NCBI GenBank assembly: GCA_965287045.1
Contig: OZ336877.1
Location: 29,326,001-29,390,000 of the forward strand
DNA length: 64,000 nucleotides
DNA from: Carcharhinus amblyrhynchos
Lineage: Eukaryota
Direction of reading: 5' to 3'
Of this stretch, positions 1-64,000 are shown in pieces; within the stretch, counting starts at the first letter, position 1, and the number at the start of each line of letters is the position of its first letter. A program made the position numbers and the translations under genes. The notes below the pieces were generated by a model. That model had not been told where the DNA came from. It did no database searches and was given only the letters and a program-made list of their open reading frames with translations.

Positions 1-149
1 GACTTTACATCTACAACATAAACACAAGATCTTAGTTATAACTCAGCTGCAGTACGAGGCACAGATTTAGACACTCCATTATAAAAAGGAGAAAAAGTAA
101 TGGAAAATTTGCAATTCAGGCTATCTAATACATTTCTTAGGATCAGAGG

Positions 150-520
150 TTACAGTAATGGAAAGAGACTTATTTTAGGATGTTTTCCACTACAGCAAAG
201 GGGTGACCTGAATATAAAGGGATAATAATAATAATAATGATCATCAATTGTTTCCACAGATCGATGAGACAGTAACAAGGCAGCACTGATGTTTAAAAAC
301 AAAAATAATTCAATGGACAGTTAAAAAATATTTACAGTCAGGGTGGTTAGAATTTGCACTTCTCTGACATAGTCAATTAATTCTCAAAGGAAATTAGAGA
401 GTAATTTAAAAAAGCTTATTAAAGGATATGAGGAGTAAGCAGGAGTGTAAAATTAGAAGCCTTGCGTGGACTAAAATGTGGCCTAGCACTGACAGTCAAA
501 AGATCTGTTTCTGTACTGTC
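150..520 (+). mobile_element. Old degenerate CR1 3' fragment
   Basis: ggggtgacctga, agtaacaagg, agggtggttagaatt and aaggatatgagg remnants. Confidence 0.55.
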
Positions 521-3004
521 ATATTTTATATATAATGCTGGGGGCCTGCTGGACATAGTGTAAATGAGTGCTAAACTTCTGAGACTGGTGAAAATTTCAC
601 AAGAAAAGCAACGTGCTCACACCACTCAAACGTCATGCCATCAGTTCACTTATGTAATAACTGACAGCTCCAGGCATCAACATGGACACATGCAGGAGCC
701 ACAGAGGTATGAGCAGATAATGTTGTACAAGTGAAACTTTAAAACCACACAGAAGTCAAATAGAGGAACAAAAATTCTTAGAGCATCTGAAAGCTTCCAA
801 AAAGGGAGCTCAACCCACTTGCAGCCTTTGCCATGGCTGAATGGGGGAATGGGCAAAAGCCTGCAAGAAAATGACAGGTCAGTCCTGTGCCTGAACATAC
901 TTCACAGTAGCTTAAGTCAAGGTTGTGTTGTATAAGGTAGCTGTCATTCTGCAGTATGGTTCCCACAAGTTTATGTGGTTGACTTTTAACTGCCCTCTGA
1001 AATGGCCTAGCAAACCACTCAATTCAAGGGCAATTAGGGATGGGCAAATGCTGGCCTTGCTATTAATGGCAAGATCCAACAAAATATGGGGAAAAAATGC
1101 CCAGCGAAAGGTGCGGCAGCCAACTCACACTGGCACTGGTTGTGCCGACTCATGATTGCACAGTCATTGAAGGCAACTCAGATGATGTAGCTCTACATCT
1201 GGCTGTGATGACCCAGACCATGGCAAGAAAATTTCCAACAGGCTCTGCCTGGTAGATGCAATAGATAATGCCTGCAAATATGCTCGGAAGATGTTCCCCC
1301 GGTGTGCCTTCTTTCATGTACTACTAAAAGTATGACATACTATTATCGGGCTACTTCTAAAGAATCATCTAACATTACAGGTAGTCAAAGCATTAACATG
1401 TCAACAGTACCATTGGGTTGGGTATCCCAGTTTCTTATGGAAATAGGAGCCACCACATGCACTAATTATCTGCCAAAGCAAGGTCTAGTCACCTCTGTCT
1501 GCAGATTCGGGTGTGAGGGTACTGCTGGGTGGGCACAGAATACCTCACGTGCAGTCTGACCTGGTTGGCATCCTTCCGTTGGTCCTCGTTTTCCAAACAC
1601 GTTAGATAGGGAGGATTCCCACTGGAGAACCCATTGGTACCAATAATAGTGCTGGGAGTAAAACAAAAAATACTCTAATTGTCACAAAGGCTCAAGATTT
1701 CCTAATTGCTAGCAGAAAAAAATAAAACTGGTGCAGAGAAGACTTTAAAACGGTTGAATGTTTTTTTCAAATTACTGGTCATACATAGGTCAGCACTCAA
1801 CCCTAGATTGCCTATTAAATACAAGCAGAACTGGCACTGATGCTGACCCAGTTTGATAGCAAGAAAGCTCCAAATAACAACCAAAATGTGCATAGGGGTA
1901 GAGAATCCACATTACAGGTATCCACCCTTTTTCCACCCTAGTCAGCAAAAAAGCCGTAATGAATTCACATTACAGTGGAAGACCCTTTCTGCTCTTAATT
2001 TGTTAGTGCTCAGATTTGTGTGCATATTGTCAAATTAACTTTTGATCCAAAAGTACACTAATAATTTCAATCACTGAAAATTTTAAAGTTGGAAGTGGTG
2101 CTTGCATTAATTTACAATTTAGTATTTGAGTTTTTCACTGGAGAGGAAAGACACACCATCAAATGTGTGGTGGATAAAAATGCAGAAATATGCTTTCCAA
2201 GTTAAACCTATTACTGCTCATAAGAACTTGAGTTGTTAGTTTATGGAATAGAACTAACAGCTAAAACAGTAAACGCTAACTTCATTGAACTATTCAATTT
2301 GGCAAGAACTCAAATTAGAATTGAAAAATATGGGTTGAGAGGAGAAAGATCATAAATGCAAGATTGGCTTTAAAAAGAGCAGCTTGAAGGTTATTGTTTA
2401 TTTTTTATTATTCTCATATTTATTCTGGGTTTTTTTATTCGGAGTCTGCAGTGAATTTCCACATGAGGAATGCATATGGTTGATTTCTGCAGCAGATTCC
2501 CATATAAATTATCTGGTGCTGAGCCACACAGATGAGGATGGTACACTGGTTTCATCAAGTAATGCCAAGCGTGGAGTGCTACAACTGTATTAGCACAAGA
2601 ACTTTCTGTAATAGGATTGGGTAGTGTGTGGAGAAGTTGAAGAGAAATAAGCAGAAGACCCACATCTGATCCTAAAAGGAAAGTAAATGTGTTCGGCTCT
2701 GCTGGGATTTGTCATGGGTAATATTTAGGCTCTAAGAACAGGCATTTAAGCAAGCTACCAAAGTCTTCGGATGTATAACTCATTTTGGTTGGATCAACTG
2801 CTAGTAATTACTGAGTTTAGCAAAATCAAAATAGAAAATGTTAAAATTTAAAAACTGAAGCTGCAGTTTTACTTGAAACTGTCTAGCCAATGTTTTAAGG
2901 AGCCACCTTGAACTCAGTTATACACCTACAACTCAATCCCCACTTCGCCAGTATATCCACACAAGAGTTACGTAATATTTAATAACCGGTTTGACAATAC
3001 TTAC

Positions 3005-3148
3005 TTGTAGCTCATCAATTCGAAGTAGCCTACAGTCTTGCAGAAGGGATGTTGGATCAGCATCTGTACTAGGACAGCTCTGATTACTGACACTGCTAGA
3101 AGTCCCAGGAAATTTCACAGCAACATAGGCACCATCCACCTTCAATAC
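3005..3148 (-). CDS. UBR5: UBR5 exon 17: VLKVDGAYVAVKFPGTSSSVSNQSCPSTDADPTSLLQDCRLLRIDELQ (last exon found; gene continues beyond the window)
   Basis: Overlaps ORF 2933..3145; caaaag| acceptor, |gtaagt donor; 144 nt. Confidence 0.95.
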
Positions 3149-3211
3149 CTTTTGGAGAAATTAAAGTGCATTTTGTTGACATCACTGCTGGAATTATATC
3201 AACATAATGAA

Positions 3212-3812
3212 AGGCCAGATCTTGCTGGAAAAATAATGGCATGCTAAGACTGTACGCCATTATTCACATACAAGTCGGCCAGCAAGTTGAAAGATATGCG
3301 CAAGCTGCAAAAATCAAAACGCACTAGCTGATTTATACTGCTCTGCTGTTTTCTTCACACAAACTCTCCCATCTTTGGCCTTCCTGTTTTTTTTAAAGAC
3401 TTGCTGAATTTGCAAGTTAGTTGGCCATTAAACCTGCTGCTGATTGTAAGCATACGCATCCATTAATGATGTGCAGATTTTTCATGTGATGCTGATCAAC
3501 CTCTCTGGCCCAGAATGGGAACAACTCATTTCATTCCTATATTTAGTCCAATTTTAATGTTATTTCTCCTGTCTTTTTCATTCCCATGATCCAATTTTTC
3601 CTTTCTATACTAGATTTGACTAATTCACCACCTATTCCATCACTTTCACAATCCTTAAATTCCATTCGTTAAGGAGAGCACTGCTTGTCCGACCTTTCAC
3701 TAAGGATTCCTCTTGCCCTCGTTATCAGTTTGCATGTCCAGTTTTGTTTTTGCACTGAAGGACACAGGAAAGTTCAATTAATGTAGTACCCCACTGGGGC
3801 AAGATCCAGCCC
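3212..3812. mobile_element. Degenerate PIF/Harbinger-like MITE
   Basis: Imperfect terminal inverted repeats ggccagatcttgc ... gcaagatccagccc. Confidence 0.4.
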
Positions 3813-4453
3813 ATAGAATCTCTTGAAATATTATTCACCGATTCACAAACAGTATCTATACCATAGGGATCCCAAAATTCAGAATTTCAATAAGCCAGCT
3901 GATATTTTTATTACAATGACAAACATCTTTAAATGAATAAATCAAGTTACTATGACTCAGTTACTGTAGGATGTCAGCGCAACCAAAACATAATGCACTT
4001 GCCACTAATTTGAGAGACAAAGCTGCTAGATTCTCTGCTTCACACTTGTTGCTTGGCTAGAAACTACTTACCAAAATGGTTTCCTGAGGTTGTGTTTTAA
4101 ACTATTGCCATAAAAAAACGTGCGTCATTTGTGTTTAGTTAAATTTTGCACCACTGTTACTTCAAGAATTAAAAGTGGCGCACAAACCATCACATTTTAA
4201 CAACACGGTTACTCAGTGTATAGCCAATCGATAAGAGAAACTATTAATTGGCTTCCACTGTAAAAAGATCAGATGGCAAAATGTGAATGCATAAATTTGA
4301 AATAATTTCTGTGGTTTATATACACTACTGGCAGTTGTCGTTAGTGAGAGTCAAGGTATACTTTTATGTAAACAATTACGATTGGAGTCACTCTCCTCCC
4401 ATCAAGTTTATTATTCAGTATTGACATAACACCAAATATATCAATTTTCATAC

Positions 4454-4566
4454 CTTCCCTACTGGTACATTTTTAACATCTTCAACAAATACCACTTCTC
4501 TAAGTGGCCACTGTTCTTCATTTACTTTCTCTTCCTCTTTAGGTGCTGGAGTGGAACGTCTGCGCT
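4454..4566 (-). CDS. UBR5: UBR5 exon 16: (K)RRRSTPAPKEEEKVNEEQWPLREVVFVEDVKNVPVGK
   Basis: atacag| acceptor, |gtatga donor; 113 nt. Confidence 0.96.
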
Positions 4567-4675
4567 CTGTATTAGAAGAAAGAGTTAACCAATCATACCT
4601 GAGCAGTTACAATATAATATTTATTAAAAACTGTCCTGATACACAATTCACTAGTACTAGTGAACTGTACTAGCA

Positions 4676-5548
4676 CTGGTATGGAAGGACTGGGTTATGA
4701 GGAAAGATTGGGTAAATTGGGACTGTGTTCCTTAGAAAGGCAGAGATTGAGGGGGGATCTAATAGAGGTGTATAAGATAATGAAGGGTACAGATAGAGTA
4801 AACAGTGGCAAGCTTTTTCCTAGATTGGAGACAAATATCACAAGGGGCCACGGGCTTAAGGTGAGGGGGGTGACGTATAATTTGGATGCTAGCGGGAGGT
4901 TTTTCCACACAGAGGGTCATGGGGGTATGGAATGTACTGCAAAGTAAGGTGGTGGAGACAGGCACGCTGGGCTTGTTTAAGATTTACTTAGATAGACGCA
5001 TGAGCGAAATAGGGATGGAGGGTTATCGGAGACTGTTTTAAATAAAGATCAGAGCCTCGGGATATTCCTGGAAATCAACTGTTACATGTTGACGTTTTTC
5101 TCTTTTACGCCACAGCTGCGTCGGTCCACCTTGTTGTCTAATGAGGGGCATACACGCGGTGGGTCGTGCATGGGCTGCTCTTGGATGTTTCAAGAGTAGC
5201 CTAGTACTTTGCGTATGCTTAAGCTGGACCAGCAGATGGGCACCACGACAGCTCAGTGACTATCACTGTTTGCTGTGCAGACACATGGATTTGGGCCAGT
5301 ATCTGTGGAAGTTTGCGCGTTCTCCCTATGGTTGCGTACGTTTCCTCCCACACCCCAAAGATGTGCTCTTAGGCTAACTGGTGTAACAAATTGTCCCTAA
5401 ATTATTCTCCCCTTAATCTGGTTTCCAATGGGGGTACCATAAGCATAGACATGGGTCAAGGGTGGAGGAGGAAAAGCACATTGTTAAAATGGTGGCGCAG
5501 GCTCGTTGGGCCAAAGGGCCTGTTTCCCGTGCTGTGTTGTTCTTTGTA
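4676..5548 (+). mobile_element. CR1 3' fragment with an extended tail containing a V-SINE-like segment
   Basis: ORF 4660..4947 (GLGYEERLGKLGL, RGDLIEVYKIM, TRGH); ~5300-5400 resembles the HE1 central domain; ends in a gggccaaagggcctgtttc tail. Confidence 0.75.
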
Positions 5549-5841
5549 CTAACAAAATGAAACACTATCTCTGCTGCTTGTGTTTATGGTTACTGAATCT
5601 CAGCACAGGAAGCAATCTGGCCCACCCTACCTCTACCAGATCCTAGAAAGAACCAACAATCGTTTTCCATAGTTTTATCCATATCCTTGCAATTTTGCTC
5701 TCTGCAAGTATTACCTAATGCCTTTTATAAAGATTACCATGAAATCTGCTTCCACCACCCTTTCAGGTTTGCATTTCAGATCATAACTGACCATTTGAAA
5801 ACTGACAAACTACAGAATCTCTCCTTTTTTGTAATACTTAC

Positions 5842-5951
5842 TATAGGGAAGTGATGCACTACTAGCAATAGAGGATGCATCACTGCAAGTGGATGCTGGA
5901 GATGGTGGTGGCCCCATTTCAGTCTTCACAGATTCCTGTTTGCTCTCAGTC
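5842..5951 (-). CDS. UBR5: UBR5 exon 15: TESKQESVKTEMGPPPSPASTCSDASSIASSASLPY
   Basis: atacag| acceptor, |gtaagt donor; 110 nt. Confidence 0.95.
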
Positions 5952-7734
5952 CTGTATCAGAAAAATGACATTATATCCATATTTCAAAACAAGAGTTGTA
6001 GGCTATTCTACCATGAAGTTATATTCAGTAAAACTAATTCTGAACAATCCATTCAGATACGGGCAAATCAAAATAAAAGATGAATCATTTTAAATAAACT
6101 GATTCAACTCTTTATTAAAAGCAGATTATGCTAATCCAGAATCCACTTGTGCAATTATTCCAAAAAATTGGATTTTTTTCTTCATACAAAGATATGTTCT
6201 CAATATCACACTTGGAATGTGGTTGAACATGTTGATTTAACAATGAGTGAATTTAAGATCAGTCATTTTATTTCAATAAACTTTGAACTCAAACTGAGAA
6301 ATAATGCTGAATTTTGCAGTGGAAATAGAAATGAGATCAACCACCTTCACCTTTAGTTACCTGGAAATCAGACAGTAACTTCCAGCAAATCATGCAGTTA
6401 AAATGAGAACGTGCCCAAGATGTGACTTCTTAAAGCTTCCCGAAGAAACACTACGTCACCTGACTCACTATTCAAAGACGTTTGGAGGTGAGAAAGTGAA
6501 ATTTCTGTGCTTACCTGATACATATGCACTAGTATCACCAGGAAAATGTTGGAAATGGTAATTCTTAATTACAGCTAAATAACCATCCTGACCTTGAAAA
6601 TTAACTTTTACAGTGTGAAGTCCAGTTCCTTCAGATTTTACCTACTGTTAAAGTTTTCAAAAATAAAATGCTGATTGATTGAGTTCATTTTTCCTGTTCA
6701 CATTCCAGCAGTTCTGTAGAGGGGGTATCGATTTTTGTGTTTCTACTTTACACTAAGCCTTAGTCCAAAACCTCACAAAGTACCGCAAATGACTGGTTGT
6801 GTTCATTTGCCACAGAGCAAAACATGGCCTTAAGTGCTCAAAGGAGAGCAACATCGTGCATTGGACTAACATTTTAATAACTGATATCAAGTGCAGCTAA
6901 AACAAACTCAATTTTGTCTGTTGAGCAAGCATGTCACAGAACATGACAGTAACAAATTAGTCTTTTTCTAGTGCAGGAAGGAGGATGCAAGCAAAAGAGA
7001 AAAAATGTTAATACATTTACAAAATTCAATGTCAAAGGACATCGGAAATTCACATTACATCATACTAGATATTAATGGAGTTAAGATTTTAGGATTTATT
7101 TAGAAAGCACAAAATGGTTCTCCTGATGCAGTGCAAAAAAAATCCAAAGGGAGCATGCATTGAAGAATAAATACTTCAATCTAAACTGTGCCTTTCAAGT
7201 TAAAAGTTTTCGGGCAGCATTTCAGCTGAAATCTTTCATCTAACAAATGGCACCTCTGGTGAAGAAGCAGTTCCTCAATATTACACTGAAGAGCTAGCCT
7301 AAATAATGCTATCAAACCCTGACATGTGAATTGAATTCAGACAGTTTCAATACCAAGTGATGTGATTAGTAGGATTAATAAGTACTTAAAAGATTAACAA
7401 TTAAATTTGCTGTCATTTAAAGGATTCCATAATTTTTTACTACATTTAATAAAGTTCATCCTGTAAAATTAGTGTTGGGTTTATTTTAGGAAGACACGTT
7501 TGGCCATGCTTTTGATTAATGAGTGTGATGGGGCTGATTGATAGTTTGCACTTCAAAACTCATACGTGGAATTAATCAAGACAATTGTTTTCAACCAATT
7601 AACATCAGATGTATAACCGTGCTCAATCGACACAAAGGCACTGCACACATGGGTGGTGGATTAAGGACATTACATATATCCAGCCTAAGACATTTCAAGT
7701 ACAAACAAGGTATAGCATTGCATCAATGACTTAC

Positions 7735-7919
7735 TTATTTTCAGTGCTTTTAGACAATTTTTCTAAGTTTTTCAAACTTTCTGGTGATCGCAGCTGGAAC
7801 CGACAGCTGTCATTCATATTCCAAACGGACTCCATCAATACACCAACTTTTGGAATGCCAGCACTAATGGAAAAAGCTACTGCTCCAGCATGATAAAGTG
7901 GATTATTTCTCAAACACAC
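7735..7919 (-). CDS. UBR5: UBR5 exon 14: VCLRNNPLYHAGAVAFSISAGIPKVGVLMESVWNMNDSCRFQLRSPESLKNLEKLSKSTEN(K)
   Basis: ORF 7731..7919; attag| acceptor, |gtaagt donor; 185 nt. Confidence 0.96.
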
Positions 7920-8254
7920 CTAATGGAATAAAATTATATTTCTTCACTTGGCACTTAGTTTAGACACAACTAATTGATCCAATTTAACTTATTCAGCTTC
8001 TGTACATTTTAAGATGGAACTTAGTCTTTCAATTTGAATGCATACAGTGGAATCGCCTGCATAAAAGTACAACGCAAGCTTATCAGATTTAAAACACCCC
8101 CTTCCCTCTTCTGTAATACAACCATCTTATTCAGTTAATACATTTACAAAATTCAATGTCAAAGGGCATTTGAAGTTCACGTTACATCATACCACATACT
8201 AATGGAGTTAAGATTTTAGGATTTATTTAGAAAGCACAAAATGGTTCTTCTGAC

Positions 8255-8372
8255 CTGTGTTCCAACAGTGATATTGGGCATTGATGAAATGCCTGCATTG
8301 GACTTTGGTTTTTTGTTTTTGGCTCTTGCCTTCTCAAGCATCTTTTTCCGTTGGCTGAAAGGCACTACTCCC
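8255..8372 (-). CDS. UBR5: UBR5 exon 13: GVVPFSQRKKMLEKARAKNKKPKSNAGISSMPNITVGTQ (basic NLS-like stretch)
   Basis: tttag| acceptor, |gtcaga donor; 118 nt. Confidence 0.96.
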
Positions 8373-8867
8373 CTAAACAGAAAGGAAAGTCACCTGATTT
8401 AGTAAACTGAGGTATAAAGTAGTTCATTATTACACTTGAGAACTGTTATAAAATTAGCTGCTAAGCAAGTACACTGAATGACTTCGTTTCTGTCAATCAG
8501 ATGACTGCCTTCCCCAGAAAGTAAGAAAACAAGGCATCTAGGCTGGTGGACAGTGGACAGAGGGCAAATTTTCTTAGTCATATCCTGATAAATATTGTAA
8601 ATGAATCACTGAAAAAACAAGATAAGAGTGGGGTTCCAATCCATAAAATTAAAATAAGATAAACCAGGATTATGGACAAGTTAGCTTGACATCAGTACAA
8701 AGTAAAATACTGAGTATCTTGAGAGAGAGAGCAGGGAGATGTTGGATACTGCAGAACATAAGAAAAAGGAGCAACAGTAAGTCATTTTTCTACTTGGATT
8801 GACTAATCAAAGCCAACATACATGCTTCACCAACATGCTGACATTTAAAAATACATTCAACACTCAC

Positions 8868-9022
8868 CACCAATACAGGCTATTTTCCAGTTGGACACAG
8901 GTATATAGGGCACAACAATGCAAAGATATAATCTTTTCTCCTTGCAACTCCGGAAAAATCTGGGCACTGTGTTCCAGTTTAGAGGCTACAGAACACAAAG
9001 TCTCATCTACCCATGTGGCAAC
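8868..9022 (-). CDS. UBR5: UBR5 exon 12: VATWVDETLCSVASKLEHSAQIFPELQGEKIISLHCCALYTCVQLENSLYW(W)
   Basis: cctag| acceptor, |gtgagt donor; 155 nt. Confidence 0.96.
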
Positions 9023-10176
9023 CTAGGACAAAGAGTACAAAGGCATATTGAAATCATGTTGATAAAGAAATTTACAGCCTCCCATTACACAGTTAAATGC
9101 CACTTGTAGTACATGAACACAGGATTTGTTGGTTCCCAAAATTTTGATGTACACCAAGATATTTGTTGCACCAACATATCACAACTACAGTTGCTGCAAC
9201 AGCCTCAAAGTTCCGTCTGCTTTCCAAACAGCTCCAAAAAGGTTTTCAGGATTATTGGTAATAAATGAATACAGTGTTAAGTGTGTGCCTCCAACTCCCA
9301 ATAACTAAAAGCACCTTCCAGTGTAGCACTAAACTATATTAAAGTTCAGAAAGTACCAGAAATCAGTACAGGTCTGCGCTCACTGGTGAACTGCAGCCTA
9401 GGTAGTGATTCGGGTGCCAGAACTGACCACAATAAATAGGGTAGGAGATTCCAACTTGATTACTATTCAGTGGACCTGGTCAGAAAGTGTGCATGCCTGG
9501 AAAAACAGTGGGCTGAGGTTTCGCTGGGGTATCGTCCCAACCCAATGTACGCAGATGAAAAACTTCACGCAGGTGAAAAAGTGGCAAAAATCCGCACAGA
9601 ATCTCTCTTAAAAACTGCTCCATTAAATCACTGTTAGTTTGCCAACATAAACTGCTGATAAATATAAAGTGGCTTAAGAACTTCCACACAATCCAAATCA
9701 GTTACAGAACAGGGATTATTATATGCTGCGTGCTCATCATATCCCACAGACTGCATTCACACCCAGCTAGTACAATGAATATGGCTTCACAAGACAGCTA
9801 CAGGGGAGGTGTGTGCGGGCAGCATGGAGGAATAAAAAAGTGAAGGAGTCCAAGCAAATATCTTTGAAAACAACACTTTCATTTTCAGACGGTAGTTGGA
9901 AGAACCAAAAATAAATATATGCCTGAGTTCTAGATCACATCCAACTGAAAATAAATCTGAGGAAATTCATGCAGCAATTTTCATCAACCTTATGTAGCTA
10001 TTTCAGAAGAGCCGCTAGAACATCAACTTACCAAGCTACAGAACAGCCTCGGTAATTATTTAAAATCAGATCTGTATACAAGGCCAGCCCAAAATCAAAG
10101 GAACAAAATTAACATCCTGTGAAAGTCTGAAACAAATTTTATCAAATGCTGAATGCACAATGTCAAGTATACTTAC

Positions 10177-10287
10177 TTTGCTATTCTCTGTTGTAACTGT
10201 GGCTCTAATACTATTGGCAGCCAGCAGGACAATCTTCTCATTGGTTAAGCTTAACTGCGTGGTTCGAGGATGATGCACAGAGGAATT
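10177..10287 (-). CDS. UBR5: UBR5 exon 11: NSSVHHPRTTQLSLTNEKIVLLAANSIRATVTTENSK
   Basis: taaag| acceptor after a 91-nt intron, |gtaagt donor; 111 nt. Confidence 0.94.
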
Positions 10288-10378
10288 CTTTAGGGTAGGA
10301 AGAAAATTTAAAACTCAGCACATAAACAGCTATATTCAGCAAGAATCAGATGCAAAACAAAAATTAAGATATTCATAC

Positions 10379-10495
10379 CTGCGTATTTCTATAAGGTTCA
10401 GATTCATTCCACTTCCATTGGTACAATTCACCTTTATTGCTTACAGCTATAAGTTCTGAGTACAGGGCTCCAATTGCTACAAATTTGGTGCCATC
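10379..10495 (-). CDS. UBR5: UBR5 exon 10: [39 protein letters not shown]
   Basis: ccctcag| acceptor, |gtatga donor; 117 nt. Confidence 0.95.
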
Positions 10496-11269
10496 CTGAG
10501 GGGAGGGGAGGTATAAAATAAAAAACAGGATTTAAAATTATTTATTTCTCTTGGACTTGGCTCAGAGCTATAGAACCCAACTTTGCTCACAGCAAGATTT
10601 GGACTAGCCACTATGATACATTACCTGGCAAAGTTGTTGTTTAACCTTGTATCATTGGCTTATTATAAATTCCAGAGGCAGAAGAGTTATATTAAATATT
10701 AGCCTCTACTGTGACAAGGCAAATGTCAGTCATAATAAAACCAATCTAGTCCCATATTAATACTTACCAGTTGTCTTTAAAGATAGTTCCCTAAAACTTA
10801 TGGACTATACCAAAAATCCAGTGTTTTTCTCGAACACTTTAAATATACTCAAACACTTACCTCTTCCCCTCTCCAGAATCTGAATCCTTGCAGGTGCAAT
10901 GATAGCCATAGCAAAATAAATGTATATTCCACCTTTCAATCAATTCAGTCACTTACATCGCTGTTCAACTGGAGACAAACTGTTTAACTAATTTCCCACC
11001 TCAATTAGAATAGCAACAGTATTATTTTTAAAGATTTAACCATTACGAAAGAACAATAGTTTCTAAGTTCTAATCAATTTTGTGATCTGAAATTTTGGTT
11101 AGAAAGTAATCCTTTTGCAGTCATGGGGCTATCTAAACACACAGGCCTGCAAAACTGCATATTTTTAGCTTTGGCCTTCCAGCATTTCAAACTGAAGTAT
11201 AATCAGGATGCAAACTAGTTAAAATCAAATTTTGAAATCCATACCATTTTAGCTTTGCATCAACTGTAA

Positions 11270-11573
11270 TAAGATTATTTATTAGTGTCACAAGTAGGCT
11301 GACATTAACAGTGCAATGAAGTTACCATGAAAATCCCCTAGTTGCCACACTTTGGCTCCTGTTCGAGTACACTGGGGGTTAATTTAACATGGCCAATGCA
11401 CCTAACCAGCACATCTTTCAGGCTGTGGGAGAAAACCAGAGCACCTGGAGGAAACCCACACAGACATGGGGAGAACATGCAAACTCCACACAGGCAGTGA
11501 CCCAAGCCAGGAATCGAACCTGGATCTCGGGCATTGAGGCAACAGTGCTAACCACTGTGCTACCGTACCACCC
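11270..11573 (-). mobile_element. tRNA-derived V-SINE (HE1-like)
   Basis: A-box tagcacagtgg and B-box ggttcgattcc on the minus strand; central gtggagtttgca...gtgggtttcctcc domain. Confidence 0.85.
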
Positions 11574-11915
11574 CAGGCCAAATCTGAAATAATAACTTAA
11601 AACATCAACAGCAAGTTTACATAACTGACAGCTGAATGCCAGCAAGTACAGTTCACTGCTTGCATACTCAAATTCTCTCAACAACCACGTGACATAAAGC
11701 TAAGTATTTACTCAAGCTGCCAGCCACGTCTCAAACCAAAGCAGCGTGTTCTTAAGTATATTAGCCGTGAGTCCAGTCATAAATCTCTTCAGAGGGGATT
11801 GGGATTTTGCTTTAAATAATTGTTCACAAATTTAAAACTGCTACTGAATAAGTGACACTTCCAAAATCTAATATTTGGCTTCAGTCAACCAAGGTTTTTT
11901 TTTCCAAAAACTCAC

Positions 11916-12127
11916 CCGATCAGGCCACCACTGCAGTTCCTCCCCCAAGGAGACAGGGCTTTGGACTGGAAGGCTTTTCTTATCCAAGCTCGATTCACCT
12001 TCTCTGCTTGTGGAGCCTCGTTCATTATCAAATGAGGAACCATCAAGCCATCTCCTCTCACGTAAACGTAAAACTGACTCTCGTTCACGCAACAGATCGG
12101 AGTCTCTCTCTAAGGGAAGAAGGAGAA
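11916..12127 (-). CDS. UBR5: UBR5 exon 9: (V)LLLPLERDSDLLRERESVLRLRERRWLDG...LQWWPDR
   Basis: Overlaps ORF 11868..12092; accag| acceptor, |gtgagt donor; 212 nt; an alternative acceptor would start the exon at 12109. Confidence 0.94.
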
Positions 12128-14029
12128 CTGGTATGCAATGGGGTCACACCAGTGGAATAAAAATAAGCCAATCTCTAGGAAAACCCTCCACAGTACAACT
12201 AAAAGCAGTGTTACACAAAATAAGTGCGTAACAAATCTGCACTAAGCCAAACCTAATATAACGAAGACTATTACTGAAAGGAAAATCTCTTCTAATGTAT
12301 ATTAACTCTGATTATTCTCTCCTCTTCAAAAATAAAGACTTAGTTTAGGCCAACCCAAGTTACCTACCATTGCCTGTCAATAGGATAGGTAGTCAACTGC
12401 TTGCCAGCATAATGTAAATGACTGCTCGGTGTTCAAGAGCAGGCATATTGTTCTTGTCCAGCACTCACTCATTTCTTGGAAGACGACCCTCAAATGCTTC
12501 CCCTCCCCCGCCCAACCATTTATATTTCAGACAAATACTTAAGTTAAGCTTTAAATGCAAGATTACACAAACGAACGCCAAACATATCACATTTTGAAAA
12601 TTTCTACAGTTCAAAGTATTGTATCCTCTTGACGTTTGAACAGATCACAGCAAACTGCATATTCTTTGTTGTTTTGCACATAATTAGACGACATTGATCT
12701 TGAATCAGTTACTGTTGCACATCCCATGATTTTCTTCATCAAGGAAGCAGCATCTTCAACTTTGGAATCAGATCATTTGAACTAACTCTTAAAAAATGAT
12801 ATTTGTGCATTTTAGATCAAAATGGCAAATGGGGAGCAATAGTTTGTCCATTACCTTTCAGTTCTGAAACAGTACATATATTAACAATGCAGGCCAAAAC
12901 AAATATGCCAATTGATGACTGGCCATCTGTCACTCTATCACCGCATTAATTGTAATAATGGTTTGAACTGAAATGTGGGATAAACACACAACTAACAATA
13001 CTTAAAAATTTCGCAATTCTGCAATGATTCAAATTTATCAAGCCTATTCTTCCTGCACCTCATTATAGCCATGAATATATCATATTTAAAACAGCAAGAA
13101 CACTTCAGGCATAAACTGTTACGAACCTCAAGATTGCAGAACTTATTTGGGACCGCGACATGAATTTAGGGTAAAATGAAGGAGGTCATATGTCTGTTAT
13201 GAAATCTGCCTAAGAACAGTCTTGAGTGAAGGGACCATTGAAGATTAAAGGAAGGGCCAAATCACTTTGCTGGGAAAAGGTACAAGGTGTACAAACATGG
13301 AAACAAAGGCAGCAGCATTTGTGTTGACAGTGGTTCGACACTAGTTTCCAAAATCTGAGGAAGGAGTTGAGAATGTTGGGGTATAAACCATTACGTTTTA
13401 AACAATCCATTTATTTCCAAGATAGAATAGATTTGGGGTCTAAAGAGTAGCTAATCAGCATTTCTACCTGAATACAAAGGCCATGTGCTTCACATTGTCA
13501 TGGAGATGATCTTTGAAAGGAGAACGGTTTCAAAGGCACCCCTTAAACACTTGGGCACATCTGGAAAAGTGCGAGCAGCTACAGGTCAAAAGTCTTTATG
13601 GTTCAGTGTGCTACAGAGCGGAGCTCACAATCAGACTGAAAAGACCAAATTCATGAGGATTTGAAACAAGGCTGTGCATAGCTTGCACTAGAGGGAGAAT
13701 GTCCAAGAAAAACCCTTACTATGAAAGCAGTTCTGGGATTAAGAGATTCCAGGCTGAGAAAGGTAAAGAACATTCTTAAACTAGTGACCCAACTTTAGAT
13801 GTATGGGCTTCACTAAAATAGTGGTGAGTTTTGGTGGGATCAACTGATTTAGTTTACTGTATGGCCTTTAGGTGCGCACAAGCTGCATTTAATGCCACAC
13901 TTACATATCCCTGCAAAAGGCTTGTACGCTTAAATGAACAGTCTAAAATATTTTAGAACATTAAAACAATTGAGTGCGTGTTTCTGTAAATTTGAATTTT
14001 ATCCTCGTTTACAATTACTACTGTAAGAC

Positions 14030-14530
14030 AAAGTACACTATTTGTCCTTGTACAATACCTTGGTCAGGCTTCTGTTGGAATAAAGAATCCAGTCTTGGTC
14101 ATCTCATATAGTGGAATGATACTGACACTTTGAAAAGGGTGCAGACAAACACTGTCAAGTAAATTCCCCACTTAAAGCTTCTTAATTATCAAGATAGGCT
14201 CAATGAGCTGGGAATCTACATTTTAGAGAAGCATAAATTTGGGATGATCTGATCAAAGTTTCTAAGATGATGAATAGATGACTATTGAGTTCACGGCCTG
14301 CTCCAATTAGCAAGGACCAATGGTCATAATCTTAAGTCATACAAGTTTAGATGTTACAGAGCGAGTCTCTTCCCAGCTCACACAATAGACAAATTCCCTA
14401 CTTGCGAGAGCTTGCTCAGTTTCTGGCTGGAACAGAAATTCTGAAGATGGGCACTACATACAACTATCAGAACTAAACTGATCACCTAATCTATTTGGTG
14501 GAGTGTTCTCAATGAAGAATGTTTCAATTC
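14030..14530 (+). mobile_element. Old CR1 fragment
   Basis: gtcaggcttctgttggaata, gaaaagggtgcag, tgatctgatcaaagtttctaagatg remnants of the RT C-terminal region. Confidence 0.55.
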
Positions 14531-15138
14531 TTGTACCACCATCTCCCAAACTGGCCTAGATTTTCCAACCATCCCTGATCATACGGTTTTGGGTGGGGTG
14601 GGGGGTGGAGCGGAATATATATATTTTAAAATTCTACTGGAATGAACAAAGGGGAATGAGAGGATCTTTTCCTGTCTGTCATTGCCCATATGCTCAGCAG
14701 GGAAACATCAATTTTTAAAATAACACTAAACAGCAACTAGCAAGAAAACAGACCACTTGAACGTAGTTGTGGTTCCTATGTAAATACAGACACATTGATA
14801 ACAAAACACTGAAATTGTGCCCACTAACAACACCACGCAAAATGTTCAAAGACTAAAGGAGATTATTAAGTGGAAAGATAATGCTCTCAAGTTTCTGTTC
14901 AAACAGTTCACCATGGAAGGTTTTTGAAAAACAGAGTGGCATGGTTTTTATCTTGTACATGCTATTGAGATATATCCAGGTCTCTGGTTTGCCTACAACT
15001 ATAAAAGAAGCAATAGTACACTAAATTATTTGCTACTCTTACCACAGAAGTAAAAAGTACTTTTTTGAAAGCACAGGACAAGGAGATACACCTAGAAAAA
15101 TTTAAAAAGCTTGTAAAATTATCTTGGCTTCAAAATAC

Positions 15139-15288
15139 CTCTTGATGAGCCTAGTCTGGAGAGAGAAGAGCGACGGAAGGAAGGATAACCAAAATAGCTG
15201 ATATCTTCAGAAAACATAGCATCAGCATCTATGATGACACTCGGGTGTGCAGAATGGATATCTGCATCCAGTAATGACATAAGGTCCT
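15139..15288 (-). CDS. UBR5: UBR5 exon 8: (E)DLMSLLDADIHSAHPSVIIDADAMFSEDISYFGYPSFRRSSLSRLGSSR
   Basis: ttctcag| acceptor, |gtattt donor; 150 nt. Confidence 0.96.
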
Positions 15289-15493
15289 CTGAGAAGGGAA
15301 CATAGCAATGTCAATAGTACAAAAGAAATACCAAATAAGTTTGTTCAAAAAAATTACATTGGTAATATATATTCCCTCAATATAAAAACTAGCATTGAAA
15401 AGCATAAATGGAGCACAAAGGGTCTTTATCATACAAACTTTCTCCGAAGAATTCATAATACTCTACCCAATTTAAGCACAATAAGACATCAAA

Positions 15494-17090
15494 TGAACAT
15501 AAGAACCAAGAGCAGGAGTAGGCCATCTAGCCCTTCGAGCCTGCCCCGCCATTCAATAAGATCATGGCTGATCTGTCGTGGCTCAGTTCCACTTTCCCGC
15601 CCTCTCCCCATAACCCTTAATCCCCTCGCTTATCAAAAACCCACCAACCCACGTCTTAAAAATATTTAGCAAGGCAGCCTCCACCACTTCAACGGGCAGA
15701 GAATTCCAGAGATTCACCACCCTTTGAGTGAAGAAGTTCCTCCTCAACTCCGTTCTAAATCGCTCCCCCCTTTATCTTGGGGCTGTGCCCCCTAGTCCTA
15801 CTGTCCTTTCTGAGCGGGAAGAGTCTCTCCACCTCTATCCTACCCATCCCATTCATCATCTTATACGTCTCAATGAGATCTCCCCTCATTCTTCTAAACT
15901 CTAACGAGTACAAGCCTAGTTTATTCAGCCTCTCCTCATAGCTCAACCCCCTCAAATCCGGAATTAGCCTAGTAAACCTCCTCTGCACTCTCTCCAAGGC
16001 CAAAATATCCTTGCGTAAGTGCGGCGACCAAAACTGCACACAGTACTCCAGCTGCGGCCTCACCAATGCCCTATACAGCTGCAGCAAGACCTCCCTACTT
16101 TTATATTCAATCCCCCTCGCTATGAAGGCCAGCATCCCATTCGCCTTCCTGACCACCTGCTGCACCTGCAGGCTGGGTTTTTGCGACTCATGCACAAGGA
16201 CCCCGAGGTCCCTCTGCACCGTCGCCTGCTGCAGTTTTTCGCCACGTAAGTAACAGTCCTTCCTACCATTATTCCGACCAAAGTGGACCACCTCGCACTT
16301 GCCAACATTAAATTCCATTTGCCATTTCCTGGCCCATTCGCCCAGCCTATCTAGATCCTTCTGCAGACTCTCCACACCCTCCACGCAATTTGCCGTTCCA
16401 CCAATCTTGGTGTCACCAGCAAATTTCGACACCATACAATAGGTTCCCTCCTCCAGATCATCTATATAAATGGTAAATAGCTGAGGCCCCAGCACCGACC
16501 CCTGGGGCACTCCACTAGTGACCAACCGTCAATCCGAATAGCACCCATTAACCCCCACTCTCTGCCTCCTATTAGACAGCCAATCCTCTATCCACGCTAA
16601 CACCCTACCCCCAACTCCATGCCCCCTTACCTTCTGCAATAACCTCTTGTGAGGTACCTTGTCAAACGCTTTCTGAAAATCAAGACCACATCCACCGCCC
16701 TAGACACATCCTCATAGAACTCCAATAAATTTGTCAGACACAACTTCCCCTTAAAGAAACCGTGCTGCGTCTGCTCTATCAAGCAATTCCCCTCAAGATG
16801 CCTCGCTATTTCCTCCTTGATGACAGATTCTAACATTTTACCTACAACAGACGTTATACTAACAGGCCTATAATTCCCCGCCTTTTGCCTGCCACCCTTC
16901 TTAAACAACGGCGTAACATTAGCCGTTTTCCAATCTTCCGGCACTTCCCCGGAATCCAGCGATGTCTGGAAAATAACCACCAAGGCATCCACTATCACCT
17001 CCGCCATTTCTTTCAGAACCCTCGGATGCATTCCATCCGGTCCTGGGGACTTGTCCACAATCAGTCCCTCCAGTCTGCCCATTTCTCTCA
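15494..17090 (-). mobile_element. Young 5'-truncated CR1 LINE (RT domain and 3' tail) in intron 7
   Basis: ORFs 16627..17091 (KSPGPDGMHPRVLKE, NYRPVS) and 15755..16525 (SGVPQGSVLGP, FAGDTK, YCVQFWSP); small frameshifting deletion near 16685; CpG-rich; ttcttatgttc 3' tail. Confidence 0.95.
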
Positions 17091-17479
17091 TTAAAATGCA
17101 AGATGCTCATCTAAACTATTTGTAGGAATTTTGTGAAATGGAGACATTATATTTGAAAGACTGCAGTTATTTTGCACACAATGAGCTTTAGACAGTTTTT
17201 GCAAACAAACTTTTTGTCGAACAAACCACATCTTGGAGGGGGAAGGGAGCTTGGTGGTCCGATTTACAAAACTCTTCTGAAACAGCAATTTTAGATCTGA
17301 ATACGAATATGGGTTGGCACTTAATGTCTTTGATATACACTTACGAGACCCATAAAAACAAACTAAATGTGCTCTTCCAAGGATGCTCCTATTTTCACAT
17401 TTCACAAAATTCCAAGTCTGCTAACAACAGAAGTAAATATAAAACTTGAACCTGAAAGCCCAGTATCAAGCTCACAAAC

Positions 17480-17639
17480 CTCCAGGTAAATATGATTCAC
17501 TCGCTGTATCATCGCCATCGTCTCCATCTTCATCATCACGGCTAAGCAGGTTGTTTACAGCAAGGTTAACATCCAAATTAGTCCTCTGCAGTTCCCGAAT
17601 TATAACACTTCTGGATTTGCCTTGCAGTACCACTTGTGC
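17480..17639 (-). CDS. UBR5: UBR5 exon 7, UBA domain: [53 protein letters not shown]
   Basis: aaacag| acceptor, G|gtttgt donor; 160 nt; recognisable EDD UBA sequence. Confidence 0.96.
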
Positions 17640-17859
17640 CTGTTTACAAGAAACAAAGACTCAGCAGCAGTATACAAAGAATTCCATTTAAAAGGATGCA
17701 AAATATTAGTTTAAGTTTCTAAAGGAAAGCTCGTAGAAAATTTACAGACACTTGAGAAGATGACAAGTTTTCTGAAGATGGGCAAAATATGGCCGACATT
17801 TGAAATAAAATTAGAAAATGCTGGACAACACTCAGGCATATCTACATTTCTTGAATTCT

Positions 17860-18110
17860 AGCATTCCCCAGTGTTCCACCAGTGGTGACCATGCCTTCAG
17901 TTTCCAAGGCACCAAGCTCTAGAATTTCATCCCAACACCTCACCCCTTCATATTTCTCCTTTAAGAGATTCCATTAAATCTAACTCTGACAAAGCTTTTG
18001 GTCACCTCATCCAATATTGCATGTGGCCCACTGTTCATTTTATAATGCTCCTGCAAGCACCTTGGGATGGTTCATTACAGTAAATGTGATATAAATACAA
18101 GCTGTTGTTA
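17860..18110 (+). mobile_element. L2-type LINE 3' tail
   Basis: gtgaccatgccttcag...aagcttttggtcac...caccttgggatg...ataaatacaagctgttgtt. Confidence 0.6.
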
Positions 18111-18238
18111 AAGTACTCAGCACGTTAGGCAACATCTGTGCAGAGACAGAGTGGTCCCAGGTAAACAACCTGAAATGTTAACTGTACCTCTCCACAGATG
18201 CTGCATGACCAGAGTATTTTCAGCATTTTGTGTTTTTC
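18111..18238. repeat. Degenerate inverted-repeat Penelope-associated short element
   Basis: actcagc...catctgtgcagaga / ctctccacagatgctg...agtattttcagcatttt arms; same family as the copies at 62259 and 62870. Confidence 0.55.
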
Positions 18239-19569
18239 TCTCTAAATAAAGAACTGCTGCCATAGTTGCTCAATTGAAAATAAGAGAAAACATCAAGTGA
18301 CGATGAAAGCGAAAGCTTTAATGTCCAGGTATTAACTTTTATCTTAAGCTATTTTAATAATTTATGTGCTGAATTCGCCATTCAAGATCATCAAGAAACA
18401 AGTGTGTAAAGAGCTCAGCTTCCAACTATCCATTTAACTTGGCACTTAGCCTTTTTAAAGTAAAAATGCCTGGGATTTGGGCATCACTGGAAATTCCAGC
18501 TTTTACTGGCCATCCAAAGATGCCTCAAGGAAGTGATAGAAGGCCATTTTCTGGAACCAGTCAATATGAGGCACTTTCACAATGCTGTTGGGGAGCAAGA
18601 TGCATATTTTCAACAGTGATGATAAATGATCCTGAAAAGCTGCATCATGCCACTGGCAAACACTAAAAGAATGCAATCAAGCCATCACTGAAAATATGCA
18701 AAGCCAGAAATGAACAATGTCCTTCTTTCAATTATACATGCATTTCTCAGATGTCTGCACTACTCATTTAACCAAGATGTGCATCAAGGTGCACTTGCAC
18801 AACAACTACTCGATGTGGCCCATGTAATTCTGTCATTGGGGAATTTACCCCACTTGAATTGAAAGACAGATCCAATGGTACTGTAAAACTATGAAAACAC
18901 AGTCATAAACTTAGACGTGCCTAGTTATTCAAATTTCAGTCCATGGCATCATTTTCTGGCTTTCACATTCCTCATTAGCTGGGAAGATCTAAGCAAGGCA
19001 AATGAAATCAGCATTATTGGGCTTGTAGAACAATGTGAGCCAGCAGTCAGCAGAGATGTAGTTTCTTCCTTTCATCAAACTAACAATCATAACCTCGTTG
19101 GGTCGTCATCTCATCTCCTTCAGTTGCTGGGTCAAAATCCTGGAACTCCTTAGTAGCAATATGGCTGCTCCTGCACACAAGGACCGCAGCGGTTCAAGAA
19201 GACAGCTCATTCCCACCTTCTAGTGAAATTACAGATAGGCTCCATATGCTGGCATAGTCAGCCACATCCACATCCCAGGAAAGAGCTTTTTTTTAAAAAC
19301 AAAGCTTCTGAAGAAAACAGCAACACAATTTACAGCAATACTGCAAAAGCCAGAGCATCTTTCAAGCAGGAGTGCTGTAAATTAAGTGAAATGCTCAATA
19401 ATTCATATCTGTTCCAGTTGCTACGAGTGTATGTTATATCAGCATGTCACTTCCAGTTTTCATAGCAACAGAATCTACATTGGATACATACTGGCATGAA
19501 AATAGAATTGACTAGTTCAAAGAAGCATTGAAAGTTCAAGGTACTTAGCACAGTTAGGTTATAGGGTCA

Positions 19570-21400
19570 GAGTTTCAAGCACAAAAACAGGCTCTTCGGC
19601 CCATCATGTCTGCACCAATCTATTCTAATCCCATTCAGAATAGCTGGAAAGCACATGGTCTAGTATGCTATGGTGTTTCAGGTGCTCATCTGAATGCTTC
19701 TACCACCCTTTCAGGCAGAGTTCCAGATTCCCACCACCCTCTGGGCATAAAATGTTTTTCCTCAAATTTCCTCCAAATCTTTCCCCCATATCTTAAATAT
19801 ATGCCCCCTGGCTACGAACCCTTCCAATGAAGGGAAAAAGTTCCTTCCTAACTACCCTATGTCCCTCAATTTTGGGCACCTCGATCAGGTTGCCCCCTCA
19901 GCCTTCTGTGCTGCAAGGAAAACAATCCCAGCCTAACCAGCCTCTCTTCATAGCCAAAATCCCATGTCACCAGAGGCTGGAATTGAACCTGGGTCCCAGA
20001 CCTGAGGCAACAGTGCTAACCACTGTGCCACCCTCAATCAGGTCCTTTCCTCAGCCTTCTCTGGTCTACAGCAATCCAAGCCTTTCCAACCTTTCTTCGT
20101 GCTCAAATGCTCCATCCCAGGAAACGTCCTGGTGAACATCCTCTGCATCCTTTCTATAGTGTGGCAATCAGAATTGCACATAGTACTCTAGCTGTGGCCT
20201 AACAAGTGTTTTATACAGCTCCATAATAACCTCCTGATCTTATATTCTATGTAAGAAGTCTTACAACAGCAGGTTAAAGAAGTTTAACCTGCTGTTGTGA
20301 GACTTCTTACTGTGCTTAACCCAGTCCAATGCCAGTATCTCCACATCATGCTTATATTCTATACCTTGGCTAATAAAGGCAAATATCCCACATGCTACCT
20401 TATCTATCTGTCCTGTTGCCTTCAAGGATCTGTGGACATGCACCCCAAGGTCCTTCTGATCCTCTGCACTACTTAATGTCCTACCGCTTATTGTATATTC
20501 CCTTGCCTTGTTCGAACTCCAAATATGCAAAACCTCACACTTAAAGGTTAAATCCCATTTGTCACTGTTCTCCCCACCTAACAAGCGTGTCTATACCATC
20601 TGGTAATCAAAGGCTTTCCTCCTCACTATTTATCACACCAATTTTCATGTCATCTGCAAACTTACTGATCAGACCCCATTTTCACATCTAAACCATGAAT
20701 GTACACCACTAGGCACAGCTTCCAAAAACAACCTTCAATCATCACCCTCTGCCTCCTTTTAGTAAGACCATTTTGGATCCAATTTGTCAAACTGCCCTGG
20801 ATCCCATGGGCTGTTAACTTCTTGAGCAGAGTCCCATGTGGGACCCTGTCAAAAGCCTTACTGAAGTCCATGTAGAGTACATCAACTGCACTTAATGCAT
20901 CTAAACATCTAGTCACTTAAAGAATTTCAATCAAATTTATCAGACATGATCTCTCCTTGACAAAGCCATGCTGACCATCCTAGATTAATCCTTGCCTCTT
21001 CAAGATTAATCCTATCCCTCTGAACTTTTTCCAATAATTTTCCAACCATTGATGTTACTGTCTTGTAATTACTTGGTTTATTCCTACTTCCCTTCTTGAA
21101 TAATGATACCATATGAACTGTCCGACACTCATTTATTTTCAATTCCCCTGTAGTTTGTATACTCTTCTGGGGCTTCCATTGTTTTAAAGCCCCCTACATA
21201 CACCTTCAGCCTCCATTTTCCCCCTTATACAATCCTATATATTCCTTGACATTTAGGGTTCTCTGGACTAGTTGGTCCTGACCTACACCTTTACAGGAAC
21301 ATGTTGGCCCTTCCTTTAAGAAGGGCTCCACTGCTCTGATGGGATCTTCCTACAAGGAACTGCTCCTCGTCCACTTTGACCATATTCTGTCCTATCATCT
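19570..21400 (-). mobile_element. Decayed CR1 LINE with a nested SINE fragment (~19965-20032) and a nested Penelope mini-element
   Basis: ORFs 20662..20916 (YMDFSKAFDRVPH), 20927..21142, 20261..20584. Confidence 0.85.
20251..20350. mobile_element. 100-bp Penelope-like fold-back mini-insertion with 12-bp TSD
   Basis: 28-bp arms (20251-78 / 20283-310); flanking direct repeat cttatattctat at 20239-50 and 20351-62. Confidence 0.8.
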
Positions 21401-22199
21401 TATATATGGTTACTATCACTCTAAACTTACTGGCTTAAATTACCACTAATACAAAGTAATTTTGATTCTTAAACATGCTTCATATCCCATACTATCAGCT
21501 GTGGTTATGAAAAAGTACAGCAAAACCGCTAGCCTCGGACGCATATTACAGCCTTCTAAAGCTTTTTCAAATGACAATTCTTAAAAGGGCCAGTGCAGTA
21601 TTCGGACCTTTTCACGTTTAATTTTAAACAATATTTTGTACTTTCTAAATTTGAGCACCATCTTTTCACCAATTCTACCATGCTATCATTTCTTACTACT
21701 TCTTAAACTAAATACCATGAAATTGAAATTATCAAAACACTTTTCACAATCTCAGGACATCTGAAAACACTTAATCACTAGTGGTACATGATCAGAATAT
21801 GTTCACTGTTGCAGGAAAATATATCTTTAGTCTAGCAGCTATAAGATAAACACTGAACATCACTTTCATCGATCTAATCGACTGCTTTGACCATGTGAGC
21901 AGAGGCAGTCTATTTAACCTGCTGAGACTGCTCAACGTGCTCTCCTCTTTCCATTTCGATACGATGAGAAGGTCAGATATGATGAGGCAACAAGATCTGC
22001 AGCAGATCAAACAGGATTATATTCTGGCACTCTGTGGCATATTCTTCTCTTTGTTCTTGCAGAATGTGTCTATTACTTCACAGAACTGTTCAAATCTTGC
22101 TCGCCCAAGAACCAAAGCAATTTGCGCTACACTGACAATGCCGCATCAACCTGCCACAGTTAAGGAACATCAATTGCATTAAATGGACAACCTTAATCA

Positions 22200-22975
22200 C
22201 ACCTGTTACGTGTTTGGTTTGACCATTATCAGGAAGATAGATGTCACGATTCAGAGTGTTGCTAGTATTGACAATGTGACACTGGAGGTTGTTGACTGAT
22301 TCACATTTCCACATTGATGATCCATAATCACCTCCAACTGGTCACTTCATACAGAAATCAACATATCCAATGCAAAAACTGCAGCTGTATCACCCAAGCA
22401 AAGAAAGAGCATGGAACAACAGCAACCCGACAGATCACCAAACTGAGAGTCTACCAAGTCCATGTGTTCAGCACACTCCTTGATGGTGTTCAGACCTGGA
22501 CAACATAAACTGGACAAAAGAAATGTTGAAGAGTCTCCAATTCCATTATCTCTGACATCTTAGTAAGACAAGGTCTCCAGCTCCGAGATCATGGATCATG
22601 GTAATACCATCAGCATATATTCATTGTTAAGCCAATGACATCTGTGCTAGCTTGGCCACTTTGATTGGGGACAGAGCCATCATCCATTCGAAGACCATCT
22701 GTCTGGCGAACTGGCAACTGAATCACAACCTCCAGGGTGCCTGCAACCAAGGTATGAAGGTGGCTCACACTTATTGGGAGAATTGCCAATGACCACAACC
22801 TCCGATGGCTGGCTGTTGCGAAGGGCTTCAGAAAAGGCAAACAGAAACAAAGTGGTCTGCTGACCCCAAGAAATTGGCCTCTGTTTTCTCTGGGCCCATG
22901 AATCATGCACCTTCCCAACCCAGTGTTTTCCTCTGCAACAAATGTGGCAGAGATTGCCATGCTAGCGTGAGGCAA
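22200..22975 (+). mobile_element. Decayed RTE-clade LINE fragment
   Basis: TKLRVYQ..STLL.G..TWT in ORF 22314..22508, followed by RWLGH/GEL-like remnants and a C-terminal CNKCGRDC. Confidence 0.7.
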
Positions 22976-23991
22976 TTGGGGGATAATTTTTGTTACTTAA
23001 AATACATATGACCAGTTTTTATTTAAGTTCACTATTCAAAATGTTGTTCTTCAGGAAAATATGGTCAGTAGGTGTCAGGAACACTGACCCAATACTGGAC
23101 TGTTATAAAAAGGCTTTTTGGCTGTTGTCTTAGCCACAATGTTTCACAGTACAAGGAAAATAAAAGAGAATTACAAGTCCAGCAACAGGGAACTTTCTGA
23201 AACCTATTGATACACCAACTTTTATAAAATAATAGCAATAATAGGAGCAATTGGGACATAAACTATATACTCCTTTGTCTCTTGTTCACATACGCAATGG
23301 GCTAAAAAATCTTTGCACAGGCCAATTATTATTTTAATTTTGCTTTAAGATTGCACATAAATTAGTTAGGTCATGACAGACACAACCATAGCCAAAAAAT
23401 ATTTTTCAAATTTTATGGAGAAGTGTAAAATTGATAACACCAGGGCAAGATTTTGTATCCTTAATAGAATTTAAATCTCAATACCAGTTGACAATAATTG
23501 AATCCAATTATTACAAAGGGACCCTTGGGTCAACTTACAAATCTTAATGCATAGTTCATCACTGAACTCATTTAGTCACACTTTTAAATTCATTGTTCGA
23601 ATCTCACTGTTAGTAATATAATAAAAGGTGCTGCTAACCTTCTCAATCATGCTTCTATCATTGGAATTTAATGTTCAATATCTTAGCTTTAAAATTTTTA
23701 GCTCAACTTTTCAAGTTAGACCATTACTTTTGAGGCCAAAATTCTTTTGTCATTCTGTCCCAATTCCTTTTCATTCAATTTCAGGTTTCCTTCCCCCAAA
23801 TCTCTCATCAGTGCCCACTGAGGTTCCTTCTAAGCTGTACAGATGAAGAACCGCAAAGTGCACCAAATAGGCGCCACACAAGTTGGCAGGAACAACGGTA
23901 CCAACCCAACTTAATTATTTAAAACCAATTCAAACCTTTGCCTGTCCTGATGGAATAAATTTACTTTGTCTAGCAGCTGCTGTCACATTAC

Positions 23992-24172
23992 CTGAGAGAT
24001 AAGTTCCTCTGGAATGACTGATGCTGGTATAACTGGCTGTGGCTGACTTCCCAAAAGTCCAGATCCTCGATCACGACCAGTACGTATCACTCTAGTCTGC
24101 CTCCTCGAATCTCTTGCCCCTGTCGATGATCTCCCCGAGGCCCCACCACTCACTCCAGAACTCCAACGGCTC
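23992..24172 (-). CDS. UBR5: UBR5 exon 6: SRWSSGVSGG...PASVIPEELISQ (start of UBA region)
   Basis: Within ORF 23983..24300; ttcag| acceptor, |gtaatg donor; 181 nt. Confidence 0.96.
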
Positions 24173-24729
24173 CTGAATGTGCAATTCATGAAGTCGAAGT
24201 TAGTTGAACTAATATAATTGGAATTAGAAAGGGGTGAAAACGAAGAATCATACAAGAAACCTGTGAACACGAGAGATTTTTCCAGGAGCAATTTATGCAT
24301 AATTTACTCAGAAGCTTCATAGCTTTTAAATAGCAATCGGTAGAAGGTTAAAATAATGCATCAGCCAACCGCAGCTTCAAACAAGTGCTTTTCTTAGCCT
24401 GGACAAATGAACTGCAAATATGAAATTCAAACATGCATTAAATAATGGGGACCTTTTGGTCAAAACTTGTTACTTAACAATTGGTCTATCAGTCAACGAA
24501 TGTTGCTAATGAAAAACAATAATAAAAAAAATACAGCTGTAGGCAGGGCAAAGAAAATTTAGAAGATAGAGATAATCTTGCAGAATTAAGGCAACGTACA
24601 GACTAACTATGTTTCTATATGGTGTCCTGCCAAGATATGCACATTTTTCAATGCAAGTATTCAGCTATAACTCAAGGAGCAAATTCTTCCGGATGGAGGA
24701 GGTATCTTGATCATGCGTCTAAAAGTCAT

Positions 24730-25045
24730 GGCAGCAAAGTGGCACAATGGTTAGCACTGCTGCTTCACAGCATCAGGGACTGGGTTCAATTCTGGCCTCA
24801 GGTGACTGTATGGAGTTTGCAACTTCTCCTCGTGTCTGTGTGGGTTTCCTCTGGGTGCTTCAGTTTCCTCCCATAGTCCAAAGATGTGCCGGTTTGGTTG
24901 ATTGGCCATGATAAATTGTCCTTTAGTGTCAGGGCGATTAGGGGAGTAAATATGTTGGGTTATAGGGATAGGACCTGGATGGGATTGTTGTCAGCGCAGA
25001 CTTGATGGGCCAAATGGCTTCCTTTTGTGCTGAAGATTCAATGAT
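24730..25045 (+). mobile_element. HE1-like V-SINE
   Basis: ggcagcaaagtggcacaatggttagcactgctg...gggttcaattc head; V-domain; CR1-like tail. Confidence 0.88.
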
Positions 25046-25886
25046 AAAAATGGGGAGCAGGGAGGAATCAATATCCTTGGTGGATATTCCAAATTGGGAT
25101 ACAACCCATGGTAAACCTACACTAGACTATTTTTGTTAAAGAATTCTGGTTTAAGTTAAGTTATGAGAATATTCAAGTGCACATCGAAGGTTCCATACAG
25201 GAAAATGTGGAAAGTAATGGCTGAGAGCTTGCAACACATCAGATAACATCCAACTCTACTTAGAAATGATTCCTTTTGTAGCTATTGTAGCTACCTTCTC
25301 ATGTATGTTTATGACAGTAGATTTTGGTAGTTCAAATTTTCACATTAGTATGTTATTGACAAGTATACCCATTATTTTATAGTCATGTTAAATCCCATTT
25401 CACAAATCATTTACAATGCTTCACAGTTGGAATTGTTAATGGATGCACACTAAATACTTCAAGTCATCTGTTTGCACATGAACAGCATAAAACATTTATT
25501 GCTCTGCAAATCTTAAGATGTGTGGCAGTGTTAGAAAAGCAGTCACCAGAATCCCCATTCATGAATTGAAAAGAATATGCTTGTGCAAGTACCATTTCAT
25601 TGCCACTACATGTCCAACTGAATTGTTAACAAGTAATTGGTAATGTACACTAGTAACATTTAGCAGCAGAAAGCCCATACACAAGGGGAAACCAAGCATC
25701 CCATTTTAGCTGTGAGGAATGATAAGTCACATTCCTGAATGCATCAATACATGCGCTATAAATAACAGCTAAAATTCACAGCAAGCAGTTTTCAAAATAA
25801 TTTTTAACCACCCTAGTAAAGCACATTTCTTTGGCACATGGGTTGACTTATAGGTCATGTTGACCTGGAACCCTGCCAAAACTTAC

Positions 25887-26006
25887 CCAAGGGGGTTGCC
25901 TGCCAGTCTGCCCAGAGTATCAGAACCAGACAGAAACCATGGGGAATCACTACTCCTGCCTGGCCTGGAAGTCCTTCCTGTGCCTGAACCACTGCTCAAC
26001 TTTGAA
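25887..26006 (-). CDS. UBR5: UBR5 exon 5: SKLSSGSGTGRTSRPGRSSDSPWFLSGSDTLGRLAGNPL(G)
   Basis: Within ORF 25883..26131; tttccag| acceptor, |gtaagt donor; 120 nt. Confidence 0.95.
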
Positions 26007-27181
26007 CTGGAAACAAAGATGGGAGATGGGTTATAACACAGGTATCCCAAGCCTTGCAGCTCAGGGACTTTACATTTGCTATAACTGGTCAATGACCAGC
26101 CAGAGCAACACCCTTGGGCAATTTTTAGCACTCAAAGTTAATACGGATATGCCATTTTTTTGTGTGGCCAACTGCCCATTAAAAAGGAATTCTGCCTTTG
26201 CACTGAAATGGAAAGTTTGCTTTTTTTCCAGTTCAGTCGCAAACTAAAATAAAAATTTGAAATAACTCATACTAGTTTAAAAATTGAAGTTAATAGCTGG
26301 GCAGTATGGATTGTAAAACTACTTTAAATCAAGTTTCACTTTTTAGTTCAAATACCCGTTTGCAAAAAAATGTAGTAATTGCCAGAAATAGTTTATTCAA
26401 CATGGCTGCAGTTTTCTAATGTCGCAATGATCCTGCAAGTCTTAAACTAATTATAGTGAACTTATTTTTTTTAAACAACGGTTTCTAAGTTTGCTTTTGA
26501 AGACTGAAACCTGTCCACAGAGAAAGCAACCTTCAAAAATAAAGCTTAAACACAATTTTGGTTATGCTTTGTTTTCACAGAGCAGCATAGGACAAAACCT
26601 AACGAGTTCCAAAGATATTGGAGCACAATGATGGCATCATCAGCATTTTGCAGCCATATACGTGGCAGAAAAATCCATCTTTAGTACGTCAACATCTGTA
26701 ATAGCCACATTAGATTGCTGGACATGTTTTAGGAGATCATGACTAAGGTTTATAAAGCAGACACGACTACTGCAATGTGCAGTTGGATATTTGAGTAGAT
26801 AGTATACTTCCACAGAACAAATTTAGCCAAAATGCATCACCTAATTCCACACCAAACATGACAGAGCACAAAGCTGACCAGACAGCTCTTCTTAAATCAA
26901 GACACAGCAGAATAAATAAAACAGTACATCACACTTTTATAGCCAGATTATGCTGCAATTCGATGCTGCTCAATTAAACTAGAGACAAAACAAGTTAAAT
27001 TGCAAAGCTTTGGAGAGAAAATAAAAGCTACACACTATCTGCCTCACTTTAACATTTATACTCACATGTAACAATTACTAGCATCGTCACCAAAAACGTC
27101 ACAAAGAATTTATACACACACCTTAAAACGATAACTGCAAAATTGCAGAAATGAACATAAAATATTAGCAGAAACACTTAC

Positions 27182-27258
27182 CCATCACTAGTATCTGGTT
27201 TTCCCAGCTCCAATCTGTCCGGCTGAACAGCAAAGCTAATTCTGCAGATGCGGCCATC
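27182..27258 (-). CDS. UBR5: UBR5 exon 4: DGRICRISFAVQPDRLELGKPDTSD(G)
   Basis: cccag| acceptor, |gtaagt donor; 77 nt. Confidence 0.95.
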
Positions 27259-27761
27259 CTGGGATGTTTGGCGAGGGGTTAGGGTTGTGGACAGGTTGGA
27301 GGGTGGGAAGATGCAAAAGAAAAGATACCAGCATGAAATACCATTAAAAAACGTTTAAATTCAGTGTACAAATGGTGTCTGCAATAGCTTAAAATAAAAA
27401 CCATCAACTCTGAGTATACATACTAATGAAAACTGAAGTTTTCACTTAAGGGAAGAATGAGTAAATCATTAATATAGTTAGGTAAATAATTACAACCCAT
27501 CAGTTATTTAAATTCAATGCATGCAGCACATTAACATTAAAATTACCAGACTTAAAAACACCTTTCCAGCACCTTCAGCATTCTTTACAGGCCTTGCCTC
27601 AGAAACATGCATCTTATAAAATGATTCAATGAGAAGACAAAGCCAATTGCCATGCTATTGGACAAATCTATTATGCCAATAAAACACCAAAATCTCATTT
27701 TGTTTTCAACAGCATTGCTTCTCTCTCATTACCAGCTGTTTTGCTAAGACAATGTATCAAC

Positions 27762-28053
27762 GGGCAGCACGGTGACAGTGATTAGCACTGCTGCCTCAGC
27801 ACCAGGGTTCGATTCCAGCCGGTTTAAGTTGTCTGTGTGGACTCTGCATGGGTTTCCTCCAGGTGCCCTAGTTTCCTCCCAGTGTCCAGAGATGTGCAGG
27901 TTAGGTGGATTAACCATGCTAAAGTGTCCCTTAGAGTGTCAGAGGGACTAGCAGGGAAAATATGTGGGTTACAGGCTTAGGACCTGGGTGGGATTGTTGT
28001 TGGTGCAGGCTCAATGGGCCAAATGGTCTCCTTCTGGACTGCAGGGATTCTAT
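27762..28053 (+). mobile_element. HE1-like V-SINE
   Basis: gggcagcacggtg...agcactgctgcctca...ggttcgattcc head; tail gggccaaatggtctccttc...gattctatg. Confidence 0.88.
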
Positions 28054-29084
28054 GCTCCTAATACGATTTATATTATCATCAGTAATGACAGTTATGGTTA
28101 CAAGGCAAGATTTTTCCATTTGAATTCTGGGTCAGCTATCAAGATGAGTGTTGTCAGCAGTGGAGAAAAGAATATTTCCCATTTTTAAACACACAAGTCT
28201 AGCAGCTTGATGCTGAGTAAAGCATTTATTTCAACATGCTTCAGTCCTCAATTAAACTAATACAGCACAGGAATGCAAAATTTTTGATTTTTTGTGCGTC
28301 ACTTGGCTGGGTATTTCCAAACATTGGACAACATTTATAAAGTTTAAATTGAATTGGACCAAAATGCATATATCTCAAAGTACTAAGAGACTGATACTGA
28401 CTGAATACAAGGCAGGTCGTAAAAATATTTCCATGCCTCTTAATCCATAGAATCATCACTGGACCAGCCAATTCAGAAATGAATTGCCTTGGTTGAGGGC
28501 CAATTGTTGGGGAGTGCAGCAGAGGCAGGAGAACATAATGCACAGATGCGCATAGTTTACTCCTACATATCGCACAATTGTGATGTTCTTGTTTTTCTCC
28601 ACAGCCATCCTCCAGTCCAAATAAGACTGTCAATTTCATAATAACAGGCAGGTTTCTGTCATGACCTCTTTGTCACTATGAACTGAATAGAAGGTCATCT
28701 AAACTTATGTTTGCCAGCTGACCATGTTTTTTTTATTGCTGGCTAAAAGTGAATCAAAGTGAAACGTCAGTTGTATAAAATGCGCTGCTCAATCCATCAC
28801 CCTCGCCTGGCATTTGATATAATCTTACCTTGGGTGGCAGGAGACAAATTTCATATCATAACAAGAAAACAAAACTTGCCCATAAGATTTAAGAAACTCA
28901 GATTTTTTTTGGAATCTAATTCATATAAACTTAAAGTCCTTAAATGTCTGCCCAAAACATGGATGGACTTAGACATACAACTCAATACAACATGCACTTC
29001 CTCTGATTGAGAGTGGAAAATACCTGGGAGTTGCAGCCTTTCAAACATATTTTTTCCTGAGGGTTGAGAGTTTGTGGATCACTT

Positions 29085-29290
29085 TCCCAGAAATGGCCAG
29101 AAGTGATTGAATATTTTCAAGTCAGAAACAAATAGATTCTTGACTAATAAGGGCACTGGTGGTGGTGGTGGATGGGGGTCAGGGAGTGGTAATAAGCAAG
29201 ATAGTGGCACTGAGGTCACTATTAGATTAGCCATGATCATTGAGTGGTGGAACAGGCTCAAGGCCTACTCCTGCCTTTAATTCATATGTG
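29085..29290 (+). mobile_element. CR1 3' tail fragment
   Basis: attgaatattttcaag...agattagccatgatc...ggcctactcctgc. Confidence 0.65.
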
Positions 29291-30489
29291 TGGGAGACTT
29301 TTCATTCACTTGCTCTCATCTCGAGAGGAAACAGCCCTAAGACAAAATTGGACAAATGATCCCACAAGCAGGTTTTTCACTTCGACTAAACATTGAACAG
29401 CTGGCCTTCAATTCTCAATGGTTCTTAATGACGCTTTACAGTTGCAGTGGTCTCAATTCTGACAATCTTGCTGTTGTTCACAGACTTTAATCAAGAATTA
29501 ACAAAAATCCAGCTGAACCCACAATACAAGGGCAGCACAGAATGGCAAATTGTTCTGTCCAACATCCTGATATTCACTACTTAACATTATGATTGCATAG
29601 GGGGCAAGGTGCATCCTGTAGTTAAGAGGCAGAAAGGGCACTTTGATCCATTTTTATTATATGCATCTTTTTAATACATGCATCCAGATTTCCCATACAT
29701 TGCTCAGACTACACTGGATCATACGCCTTTAAGACAAAGTGGTTACAGCACAGAATGGACAATCAATGTTATCACCATGATGAATTAAAGATCACAAATT
29801 GTGCTCAAGGTAATTCAGAGTTTAATTTCTGTTCAGGTCCGTATCTTGCCTTTTCTATATTAAAAATTCTCACTATAAGTAAAGCAACAGCAGATCTTGC
29901 AATCCAGTATTTTTGGGTGCTGCAGTGTTTCTTAGCATCACAATGGCATCTTTTTGAAGTGAGATGTGAAAACGAATGCAACACTTAAGTATGACAAAAG
30001 TCAAAATATGCTACAAAAAAACCTGTTGATTCTATATGTGAATGGGTATAGTGATACAGTGTGCCAGTGAAGTGATTTTTCCAAGTACACATTTATGAGT
30101 TAATTTGAAGAAAAACTCCACGGCAGAATGAAACAACTGAAGCTCACTTAACCTCCTGCCATCCTGAGTATAGAATAAAAACTTAATGGTTTCAACCATT
30201 AGGTTTTTATTTGTTCCCACATGCAATTTCCAGCTGGGAGTACCCTGGAGTTTTCTAGGTCAGTCAGTGAAAATCCACAAAAACTGGCTTAGCAGAGTAG
30301 CATCAGTCACTGCAGTCTAAAAAAACATGCAAGTTTATCTCCGCCCATTGAAGAACTATAATAACTGTATATTCAACAGTGGAATGTATTAAACAAAACC
30401 ATACTCTATCCCCTGTTCATTAATTTCTGCCAAGCGATAGGAACAATGCACAAAAACAGGTGAGAAGACAAGCAGTGGGAATGGTAAAG

Positions 30490-30850
30490 AGTTGACAACG
30501 GGATATAGACAGGAGGGGGCAAAAACTTGACAAATGTAGTGTGCCAGAAAATGTGACATTATGCACTTTGGTAGGAAGAAAAAGAAGCTGAACATTATTT
30601 AAATAGAGAAAGACTGTAAAAAAATGTCATACAAAGATTTGGGGTCCTCATACATAAATCAAAAAAAAATCTAGCATGTAAGTTCAGTAGCTAATTGAAG
30701 TTAAATTGAATGCTGGCCTTTATTTCAAAGGGAATGGCGCATAAAAATATGGAAGTCTTGCTAAAACGATACAGTGCTAGTTAAACCACACCTGGAATAC
30801 ATGAGGAGTTTTGGCCCCATTGTATATACACGGGCATTGGAGGCACTGCA
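30490..30850 (+). mobile_element. Decayed CR1 fragment
   Basis: aaatgtgacattatgcactttggtaggaagaa (KCE.MHFGRKN), tgctggcctttatttcaaaggg. Confidence 0.7.
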
Positions 30851-31289
30851 CCTTAAGTAGGTGAGGGAAAGAGGGGGAAAATGGCCACAGGTGACCACCC
30901 CAAGGACCACCATAAGGAAGTGCACATGGATGGAAATCAGGAGAGAATAGGTTTAGGTTAAGCTCTATTGTCATCTAACAGAGAAATAACTTGCTGAGAC
31001 ACATTGAACCACATGAACAACAACCTTGGTAAGATATTAGGGTAGCCATTGCTCACAGGGCAACAATCTAGAAATTCATTACCTTCTGGAAAAACAGTTT
31101 TAAAAGATGTGATACTTCAAATATTCAAATACGTTCATTAATTAAATATCAAATTGGTTCACAATTCACCTCAATAGATGGCTATTTTGAAGCTTACCTT
31201 GCTGCTGAAATCAAAAATATCAACTATTTACAATTTCTAATAATCTTGATAAGGAGAATTGAATGCAATAGATAGAGATTGCAATAGAA

Positions 31290-31595
31290 GGTACAGATAA
31301 TGAAGGGGATGGATAGGGCAGAGGTAGAGATTCTTCCCACTTAGAAAGGATAGCAGGACAAGAGGGTGGTGAATCTCTGGAATTCTCTGCCCGTTGAAGT
31401 GGTGGAGGCTACCTTGCTAAATTTATTTAAGTCACGGGTAGATGGGTTTCTAATAGACAGGGGAATTAAGGGTTATGTGGAGAAAGCGGGAAAGTGGAAC
31501 TGATCCGCTTCAGATCAGCCATGATCTTATTGAATGGCGGGGCAGGCTCAAAGGGCTAGATGGCCTACTCCTGCTCCAATTCCTTATGTTCTTAT
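31290..31595 (+). mobile_element. CR1 3' end (young subfamily)
   Basis: gatcagccatgatcttattgaatggcggggcaggctc...cttatgttctta; near match to the reverse complement of 15496-15720. Confidence 0.85.
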
Positions 31596-31676
31596 ATTCA
31601 ATGCATCCAAGTTCGTGGACAATACAAAGTTGGATGGGAAAGCAAGTTATGAGAATACAATTGGGCTGTAGATGGA

Positions 31677-31878
31677 AGTCATGATGTAGAGATGCCAGCG
31701 TTGGCCTGGGGTAAACACAGTAAGAAGTCTCACAACACCAGGTGTAAGTCCAGCCAGTTTACAGGATAGTAATCCCACAAGCTTTCAGAAACGGTGTTCG
31801 GAACGCCGTTTCCGAAAGCCTGTGGGATTACTATCAAACAAACCGGCTGGACTTAAACCTGGGGTTGTGAGGCTTCTT
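31677..31878. mobile_element. Penelope-like fold-back element with 12-bp TSD, nested in an old CR1
   Basis: ~83-bp inverted arms centred at 31800; flanking gctgtagatgga at 31665-76 and 31879-90; same terminus as the copy at 63805. Confidence 0.8.
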
Positions 31879-32089
31879 GCTGTAGATGGATACAAACAGG
31901 CTGTTCAAATTTTGGAACAGAAAAACAGTTGGTCATTGTACTATATTTACAGCCCCCTGATAGGACTTAGTGCCCATCATTACTTCACTTTGTTTTTCTT
32001 ACTTTTAGCACTACTGCAAATTTTTCTTCAGTCATTTTGTTCTTTATAACTTCTCAATCTTTTGCTGCACTCCCAGTCCTTCTACTTAA

Positions 32090-32800
32090 GGACATGGAAG
32101 TTAGAAGTTACCAGTTACCCACATTAAGGAAAACAAAAACAGTATTTTTCAAAATAGGAAATGTTCACATTCAGAGGAATATGTGCACACTTGTACATGT
32201 ATCACCAAATTATGGTAATACAGCTTCTTAAGCAATTAGGAAATAAAGTGCCTTTGTTACAAGGGTGTTGGAAATAAGTGAAGAAGCCCTCTTGCAGCTG
32301 CACTGGATCTCAATGAGGGCACACAGTGGACAGGCTGCAGTTTGTGTTTCCGTACCTAAAGAAGGATATATTTTATAGGAAATTCAACAAAGGTTCCTGC
32401 AATGAGAAGATTATCCAAGGAATAGACATGACCCAAATTCCTTTAAATGGGAGCAAATTCATTGAAATATGCAAAATCCTTAACAATTGCACTGATAAAT
32501 GCTGGGAGGATGTTTTCCCTAACTGGATAGCTTAGAACGACGGATCATAGACTCAGGATAAGGTCTGGCCACTTAGCACTGAGATGAGAAGTTTCTTCAC
32601 ACAAAAGGTCGTGAACCTTTGGAGTTCAGTCACGAGGTATGTTCAAGACAGAGATCGATAGATTTTTGGGTAAGAAAGGAATCAAATGATCTGGGGATAG
32701 TGTGGGAAATTAGAATTGGGGGAGATAAGCCATGATCTTACTGAATGGCAGAGCAGGTTTGAAGAGCTGAATGCCTCTCCTTGCTCGTGCTCATGTTCTT
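32090..32800 (+). mobile_element. Old CR1 (continuation of the fragment starting ~31600)
   Basis: RT C-terminal remnants, ttcttcacacaaaaggtcgtgaacctttgg, agccatgatcttactgaatggc tail. Confidence 0.75.
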
Positions 32801-34157
32801 AAACTCTCAGTCAGAAAAACAATATAGTGCTGTCTAACAATATGGATAAGAATTATGCATTAGGAGCCTGCATCTAGGACAGACATCCTGTCCAAATAAA
32901 TATCATGAAATAAATTACGTTTTCGTGGAACATGGCTGTTAAAATTTTGCAACAGAAAAACAGTTGGTCATTGTACTATATTTACAGTCCCCTGATAGGG
33001 CTTAGTGCCTATCATTACTTCACTTTGTTTTTCTTACTTTTAGCACTACTGCAAATTCTTCTTCAGTTATTTGGTTCTTTATAACTTGTCAATCTTTTGC
33101 TGCACTCCCAGTCCTTCTGACACTTCCAAATGTGCCTACGCTTAGCCCCTGCTCCCTCTTTTGAGGTTTCACATTTTTCAATAATTGTCTAAAACTGCTG
33201 CTCACTTCTTTCCTCTCTCTCATTTCATGCTCAAGGCCCTGCCATGCAGCTCATCTATCTTTCTCATCAAGTTAAAACAAGCCATGTATGGGAAAATACT
33301 GCCAATACTTGTGATAAATTATTTACCACATGTAGGACTATGGCAAATTCTCCCATGTTAAATATTAGCATTTTAAGTTATCGACCATGAATTATGGCAG
33401 TAAAAGGAATGCAGATATAACCCAGTATTCAAGCACAAAGTACACTTTACTTGCAACCAAAACCCTTGAAAAAAAATTACAATCTCAACGTGACCATCAA
33501 GAAACTAAGAAAATTTGCCAAAATTGAAACTAGTTAAATAGTTTAAAAAAATGTGCATCATACATGAGGTATTGAAAAGGGTTTGTTGTCAATTTTCTAA
33601 GTAAACTTCATTTTCCCCATAACTTTAGGCACATCTTTACTGCCCAGTATCTGACTGAACTGCCATCTCATCCAGGAATTGCAACATATACCTTTTGCGT
33701 ATTTGCTTACTAGTGGAAGCATACGCGTGCATTTTCCTGTCTCTTGAAGGCACATCAAAAGCACCTGGGCTAAGAGACAATTATAAATCCCAAGTAGTTT
33801 ATTTTACATAATAAAAATATAATTCATATCTTCCACCACTCCTCATCCTGCTGTTAACTCATTCAGAAGTTGGTTAAGTAGGAAAGAGGGCATTAATCTT
33901 CTATTTGATATTTGATTTATTTGCAGAATACAACAAAGCAAATCTATGCCTCATCCCTAACCAATGCACTATATCCAAGCAGTCCCAAGGTATTCAAATC
34001 AATCAACGTCTTTTACCCGTGCATCCTCGACCTTTACAATTAATATTGCATTAACAACCACAAAAATAATGAACATGATACTGCCAACATTCCAAACAGA
34101 AACGTGCTTACTGTTCCAAATCTATCTTTTAGAAGCACGAGCGAGATCCTCTAACTC

Positions 34158-34506
34158 GATGCTTAACCAAATTTTTTGCCCGCTGTGACCCCATTTTATT
34201 GCCTTTGACTTTGTGTGACCCCAAACGAAAATTGGTGAGGGGGAGGGAAAGGAGATAGTTCAGGAGTGGGCTTACCCTGAGAAAAGCAAAGACCTATTTT
34301 TTGTTTTTATAAGCAGTGGTTACAGCAGCAAATCAGGCCCCAGAGCAGACAATTAAGTCACATCCACTGACAGGAAAAACCCCGAACATTTAAAGAGGCC
34401 TCACAGCTGTCAAAACCCAGACCAAGCTCCACAGCTGCCGTGAAACAACCACAAAATCTCACATTTCAACATCCCTGGGTTGCAAGCCACAGCATGAGAA
34501 TCCCTG
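34158..34506. mobile_element. Degenerate hAT-like MITE
   Basis: Ends resemble cagtgcttcccaaactt...gacccc and gggtcgcgacccacagtttgagaaccactg (recalled consensus). Confidence 0.35.
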
Positions 34507-35459
34507 TTCCAATCCAGTCTTCAAATCAATCCGCAAAGAAGATTGGTCCACTTGGATGTCTTATAACACTGAAGAACATGGGACCTTGTGGCACCCGAGT
34601 GCAGCTGAGCTGCTTGCTGAAGTAACAAGTGAAAGTAAACCATTTACAGGTCATTCCATCTCCCCTGGGAACTCAAAATAATCCTAACCCTCTGCCCTGC
34701 AGCTTTAAATGTGAAGCCAATGGGTTTTTTAAAACTAAAAATCTAGCCTTTTAGCTTCATCAAAACAAAATAAAATGTCAATTTCTCACGGTCACGCAAG
34801 TAACTGTTCCAATAACCCATTATCATATTCTGAAGAGGCAGCACAATGCATCATATTCACCTATCCTAGGTTGATGTGCATTAATCTATTAAAGTATTCC
34901 CAGCATTGAAAACATCAGTATGTGATTTACCAAAAGCAGAAGATTCACTTTATTGGAATTCATAGTTTTATATACTTCTTGTTGTCACAATTACTTCCTG
35001 CACCAATTTATCCACCTATTGTATGCAATAATATTCAAGTCTCCACCTTCGCTTTCCTTAGATTAGCTGTTTCTGCCAATGTGACCTCCAAACACTACAA
35101 ATTTTCTAATTTTACATATTTTATGTTCCGCACTCTTTCAGACCCTAAGCAGGAATTGGTATTACTTCTCAATGTAGTTTCCAGGGTCAGGAGTTAAAAC
35201 ACTCTGTACCTTCATTTGCTGGCAAGCCTCTTGTAAAGTTTTCCCTGCAGTTATTGGTGTTAAAAGATGTTAACTGCTCGTGGTGACTGCTCCAAAAGCT
35301 ATGTTTTAAAAAATTACACTTCTCATTCTAGACCCGGGAAACCTGGGGTCAGTCCGACTTGGACAATTATAAAGAAAATATTCATATTGTTTCTAGCCCA
35401 AGGACAGGGAGTTCAGAAGTGGAGATGGCCAGATTTTCTTCCGTTAAGACTCAAGCTCT

Positions 35460-35835
35460 TGAAAGAGGTGTATAAAATTATGATGGGTATAGCTAGAGTG
35501 AATGCAAGCAGGCTTTTTCCACTGAGGCTAGGGGAGAAAAAAACTAGAGGACATGGCTTAAAGGTGAAGGGGGAAAAGTTTAAAGGGAATATTCGAGGGG
35601 GAGGGATGTTCTTCAAACAGAGAGTGGTGGGAGTGTGGAATGAGCTGCCAGATGAAGTGGTAAATGCGGGCTCACTTTTAACATTTAAAAATAACTTGGA
35701 CAGATTATGGATGAGAGGGGTGTGGAGAGATATGGTCCAGGTGCAGGTCAGTGGGACTAGGCATAAGAATGGTTCGGCACAGCCAAGAAGGGCCAAAAGG
35801 CCTGTTTCTGTGCTGTAGTGTTCTATGGTTCTAAG
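35460..35835 (+). mobile_element. CR1 3' end
   Basis: EVYKIM...TRGHGLK...QRVVGVWNELP in ORF 35267..35818; ttctatggttcta tail. Confidence 0.9.
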
Positions 35836-36949
35836 AGTTAGTGCTTTTCAAACCCAAATACACTGCCAGCCCATCTCACTTCCTTCAGATTCACTTTTCA
35901 CCCATCTGCTTTGCATTCTATCACTTTCCTACTGCTTCACCTCCTTAACTTCTCATCACTCCCGTTCAATCACCACAAACTCTCAATTTACAAAGAAATC
36001 TAATATACTGAAGTCTGAATTATAATCATCATTGGCAGAAAGATGTACTACAGCATGACTCTCTTCCTTGGAAGATTACACTGTGTCTTACTCCTCTGTG
36101 CAATACCACAATTAATCAACTCAAAAGTAAGAATTTAATAATAATTTCTTCCTTTATTTTGATCCTCAACCCCAATCCTAAAAGGATTTTTGCCTTGAAG
36201 GGAACAGTTTTCAGTGTGAAACTTGTGGCGCAGCAGGAAGTCTATAATGCTTTTATTGATCAAAGGGCACTTAGTTTGTTCAAATAAATCCTGAATGCAC
36301 ATTTCCAAAGTTGTACAATTAATAATGAGCTCAGGTAGACAATTCTCCTTGCCGTCTTAAGTCAGTTCTTGGTCAACGTCTCTCATTCCTTTCCACTCCC
36401 TCTTACTATCTCTCTGAGCTGCCAAATCAAGCAGCTGTTCCTCTTCTTCAGAAGGCAATACCATGTGCTGGATCATGCTTGCTCAGCATCAAAAATTTAA
36501 GCATTGTTGAAAGGACCATCAATGTTAGCAAACATTGAAGCACAAATATTAGCCCAGTAAGATGTAACTCACGTGCATGGCAACAGAACATTCAAATAAG
36601 CAAACCACGAAGCAATGAAGACATTTGGGGCTGGGGCAGGGATGAGGTCACTGATGATCAATCCTAAAGTCCTAACTGTTATTTCTGTCCCACTTCAATA
36701 TAGGCCATCAAAATATATAATGAATAATTCAAAGAAAGTCCTAAAGGAAACAGAGAAGGGCCATATGATTGAACCCTAGTATCAAAGGGCATATGTACAA
36801 TGGTGGATGATAAAAACTTACTCCTCATCCTTGAGCAGAGATAATTCAGATAGTTCACCAAAGTGGCATTGGAAAGACAGACTGGGAAAACCTCATTAAA
36901 TTATCACAGGACAATGAGACTTGCACGTCAACTGTTGAAGAGAAAGCGC

Positions 36950-37825
36950 AGGAGTGTCACAGCATTGAAACAGGCCTTCAGCCCAACTTGTCCATGCTGC
37001 CCTTTTGTTTTACGACTAAGCTAGTCCTAATTGCCTGCACTTGGCCCATATCTCTCAATGCCCAATCCATCACGCAAACCAGCTCCTATTCATCGATTCT
37101 GTCTACACTTTCCACTGCCTCGGCAAAGGAGCCAGCATAATTAAGGACCCCACGGACATTCTCTCTTCCACTGGGAAAAAAGATACAGAAGTCTGAGGTC
37201 ATGTACCATCTAACTCAAGAACAGCTTCTTCCTTGCTGCTATCAGATTTTGAATGGACCTACCTCGTATTAAGTTGGTCTTTCTCTACACCCTAGCTGAC
37301 TGTAACACTACATTTTGCACTCTCTCATTTCCTTCTCTATGACCGCTATGCCCTGTCCACATAGTGCCAGAAACAATACTTTTCACTATATGTTAATACA
37401 TGTGACAATAATAAATCCAATCTGTCTAAATGCTTTGAAAAGACAAAATTGTACCGGCCTCTACTACTGCCTCTGGCCTGTCCCAGAGGCTCATCACCCT
37501 CTGTGTGAAGAGATTACCCTTGTGGGCCCTTTTGTAGCTCTCCCGTCTCACCTTAAATCTATGCCCTCTAGTTTTAGGCTCTCTGATCTTTGGGAAAAGA
37601 TGTTGACAATCTAGCTGATCTCTGCCCCTCATTATTTTATACACCTCTGGAAGATCATCCCGAGGCGAAAAAAGTCCCAGTCTATCCTGCATCACCTTAT
37701 AACTCAAACCATCAAGTCCCAGTAGCATCCTAGTAAATCTCTTCTGCACTCTTTCTGGTCTAATAATATTCTTTCTATAATAGGGTGACCAGAACTGTAC
37801 ACAGTATTCCAAGTGTGGCCTTACT
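36950..37825 (-). mobile_element. CR1 3' part split by a Rex/Babar insertion
   Basis: ORF 37426..37833 (VRPHLEYCVQFWSP); the tail resumes at ~36950-37065. Confidence 0.85.
37065..37420 (+). mobile_element. Rex1/Babar-like LINE 3' end
   Basis: ctcaagaacagcttcttcc (KNSFFP..IR); aaacaatacttttcact...gtgacaataataaatc tail shared with 45630 and 63170. Confidence 0.7.
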
Positions 37826-37829
37826 ATTA

Positions 37830-38027
37830 TCACTGGGGAAAGTAAACAAACTGAGTGACTGTTTTGTGCAACACCTTTACCTGTCTATAAGCACATCCCT
37901 GCCACTGCCATTTCAATTCATCATCTTGCTCCCACGCTCACATTTCCATCCTTGGTCTACTGCAACGTTCCAGTGAAACCCAATGTAAACTGGGGGAACA
38001 GCCTCACCTCATCTTCCAATGAGGCAT
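37830..38027 (+). mobile_element. Penelope-like GIY-YIG endonuclease C-terminal remnant
   Basis: Degenerate GE...L.D.F..HL...HFN....H...ILGL......KL.EQ.LIF..G pattern. Confidence 0.6.
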
Positions 38028-39139
38028 TTGTGGCACAGCGGTAGCACCCCAGACCAGAAGCTGTGGGTTCAAATCCAGAGTGACCTGAATAGTACTTCTT
38101 CAGGCAAGATCAATACAATTTGTAGTTATACAGCAATTTTTGTGTCATGAAATGCTTCTCAATGCTTTACAAGAGCATAATCACAAAGTCAAGGAAACAA
38201 AGTTATTAGAAAGGTCAGTGTACACCTGGAACCTAACAGTGCCTTTGAATGATGTTGCCAAGGCAGCAGCATGTAGATGAGAAATGAGAGAGAGTCAAGG
38301 AGACTGGGAGCAATCTTCCCGGCAGGGTAGTGAAGGCAAAAATTCCAATAAATCATTCAAAATCAGTGGACAGTGCAATAGGAAACAGTATAATGAGGAG
38401 AAGTTATCCTTTTCTTTCATCTGCTTAAGGCACTAGAAAATTTAATGGACGACACCCAGTTTTTACTCTAATTTTAGGCCTACTCCAATGGAATAGGCAC
38501 TCCCATTTAATCAGGAGAGGTGCACCTTGTTTAGACAAATATGCCATGGGAAGTTCAAAAAGATGGAAGAAAAATTGTTAGCACAAATACTTCCATCAAA
38601 AACAGTCTCTTCACTTTTGTCAGCCACTGAGAAACACAGCGAGACTGTAGTTGATGCTCCAATTTCAGAACTGTGTATACCCAGATGTGGCCTTGGTCAC
38701 TGTTGCTGTGCAGTATAAATCATGTGCCAGAAACAGAAGTAGATCTGGGAGCAAAGCACTGGATCATTTGGTTGTCAGGATTATCTGATTGTCAGGGAAT
38801 AAGTGGCAGAATTACAAAACTGAATTCACACAACACTACAACCATAGCACACCTTAACTGAGGAAAGTAATTTATAACACTGCACACAAGCTTCCCAAAA
38901 CATATCCTTTCAAGTTAAATGATTATGCACGAAAAGTTGGATCTCTTTTAAATTGCCTTGTCGTTGCAAACAAATTTCATCTTATAACATTTTCAAATGG
39001 GTATATGTTTTTGATTCTCTAATCCCTAAAGGAATACACCACTTCAGAAATAAAAAATGAGAATTAATTTCCAAGTTCACTTGAGGAAAGCATTATCGAT
39101 TTAATCATTTAATAGACATTCTTAATAAATGTACGCTAC

Positions 39140-39221
39140 CTCTAGGAGAAATGCAGCATGGTTTGGTCCCACCACGCACTGCTTAATTGTGGCCTGTTCC
39201 AAAACATTCAGAGGTGGGTGA
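39140..39221 (-). CDS. UBR5: UBR5 exon 3: HPPLNVLEQATIKQCVVGPNHAAFLLE
   Basis: ttttcag| acceptor, |gtagcg donor; 82 nt; matches recalled UBR5 sequence. Confidence 0.96.
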
Positions 39222-40051
39222 CTGAAAAGAAATTGCAAAGTCACTCAAGATGTAATAAACTGTACAAAATGCTTAAAATTTGTTGTTCTCTTTTCCATTT
39301 CTCAAGTCTATTTATGCTAATGCATTTCTCTGTCAACAAACTGGAAACCTAATCCCAAGTCTCCATTCATGTCACTTATTAGCTTGTTACTGGTGTACAC
39401 CCAAAGGTAGATTTCCTGTCAAGGGAAATAAATACCCAGCTCTGTACCTTCACACTGGTCATGACGGAAAAGTTGTAAGCTATAAAGCTGTGTTCCACTG
39501 TTCTATTCTGAATTCCAGACACATTGTACTATTCCTGAACATACGCGATTGAAACTACCAAATGCAATGACCAAAATTAATTTATCCAGATTTAACATGG
39601 TAACATATTTAAAATAGCAAACTTATCCACGTCAGTGGAATAGTATTATCAGTTTTAGTAAGTCACTACCAATTGTGTTTTACTTCAAAAGGAGCCCACT
39701 ATCAAGAGACATTTGGACCTGCAAGTTCCAAGCAGTTCATTTTAGTTTTAAGTACCCCAGAAACAGCTTTTGAGCAAATGGAATAAATTTTTACAATAAA
39801 ACATTTTGCATAGTGGTTATATTGAGCTAGCAACTTGAGAATTGACCACAGCGATTTTCAGATCCTACAACAAATGCTACAGTAGTGTATTATTGCAATA
39901 GCCCTGAATTTCAAAATTTAAAAACCACCTCTGCTGGAACAAGATGCACACTGCATTTTAATTGTAGCACGTTTCTCTCTCCAAAAAATAAGTTTAGTGC
40001 TTGTTCAGATTCCTCCCAAGCAACTGAAAGTCTGCAAGATTTGAAGATGTC

Positions 40052-40349
40052 ATAGAATCCCTACAGTGCAGACCATTCAGCCCATCAACCACATTCCCAC
40101 CCGGGCCCTATTCCCACAACCCCACATTCACCCTGCTCGTCCCGACACTAGGGTCGCTTTAGCATGGCCAATTCATCTAACCTGCACATCTTTGGAATGT
40201 GGGAGGAAACCGGAGCACTCGGAAGAAACATACACAGACATGGGGAGAATGTGCAAACTCCACAAAGACAGTAACCCGAGGCCAGAATTGAACCCAGGTC
40301 CCTGGCGCTGTGAAGCAGCAGTACTAACCACTGTGCCATCGTGCTGCCC
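40052..40349 (-). mobile_element. HE1-like V-SINE
   Basis: Minus-strand gggcagcacgatggcacagtggttagtactgctg...gggttcaattc; gattctatga tail. Confidence 0.88.
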
Positions 40350-41929
40350 CAATGTCAACATTGCTTTGTGATTTAATGTTAGCTTTTAAAACCAAAAGCC
40401 TCAATATTCTATTTATCCTAAACGCTAATTTATCCAAAATGCTTATCAGAACCTGGCATTATCCTTCATAAAATGCAGCACTTCAGTAAATTTATAAGTT
40501 CGGTTGGAAATTCAACAAAAACTTGAGAAAATATAATTACTGCAATTATCATGATGCAACAGTGGCAAAAATATTCAACGAAAATATCTTCTAATACTAT
40601 AAGTAGTTTTAATTTGGAACTTTTTATTTAACTATTTAACTACTGAAGTGAAAGTTAAGATCCCAGCAGCATTACAATAAGTGCCCTTGCAAAAATCATA
40701 TGAAACTTGTGCAATGGATTAAAAATGTTCAATAGTGAAGATGGCCACAGTTAATCATAACACCAAATTGGTTCTGCAAAACTAGGTAAACTCTTGTAGT
40801 CACAATATATGCAAGTCAATATTTTAAATAAGACAAATCACAAATAAAAAATATTTTGGATTTAATCCCATTCAAACCAGCACACTGGAAAAGGGAATAA
40901 GAAGAGAAAATTTAAGTAAAGAAAACAGTAGGTTGTATCTCCAAATTCAATCGAAGACTTGAGCAGGTAATCTAAATTGATACTTCAATGCGGTACTGTG
41001 GTGTTGAGATCCTGTTGGAATTTATAACCTGGACACTGCACTATTTGTTCCATTTAGCAAGCCTTTGGCTTTTGCTTCCATGCTAATTTCACACAACATA
41101 CAATTGTATTTACATATGTTGATCTAGCTACCTGAAAAGCTGGTTTCAAACAGGGGTCTGTCGATTTGTTTGGGATCAGAAAAATCGGCCATGTCAGCAA
41201 TGTTGAGAATCTTACATTTTACACTTAATATCATAGGAATCAAATGCTTTTGGATCAAAAATGAATTGTTCTGATAGAAATGGATATTTATATATCTCAA
41301 CTTATGAACATGTTATTTCTGGTGTGACATTAATTAAAAACACTTTCTGCAAGAATAACCCTTTTCCTCTGCATAGCTGAAATTGCCTTTTGAAGTTTGT
41401 CAGTGTTTGCACGGGGACACCATCACAGCACAGAAAAGTAAAAAAGAGCATTGTCTCAGAAGATACAAACCAGCAAGATAAATCCCACTTCCAATTTTAT
41501 TTTCCCCCTACCACCCCATCCTCAATTTAATGTTACAAAAATATTAATAACTTTTCTACAATGTTGCTCAGAGTTAAAGACTTGGTGGAACAAGTGTTGT
41601 GTGAATAGTCAATTAAGTGATTACCAGTGCAGTTGTTTCACGTGATGCATTTCTAAGAAACAATATTTTTTCTTGAGTTGGCATGAGGGGAGAGAGAGAT
41701 CAACAGAGTTTCTATAGTCTGGTTTCTGTTACCAAGTAGGCCAGTTAGAATCAAGAGTAATGTGGAATTTACCCTTTCCCTTGTCCCAAAATTCCTTTAA
41801 TTGAGGAAGTCCCTCAAATTCCCACAAACTAAAGTACCAGCAGGTTGAAAGGAATGAATATACAGTACACAGTGTACTCAACCAAGCAATTTCTGGCTTT
41901 GGTAACCAATTTACAAGATGTATTTTAAA

Positions 41930-43800
41930 AACATCAGAAACCTATGGCATTGAGTGATACCCAATATGCATGTACCAGCCAAAAGAGCTACCTAGCCTAA
42001 AACCACATTCCAGTTCTTTGTCCATAGCCTGGAATAAGTGCATACCCAAGTGTTTACTTTTAAAAAACATGATCTGAAGATTACTGCTTTTACTACCCTT
42101 TCAGGCATCAAGCTCAAGAGGTGAAATTATTTCTCAACTCTCCTCTAACACTTCCACCAATTACTTTAATTTATTGACCCCTCTCAAGGCCCTTCTTCAT
42201 TTCATACAGCCTAATTAAAACACTCCCTGGTTCCAAAGATGATAACCCCAACTCATCCCATCTTTGCCAGTAGCCAAATTTCTCCATTCTGTGATCACAT
42301 CCTTACTGGAATGACCAAAACTTTGCAGTACTCTAACTTGGCCCAGTTAGCATTTGCCCTGTTCTAGCATAATTTCTCTGCTCTTACATTCTACGCCTTG
42401 ACTAATAAAGGGAAGTATTCCTTCTTAGCCATTACCACCCTGCTTCTACTTTCAGGAACTTGCAGAATCTGCCACTCTCCAAAATCCCTCTCTCCGTCTA
42501 TACTTATCAGTATCCTACCATTTTCTTTTGTCCTCACACTCCTCTGGATTGAATTCTATTAGCTACTCTCTGTCCAACTGGTGATTCTGTTGATAACTTC
42601 CTAGCATCCACAGCTGTTTCCCTCACCACCAATATGGCTAATTTTTGCAACATCTGCAGACTTCATCATGTCTCCTAAAATTAAGTCCAACTTTTTGATA
42701 CACACTAGAAAAAGCTGGGGACTTAGTACTGATCCCCATTCCCTGGAAACAGTCTTCCCATGGGCTTTTAATGACCAGTCTGCCATGTGGGACCGCATCA
42801 AAAACCTTGCTAGAATCCATGTAGCATCAATCAAATACACAACCTTCTTAGCCATCCTTGTTATCTCCACAATTTCACCAGGTTCATCAGATATGATCTT
42901 CCCTTGTCAAATTTTTGCCATCTCCCCAAACTAGTTCTTGCTTTTCAAAGGACAATTTGTACTGGCCCTCAGTTGTTTCCTATAATTTTCCACCACCTGA
43001 CAGGCCTGCCTTTTTTTTTATTAGAAAAGCTACAACGTTAGCATTCATCAAGCACCACAGCTGTAGCCAGAAGAGAGTAAAAAAACAATCAGAGCCTCTG
43101 CTATTTCATCCCTTGTTTCTCAGAAAGTTGCGATACATTTCACCTGGGACTGGGAATTTATATTTCCACTCAATGTTTAGCTCTGTTCAATTCTTCAGAC
43201 TCCTCCTTAATTGGAACATATGTATTTTCTCCCTTTTTTTATGCCCTCCCTTTGCTCATTTCATTTTTAATTTAATCTGACAGTTTCTATACACCTCGGG
43301 CTTTCTGCAGTATTGAGCACCAAGTATCTGACACCAACTTCTGCTTTTTGCCTTATCCTTTCCTTAAGTTCAGTGATACTGAAAGGTGAAGTCAGGATTG
43401 GTAGAAAAGCAAAGAAAAGAGTTTAGATTTGAAATCCGCCATTTTTCTTTGTAGGAACATATTTGTTCAGAATCGTCTTGATATCTTGCTTGAATCACAG
43501 TAGCTGTTCCAGTTCATTTTTGCCAAATCACACCTCTTAAATAAGATTGGCTTTTCTTCAAACTTTTACTCCAGGTTTACCTTAATCCTTCCCTATAACT
43601 GTACTAAATTTAACTGGATTACAATCACTACCTGCAGAACAATCTCCTAACACTCCTCCAACTTGTCTAACTTAATCCAAAAACTGAGTCCAGAATACTC
43701 ATCCCTCTCATTGAGCTTGATATGTACTGGCAAAAGAAATGCTGAATACATAAATAATTCTGCACTGTCCATTCCTTTTGCACCAGTTATTGGGGTAGAT
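41930..43800 (-). mobile_element. Old CR1 LINE
   Basis: MDSSKVFDAVPH (ORF 42638..42820), GSVLSPQLF, SAD remnants. Confidence 0.7.
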
Positions 43801-43949
43801 AAAGTCCCCTATTGCTGCTATGTTCTAGTCTCCATTGCCTAGTAGACCTGCAGGGATTGATTGTAATGTGGCACTCACCCCAAAAATTCTCAGCAATTTG
43901 ACAACATTGCTGCTCTCGTATCTTTGGCTATTTTGGAATCTACAGTAAG

Positions 43950-46450
43950 CGAACATATGCATTTGGCCCCGGAGCCTGTTCTGCCATTTGATAACAGACC
44001 GATCTGAATGTAGCCTTAGTGCCACTTCCCAATTTGTCCCTATAATACCCAATTCCATTGCCAACCAAGAACCCATCTCAGCCTTGAATATATTCAATGA
44101 CCCAGTCTCCACTGTTCTGAGGAAGCGAACTCCACAGAGTAACAATATCAAGAGAAAAAAATTTTTCTTACCCCTGCCTTGTATGGAAGACACCTATTTT
44201 TAAAACCCAAGTTCCAAACTCATCTATAAGTGGAAACATTTTGGCAACCACCCTATCAAGTCCCAAGGTCTTGGACGTTTCAATAAAACCATCTTCTAAA
44301 CACCAATGGGTATAGGCCCCAACCAACTTAACTGTTCATTAGATAATCCCCTCATACTAGAAATCAGTGAAATAGACCAACTTTGAACTGTTTCCAATGC
44401 AATTTTATCCTTTGAGATCAAAGCTGTACATAGTATCCAGGTGTGGTCTCATGAAGACCCTGTAAAGTTGCCCTGTAAATATTCTAGTCCTCTTGCAATA
44501 AAGTGGCAACATTCAATTTGCCTTCTGAATCACTTACTATACCTGCACACTAACTTTGCAATTCATGTACAAGGACATCCAGATCCCTCTGTACTGCAAT
44601 GCTCTACAATCTCTTTTCATTTTAAATAAAATTCTGCTTTTTCATTCTTCCTGCCAAATTGCACAAGCTCATATTTTCCCACATTATAGTCCATCTGCCA
44701 AACTTTGTTCATTCACTTAATCTATATCCCTTTGTAGATTCCTTATGTCCTCTTCACAACTTACTTTCTAACTATTTGTGTCATCTGCAAATTTAGCAAC
44801 TGTACATTCGTTCCCTTTATTCAAGTTATTGACAACAGATTGTAAATTGTTGAGGTCCCATTGATCCCTGTTGCATTTCCACTAGTCACATCCTGCCAAC
44901 CCAAACCATTTATCCCCACTCTGCTTCCGGTTTGCTTGCCAATCCTCAATCCAAATTTCCCCCACACCATGAGTTCTTACCTTATGTAACTTTTGATGTG
45001 GCACCTCATTGAATGCCCTGTGGAAGTACACCAACATGTACAGATTCCACTTTATCCTTGTTAGTTTTTCAAAGAATGCTGATAAATTAGTCAAATACTA
45101 TTTCTCTTTCACTGAACAACATTGACTTCACTTGATTGTATTATAATTTTCTAAACATTCTGCTGTAACCTCCTTAATAATGGATTCTAGTATTTTCCCT
45201 ATGACAGATGTTAGACTAACTGGCTAGTTGTCTGCTTTGTGTCTCGTTCCTTTCTTGAACAGAGGTGCTACATTTGCTGCTTTCCAATCTCCTGGGACCT
45301 TTACAAAGCCTAGGAAATTTTGGAAGATCAGAACAGCTATACTGTTATCTCTGCAGCCACTTCTTTTCAGACTCCAGGAGGCAGGCCATCAGGTCCAGGG
45401 TACTTGTCAGCCTATAGCTCAAACAGGTTTCCCAGTAACATTTCCAAGTACTTGGAAGTTCCTCCCTCACTTTTGTTTATGTATTTTTGGGTGGTTTTTG
45501 TGTCTCCCACAGTGAAGACTAACATAAAATGTCTGTGCAACACTTGCCATTTCCCTGTTTTCCATTATCAATTCCCCAAGTTGACTCTCTAGAGGACCTA
45601 CACATTAGTTAATACTAATCATATGCTCAGTGTTGATTTTTCTCTCCACCCTAGCTGTGACTGGAACATTACATTCTGCACTCTCTCCTTTTCTTTATGA
45701 ACAGTATGTTTTTGTCTGCATAACACACAAGAAACAACACTTTTCACTATGTTAATACATGTGGCAATAAATCAAAATCAGTGAGATTACACTTTTCATT
45801 CCTGCTTTTAACCCTCATAGCAACATCTGATGATCCTTCGAGTATATCATTCCTGTTCAACACAGAGCAGCATCCCACACAGCAGCCCCCCCATCCCCAC
45901 CTTTTTTAAGCCCATTTTCCATCCTGTCTGATAAGTGTAACCTGGAATGTTGAGCTCGCATTTGTGCTCTCCTTCAATTTGTATATTAATAGCAATATCA
46001 AACTTCCAAGTGGTTATGTGTTTCTCAGCTGCCTTATTCACTGGCTTCTTAGATTGAATTATATACTGTGAGTTACTGAGCAACTCCTCTGCAACTACTT
46101 TCTAACCTTTTCTTCTCTCTGCTTTCAATACTCACTAACTTTCTGCTTCAGCTGTGTTTCTCTCATTTCAGAATCTAAGCTCAGGTTGCCAATCCTTTGC
46201 CAAGCCAATTAATCCCCTTCCCAATGTCACCAGTAAACCTCGCTACCATACTGATCCCAACCTGCAGGCCTGGATCGGTCCTGTGCCCTGCACTGTCAAT
46301 ACCCCAGGAATCCAAACACATCCCTCCAGCCATGCACTCATCAGCAGCACTATCCTCCCATTTCAGAATACACCATTGCACAGCATCAGGGATAATTCAG
46401 AAGTTGCTAAGTTTGAGATGCGGATTTTTAATTTGTTTCCTTGTTCGTAT
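43950..46450 (-). mobile_element. Old CR1 LINE interrupted by a Rex/Babar tail (~45630-45780, + strand)
   Basis: AFNEVPH (44882..45094), PGPDG (ccatcaggtccagg), ELNIPGY endonuclease remnant (45847..46083). Confidence 0.78.
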
Positions 46451-46699
46451 TTGGATAACAATCCAGAAGTTACATATTTATGAAGCATGCTAGGTATACA
46501 TTCAGAGGAGGAGAAAGGTTACTGAATGCAGACAACGCCTAAAATGTAGCAAATTTGAGGATTTAAATTTTGCTGATGAGCAGCATGGCATATTATCTGC
46601 TTTGCACATTCAATACAGGTTTATACAGCATTTCTAATGTAGGAAATCTTCCCATGGCATTTCATAGAAACTTTAAACATCTTGTCACTGATCCAAAGG

Positions 46700-47720
46700 A
46701 TATTAAGATGGATGACTAAAAGCTGGGTTTTAAGGAGTATCTTAAAACAGGAGTGATAGAGAGGACAGGAAGATTTTAGAACTAACTTGGTAAAATGCCT
46801 GTCAACAGTGAGGCCTATGAAAGACCAGATTTGAAAATGCAGAATTCTTGGACTGCTGGGAAGTTGGAGGTAGTTAAAAATTGGAAAGCCCAGGAGAGAC
46901 CTGAACACTTGGATAAGGACTTTAAACTGGAGGTGTTTGATGGACATGTATAGGCTTATAGGTAAACAGGACTTGGTACAGGCTAGACACAGGGCAGATT
47001 TTGGATCATCTCAAATTTATGGAGCAAAAGTAAAGATGCAAAGCTGGCAAGGAGAGCACTGAAATACTTGAGATCTGTAACAAAAGCACGAAAAAGAGTT
47101 CCAACAGCAAATGAGTCGAGGCAAGAGCAGTGACAGGCAATGTGGCACAAGTGCATGGAGATAGTCTTTGTGATGGCATAAAATGAGATCTGAATCTTGG
47201 CTCATGATCCAATAGGAGTCGGATGAGGAGGAATGCAGTTCAGCCTGAGACTGTGGCCAAGGTAATTAATGGAAGCTGAAGAAAGGGAACTGAGTTTGTA
47301 GTATGGGTGAATAGCAGAGAAGCACAGGATGAAGATCATTAATGATTTCTGGCTTCCTAATACTTAATTGGAAAAAAAGACAAATTCAGCAATAAAGAGG
47401 CAACCAAGGGTTAAAAAGGTCAGCAAGTCGAACAGAAATAGGATAAGTACTTAGGGGACTCCAGGGTTTAAGTCCAGTGTGAAAGTCTCGAACTACAAAT
47501 GTATAGATAAAAAGGGCAGCAATACTGAGCTGGATAACTAAATAAAGCTTTAGATGTATCAACTGTTCCAAAGGCTGCAGATAGATCAAGGATGCAGATA
47601 GACAGTACTTCATGGTCATAGATGTCATGTGTTACTTTGTTTCACTCCTTTCAAAGTTGTGGCGAGGCAGAAATCTGGTTGGAGTCTCAAATGTGTTGAT
47701 GGACAGATTTGAGGAGTGAT
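46700..47720 (-). mobile_element. Decayed L2-type LINE
   Basis: Purine-rich plus strand with ggttttaaggagtatcttaaa and ggatgcagatagacag, typical of antisense L2. Confidence 0.5.
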
Positions 47721-49554
47721 TGCATTATGAAGATTCTTTGAAACTACACCCGTGGAAAGAGGGGTCGGGGTGGCTTCCTGAAGTGTGTAGGTAATGATGA
47801 CAGGCTAGGAGAAAGGAGCTATATTCAAAACATGATGCACTTTATTCAAGTGACAAATTGTCTTTCTTCCAACTGTCCCATCTTCACTCGCAATATTAAT
47901 AAAAATCCCAAAGTTTCATGCTAATTTTCACATGCAATTCATTATTTCAATGTCAACTTTTGTACCTGATTAAGAACTCTATTTTTACCCTGCAACTGAA
48001 ACCACAGACGTGTCATCAATACTTGAAGGAAATAAACTTTTAGAATTACAGAGATCAAGTGGGGGAGTGGAATTGACTCGGACACTCCATGGGAAGCAGG
48101 CAAAGACACAAAGGACCCAAGAGCCTCCTCCTATGTTACAAATGACTCTAAATTCCTAATGTCATCTAACTTCCTACAAGTTCAAAGCCAAAATTGAAAC
48201 TTTGAGGTTCCTACCGCATCATCATTCTGGGCAAGACTCCAAAGCTTTTAAACAGAGAAACTTCACTGCAGTCCTAATTGCAAACTAGGATTTACCATCT
48301 GTGTAGAATGTCATGTATATACAAATCAATGTCAATATCTGCTGCCATTCATGCTTTTGTAACTCATTTCCTGCTTGACAAAGCTAATTGTGCACAATGC
48401 TCATCTACCAAGCTCTGTAAATGTAACTGAAATACCATGGCTTGCACTCAATTCAGAGAATGAAGTCAATTGTGATCTCCATGAAGGTTTTATGTAAGTT
48501 GCCACTTCTATTGCTTTTGTACATAGATTTAGCTTAGCAATGGTAACAAAATTCAGCTTTTCACCTTACATTATGTTAGAGAGCAAGCATTCACTACAAT
48601 AGAAGTGACTGATTGAATATATTTGAAATTTAGTGTACTCTGAGCTTCACTATCTTGGAGCTCATTTAGAAAAGGAATACAGCAGAATCATACGCTGAAC
48701 TTGACCCAACCCAGCCTGACTGACAAGTACAGTTATAGTGCAGCTACAGTTTTAAATGTTATGTTGTCAGAATTCTGCATCAAATTTTGGAATTCAGTTA
48801 AACCACTGCTGATCTTACTACCTGTTACCATATTTGCTGCAAATTAGTTTCATAGTTATTTAACTTGGAGCAAATGGGATGCTTGTTCATTCTCCAGGTG
48901 TACCCCAAGCTGACAGTGCACATGATAACTATCAAATGAAGCAAGAAACACATGCCAATTTTTGCAAACAATCCTCAGACAGCTCCCAAAACTGATGCAA
49001 CAGTAAGCAGCATAAATTCCTGCCGGATGAAGAAATGTGGCCCAATCAGTAATATCAAAGCATAGGTAGATTCTCAATGGCTTTTTAGGTACCAAGGAGC
49101 ATCTAGTTTTAGCAATTGTCTCTGTGTTGCCAAGATCATGCAATTAACAATTACTTCTTTTTAAAAGATAAACAAATAATCTTATCTAAGATTTTAATTT
49201 TTAAACACTTCCAATTTCCAAATGTTTTGTAACTGATATTTTAACTTCCATCCTACATTTTTTGGGTAACACTGCCGAATTCGGTTGCAGCCCAAACTGC
49301 CAACATTAAAGTAGTAGTGGTCAGTTTTTTTTTTAAATGCTAAAACATTTCATATCTCATGGGTTAAAATTAAAAAACAAATGCCTGACACAACTGGTCC
49401 CACCTCCCTTTACGGTAACTTGATTGACATATTACAGGTATGCCCGCTGCAATCAGTATCATGTTACCTGATAAATAGACAAATTCATGCACACCACTGC
49501 AGACGACTGATTACTTGCTACATCCCGTGAGAATTTTAACCACATGCACAAGGA

Positions 49555-49960
49555 ATAGCATTTGTAGTAGCTTATCACATTCACGATACCCCAAAGCACT
49601 TCATTCCAACAGTAATTTGTGTGTGCAGAGCCCCTTATGGACTCAAATGACAATTTCCCAGAGCAGAGGCTCCACAAAAACTAAATGAGATGAATTAATT
49701 AAATTTCTTTTTAATGATGGTATCAGGTGAGGCAGGGATATTGGTCATGACAACAAGAGCATTCCTCTTCTCTGAAGAGTGCCATAGGATCTTTTACATC
49801 TATGTAAACAGGCAGATATTCCTTTGGTTTAATGATAACACCAGCAACAATGCAGCAATTCCTGAATATTGCACTCAGTGGCAACCTAGACTGTGCATGC
49901 AAGTCCTGCAGGGCTTTTTTTAAACCCACAACCTTGAAACTTGCTAACAACTGAGTGAAA
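49555..49960 (-). mobile_element. DeuSINE-like element (AmnSINE1/SacSINE1-type Deu domain)
   Basis: gtgccataggatcttttacatc...ggcaga...ggtttaa...tgcagca..cct...tattgcact...cctaga resembles the recalled Deu domain. Confidence 0.6.
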
Positions 49961-50724
49961 CTGGCACAGGGCCAAACACGAGTTGCTATGATCAGAGATC
50001 GAACAGAGCCACCAGTGAAGAATACAATAGCATGTTTTTGCACATCCTTGTCATGATTAATTACTACAAATGCTAAACATACTGCATCTTTAACTTGGTT
50101 AAATTTAAGGGAATTTCCATAGCTAACGTTAATACAAATTTAAAAATTTTAGGTTGACTAAGTTTGTCAACTCAGTATAGAAACTTTACGACAGTAAGAT
50201 GCAATCAGTATTGAGACATCACTGGGGCACTCAAGAGTTACTGGGAAATAATTTAAATGCAAAGAGGGCTGCCAAATCCAGGTCTTTTTACAGAAACCAC
50301 AGATATAAAATATATTTGACATTTAAGTGTCAACAGATAGGAATAAAGCCAGCGTTGGCAACACTCAGACTGCACCACCGATCTATTCCAGAGTACAGAT
50401 ACCAGCTACAATAGGTCTTTGCACATGGAACGGAAAGCAATGCACAATTCCTCCCTACTCTAAATGTTGGAACTTTGGTTCACAAACTAAATTAATTCTA
50501 GGTACTGAACCATTTAGACTTCATATTAACATTTCAAAAGACCATTTTCCATTTTTCAGTCTGTAAAAATGCACTCAAATGGCATTTAATTTGACAAACC
50601 CAATATGCAACAAGTAATTAAGATTTATCCAGACTAAAATCAGCCAGAAAGATAAAAAGATTTAAACTTCCAGATCACAAGCAGAACTGAATAAATAAAA
50701 ATCGAAGTTAAATAGTCACAATAC

Positions 50725-50769
50725 CTGCTAAGATTGAACTTGTTGAGTTTTTCCGATACTTCCCGTAAT
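50725..50769 (-). CDS. UBR5: UBR5 exon 2: (R)LREVSEKLNKFNLS(S)
   Basis: ttttcag| acceptor, |gtattg donor; 45 nt; phase continues from exon 1. Confidence 0.95.
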
Positions 50770-51459
50770 CTGAAAAGAGAGAAGTCTAGTTGAAGCAATG
50801 CAACAGTAAAAATTTATCTATCATCCTTCTCTAATTAACATCTACATACCATACAGCTCCAACACATATCATAATACTGCTGGATTAAACACAGTCTACA
50901 TCTATAGAGAATTTCTACTCTTCATAATTTGTAATCAGAAAATACTAAATAAACTTTTCTCAATCGTAATGCTGTTACCATGCTAACTACATTACAGAGT
51001 ACTCAATTTGCTCCTGCTTTTCGAAGGTGGAGTCACAGATTAAAGTTTGTTACCTTCAGTGTAATAATTCTGTTAAAAACTATCCATAATTGGAAACAAG
51101 AATTTAATTTTGAAGTAATGCCTCATTATTTAAAGCAAATTGTTACTACTTGGTACAAAATAGATCACCAAAACATGTAGAGTGCCCATATTTAGATCTG
51201 AATTTTCTTGGAACAAGATCATCTCTGCATACATTCTGGTGTAGGCTCACAAAACTGGTAAGAAGCTATCTGTAAGCCAAATACCATTACACATTTGGAA
51301 TCCATTCAAATTTTTCTGTCAGTTTACAAGCTGCATGAAAAGAAGCTATTCCAGGTAGGATACTGTACATTGCCACTCCTTATCTTCCCCTTTCTAAACT
51401 AAACTGCAAAACACTGACTCCTCTGACGGTATAAATTTGCATCCTCTGTGACCGACTAC

Positions 51460-52300
51460 GCTGCATTATCCCTTTGTCCTTCTCAACCTGTCTCAGGCAC
51501 TTAACCACACATCCCCCCCATCTTTGGTCCAGCAGGTTGAGACTACATTTGTCTGGTTCCTTTCAGAAGAGCCTGCAATGTGTTCACTTCTCACCCAATT
51601 ACCTCTGGAGCCCCCAAGGATCCAACTCTGGACTTCACTCCCTTATATATTTCTCACCTTCATGCCGCCCTTGGGCGACAATACCTGAAACACATTACCT
51701 GAAAGGCAAACTTCGTTTTCATATGTACACAAGTAACACCAGATCTATTCTGTCCTGGATGAACCAAAATTTTCTCTAATTAAACATTAGGAAGACCGAA
51801 GCCATTGCCTTAATTCACAGTCATAAACTCCATTCCCTCACCACTAGCCATCTCAGGCTGAACCAGACTGTTCACAACGTCTGCATCCTATATGATCCTG
51901 TGCTGAACTTCCAACCCCACATCCTTCCATCACAAAGACCATCTATTTTCCAACTCCACAATATCATCTGTCACCACTTCAGCATTCTGCTACTAAGACC
52001 CATATCCATGCTTTTGTTACCTCCAGATGACTATTTTATTGCTTTTTGGGCCAATCTTTGAGTTTGCATAAACTGATGCTCTTCCAGAACATTGCTGCTC
52101 ATATCATTGCCTGCTCTTAACCCCAATTATCCACTATCCTGCTCGCTAATTGTCCTGATTGCAAGGCCAGCAATACCTCAATTTTGAACTGTGCCAAAAC
52201 CTCTCCTGGTTTTTCTCCTGCTGATTTTAACCTCCTCTAGCCCACAACAATTTTATGTTCCTCCAGTTCTGGCTTCTTTTGTTTTTCTGTACTTACCCCA
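51460..52300 (+). mobile_element. Decayed L2 LINE RT region
   Basis: G.PQGS, FHMY...T, WMNQNFL.LNI.KTE remnants (ORF 51474..51779). Confidence 0.75.
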
Positions 52301-52306
52301 CCACTA

Positions 52307-52451
52307 AGAGAGGGGATTAAGGGTTATGGGGAGAGGGCGGGGAAGTGGAACTGAGCCACGACAGATCAGCCATGATCTTATTGAATGGTGGGGCAGGCTC
52401 GAAGGGCTAGATGGCCTACTCCTGCTCCTATTTATTATGTTCTTATGTTCT
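52307..52451 (+). mobile_element. Young CR1 3' end
   Basis: Nearly identical to the reverse complement of 15496-15628. Confidence 0.9.
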
Positions 52452-55229
52452 GAGTGCTATTCAATCACATGTGCAAACCTCACCCCTCAACAATGACCAC
52501 AAATATATATTTGGAAGCACCTCACCTCAAAATAAATTAGCGACACAAACAAGTTGCATAAAGTGAACAGATGGCCTATCATAAATCATAACCACATATG
52601 GCTGAAAGATTACTCTTCAGATACTGCACTTATTCTTTAATTTTAAAGTCTTTCATCAGCTGAGAATCTGGATTATACAGTCACACCAAAGCCAACGCTA
52701 TTTCATTTGCTGATAGGTATGTAACCTCCACCATTAGAGCTATACCTCTAAGCAACACCCCACCAACCACCCCCCCTCCAAACTCCCTCCCCAGTTACTC
52801 AGCCATGAGCAAACAAGGTTTCAAGGAGAGCACCAGTCTGGGATACAAAGAATCTGCACATCTCTATTTGAGTCTTGGCTCTGAATGGAAGGTCAACACA
52901 ATTATAGTTACCAACCTCTCGTGAATGGTCTTAGTTTATCTTTTCCTATAATTATGTAGTATCTTACCACAATGAACAATCACAATGCTTTGTAATTAGA
53001 AACATGTTGTAATTAAAACTATTTATTCGTGGAAATGAGCTGCTAAAAAGGTTTTCCAAGTTCTTGTACTAATCAATTTCCACTCCTCATTTTCTCATAC
53101 CCTGCCCAGTCTCCTCATAACTAGCTCTCATGAATGCTAGGACTTCAAAGATTTGACGCAAAATAATTGAGATTCTCAAAGTTGGTACTTCTCCATTGAA
53201 AGATATTTCATAAGAGTCTGCATTCTATTGACAAATACACAGAAACTTCTAAGAATAGTCAGTTGCAATTACTAGCTCAATCACAGAAGTCCTAAAAAGT
53301 TAGGAAAACACCTTGCAAACTAAATCCCAAATGATGCAGATGTGCCAAGCTAAAATTAAAAAGCTTGTAAACGTTTTGCATAGCATTTGTGAAAAGAAGT
53401 TGCAACTCAACATTTCAGGCAATGCTATTTGACATAGAGGTCTACAGCGCAGAAAAGGCCCTTCAACCCATCAAGTCTGTGCCAAAAACAGCCACTTAAC
53501 TCTTCAATCGCATTTCCCAGCACTTGGCCCATTGCCTTGACATCTCAAGTGCACACCAAAATACTTCTTAAACTTCCACTAGTGAGTTCCAGACTCCTAC
53601 TACCAAAGGAAAATGCTTGAAACATTACCTTGATGCTTCTCTCCAGATTCTGTACCTGACATGTTATGTGCTTCTAGCGTTTTTTGTTGTTTTTAATCCT
53701 GCATTTAACATGCACTACTTTATTTGGTTAGGAATAGAACTATAGAATTATAGCAAAATCAACCAATTGGAAAAGTATAAAGCACAATTGGAGATCAAAT
53801 AATCCAGGAAGGTCAAGTGATGTTGCATCAACAAGTCCATCAGGGTCAGCTAACTAGGTCACTGGTTGTAAAGCACTTTAGAAGATTCTGAGTGACAGCA
53901 TCGATAACACCAAGTGTTCAGCTCTGTCCATATTCTGTGGCTAACATTTTTCTGGCATTGAAATTCCTGAAGTTTACTGAGTGCATTACTTACAATGTAT
54001 AAAGTACTTGAACATTGCGCAATTTAAAACTGTTAATTTAAAGCACCCAAAGATGCAGGAGTTGCCTCCTCAGCATTTCTAATGCAATGAAAAATTGAAA
54101 TTAGCAAAGCACTCATGTGCCAATCAGCAGAAAAGCATGTCTCAACAAAAATACATATAACATATAGCTTTTGTGATAACGGACTACTGACTATGCAGAC
54201 ATCCAAGTTACTAATATTCTCTACAAATAATTACATAACTAAGTGATAAAATTTACATCTTCTTTGCTGAAGTAAGAGAAAATGTGGATAATTTATCAGC
54301 TTGCATCAAGTACTGAAGGGAATTGACAGGAGGAGCGCAGTTAGCATGCCATTTTTACCCCTCAATAAAGCTTTCACGAGGCAAAGTGATCATGTGTGTA
54401 AACGTCACAAGTTATAAAACGTAAGAATAAGTGTGACTTAAATGTTTGTAAGCAAATTTGAGCGCAATCCAGTTGTATTTGACTTCATGCGTGCCAATTT
54501 AATTGTATTAATCAAGCTGTGTTTATTTTACCTATACTTAAAAATTAATCTAATAAATTCCTAACAGTTGCCCAATTTAACTAGCCAATGGCAAAGTCTC
54601 CAATCTAGCAGACAGTAAGAACTATAGAAATAACTGCCACATAAAAAGTTTGCAAGTGACTTCAGTTAAGTCCACCACATTTCACCATGTTTTTCGTATT
54701 CCTTTGACCAAACATTCCAAAAATTGAATACATTTCTCAACCACCTTGACGAAAGCTTGTTTTTTGCTAAACAGAATTACCTTAAATCTGTGAATCAGGG
54801 ACCCAAAGGGAACCACTGCATAGACTGCGACACTTTAAAATATTAGGACCAGCAAATTCATAAATGTATCATCCACAAAAGCAAAGCTCTAACAGGATGC
54901 AACTTAAAAGAATATTCAGTCATTGACTACACTCAGAACTGCATTGCAACTCTGACTTCAAAACTGCCAGAGTTCTTGCTGCATTGTTTAAGATAACCTG
55001 AACAAAACATAAAATTAAATTTATATGTTCTACATAAAATGAGATCCCATTGTAATTCATGGCATCAGGAAGTACAGGTTTTTAATGCATGACAAGCATG
55101 GAAAGAGAAAGAGCAAACAGAAGATACAAGAAGCTGTCTATTTCCAATACGCAGTACCAAGGAGCAACTAGAACAATGCAATTTAACAAATAAGGAAATA
55201 CTTTCTCCTCATTTATAGTGCCAGCAAGT

Positions 55230-56250
55230 CAAAGCCCATGGAAAGAAAGGGAAAATGGCAGCAGAGGAACAAAACTGGCTGAGTGGCAGGAAAGAGCAGT
55301 GGTAAACTGTTGTTTTTCAGACTAGAGGAAGATACACAACAAGGTTCCCAAGAGTTAATATTCTGACTACTGCTTTTGCTCATCTATGTTAACTGAGACT
55401 TGCATGCACCGGGCACAATCAAATTTTGCAAATTTGCAACTTGGAAGTATTTGAACTGTGGAGGAGGGTAATGATGGAATTCAAGAGAATATATGCAAGT
55501 TGGTGAAACAGGCACATTAAATTTACTGCAAGTGTGAATTGATCATTTCTGGGAGGAAGAACAGCCAATAAAAAGGATACAATTCTGAAGGGGATGCAGG
55601 AATATAGAGACCTGAGTGTATGTGCACAAACTATTGAAAGTGACAAGGCAAAATGAGAAAGTGATTAAAAAGCTATATGTGATCCCTGTCTTATAAATAG
55701 TGTGCAAGAGCAAGGAAGTTTTGACAAACATTTATTAAACACTTGTATGGTCTCAACTGGAGGATTATATCCAATTCTAGGCACCACACTTTATTGAAGC
55801 CTTTAGGGAGAATACAAAGATTTAGAAGAATGATCCTAAGGCCTTCAGGTACGTGAGCAGATTGGAGAAGCAGGGATTGTTCTCCTTAGAGGTGCTTAAA
55901 GAGATTTGACAGAGCTGTTCAAAATCATGACAGGTCGTGACAGAGGGAAACTTTTTCCTTTAGAAGATTTAAAAATCAGCAGACACTGATTTAAGGTGAG
56001 TGGCAAAAGAACAAAGGTGATATGAGGAACACCCTTTTTTAAACTAGGTGAGTGGTTAGAATCTTAGATGCACTGCCCAAGAACCTGGCAGATTTAATCA
56101 TAGCTCTCAGAAAGGAAGGGGATAAGTAGCCAAGAGAAAATTTGCAGGCCAATGGCAAAAGGGCAGGGATGTGGGACTAACTGAGTTGTTCTTGCAGATA
56201 TGGAAACAGAACGAGCTCAAAGATGAATGACCTCTTGTGTTGTAGCTATT
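55230..56250 (+). mobile_element. Decayed CR1 LINE
   Basis: gagtggcaggaaagagcagtggtaaa, ggttccca, ccaattctaggcaccacacttta, gctgttcaaaatcatga. Confidence 0.75.
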
Positions 56251-57779
56251 CTGTAAAGTGACAGTTCACTCTACATATCCCATTAATATTTCCCTACGTT
56301 ACATAAATGAGCCTATAATTTGTATCTAAAATTTGCTGCAGCACTGTCATTCAAGTCTATGAATTGAGCGCAAATTTGTGGATGCAAGTTAAGCAGTATT
56401 AAATTTAGTATGAAAATTCAGACGCTTGCAGTAAATCAAACAATATGGGTGTAATTGCCATTGGGCCAAAAATACTCCTAAATTTTCACACAGGTTTGCT
56501 GACCTTATCTCAGTTGGAATTTTTTTGCAACAGAAGCATCAAGCAGCGACCAGATAGCTTAAAGAAATGCTTTGGACAGAGGGAAAGAAGGAGTAAAAAA
56601 AAATCAGAGGAGCCACCCACGGGTCAATGTGGTTCACCGCCAGAAGCAGAACAACTTCAGAATGCGTGGGACATGTGAAGACGTAGGAATCAATAAGATT
56701 AAGCCGGAAGATTCTTTTTCTGCCCTTCTAAAAATAGACGGCCTACTTTCACCCATCTAATAAATTGCAAACAATGTACATTGCCTGTACTTTTTAAAGA
56801 AACAAATGTCTAAAATTCTTTAACCAAATCACTTAGATGCAAGTCGAATGTAAATTTGATTTATTAAATTCAACTGGAATTACACCATATTGTAATACCA
56901 TCAAATTCAGCAATTGATCAAACATAGCAAAATCTGTCAATGAAATTCCTGTTATCAATGTCTTCATATCGCACCAAGAATCTTAACTTGAGAATGAAAA
57001 GATACGGGGAGTGGTTGAAAAAGTGACTGAAGAAGAGCAGTTGAGAAAGATGAAGTGAGGGAGATCAGTCATGATCGTGTTGAAAGATGGAGCACGACTG
57101 AGGGATTATAAGGTCTAAACTTGCTCCTACTTCTTATGTAGAACTCATGGAGAAAAGAGTCTGTCAAGCCAGACCAAAGTGACTAGTCAAAATGCATACA
57201 ATAACTATCTTACCAGATAACAAACTGAGCCACTTGGCATATCAAATATTCAGATTTCCCCAATTAACTATAACCTACATTTGCATTCACTGTGTCAACA
57301 CTAGCTCTAAGTACAACTGGTCAGTGAAAAGGTGAACTCCAGCAAAGTAAACACAACCACTTCATTTTGTCTTCGAAGGAGAATGCAAACACTTCACTTA
57401 GAACCAACCTTGTGCTTCTGTTGATAAAATTACTTATTTAATACAGCTTTAGGTTGCATTTCCACTGGGCATGAAAATCCAATTGCAAAACTTCAAGTGA
57501 ACAAGTGACTAACAAATTCTTGCCTTTAGTGGAGAGAGTAAAATGAGAAAAAATTACTGCTGGAACGTGTTAAATGCTTAGATTTTTGATAGCAGCAATT
57601 TGTTATAAACACCGCACAGGAAAACAGCAAGCACCAACAAGTAAAATGAATTTATTGAAGGCTTATAACAGTGTTAGAGAAATAAGTTGGGTAAATTGAG
57701 AGTGGAGACTGCTGATATTGCTATGCAGAAGGTGGACTGTATCTGGAAGCATTTATTCTAATAAGAAGGCAGAGAAGGG

Positions 57780-58645
57780 AATACCACTGACCAGACACTT
57801 AACAAGAGCAGCAATATAAATACTGTGACCCCAAGAGCAAGTCCGCGGCTGGGAAATCATCAGATAGTAACTTATCTCCCGATTCCCCAAAGCTTGACTG
57901 CCATCTACAAGGCACAAGTCAGAAGTGTAATGGAATATTCTCCACTTGTCTGGATGAGTGCACCCCCAAAAATACTCAAGAAGATCAACATCATCCAGGA
58001 CAAAGTACTCTCTTGATTGGCATCTTATCCATCACCTTAAACATTCACTCCCTCCACCACTGGCACACTGGCAGTAATGCATACCACCTACAAGATATAT
58101 TGCAGCCAAGGTTCCTTCGATGACATCTTCCAAACTTATAATCCCCACCATCTAGAATGACAAGAGTAGCAGAGGATGGGAACAGCACCACCTGCAATTT
58201 TTCCTCCAAGTCCACACACCATCCAGACTTGGAACCGTATTGTCATTTCCTCACTGTCACTGGGTCAAAATCCTGGAACTTCCTAACAGCACTGTGGTTT
58301 ACCTATACATTGTTTACCTACAAGCACTGTGGGTTTGATTCCCGGCTTGGATCACTGTCTGTGCAGAGTCTGGTTTCCTCCCCTGTCCAAAAGACTTGCC
58401 GGTTAGGTGCATGGCAATGCTAAATTCTCCCAAACAGGAGCGCAATGTAGTGACTAGGGAATTTTCAGAGTAACTTCATTGCAGTGTTAATGTCAGCCTA
58501 CTTGTGACTAATAAATAAAACTTAAATATTCCAGAATAAAAACATGGTTTACCTACATGGATTGCAACAGTTCACGTAGGCACCTTCTTAAGGGCAACTA
58601 GGGATGGGCAATAAATATTGGCTCAGCCAGCGAGTCATACTTCCC
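57780..58645 (+). mobile_element. CR1/L2-group LINE 3' part with a nested SINE (~58320-58520)
   Basis: IYKAQVRSVMEYSPLVWMSA (ORF 57825..58016); tail aagggcaactagggatgggcaataaa also seen at ~930-1080, ~19100-19280 and on the minus strand at ~18470. Confidence 0.75.
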
Positions 58646-59404
58646 TTTAATAAAAAAAATTCTGAGACAGCCGCAAAAGGTCCAGTGTTCTTTTCCATTA
58701 GTGAAAGAAGCATTTAGTTACTATGCCTTGGACTCTGCCTTTTCTTCTACCCTTCTTACTGTCCTCGTCACTACCTTCACTGCTGATGCTTTTCAGAGAC
58801 TGTGGAGCAAGCCCACAGAGATTCCAGAGATGAATTTTGAGGATGACAGGATACTAATCATGCAATCTGAATGACTTGGGAGTGGCTTGTGTGGACTGCA
58901 GCTCAGTTAAGAAGAATAATGGGATTTGATGAAGAAAAAATGTGGATTTCAGCTGACAGTAATGCTATGGACAAGTGACTGAAGTTCAGCTTAGAACACC
59001 AGGGGTTATGAACCTGTGGGTTCAATCTGCATGACATATCCCTGCAGGAATTTCAACCTAAGACACAAATTGAACAGCATGACTTCAGCAATGAAGCAAA
59101 ATTCTGACTCATCCAGAGTAGGGAGAACAAATGACAAAAACAACAGAATCTAGAATAAGATAAATAGGTAGCATTGGGAATTATCAGCACAGATCTGAAA
59201 ATTACCTCATGTTAGGAATGACCCCCACAGTTAGATGTTGCATCTTCACAATTTGGGGCAAACCAAGGATGAACATATCCAGGTCCAAGATGCCACCTCT
59301 AGTAAAACAGATGTTCCTATCTTATGTGCAAACCAAAGAAATTCCATAAAGTGACCTTATCTTTACAGCGAGGATTTTAAGTAATTGGAAAAACAAGCAA
59401 AAAC

Positions 59405-59625
59405 AGATTTTTTTTCCATGCAGAGAATGGTTACGGTCCGCCTGTGTGGGGTGGAGGCAGATTCAAAGAGAGCATTTAAAAGGGACTTGGACTATTATTT
59501 GAAAAGGGGTATGCAGGGTCACAGGGAGAAGGCAAGGGAATGGCACTGGGTGAATTGCTCATTCAGAGAGCAAATGCAGGCACAAGGGACCGAATGGCCT
59601 CCTGTGCTGTAATAATTCTATGGCT
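59405..59625 (+). mobile_element. CR1 3' fragment
   Basis: FF.QR.V...VEADS..AFKR.LD (ORF 59385..59612); gaatggcctcctgtgctgtaa tail. Confidence 0.75.
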
Positions 59626-61199
59626 CTGTGAAGAACACACAATTCATTAGCTAATTTGAGACTTCAGTGTGATTGTCCTGCTACTGACACAAAAGGTCAA
59701 TTTTTCAAAAAGAATTAAATTGATTTCACTGTCGTTTAGGAAAATTTAATACTGGCTTGGTAAAATTAGCTAATCCTGTATTATGTTACACAAAACATGG
59801 GTCACAGATTAAAACCACAGCATTCTTTTAACTGGTTGTATGATAAGAAACATATTACAACACGAAGAAAGATCATTAGTCTCCATTTTGTCAACCCAAG
59901 CAATTTTATAACGTTAAAATCTGCTGAGAATTTTATACCAAAATTTCAACTGTCCTCTGTCTTCAATTTGGTAAGTTTCATTTTCCCTCATTTTCTTCCC
60001 TGATCCCTTTCTTCAAAAGGGCAGCAATCCTCCTGTAATTTGCCAAACAGTTGCTCATCTGATAGCAAGTCAGTTAACTATACAAGGCCATTACTGCGTG
60101 GAATAAACAGATAAACCTCAACTGATTTTTGCCCTCTCTCCAAAGCTAGAAGCATCTAGGAGTTGAATTTTTCCTTTGAAACAAGCCTGACCAAATCAAG
60201 TTATGAAACATTCATAACCAAATAAAAATAAATCACAGTTTTAGTGTCTGCTTCTTTCAGTAAGGATTCTCAACATTCCAGGGAAGAAACATTTAAATGT
60301 AGTTGGTTTAACAGATTTTTAAAAATATTTCTAAATCATAATTTAGTTCAAGCGGCTGGATTGTAAACTCAATATGGCAGTATCAGGAAGAACATGGATG
60401 TTGAATTTAAATCAAATTTAAAAAATATAACCTGATCATATTACAAAAATCATGTTGAACATTCAGTATTGACTCAAATCTCTACAATTTTAGCCGTTGA
60501 TAAAATGTTATGCACCCTCAATTGGATCAAAACTGGTCTTAGAGGTCAATTCAGACGCCCCACGTTCGTTTACAGTATACAAGAAAAGGGCATCAACTAA
60601 TTTTACAGAACGCATATGGCAAATATTAGGTATACCACCATACAAACGTAGTTTCCAAACACAAAACATTTTTCCCCGAAAACCATACGATTTATATTCT
60701 TTAAAAAGAAAGCAAGATTCGAAATTCCTTCTACTCCTGAACACTGGAGACATCACGTCAGGAGCTGGTAAGGGGTAAAAACTGCCCCCATTGATGGGGC
60801 GGATGGAGCCGGGTGATCAATATGGGAGAAGCGTGGTGTAACTGGCTCGATACCCAAACATGGGGGGGTGGGGGCAACAATCACTCTACAAATGACGCAT
60901 CGGCCAACACAAACCTCTTTCTCAGAGTGACCAAGCTCCCAAAATATTCAACGCCAACATGTGCTTTTATTTCCGAAAAAATGTTTCATTGGAGCTGCTT
61001 CATCCTCCCATGTGTGAAGGGGAGTGGGGGGAGGAGAGAAAAAGGGAGTACGGACAAAATCTGGGGGCAGAGGCAACACGCTGATCGTGGATATGGAAAG
61101 GTTTTTTTCGCCTCATGTCTTTTGTGCTGTTAAACCAATTGGGAGACAAGTAGCCGTGTCTTCCCGGAACAATTGGCTCACCCCCTCCCCACCCAGCCA

Positions 61200-62080
61200 C
61201 CTACTTACCTACCTCTCTCCCAAGGGTGGCGAAGACTTTCTCGACCATCCCCTCCCTTCGCCGGGGGAAGCATTGTCTGCGACCAAAAAAAAACAGCCCT
61301 TCCGTTCCCTCCAGACTCGGACTCCCCCCACGGGGAACATCGGCCTTGATTTCCAACACCCTCCCCACAACGTCCCCCCCCCCAACCAAAAAAAAGTCCA
61401 AACCTCCCCCTCTCCACCCATCCCCCACCCCACAGGCCTCCCCAAGGCCTGGGGCCCCCCGCCGCTCACCTGTCGTTGAGCTGATCTTCGGTGCCCGGTA
61501 AGGGATGAACCACAAAGTGGATGGATGTCATGTTGGGGCTGGACAAGTGGGGGGAAGGAGGAGGAAAGGAGAAAGCGGCCGAACCCGCGCCGCGCCACCA
61601 CACACACAGGGAGGGAGGGGGGTGGGGAAAGGGAGGAATCAAAATAAATAAATTCGGATTTACAGGTTCAATCCCTCCTTTTTTTGTCCCAAACAGTTTT
61701 GGTTTTTTTTGTGCCGGGGGTTTATTAGTGCCAGGGGGTATTCAGGCGGCCGGCGGTGGATTTTTTTTTGACACCCGCCGCTTCAGCAAGCCGCTGCCGC
61801 CGCCGCCGCCATCTTACTGTTGACCAGCCCGCACCATCAGAGGAGCTCGCTCATTGGTCGCGCCCGCACGGCCAGCCGGCGGATGTGACGAGCTTTCCGA
61901 TTGGCCCGCCCGTCGGAACACCATTCCGGGGGGGCGGGGAGAGGCAGGGAGGACGGGATTGGCCGCCGGTCAAGTGACGCAAGGCCGCGCACGTGACTGC
62001 AGGTCAGCCGGGGGCCATTGTGAGGGGCGGACACGTGATAGAGGCAGGGACTGGAGCCACAGGGGGCAACTTCGGAGTGC
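61200..62080 (-). promoter_or_regulatory. CpG-island promoter and 5'UTR of UBR5
   Basis: GC/CpG-rich island in an AT-rich, CpG-poor background. Three minus-strand CCAAT boxes (61853-57, 61900-04, 61958-62), GC boxes (~61931, ~62024), CRE half-sites TGACG (61886, 61975), E-boxes CACGTG (61990, 62032), YY1-type CGCCATCTT (~61807-61815). No TATA box seen. Confidence 0.88.
61470..61531 (-). CDS. UBR5: UBR5 coding exon 1 (start codon): MTSIHFVVHPLPGTEDQLND(R)
   Basis: ATG at 61531-61529; the peptide matches the recalled vertebrate UBR5 N-terminus; 62 nt; donor AG|gtgagc. Confidence 0.97.
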
Positions 62081-62099
62081 ATCTGACCCTCAGTATCCA

Positions 62100-62870
62100 T
62101 GACATATATGTTATATTTAACATGTAAAACATATAGCACATACATAAAACATATATGTTATATTTAGCGTATAAAACATATAACCCATACATACAACAGA
62201 TAGCTATAGAAAACATATGTACGTATAACATACAAAACATATCTATAAAGTGTACAACAAAAACAGAAAATGCTGGAAAATCTCAGCAGATCTGACAGCA
62301 TCTGAGGAGAGCGAATAACATTTCAAATCTAGATGACCCTTTGTCAGAGCTATATAATGTTATATTTAACAAATACATCGAACATATATAAAACATAGTA
62401 CATATATGTAACATTTAACATATAAACCATACATATATAAACATGCATATAACATATGTTATTCCATTCCAACCCTTCAAGCCTATCCAACATTTTGATC
62501 ATTGATGATCATCAACTTCAATATCCTGATCCCCTCCATATCCCTTCATCCCTTTAGCCCCAAGAGCAATATCTAATTTCTTCTTGAAATCAGAAATGTA
62601 AAACATATATGCATATAACATATAACATATATACATATAACATTTATACAAGTTATAGATAACACACAACATATAAAAATATATATATAACGCATATAAG
62701 TATAACTTTTTTTGTTTAGTATTGTCATATATATTGGTATACAGTGAAAATGTGTAAGAACGTAGAAGAGAGTATGTCCAAGGTGCAAGGGGTTCTTGAT
62801 TATACTGGCTACTTTTCTGAGGCAGCAGGAAGAGTAGGCATGACATATATATACAAAACATATATATAAA
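62100..62870. repeat. AT-rich degenerate minisatellite (acatatatgttatatttaacat...aaaacat), interrupted by TE fragments
   Basis: Recurrent ~45-bp unit at ~62102, 62149, 62352, 62401 and 62605. Confidence 0.7.
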
Positions 62871-63005
62871 GGGAAAATACTGCCGATGCTCGAATCTGAA
62901 TCAAAAACAGAAAATGCTGGAGAAACTCAGCAGGTCTGACAACACCTGTGGAGAGAAAATACAGCCAGTGTTTCGAGTCAGGATGACTCTTCATCAGAGC
63001 TAAAG
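62870..63005 (-). mobile_element. Penelope-associated short repeat with a hammerhead ribozyme core
   Basis: Minus strand CTGATGA-A-GAGTC-atcct-GACTC-GAAA at 62997-62971; sister copies at 62259-62351 and 63630-63790. Confidence 0.7.
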
Positions 63006-63169
63006 GCAAAAAAATCAGATCAAATTTATACAATGAGGATTGAGAGAGTGCTGGAATTGGACAAGGGAATGTAAATGGTGATGATAAAGGCTGAGAAGGG
63101 TGCTAAGAGCGTCCATACATATAAGTTATATATAGTATATATACATACATAAATGTATTAAACATACAT

Positions 63170-63460
63170 ATTCTCTTCCACTTTCTTCTGTTGGGAAAAA
63201 GATACAAAAGTCTGAGATCACATATCAACCAACTCAGGAACAGTTTCTTCCCTGCTGCCATCAGACTTTTGAATGAACTTACCATGTATTAAGCTGATCT
63301 TTCTCTACACCCCATCTGTGACTGTAACACTATATTCTTCACCCTTTCCTTGCCTTCTCCCCTATGTACTCTATGAACAGTACGTTTTGTCTGTATCGAG
63401 CACAATAAACAATACTTTTCACTGTAACCCACACATGACAATAATAAATCAAATCAAAAA
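63170..63460 (+). mobile_element. Rex1/Babar-like LINE 3' end
   Basis: aacagtttcttccctgctgccatcagactttTGAA (NSFFPAAIRLL); (aaatc)n tail. Confidence 0.75.
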
Positions 63461-63804
63461 TCAATATCAAATAACCATGTATGTTTCCAGATTCTCCATC
63501 AGCCAGCCAACCAATCTAGGTCAACATCAGTGCAATGTAAAAGCTAATATAACCACCAAGAATAGCACAGAAAGGAATTGATAACCTTTTACAGGGAAAG
63601 ATCTTGTAACTTCATAAAAAATAATAACACAAAGTGCTGAAAGAGCTTACTGGAAAAGCAGATCTGGCAGTATCCATGGAGAAAGAAACAAGAGTTAATG
63701 TTTCAAATCCGATAAGACTCTTCTCCGGAACTGAAGAAGATCCTAAAGAACAATCATATTGGATTCAAAATGTTAACTCGTGTTTGTCTCTGAAAATGTT
63801 TTGG

Positions 63805-64000
63805 AGATGCCAGTGTTGGATTGGGGTAAACACAGTAAGAAGTCTCACAACACCAGGTTAAAGTCCAACAGGTTTATTTGGTAACAAAAGCCACTAGCTT
63901 TCGGAGTGCTTGCTGCCCCTTTGTCAGGTGAATGGGAGTTCTATTCACAAACAGGGCATATAAAGACACAAACTCAATTTATAAAATAATGATTGGAATG
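63805..64000 (-). mobile_element. Penelope-like element terminus (pLTR) running off the window
   Basis: Same terminus as 31686 and 20311-20350; degenerate hammerhead core cacCTGACAAA...ctccGAAAgctagtg at 63930-63892. Confidence 0.7.

Follow-up and report, generated by a model that had tools for sequence, protein, structure and literature searches.

The hammerhead ribozyme motif near UBR5 is best explained as a decayed minimal hammerhead, likely inactive, which sits in the truncated terminal repeat of a Penelope-like element (PLE) and lies close to this gene probably by chance. From sequence comparisons, we give this reading a probability of roughly 0.85, together with a run-off mechanism in which short copies of the family would arise at the 5' end of the element's RNA.

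The motif upstream of UBR5 and its carrier

All parts of the proposed motif are present exactly as claimed on the minus strand, from 63001 to 62963 of the window (the whole stretch of 64,000 nucleotides that was analysed). These are 4-bp stem I arms, the CUGAUGA box (62997-62991), an extra A, stem II, the GAAA box (62974-62971), and CACU. The motif (62963..63001) is thus a degenerate minimal type-I hammerhead whose core boxes and stems I and II are intact. Stem II has 5 bp, all of them Watson-Crick, and the minimum-energy fold predicted by RNAfold consists of stems I and II (-9.7 kcal/mol). The changed positions are 16.2 (62969) and 16.1 (62968), with the putative cut site between 62967 and 62966. 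As position 16.2 is A and position 16.1 is C, the A15.1-U16.1 pair and the stem III palindrome are lost and cannot form. No pair is possible in a modelled intermolecular stem III, and the modelled dimer with stem III reaches -4.8 kcal/mol, compared with -13.9 for the majority sequence of subfamily A1, to which this copy belongs. The loss of the pair and of the palindrome and the weak dimer model agree with the original prediction that this copy is probably inactive, and we regard it as very likely so.

By itself, the bare pattern CUGANGA...GAAA is no commoner in the window than chance would allow: it matches 11 times, shuffled sequence gives 6.9 matches on average, and 9 of 100 shuffles have 11 or more. 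A full minimal-hammerhead descriptor had 0 matches in the window, the UBR5-proximal copy included. A search for Rfam hammerheads, which had been suggested as a check, gave no match in the window at E<=5, nor at three loci with intact family motifs at E<=10. The minimal form appears to fall outside the Rfam hammerhead models. The motif draws its significance from the family and not from the bare pattern in the window.

The carrier is a copy of 251 bp (62866..63116, minus strand), the 5'-truncated 3' end of a Neptune/Nematis-type PLE of subfamily A1 (identity to the A1 majority 216/250, 86%). Counted from C3, it runs from -120 to +131 and contains 120 nt of 3' UTR, the hammerhead, and the downstream repeat with 'tail' to +131. 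The motif had been placed in a short repeat. This carrier is neither free-standing nor a retrozyme; it is the terminal repeat (pLTR) of an autonomous-type PLE, whose 3' UTR makes up the 120 nt upstream. A TATA box-like motif at 63024..63030 (minus strand), 33 nt before C3, is a putative pLTR core promoter, and the start predicted from it is the first base of stem I. The insertion site is TA-rich simple sequence, which agrees with the AT-rich target preference of the anole PLE (PMC11167929). No clear target-site duplication was found around the copy.

The sister copies named in the original prediction were found at their places (62352-62256, ~18170, and ~63730), and all are damaged beyond stem III. 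The second, short A1 copy (62256..62352, minus strand, -5 to +97) has A8 opposite C3, so the 3-8 pair is broken, and part of stem I is deleted. At 63625..63736 (minus strand), sequence comparison shows an older and more decayed copy of the same repeat, with a degenerate box at ~63730. The third location, 18103..18247 in a UBR5 intron, is a head-to-head pair of truncated copies by sequence comparison; the copy at ~18170 is without a CUGA box. The two copies on the same strand lie 650 nt apart, but with both cores broken we rejected the idea that they form a functional dimer. Irregular TA-rich simple sequence (62100-63160) surrounds both of these copies beside the UBR5 CpG island.

A further PLE-type hammerhead repeat, of family B, lies at 63796..63965 (minus strand). 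It has a CAC/GUG stem I, an AGCU stem III, a damaged A8, and a TATA-like motif 35 nt before C3. An inverted partner follows ~316 bases beyond the window end (L001, ~2950), forming a head-to-head pair, and its CUGAUGA box is intact. The long inverted repeats at 31717-31883 and 20251-20310, with arms of 83 nt and 28 nt, also consist of family B-type ends, and their miRNA matches in Rfam are weak and spurious.

Contigs from four runs were compared with 62770-63105. Their coverage comes from paralogous copies, and such contigs cannot reveal starts or ends. A contig of 116 nt from run X9 agrees with 62974-63089 apart from a single difference and spans no insertion junction.

UBR5 was correctly recognised as the neighbouring gene. 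The genome's only match to the EDD UBA domain (PF11547) is an exon at 17526..17645 on the minus strand. The first coding exon, which we take to begin at 61531 from its recognisable N-terminal peptide, lies in a gene that has its own CpG-island promoter with CCAAT boxes. The 251-bp copy is on the same strand, ~1.1 kb upstream of this putative promoter.

The repeat family is as widespread as was expected. Searched with 161 bases from around the motif, the 2.92-Gb genome yielded 4,045 first-look candidates. In 80 evenly spaced 10-kb stretches (800 kb), an HMM search gave 50 copies, with 0 in the reversed control. Extrapolation from this 800-kb sample gives ~183,000 copies genome-wide (135,000-234,000), most of them decayed. 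With this density (one copy per 16 kb), a given promoter would have a copy within 1.2-2.2 kb upstream by chance in 7-13% of cases. With ~180,000 copies in the genome, a position ~1 kb from UBR5 therefore calls for no special explanation, and the nearness is probably chance. Co-option of the copy as an alternative promoter or regulatory RNA of UBR5 could draw on its strand, its distance, its preserved TATA box, and the fact that it alone among 19 unselected copies (see below) reaches beyond -8. We consider it highly improbable all the same, as the density already accounts for such nearness, the copy is 14% diverged with a broken core, and the gene is served by the CpG-island promoter.

The element and its hammerhead at family level

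Longer copies of the family have the order repeat–ORF (RT, CX4CxxC, GIY-YIG)–repeat. In L116, repeat–ORF–repeat extends across ~3.3 kb. L111 is a partial tandem in which the endonuclease end is followed by the 3' UTR, the hammerhead, and then the start of the ORF. In two sister copies, the sequence continues upstream for ~1 kb and enters a broken GIY-YIG frame that has a cysteine linker. A same-strand repeat lies downstream in 24 of 30 GIY-YIG loci (fetched with the upstream piece) and in 20 of 30 RT loci (fetched with the RT frame). The PLE loci show DKG, GVAMG, YIDD, CX4CxxC, and GIY-YIG motifs, and the CX2-5CxxC linker between RT and EN was matched 15 times in 60 loci. The pLTR traits of PLEs are present: direct repeats in L116, a partial tandem in L111, and, in 14 of the 46 unselected copies, another copy inverted upstream.

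A stop-free frame of 557 aa in L104 runs from RT through CX4CxxC to GIY-YIG. Among its homologues, which carry RVT_1 and PF26215 and in some cases GIY-YIG (PF01541) as well, the top named ones come from sharks and rays, and a cartilaginous fish is therefore the probable host. The direct Pfam score of the L104 RT is under the cut-off (E=2e-4). Only two frames out of 20 passed the RVT_1 cut-off; L065, one of the two, is an adjacent LINE-type RT rather than the PLE. Two RT frames used as PDB sequence queries found no meaningful match. The carrier is a Neptune/Nematis-type EN+ PLE, an assignment made by motifs and not by tree. Among the 114 RT matches listed, identity to the query is 36-76% (self match aside), most contain stops, and no intact copy of the hammerhead-bearing family was seen.

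Some further observations concern these loci. The frame at L065:2-1324 (441 aa, stop-free, RVT_1 E=2e-34), presumably CR1-like, lies directly upstream of a PLE endonuclease remnant and is probably a young insertion. L105, L111, and L116 have three pyrimidine-tract/AG sites within ~250 nt past the hammerhead, the first right before the ATG, and splicing may shape the start of the PLE ORF. L095:1282-2487 is an internally deleted copy in which the RT frame continues in frame into the downstream repeat. The ray gene models P0004, P0036, and P0119 bear host gene names, yet contain this PLE RT region, which suggests mis-annotation or exonisation.

This anatomy bears on the idea of a tandem non-LTR retrozyme family that spreads as small circular RNA. 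Retrozymes, which are related to PLE pLTRs, have been reported in one chondrichthyan genome, as have PLEs (bioRxiv 10.64898/2026.07.22.740005). The UBR5-proximal copy, however, is not in a tandem array but collinear with the 3' UTR of RT/GIY-YIG elements, and the copies are dispersed, decayed, and equipped with the two-ended PLE tail. We give retrozymes the slimmest of chances and assign the hammerhead to the PLE.

As anticipated for the family consensus, the majority has CUGANGA and GAAA-C-G-U-U; the added description as cleavage-competent goes beyond this, and the majority may be called a putative ribozyme. A 34-nt intact pattern has 141 exact matches in the genome, against 0 in the reversed control. 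In the 800 kb, the minimal-hammerhead descriptor picks out 10 motifs, 9 of them with a palindromic stem III; each of 10 shuffles gives 0-1. The descriptor motifs represent several families with differing stem I and stem II sequences.

The next counts are from 48 distinct descriptor motifs, a set that omits 60 pattern-selected primaries. The extra base, which the descriptor does not constrain, is A in 47 of 48. The 15.2/16.2 dinucleotide, equally unconstrained, is GC in 16, CG in 10, CA/TG (CpG decay) in 22, and nothing else. Thus, stem III is ACGU, AGCU, or a CpG decay product of ACGU in all 48, and N17 is other than G.

Between families A and B/C, the pair types differ at 2.1-2.3 and 10.2-10.4. 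Within family A, stem II is almost invariant. As the descriptor imposes stem pairing, support for stem covariation lies in the excess over shuffles. The presence of CUGANGA in the family majority and the varying stem II pairs between families leave the original prediction standing on both points. A stem I covariation (AGUU/AACU) in older A-type copies was noticed by eye, and the count did not support it (p=0.17). On this comparative evidence, the hammerhead fold is well supported at the family level.

The two subfamilies of family A differ in the core. A1 has C3-G8, is predicted to be cut after GUU, and has a U-G wobble at the base of stem I. A2 has U3-A8, a cut site after GUC, and a U-A pair at the same place. 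U3-A8 is a natural hammerhead variant that is active in vitro (Perreault et al. 2011, PMC3088659). A pattern that leaves positions 3, 7, and 8 free gave 1,084 exact A2-pattern matches. Among the first 100 listed, counted by eye, U3-A8 occurs 96 times, C3-A8 and U3-G8 twice each, and C3-G8 never. We also set the subfamilies by sites outside the core, using 166 of 299 copies and omitting pattern-selected primaries and copies that do not cover positions 3 and 8. On this assignment, 78 of the 83 A2 copies carry U3-A8, and the 82 A1 copies include 54 with C3-G8 and 24 with C3-A8 (CpG decay).

U3-A8 is probably derived because the other families have C3-G8. Perhaps G8 was first lost through CpG decay and C3 then changed to restore the pair. 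The switch happened once, in a single master lineage, and counts as one event, not as many independent changes. Still, a compensating core change in A2 suggests that the ribozyme once mattered to the element. A protein-coding cause of the change at positions 3 and 8 is excluded by an in-frame stop inside the core and an ATG only afterwards. Post-insertion selection on the core found no clear support in the non-CpG mismatch rates of either subfamily. In A1, the rate is 6.5% for the core and 9.4% for the downstream part (p=0.04, with a bias from end-trimming); in A2, the figures are 5.7% and 6.5% (p=0.38).

Copy ends and the proposed RNA cycle

We collected copies from random stretches and the window (n=46) by the segment downstream of the hammerhead. 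Their 5' ends are unselected because this segment was the only basis of choice. Of these copies, 19 reach -1, and 18 of the 19 stop at -1 to -8, with the mode at -4, the first base of stem I. Relative to the truncation rate from +36 to 0, such a stop has a binomial p of ~2e-15. The sole exception is the 251-bp copy upstream of UBR5. Only 3 of 46 5' ends lie just beyond the cut site (+31 to +36), and we rejected cleavage as the cause of the 5' ends. The 3' ends are bimodal, at ~+95 and ~+131, with 254 of 299 at +90-104 or +125-139. These two sites are ~35 nt apart, and both are beyond the cut site (+30/+31).

A TATA motif precedes C3 by 34 nt in the A1 and A2 majorities, though the intervening sequence differs, and by 35-36 nt in 11 of 24 distinct B/C-type copies. 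Pol II starts ~30 nt past a TATA box. Hence, the position of the motif predicts a Pol II start at about -4. Inverted segments upstream of the short copies L204, L213, and L231 include ORF-start sequence beyond +131. This sequence is present only in RNA from the 5' repeat and fits the 5' end of the mRNA as the template.

These ends suggest the following cycle for the active ancestors. Transcription by Pol II would have begun on the first base of stem I, ~30 nt past the TATA box of the pLTR, so that the PLE mRNA would have opened with ~39 nt of hammerhead. Since stem III is almost absent, cutting would need a partner and might occur only when two copies pair via the ACGU palindrome or with a protein of the element. 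RT would have been primed internally at ~+95 or ~+131 on uncut RNA. Priming near the 5' end of the mRNA would lead to run-off at the RNA start and to many stubs of 100-135 bp, and priming in the 3' repeat would give longer, 5'-truncated copies such as the one upstream of UBR5. In this scheme, cleavage would process the RNA or act as a brake under certain conditions, and would not set the insertion ends. On the pattern of ends, the short copies were probably made from uncut RNA.

The stop at -4 has other possible causes because the site resembles a splice acceptor and is a 4-nt palindrome. The A1 and A2 majorities have a pyrimidine tract with AG at -4/-3, and the palindrome is at -4. A splice acceptor or fold-back priming at the palindrome could therefore have set the stop in place of a transcription start. 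The intron of D. virilis Penelope ends at stem I (PMC4209133), self-priming has been proposed before (PMC3846280), and L207, L220, and L229 are head-to-head palindromes centred on the -4 site. The sequence upstream of the stop, however, consists of inverted element pieces or flank, with no shared exon. Moreover, TATA-like spacing of 34-36 nt is kept in unrelated families (the 11 of 24 B/C-type copies), and 5 of these 24 appear by eye to start at ~-6 to -3, where there is no AG. We find this explanation doubtful and prefer the TATA-driven start.

A published model by Cervera and De la Pena (PMC4209133) has the hammerheads in both repeats excise a unit-length RNA, which is ligated to a circle and reverse transcribed across the junction. 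Such a route would be expected to leave copies with an intact-looking hammerhead, like the long copy upstream of UBR5. It is also in keeping with a core that stayed pairing-compatible across subfamilies and with partial tandems such as L111. It leaves unexplained the sharp end at -4 shared by 18 of 19 copies, which a circle cannot give because it has no 5' end. In the anole PLE, hammerhead mutants left insertion in vitro unaltered, and no RNA-seq reads end at the cut site (PMC11167929). Circularisation is therefore an unlikely general route, although it could apply to a minority of long copies.

Keeping to run-off on uncut RNA, we tentatively extend the reading to the purpose of the ribozyme, with confidence somewhat short of even. 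The ~100,000 stubs would be cDNAs that began at one or the other of two internal RT start sites and ran off where TATA-driven transcription had started, on base 1 of the hammerhead. The ribozyme, rescued once by the CpG-removing U3-A8 swap, would have been selected for a job on the capped 5' end of the mRNA and not for making template ends. This job might be, e.g., dimer- or protein-triggered decapping that limits or times transposition.

Comparison with known hammerhead elements

The UBR5-proximal locus itself is ordinary, a dead transposon fragment. The family is a test case for the role of the hammerhead in the PLE cycle, given that insertion in vitro does not need it (PMC11167929). Two natural core variants in sister subfamilies, together with sharp copy ends, provide a ready construct pair and a predicted transcription start.

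Minimal hammerheads in the pLTRs of metazoan PLEs, vertebrates included, were described in 2014 (Cervera and De la Pena, PMC4209133). The motifs share with them type I, an extra nucleotide between 9 and 10.1, G10.1-C11.1, a short stem I, and a palindromic 15.2-16.2, and both occur mostly as solo truncated copies with some opposite-strand pairs. Cleavage by the minimal PLE hammerheads in the literature is poor and occurs in dimers or in the presence of the PLE protein (PMC4209133, PMC11167929). Our estimate of ~180,000 copies is far higher than the 4,000-9,000 intact motifs in coelacanth and Xenopus (PMC4209133), though the counts were made differently. Literature searches on sharks and core variants did not find these features in shark PLEs, although the supplements of PMC4209133 and of the 2026 preprint may list shark motifs.

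U3-A8: The variant is known from Cercyon elements of Schistosoma (PMC4209133). Here, U3-A8 occurs in a vertebrate subfamily beside a C3-G8 sister. The compensatory 3-8 pair is shared with natural U3-A8 hammerheads (PMC3088659). Those cases come from a cross-domain survey, whereas the switch described here splits two subfamilies of one retrotransposon in one genome.

Promoter: A putative TATA box has been noted in a pLTR of rotifer elements (PMC3846280). D. virilis Penelope has a TATA-less internal promoter (PMC2377424).

Element class: With Neptune/Nematis EN+ PLEs (PMC8557442), the family shares the RT, the CX2-5CxxC linker, the C-terminal GIY-YIG, and DKG, as well as partial tandems, inverted 5' copies, and a tail of 30-40 bp.

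RNA cycle: A parallel exists with Poseidon PAc of Anolis (Frangieh et al. 2024, PMC11167929), which uses an uncut RNA template, as proposed here, and has two RT start sites past the hammerhead that define the tail. The ORF of PAc starts inside the hammerhead, whereas here the hammerhead precedes the first in-frame ATG and has an in-frame stop in its core. The main text of that study describes no fixed 5' stop at the start of the hammerhead for PAc, and it is this stop that the predicted run-off would explain in the shark family.
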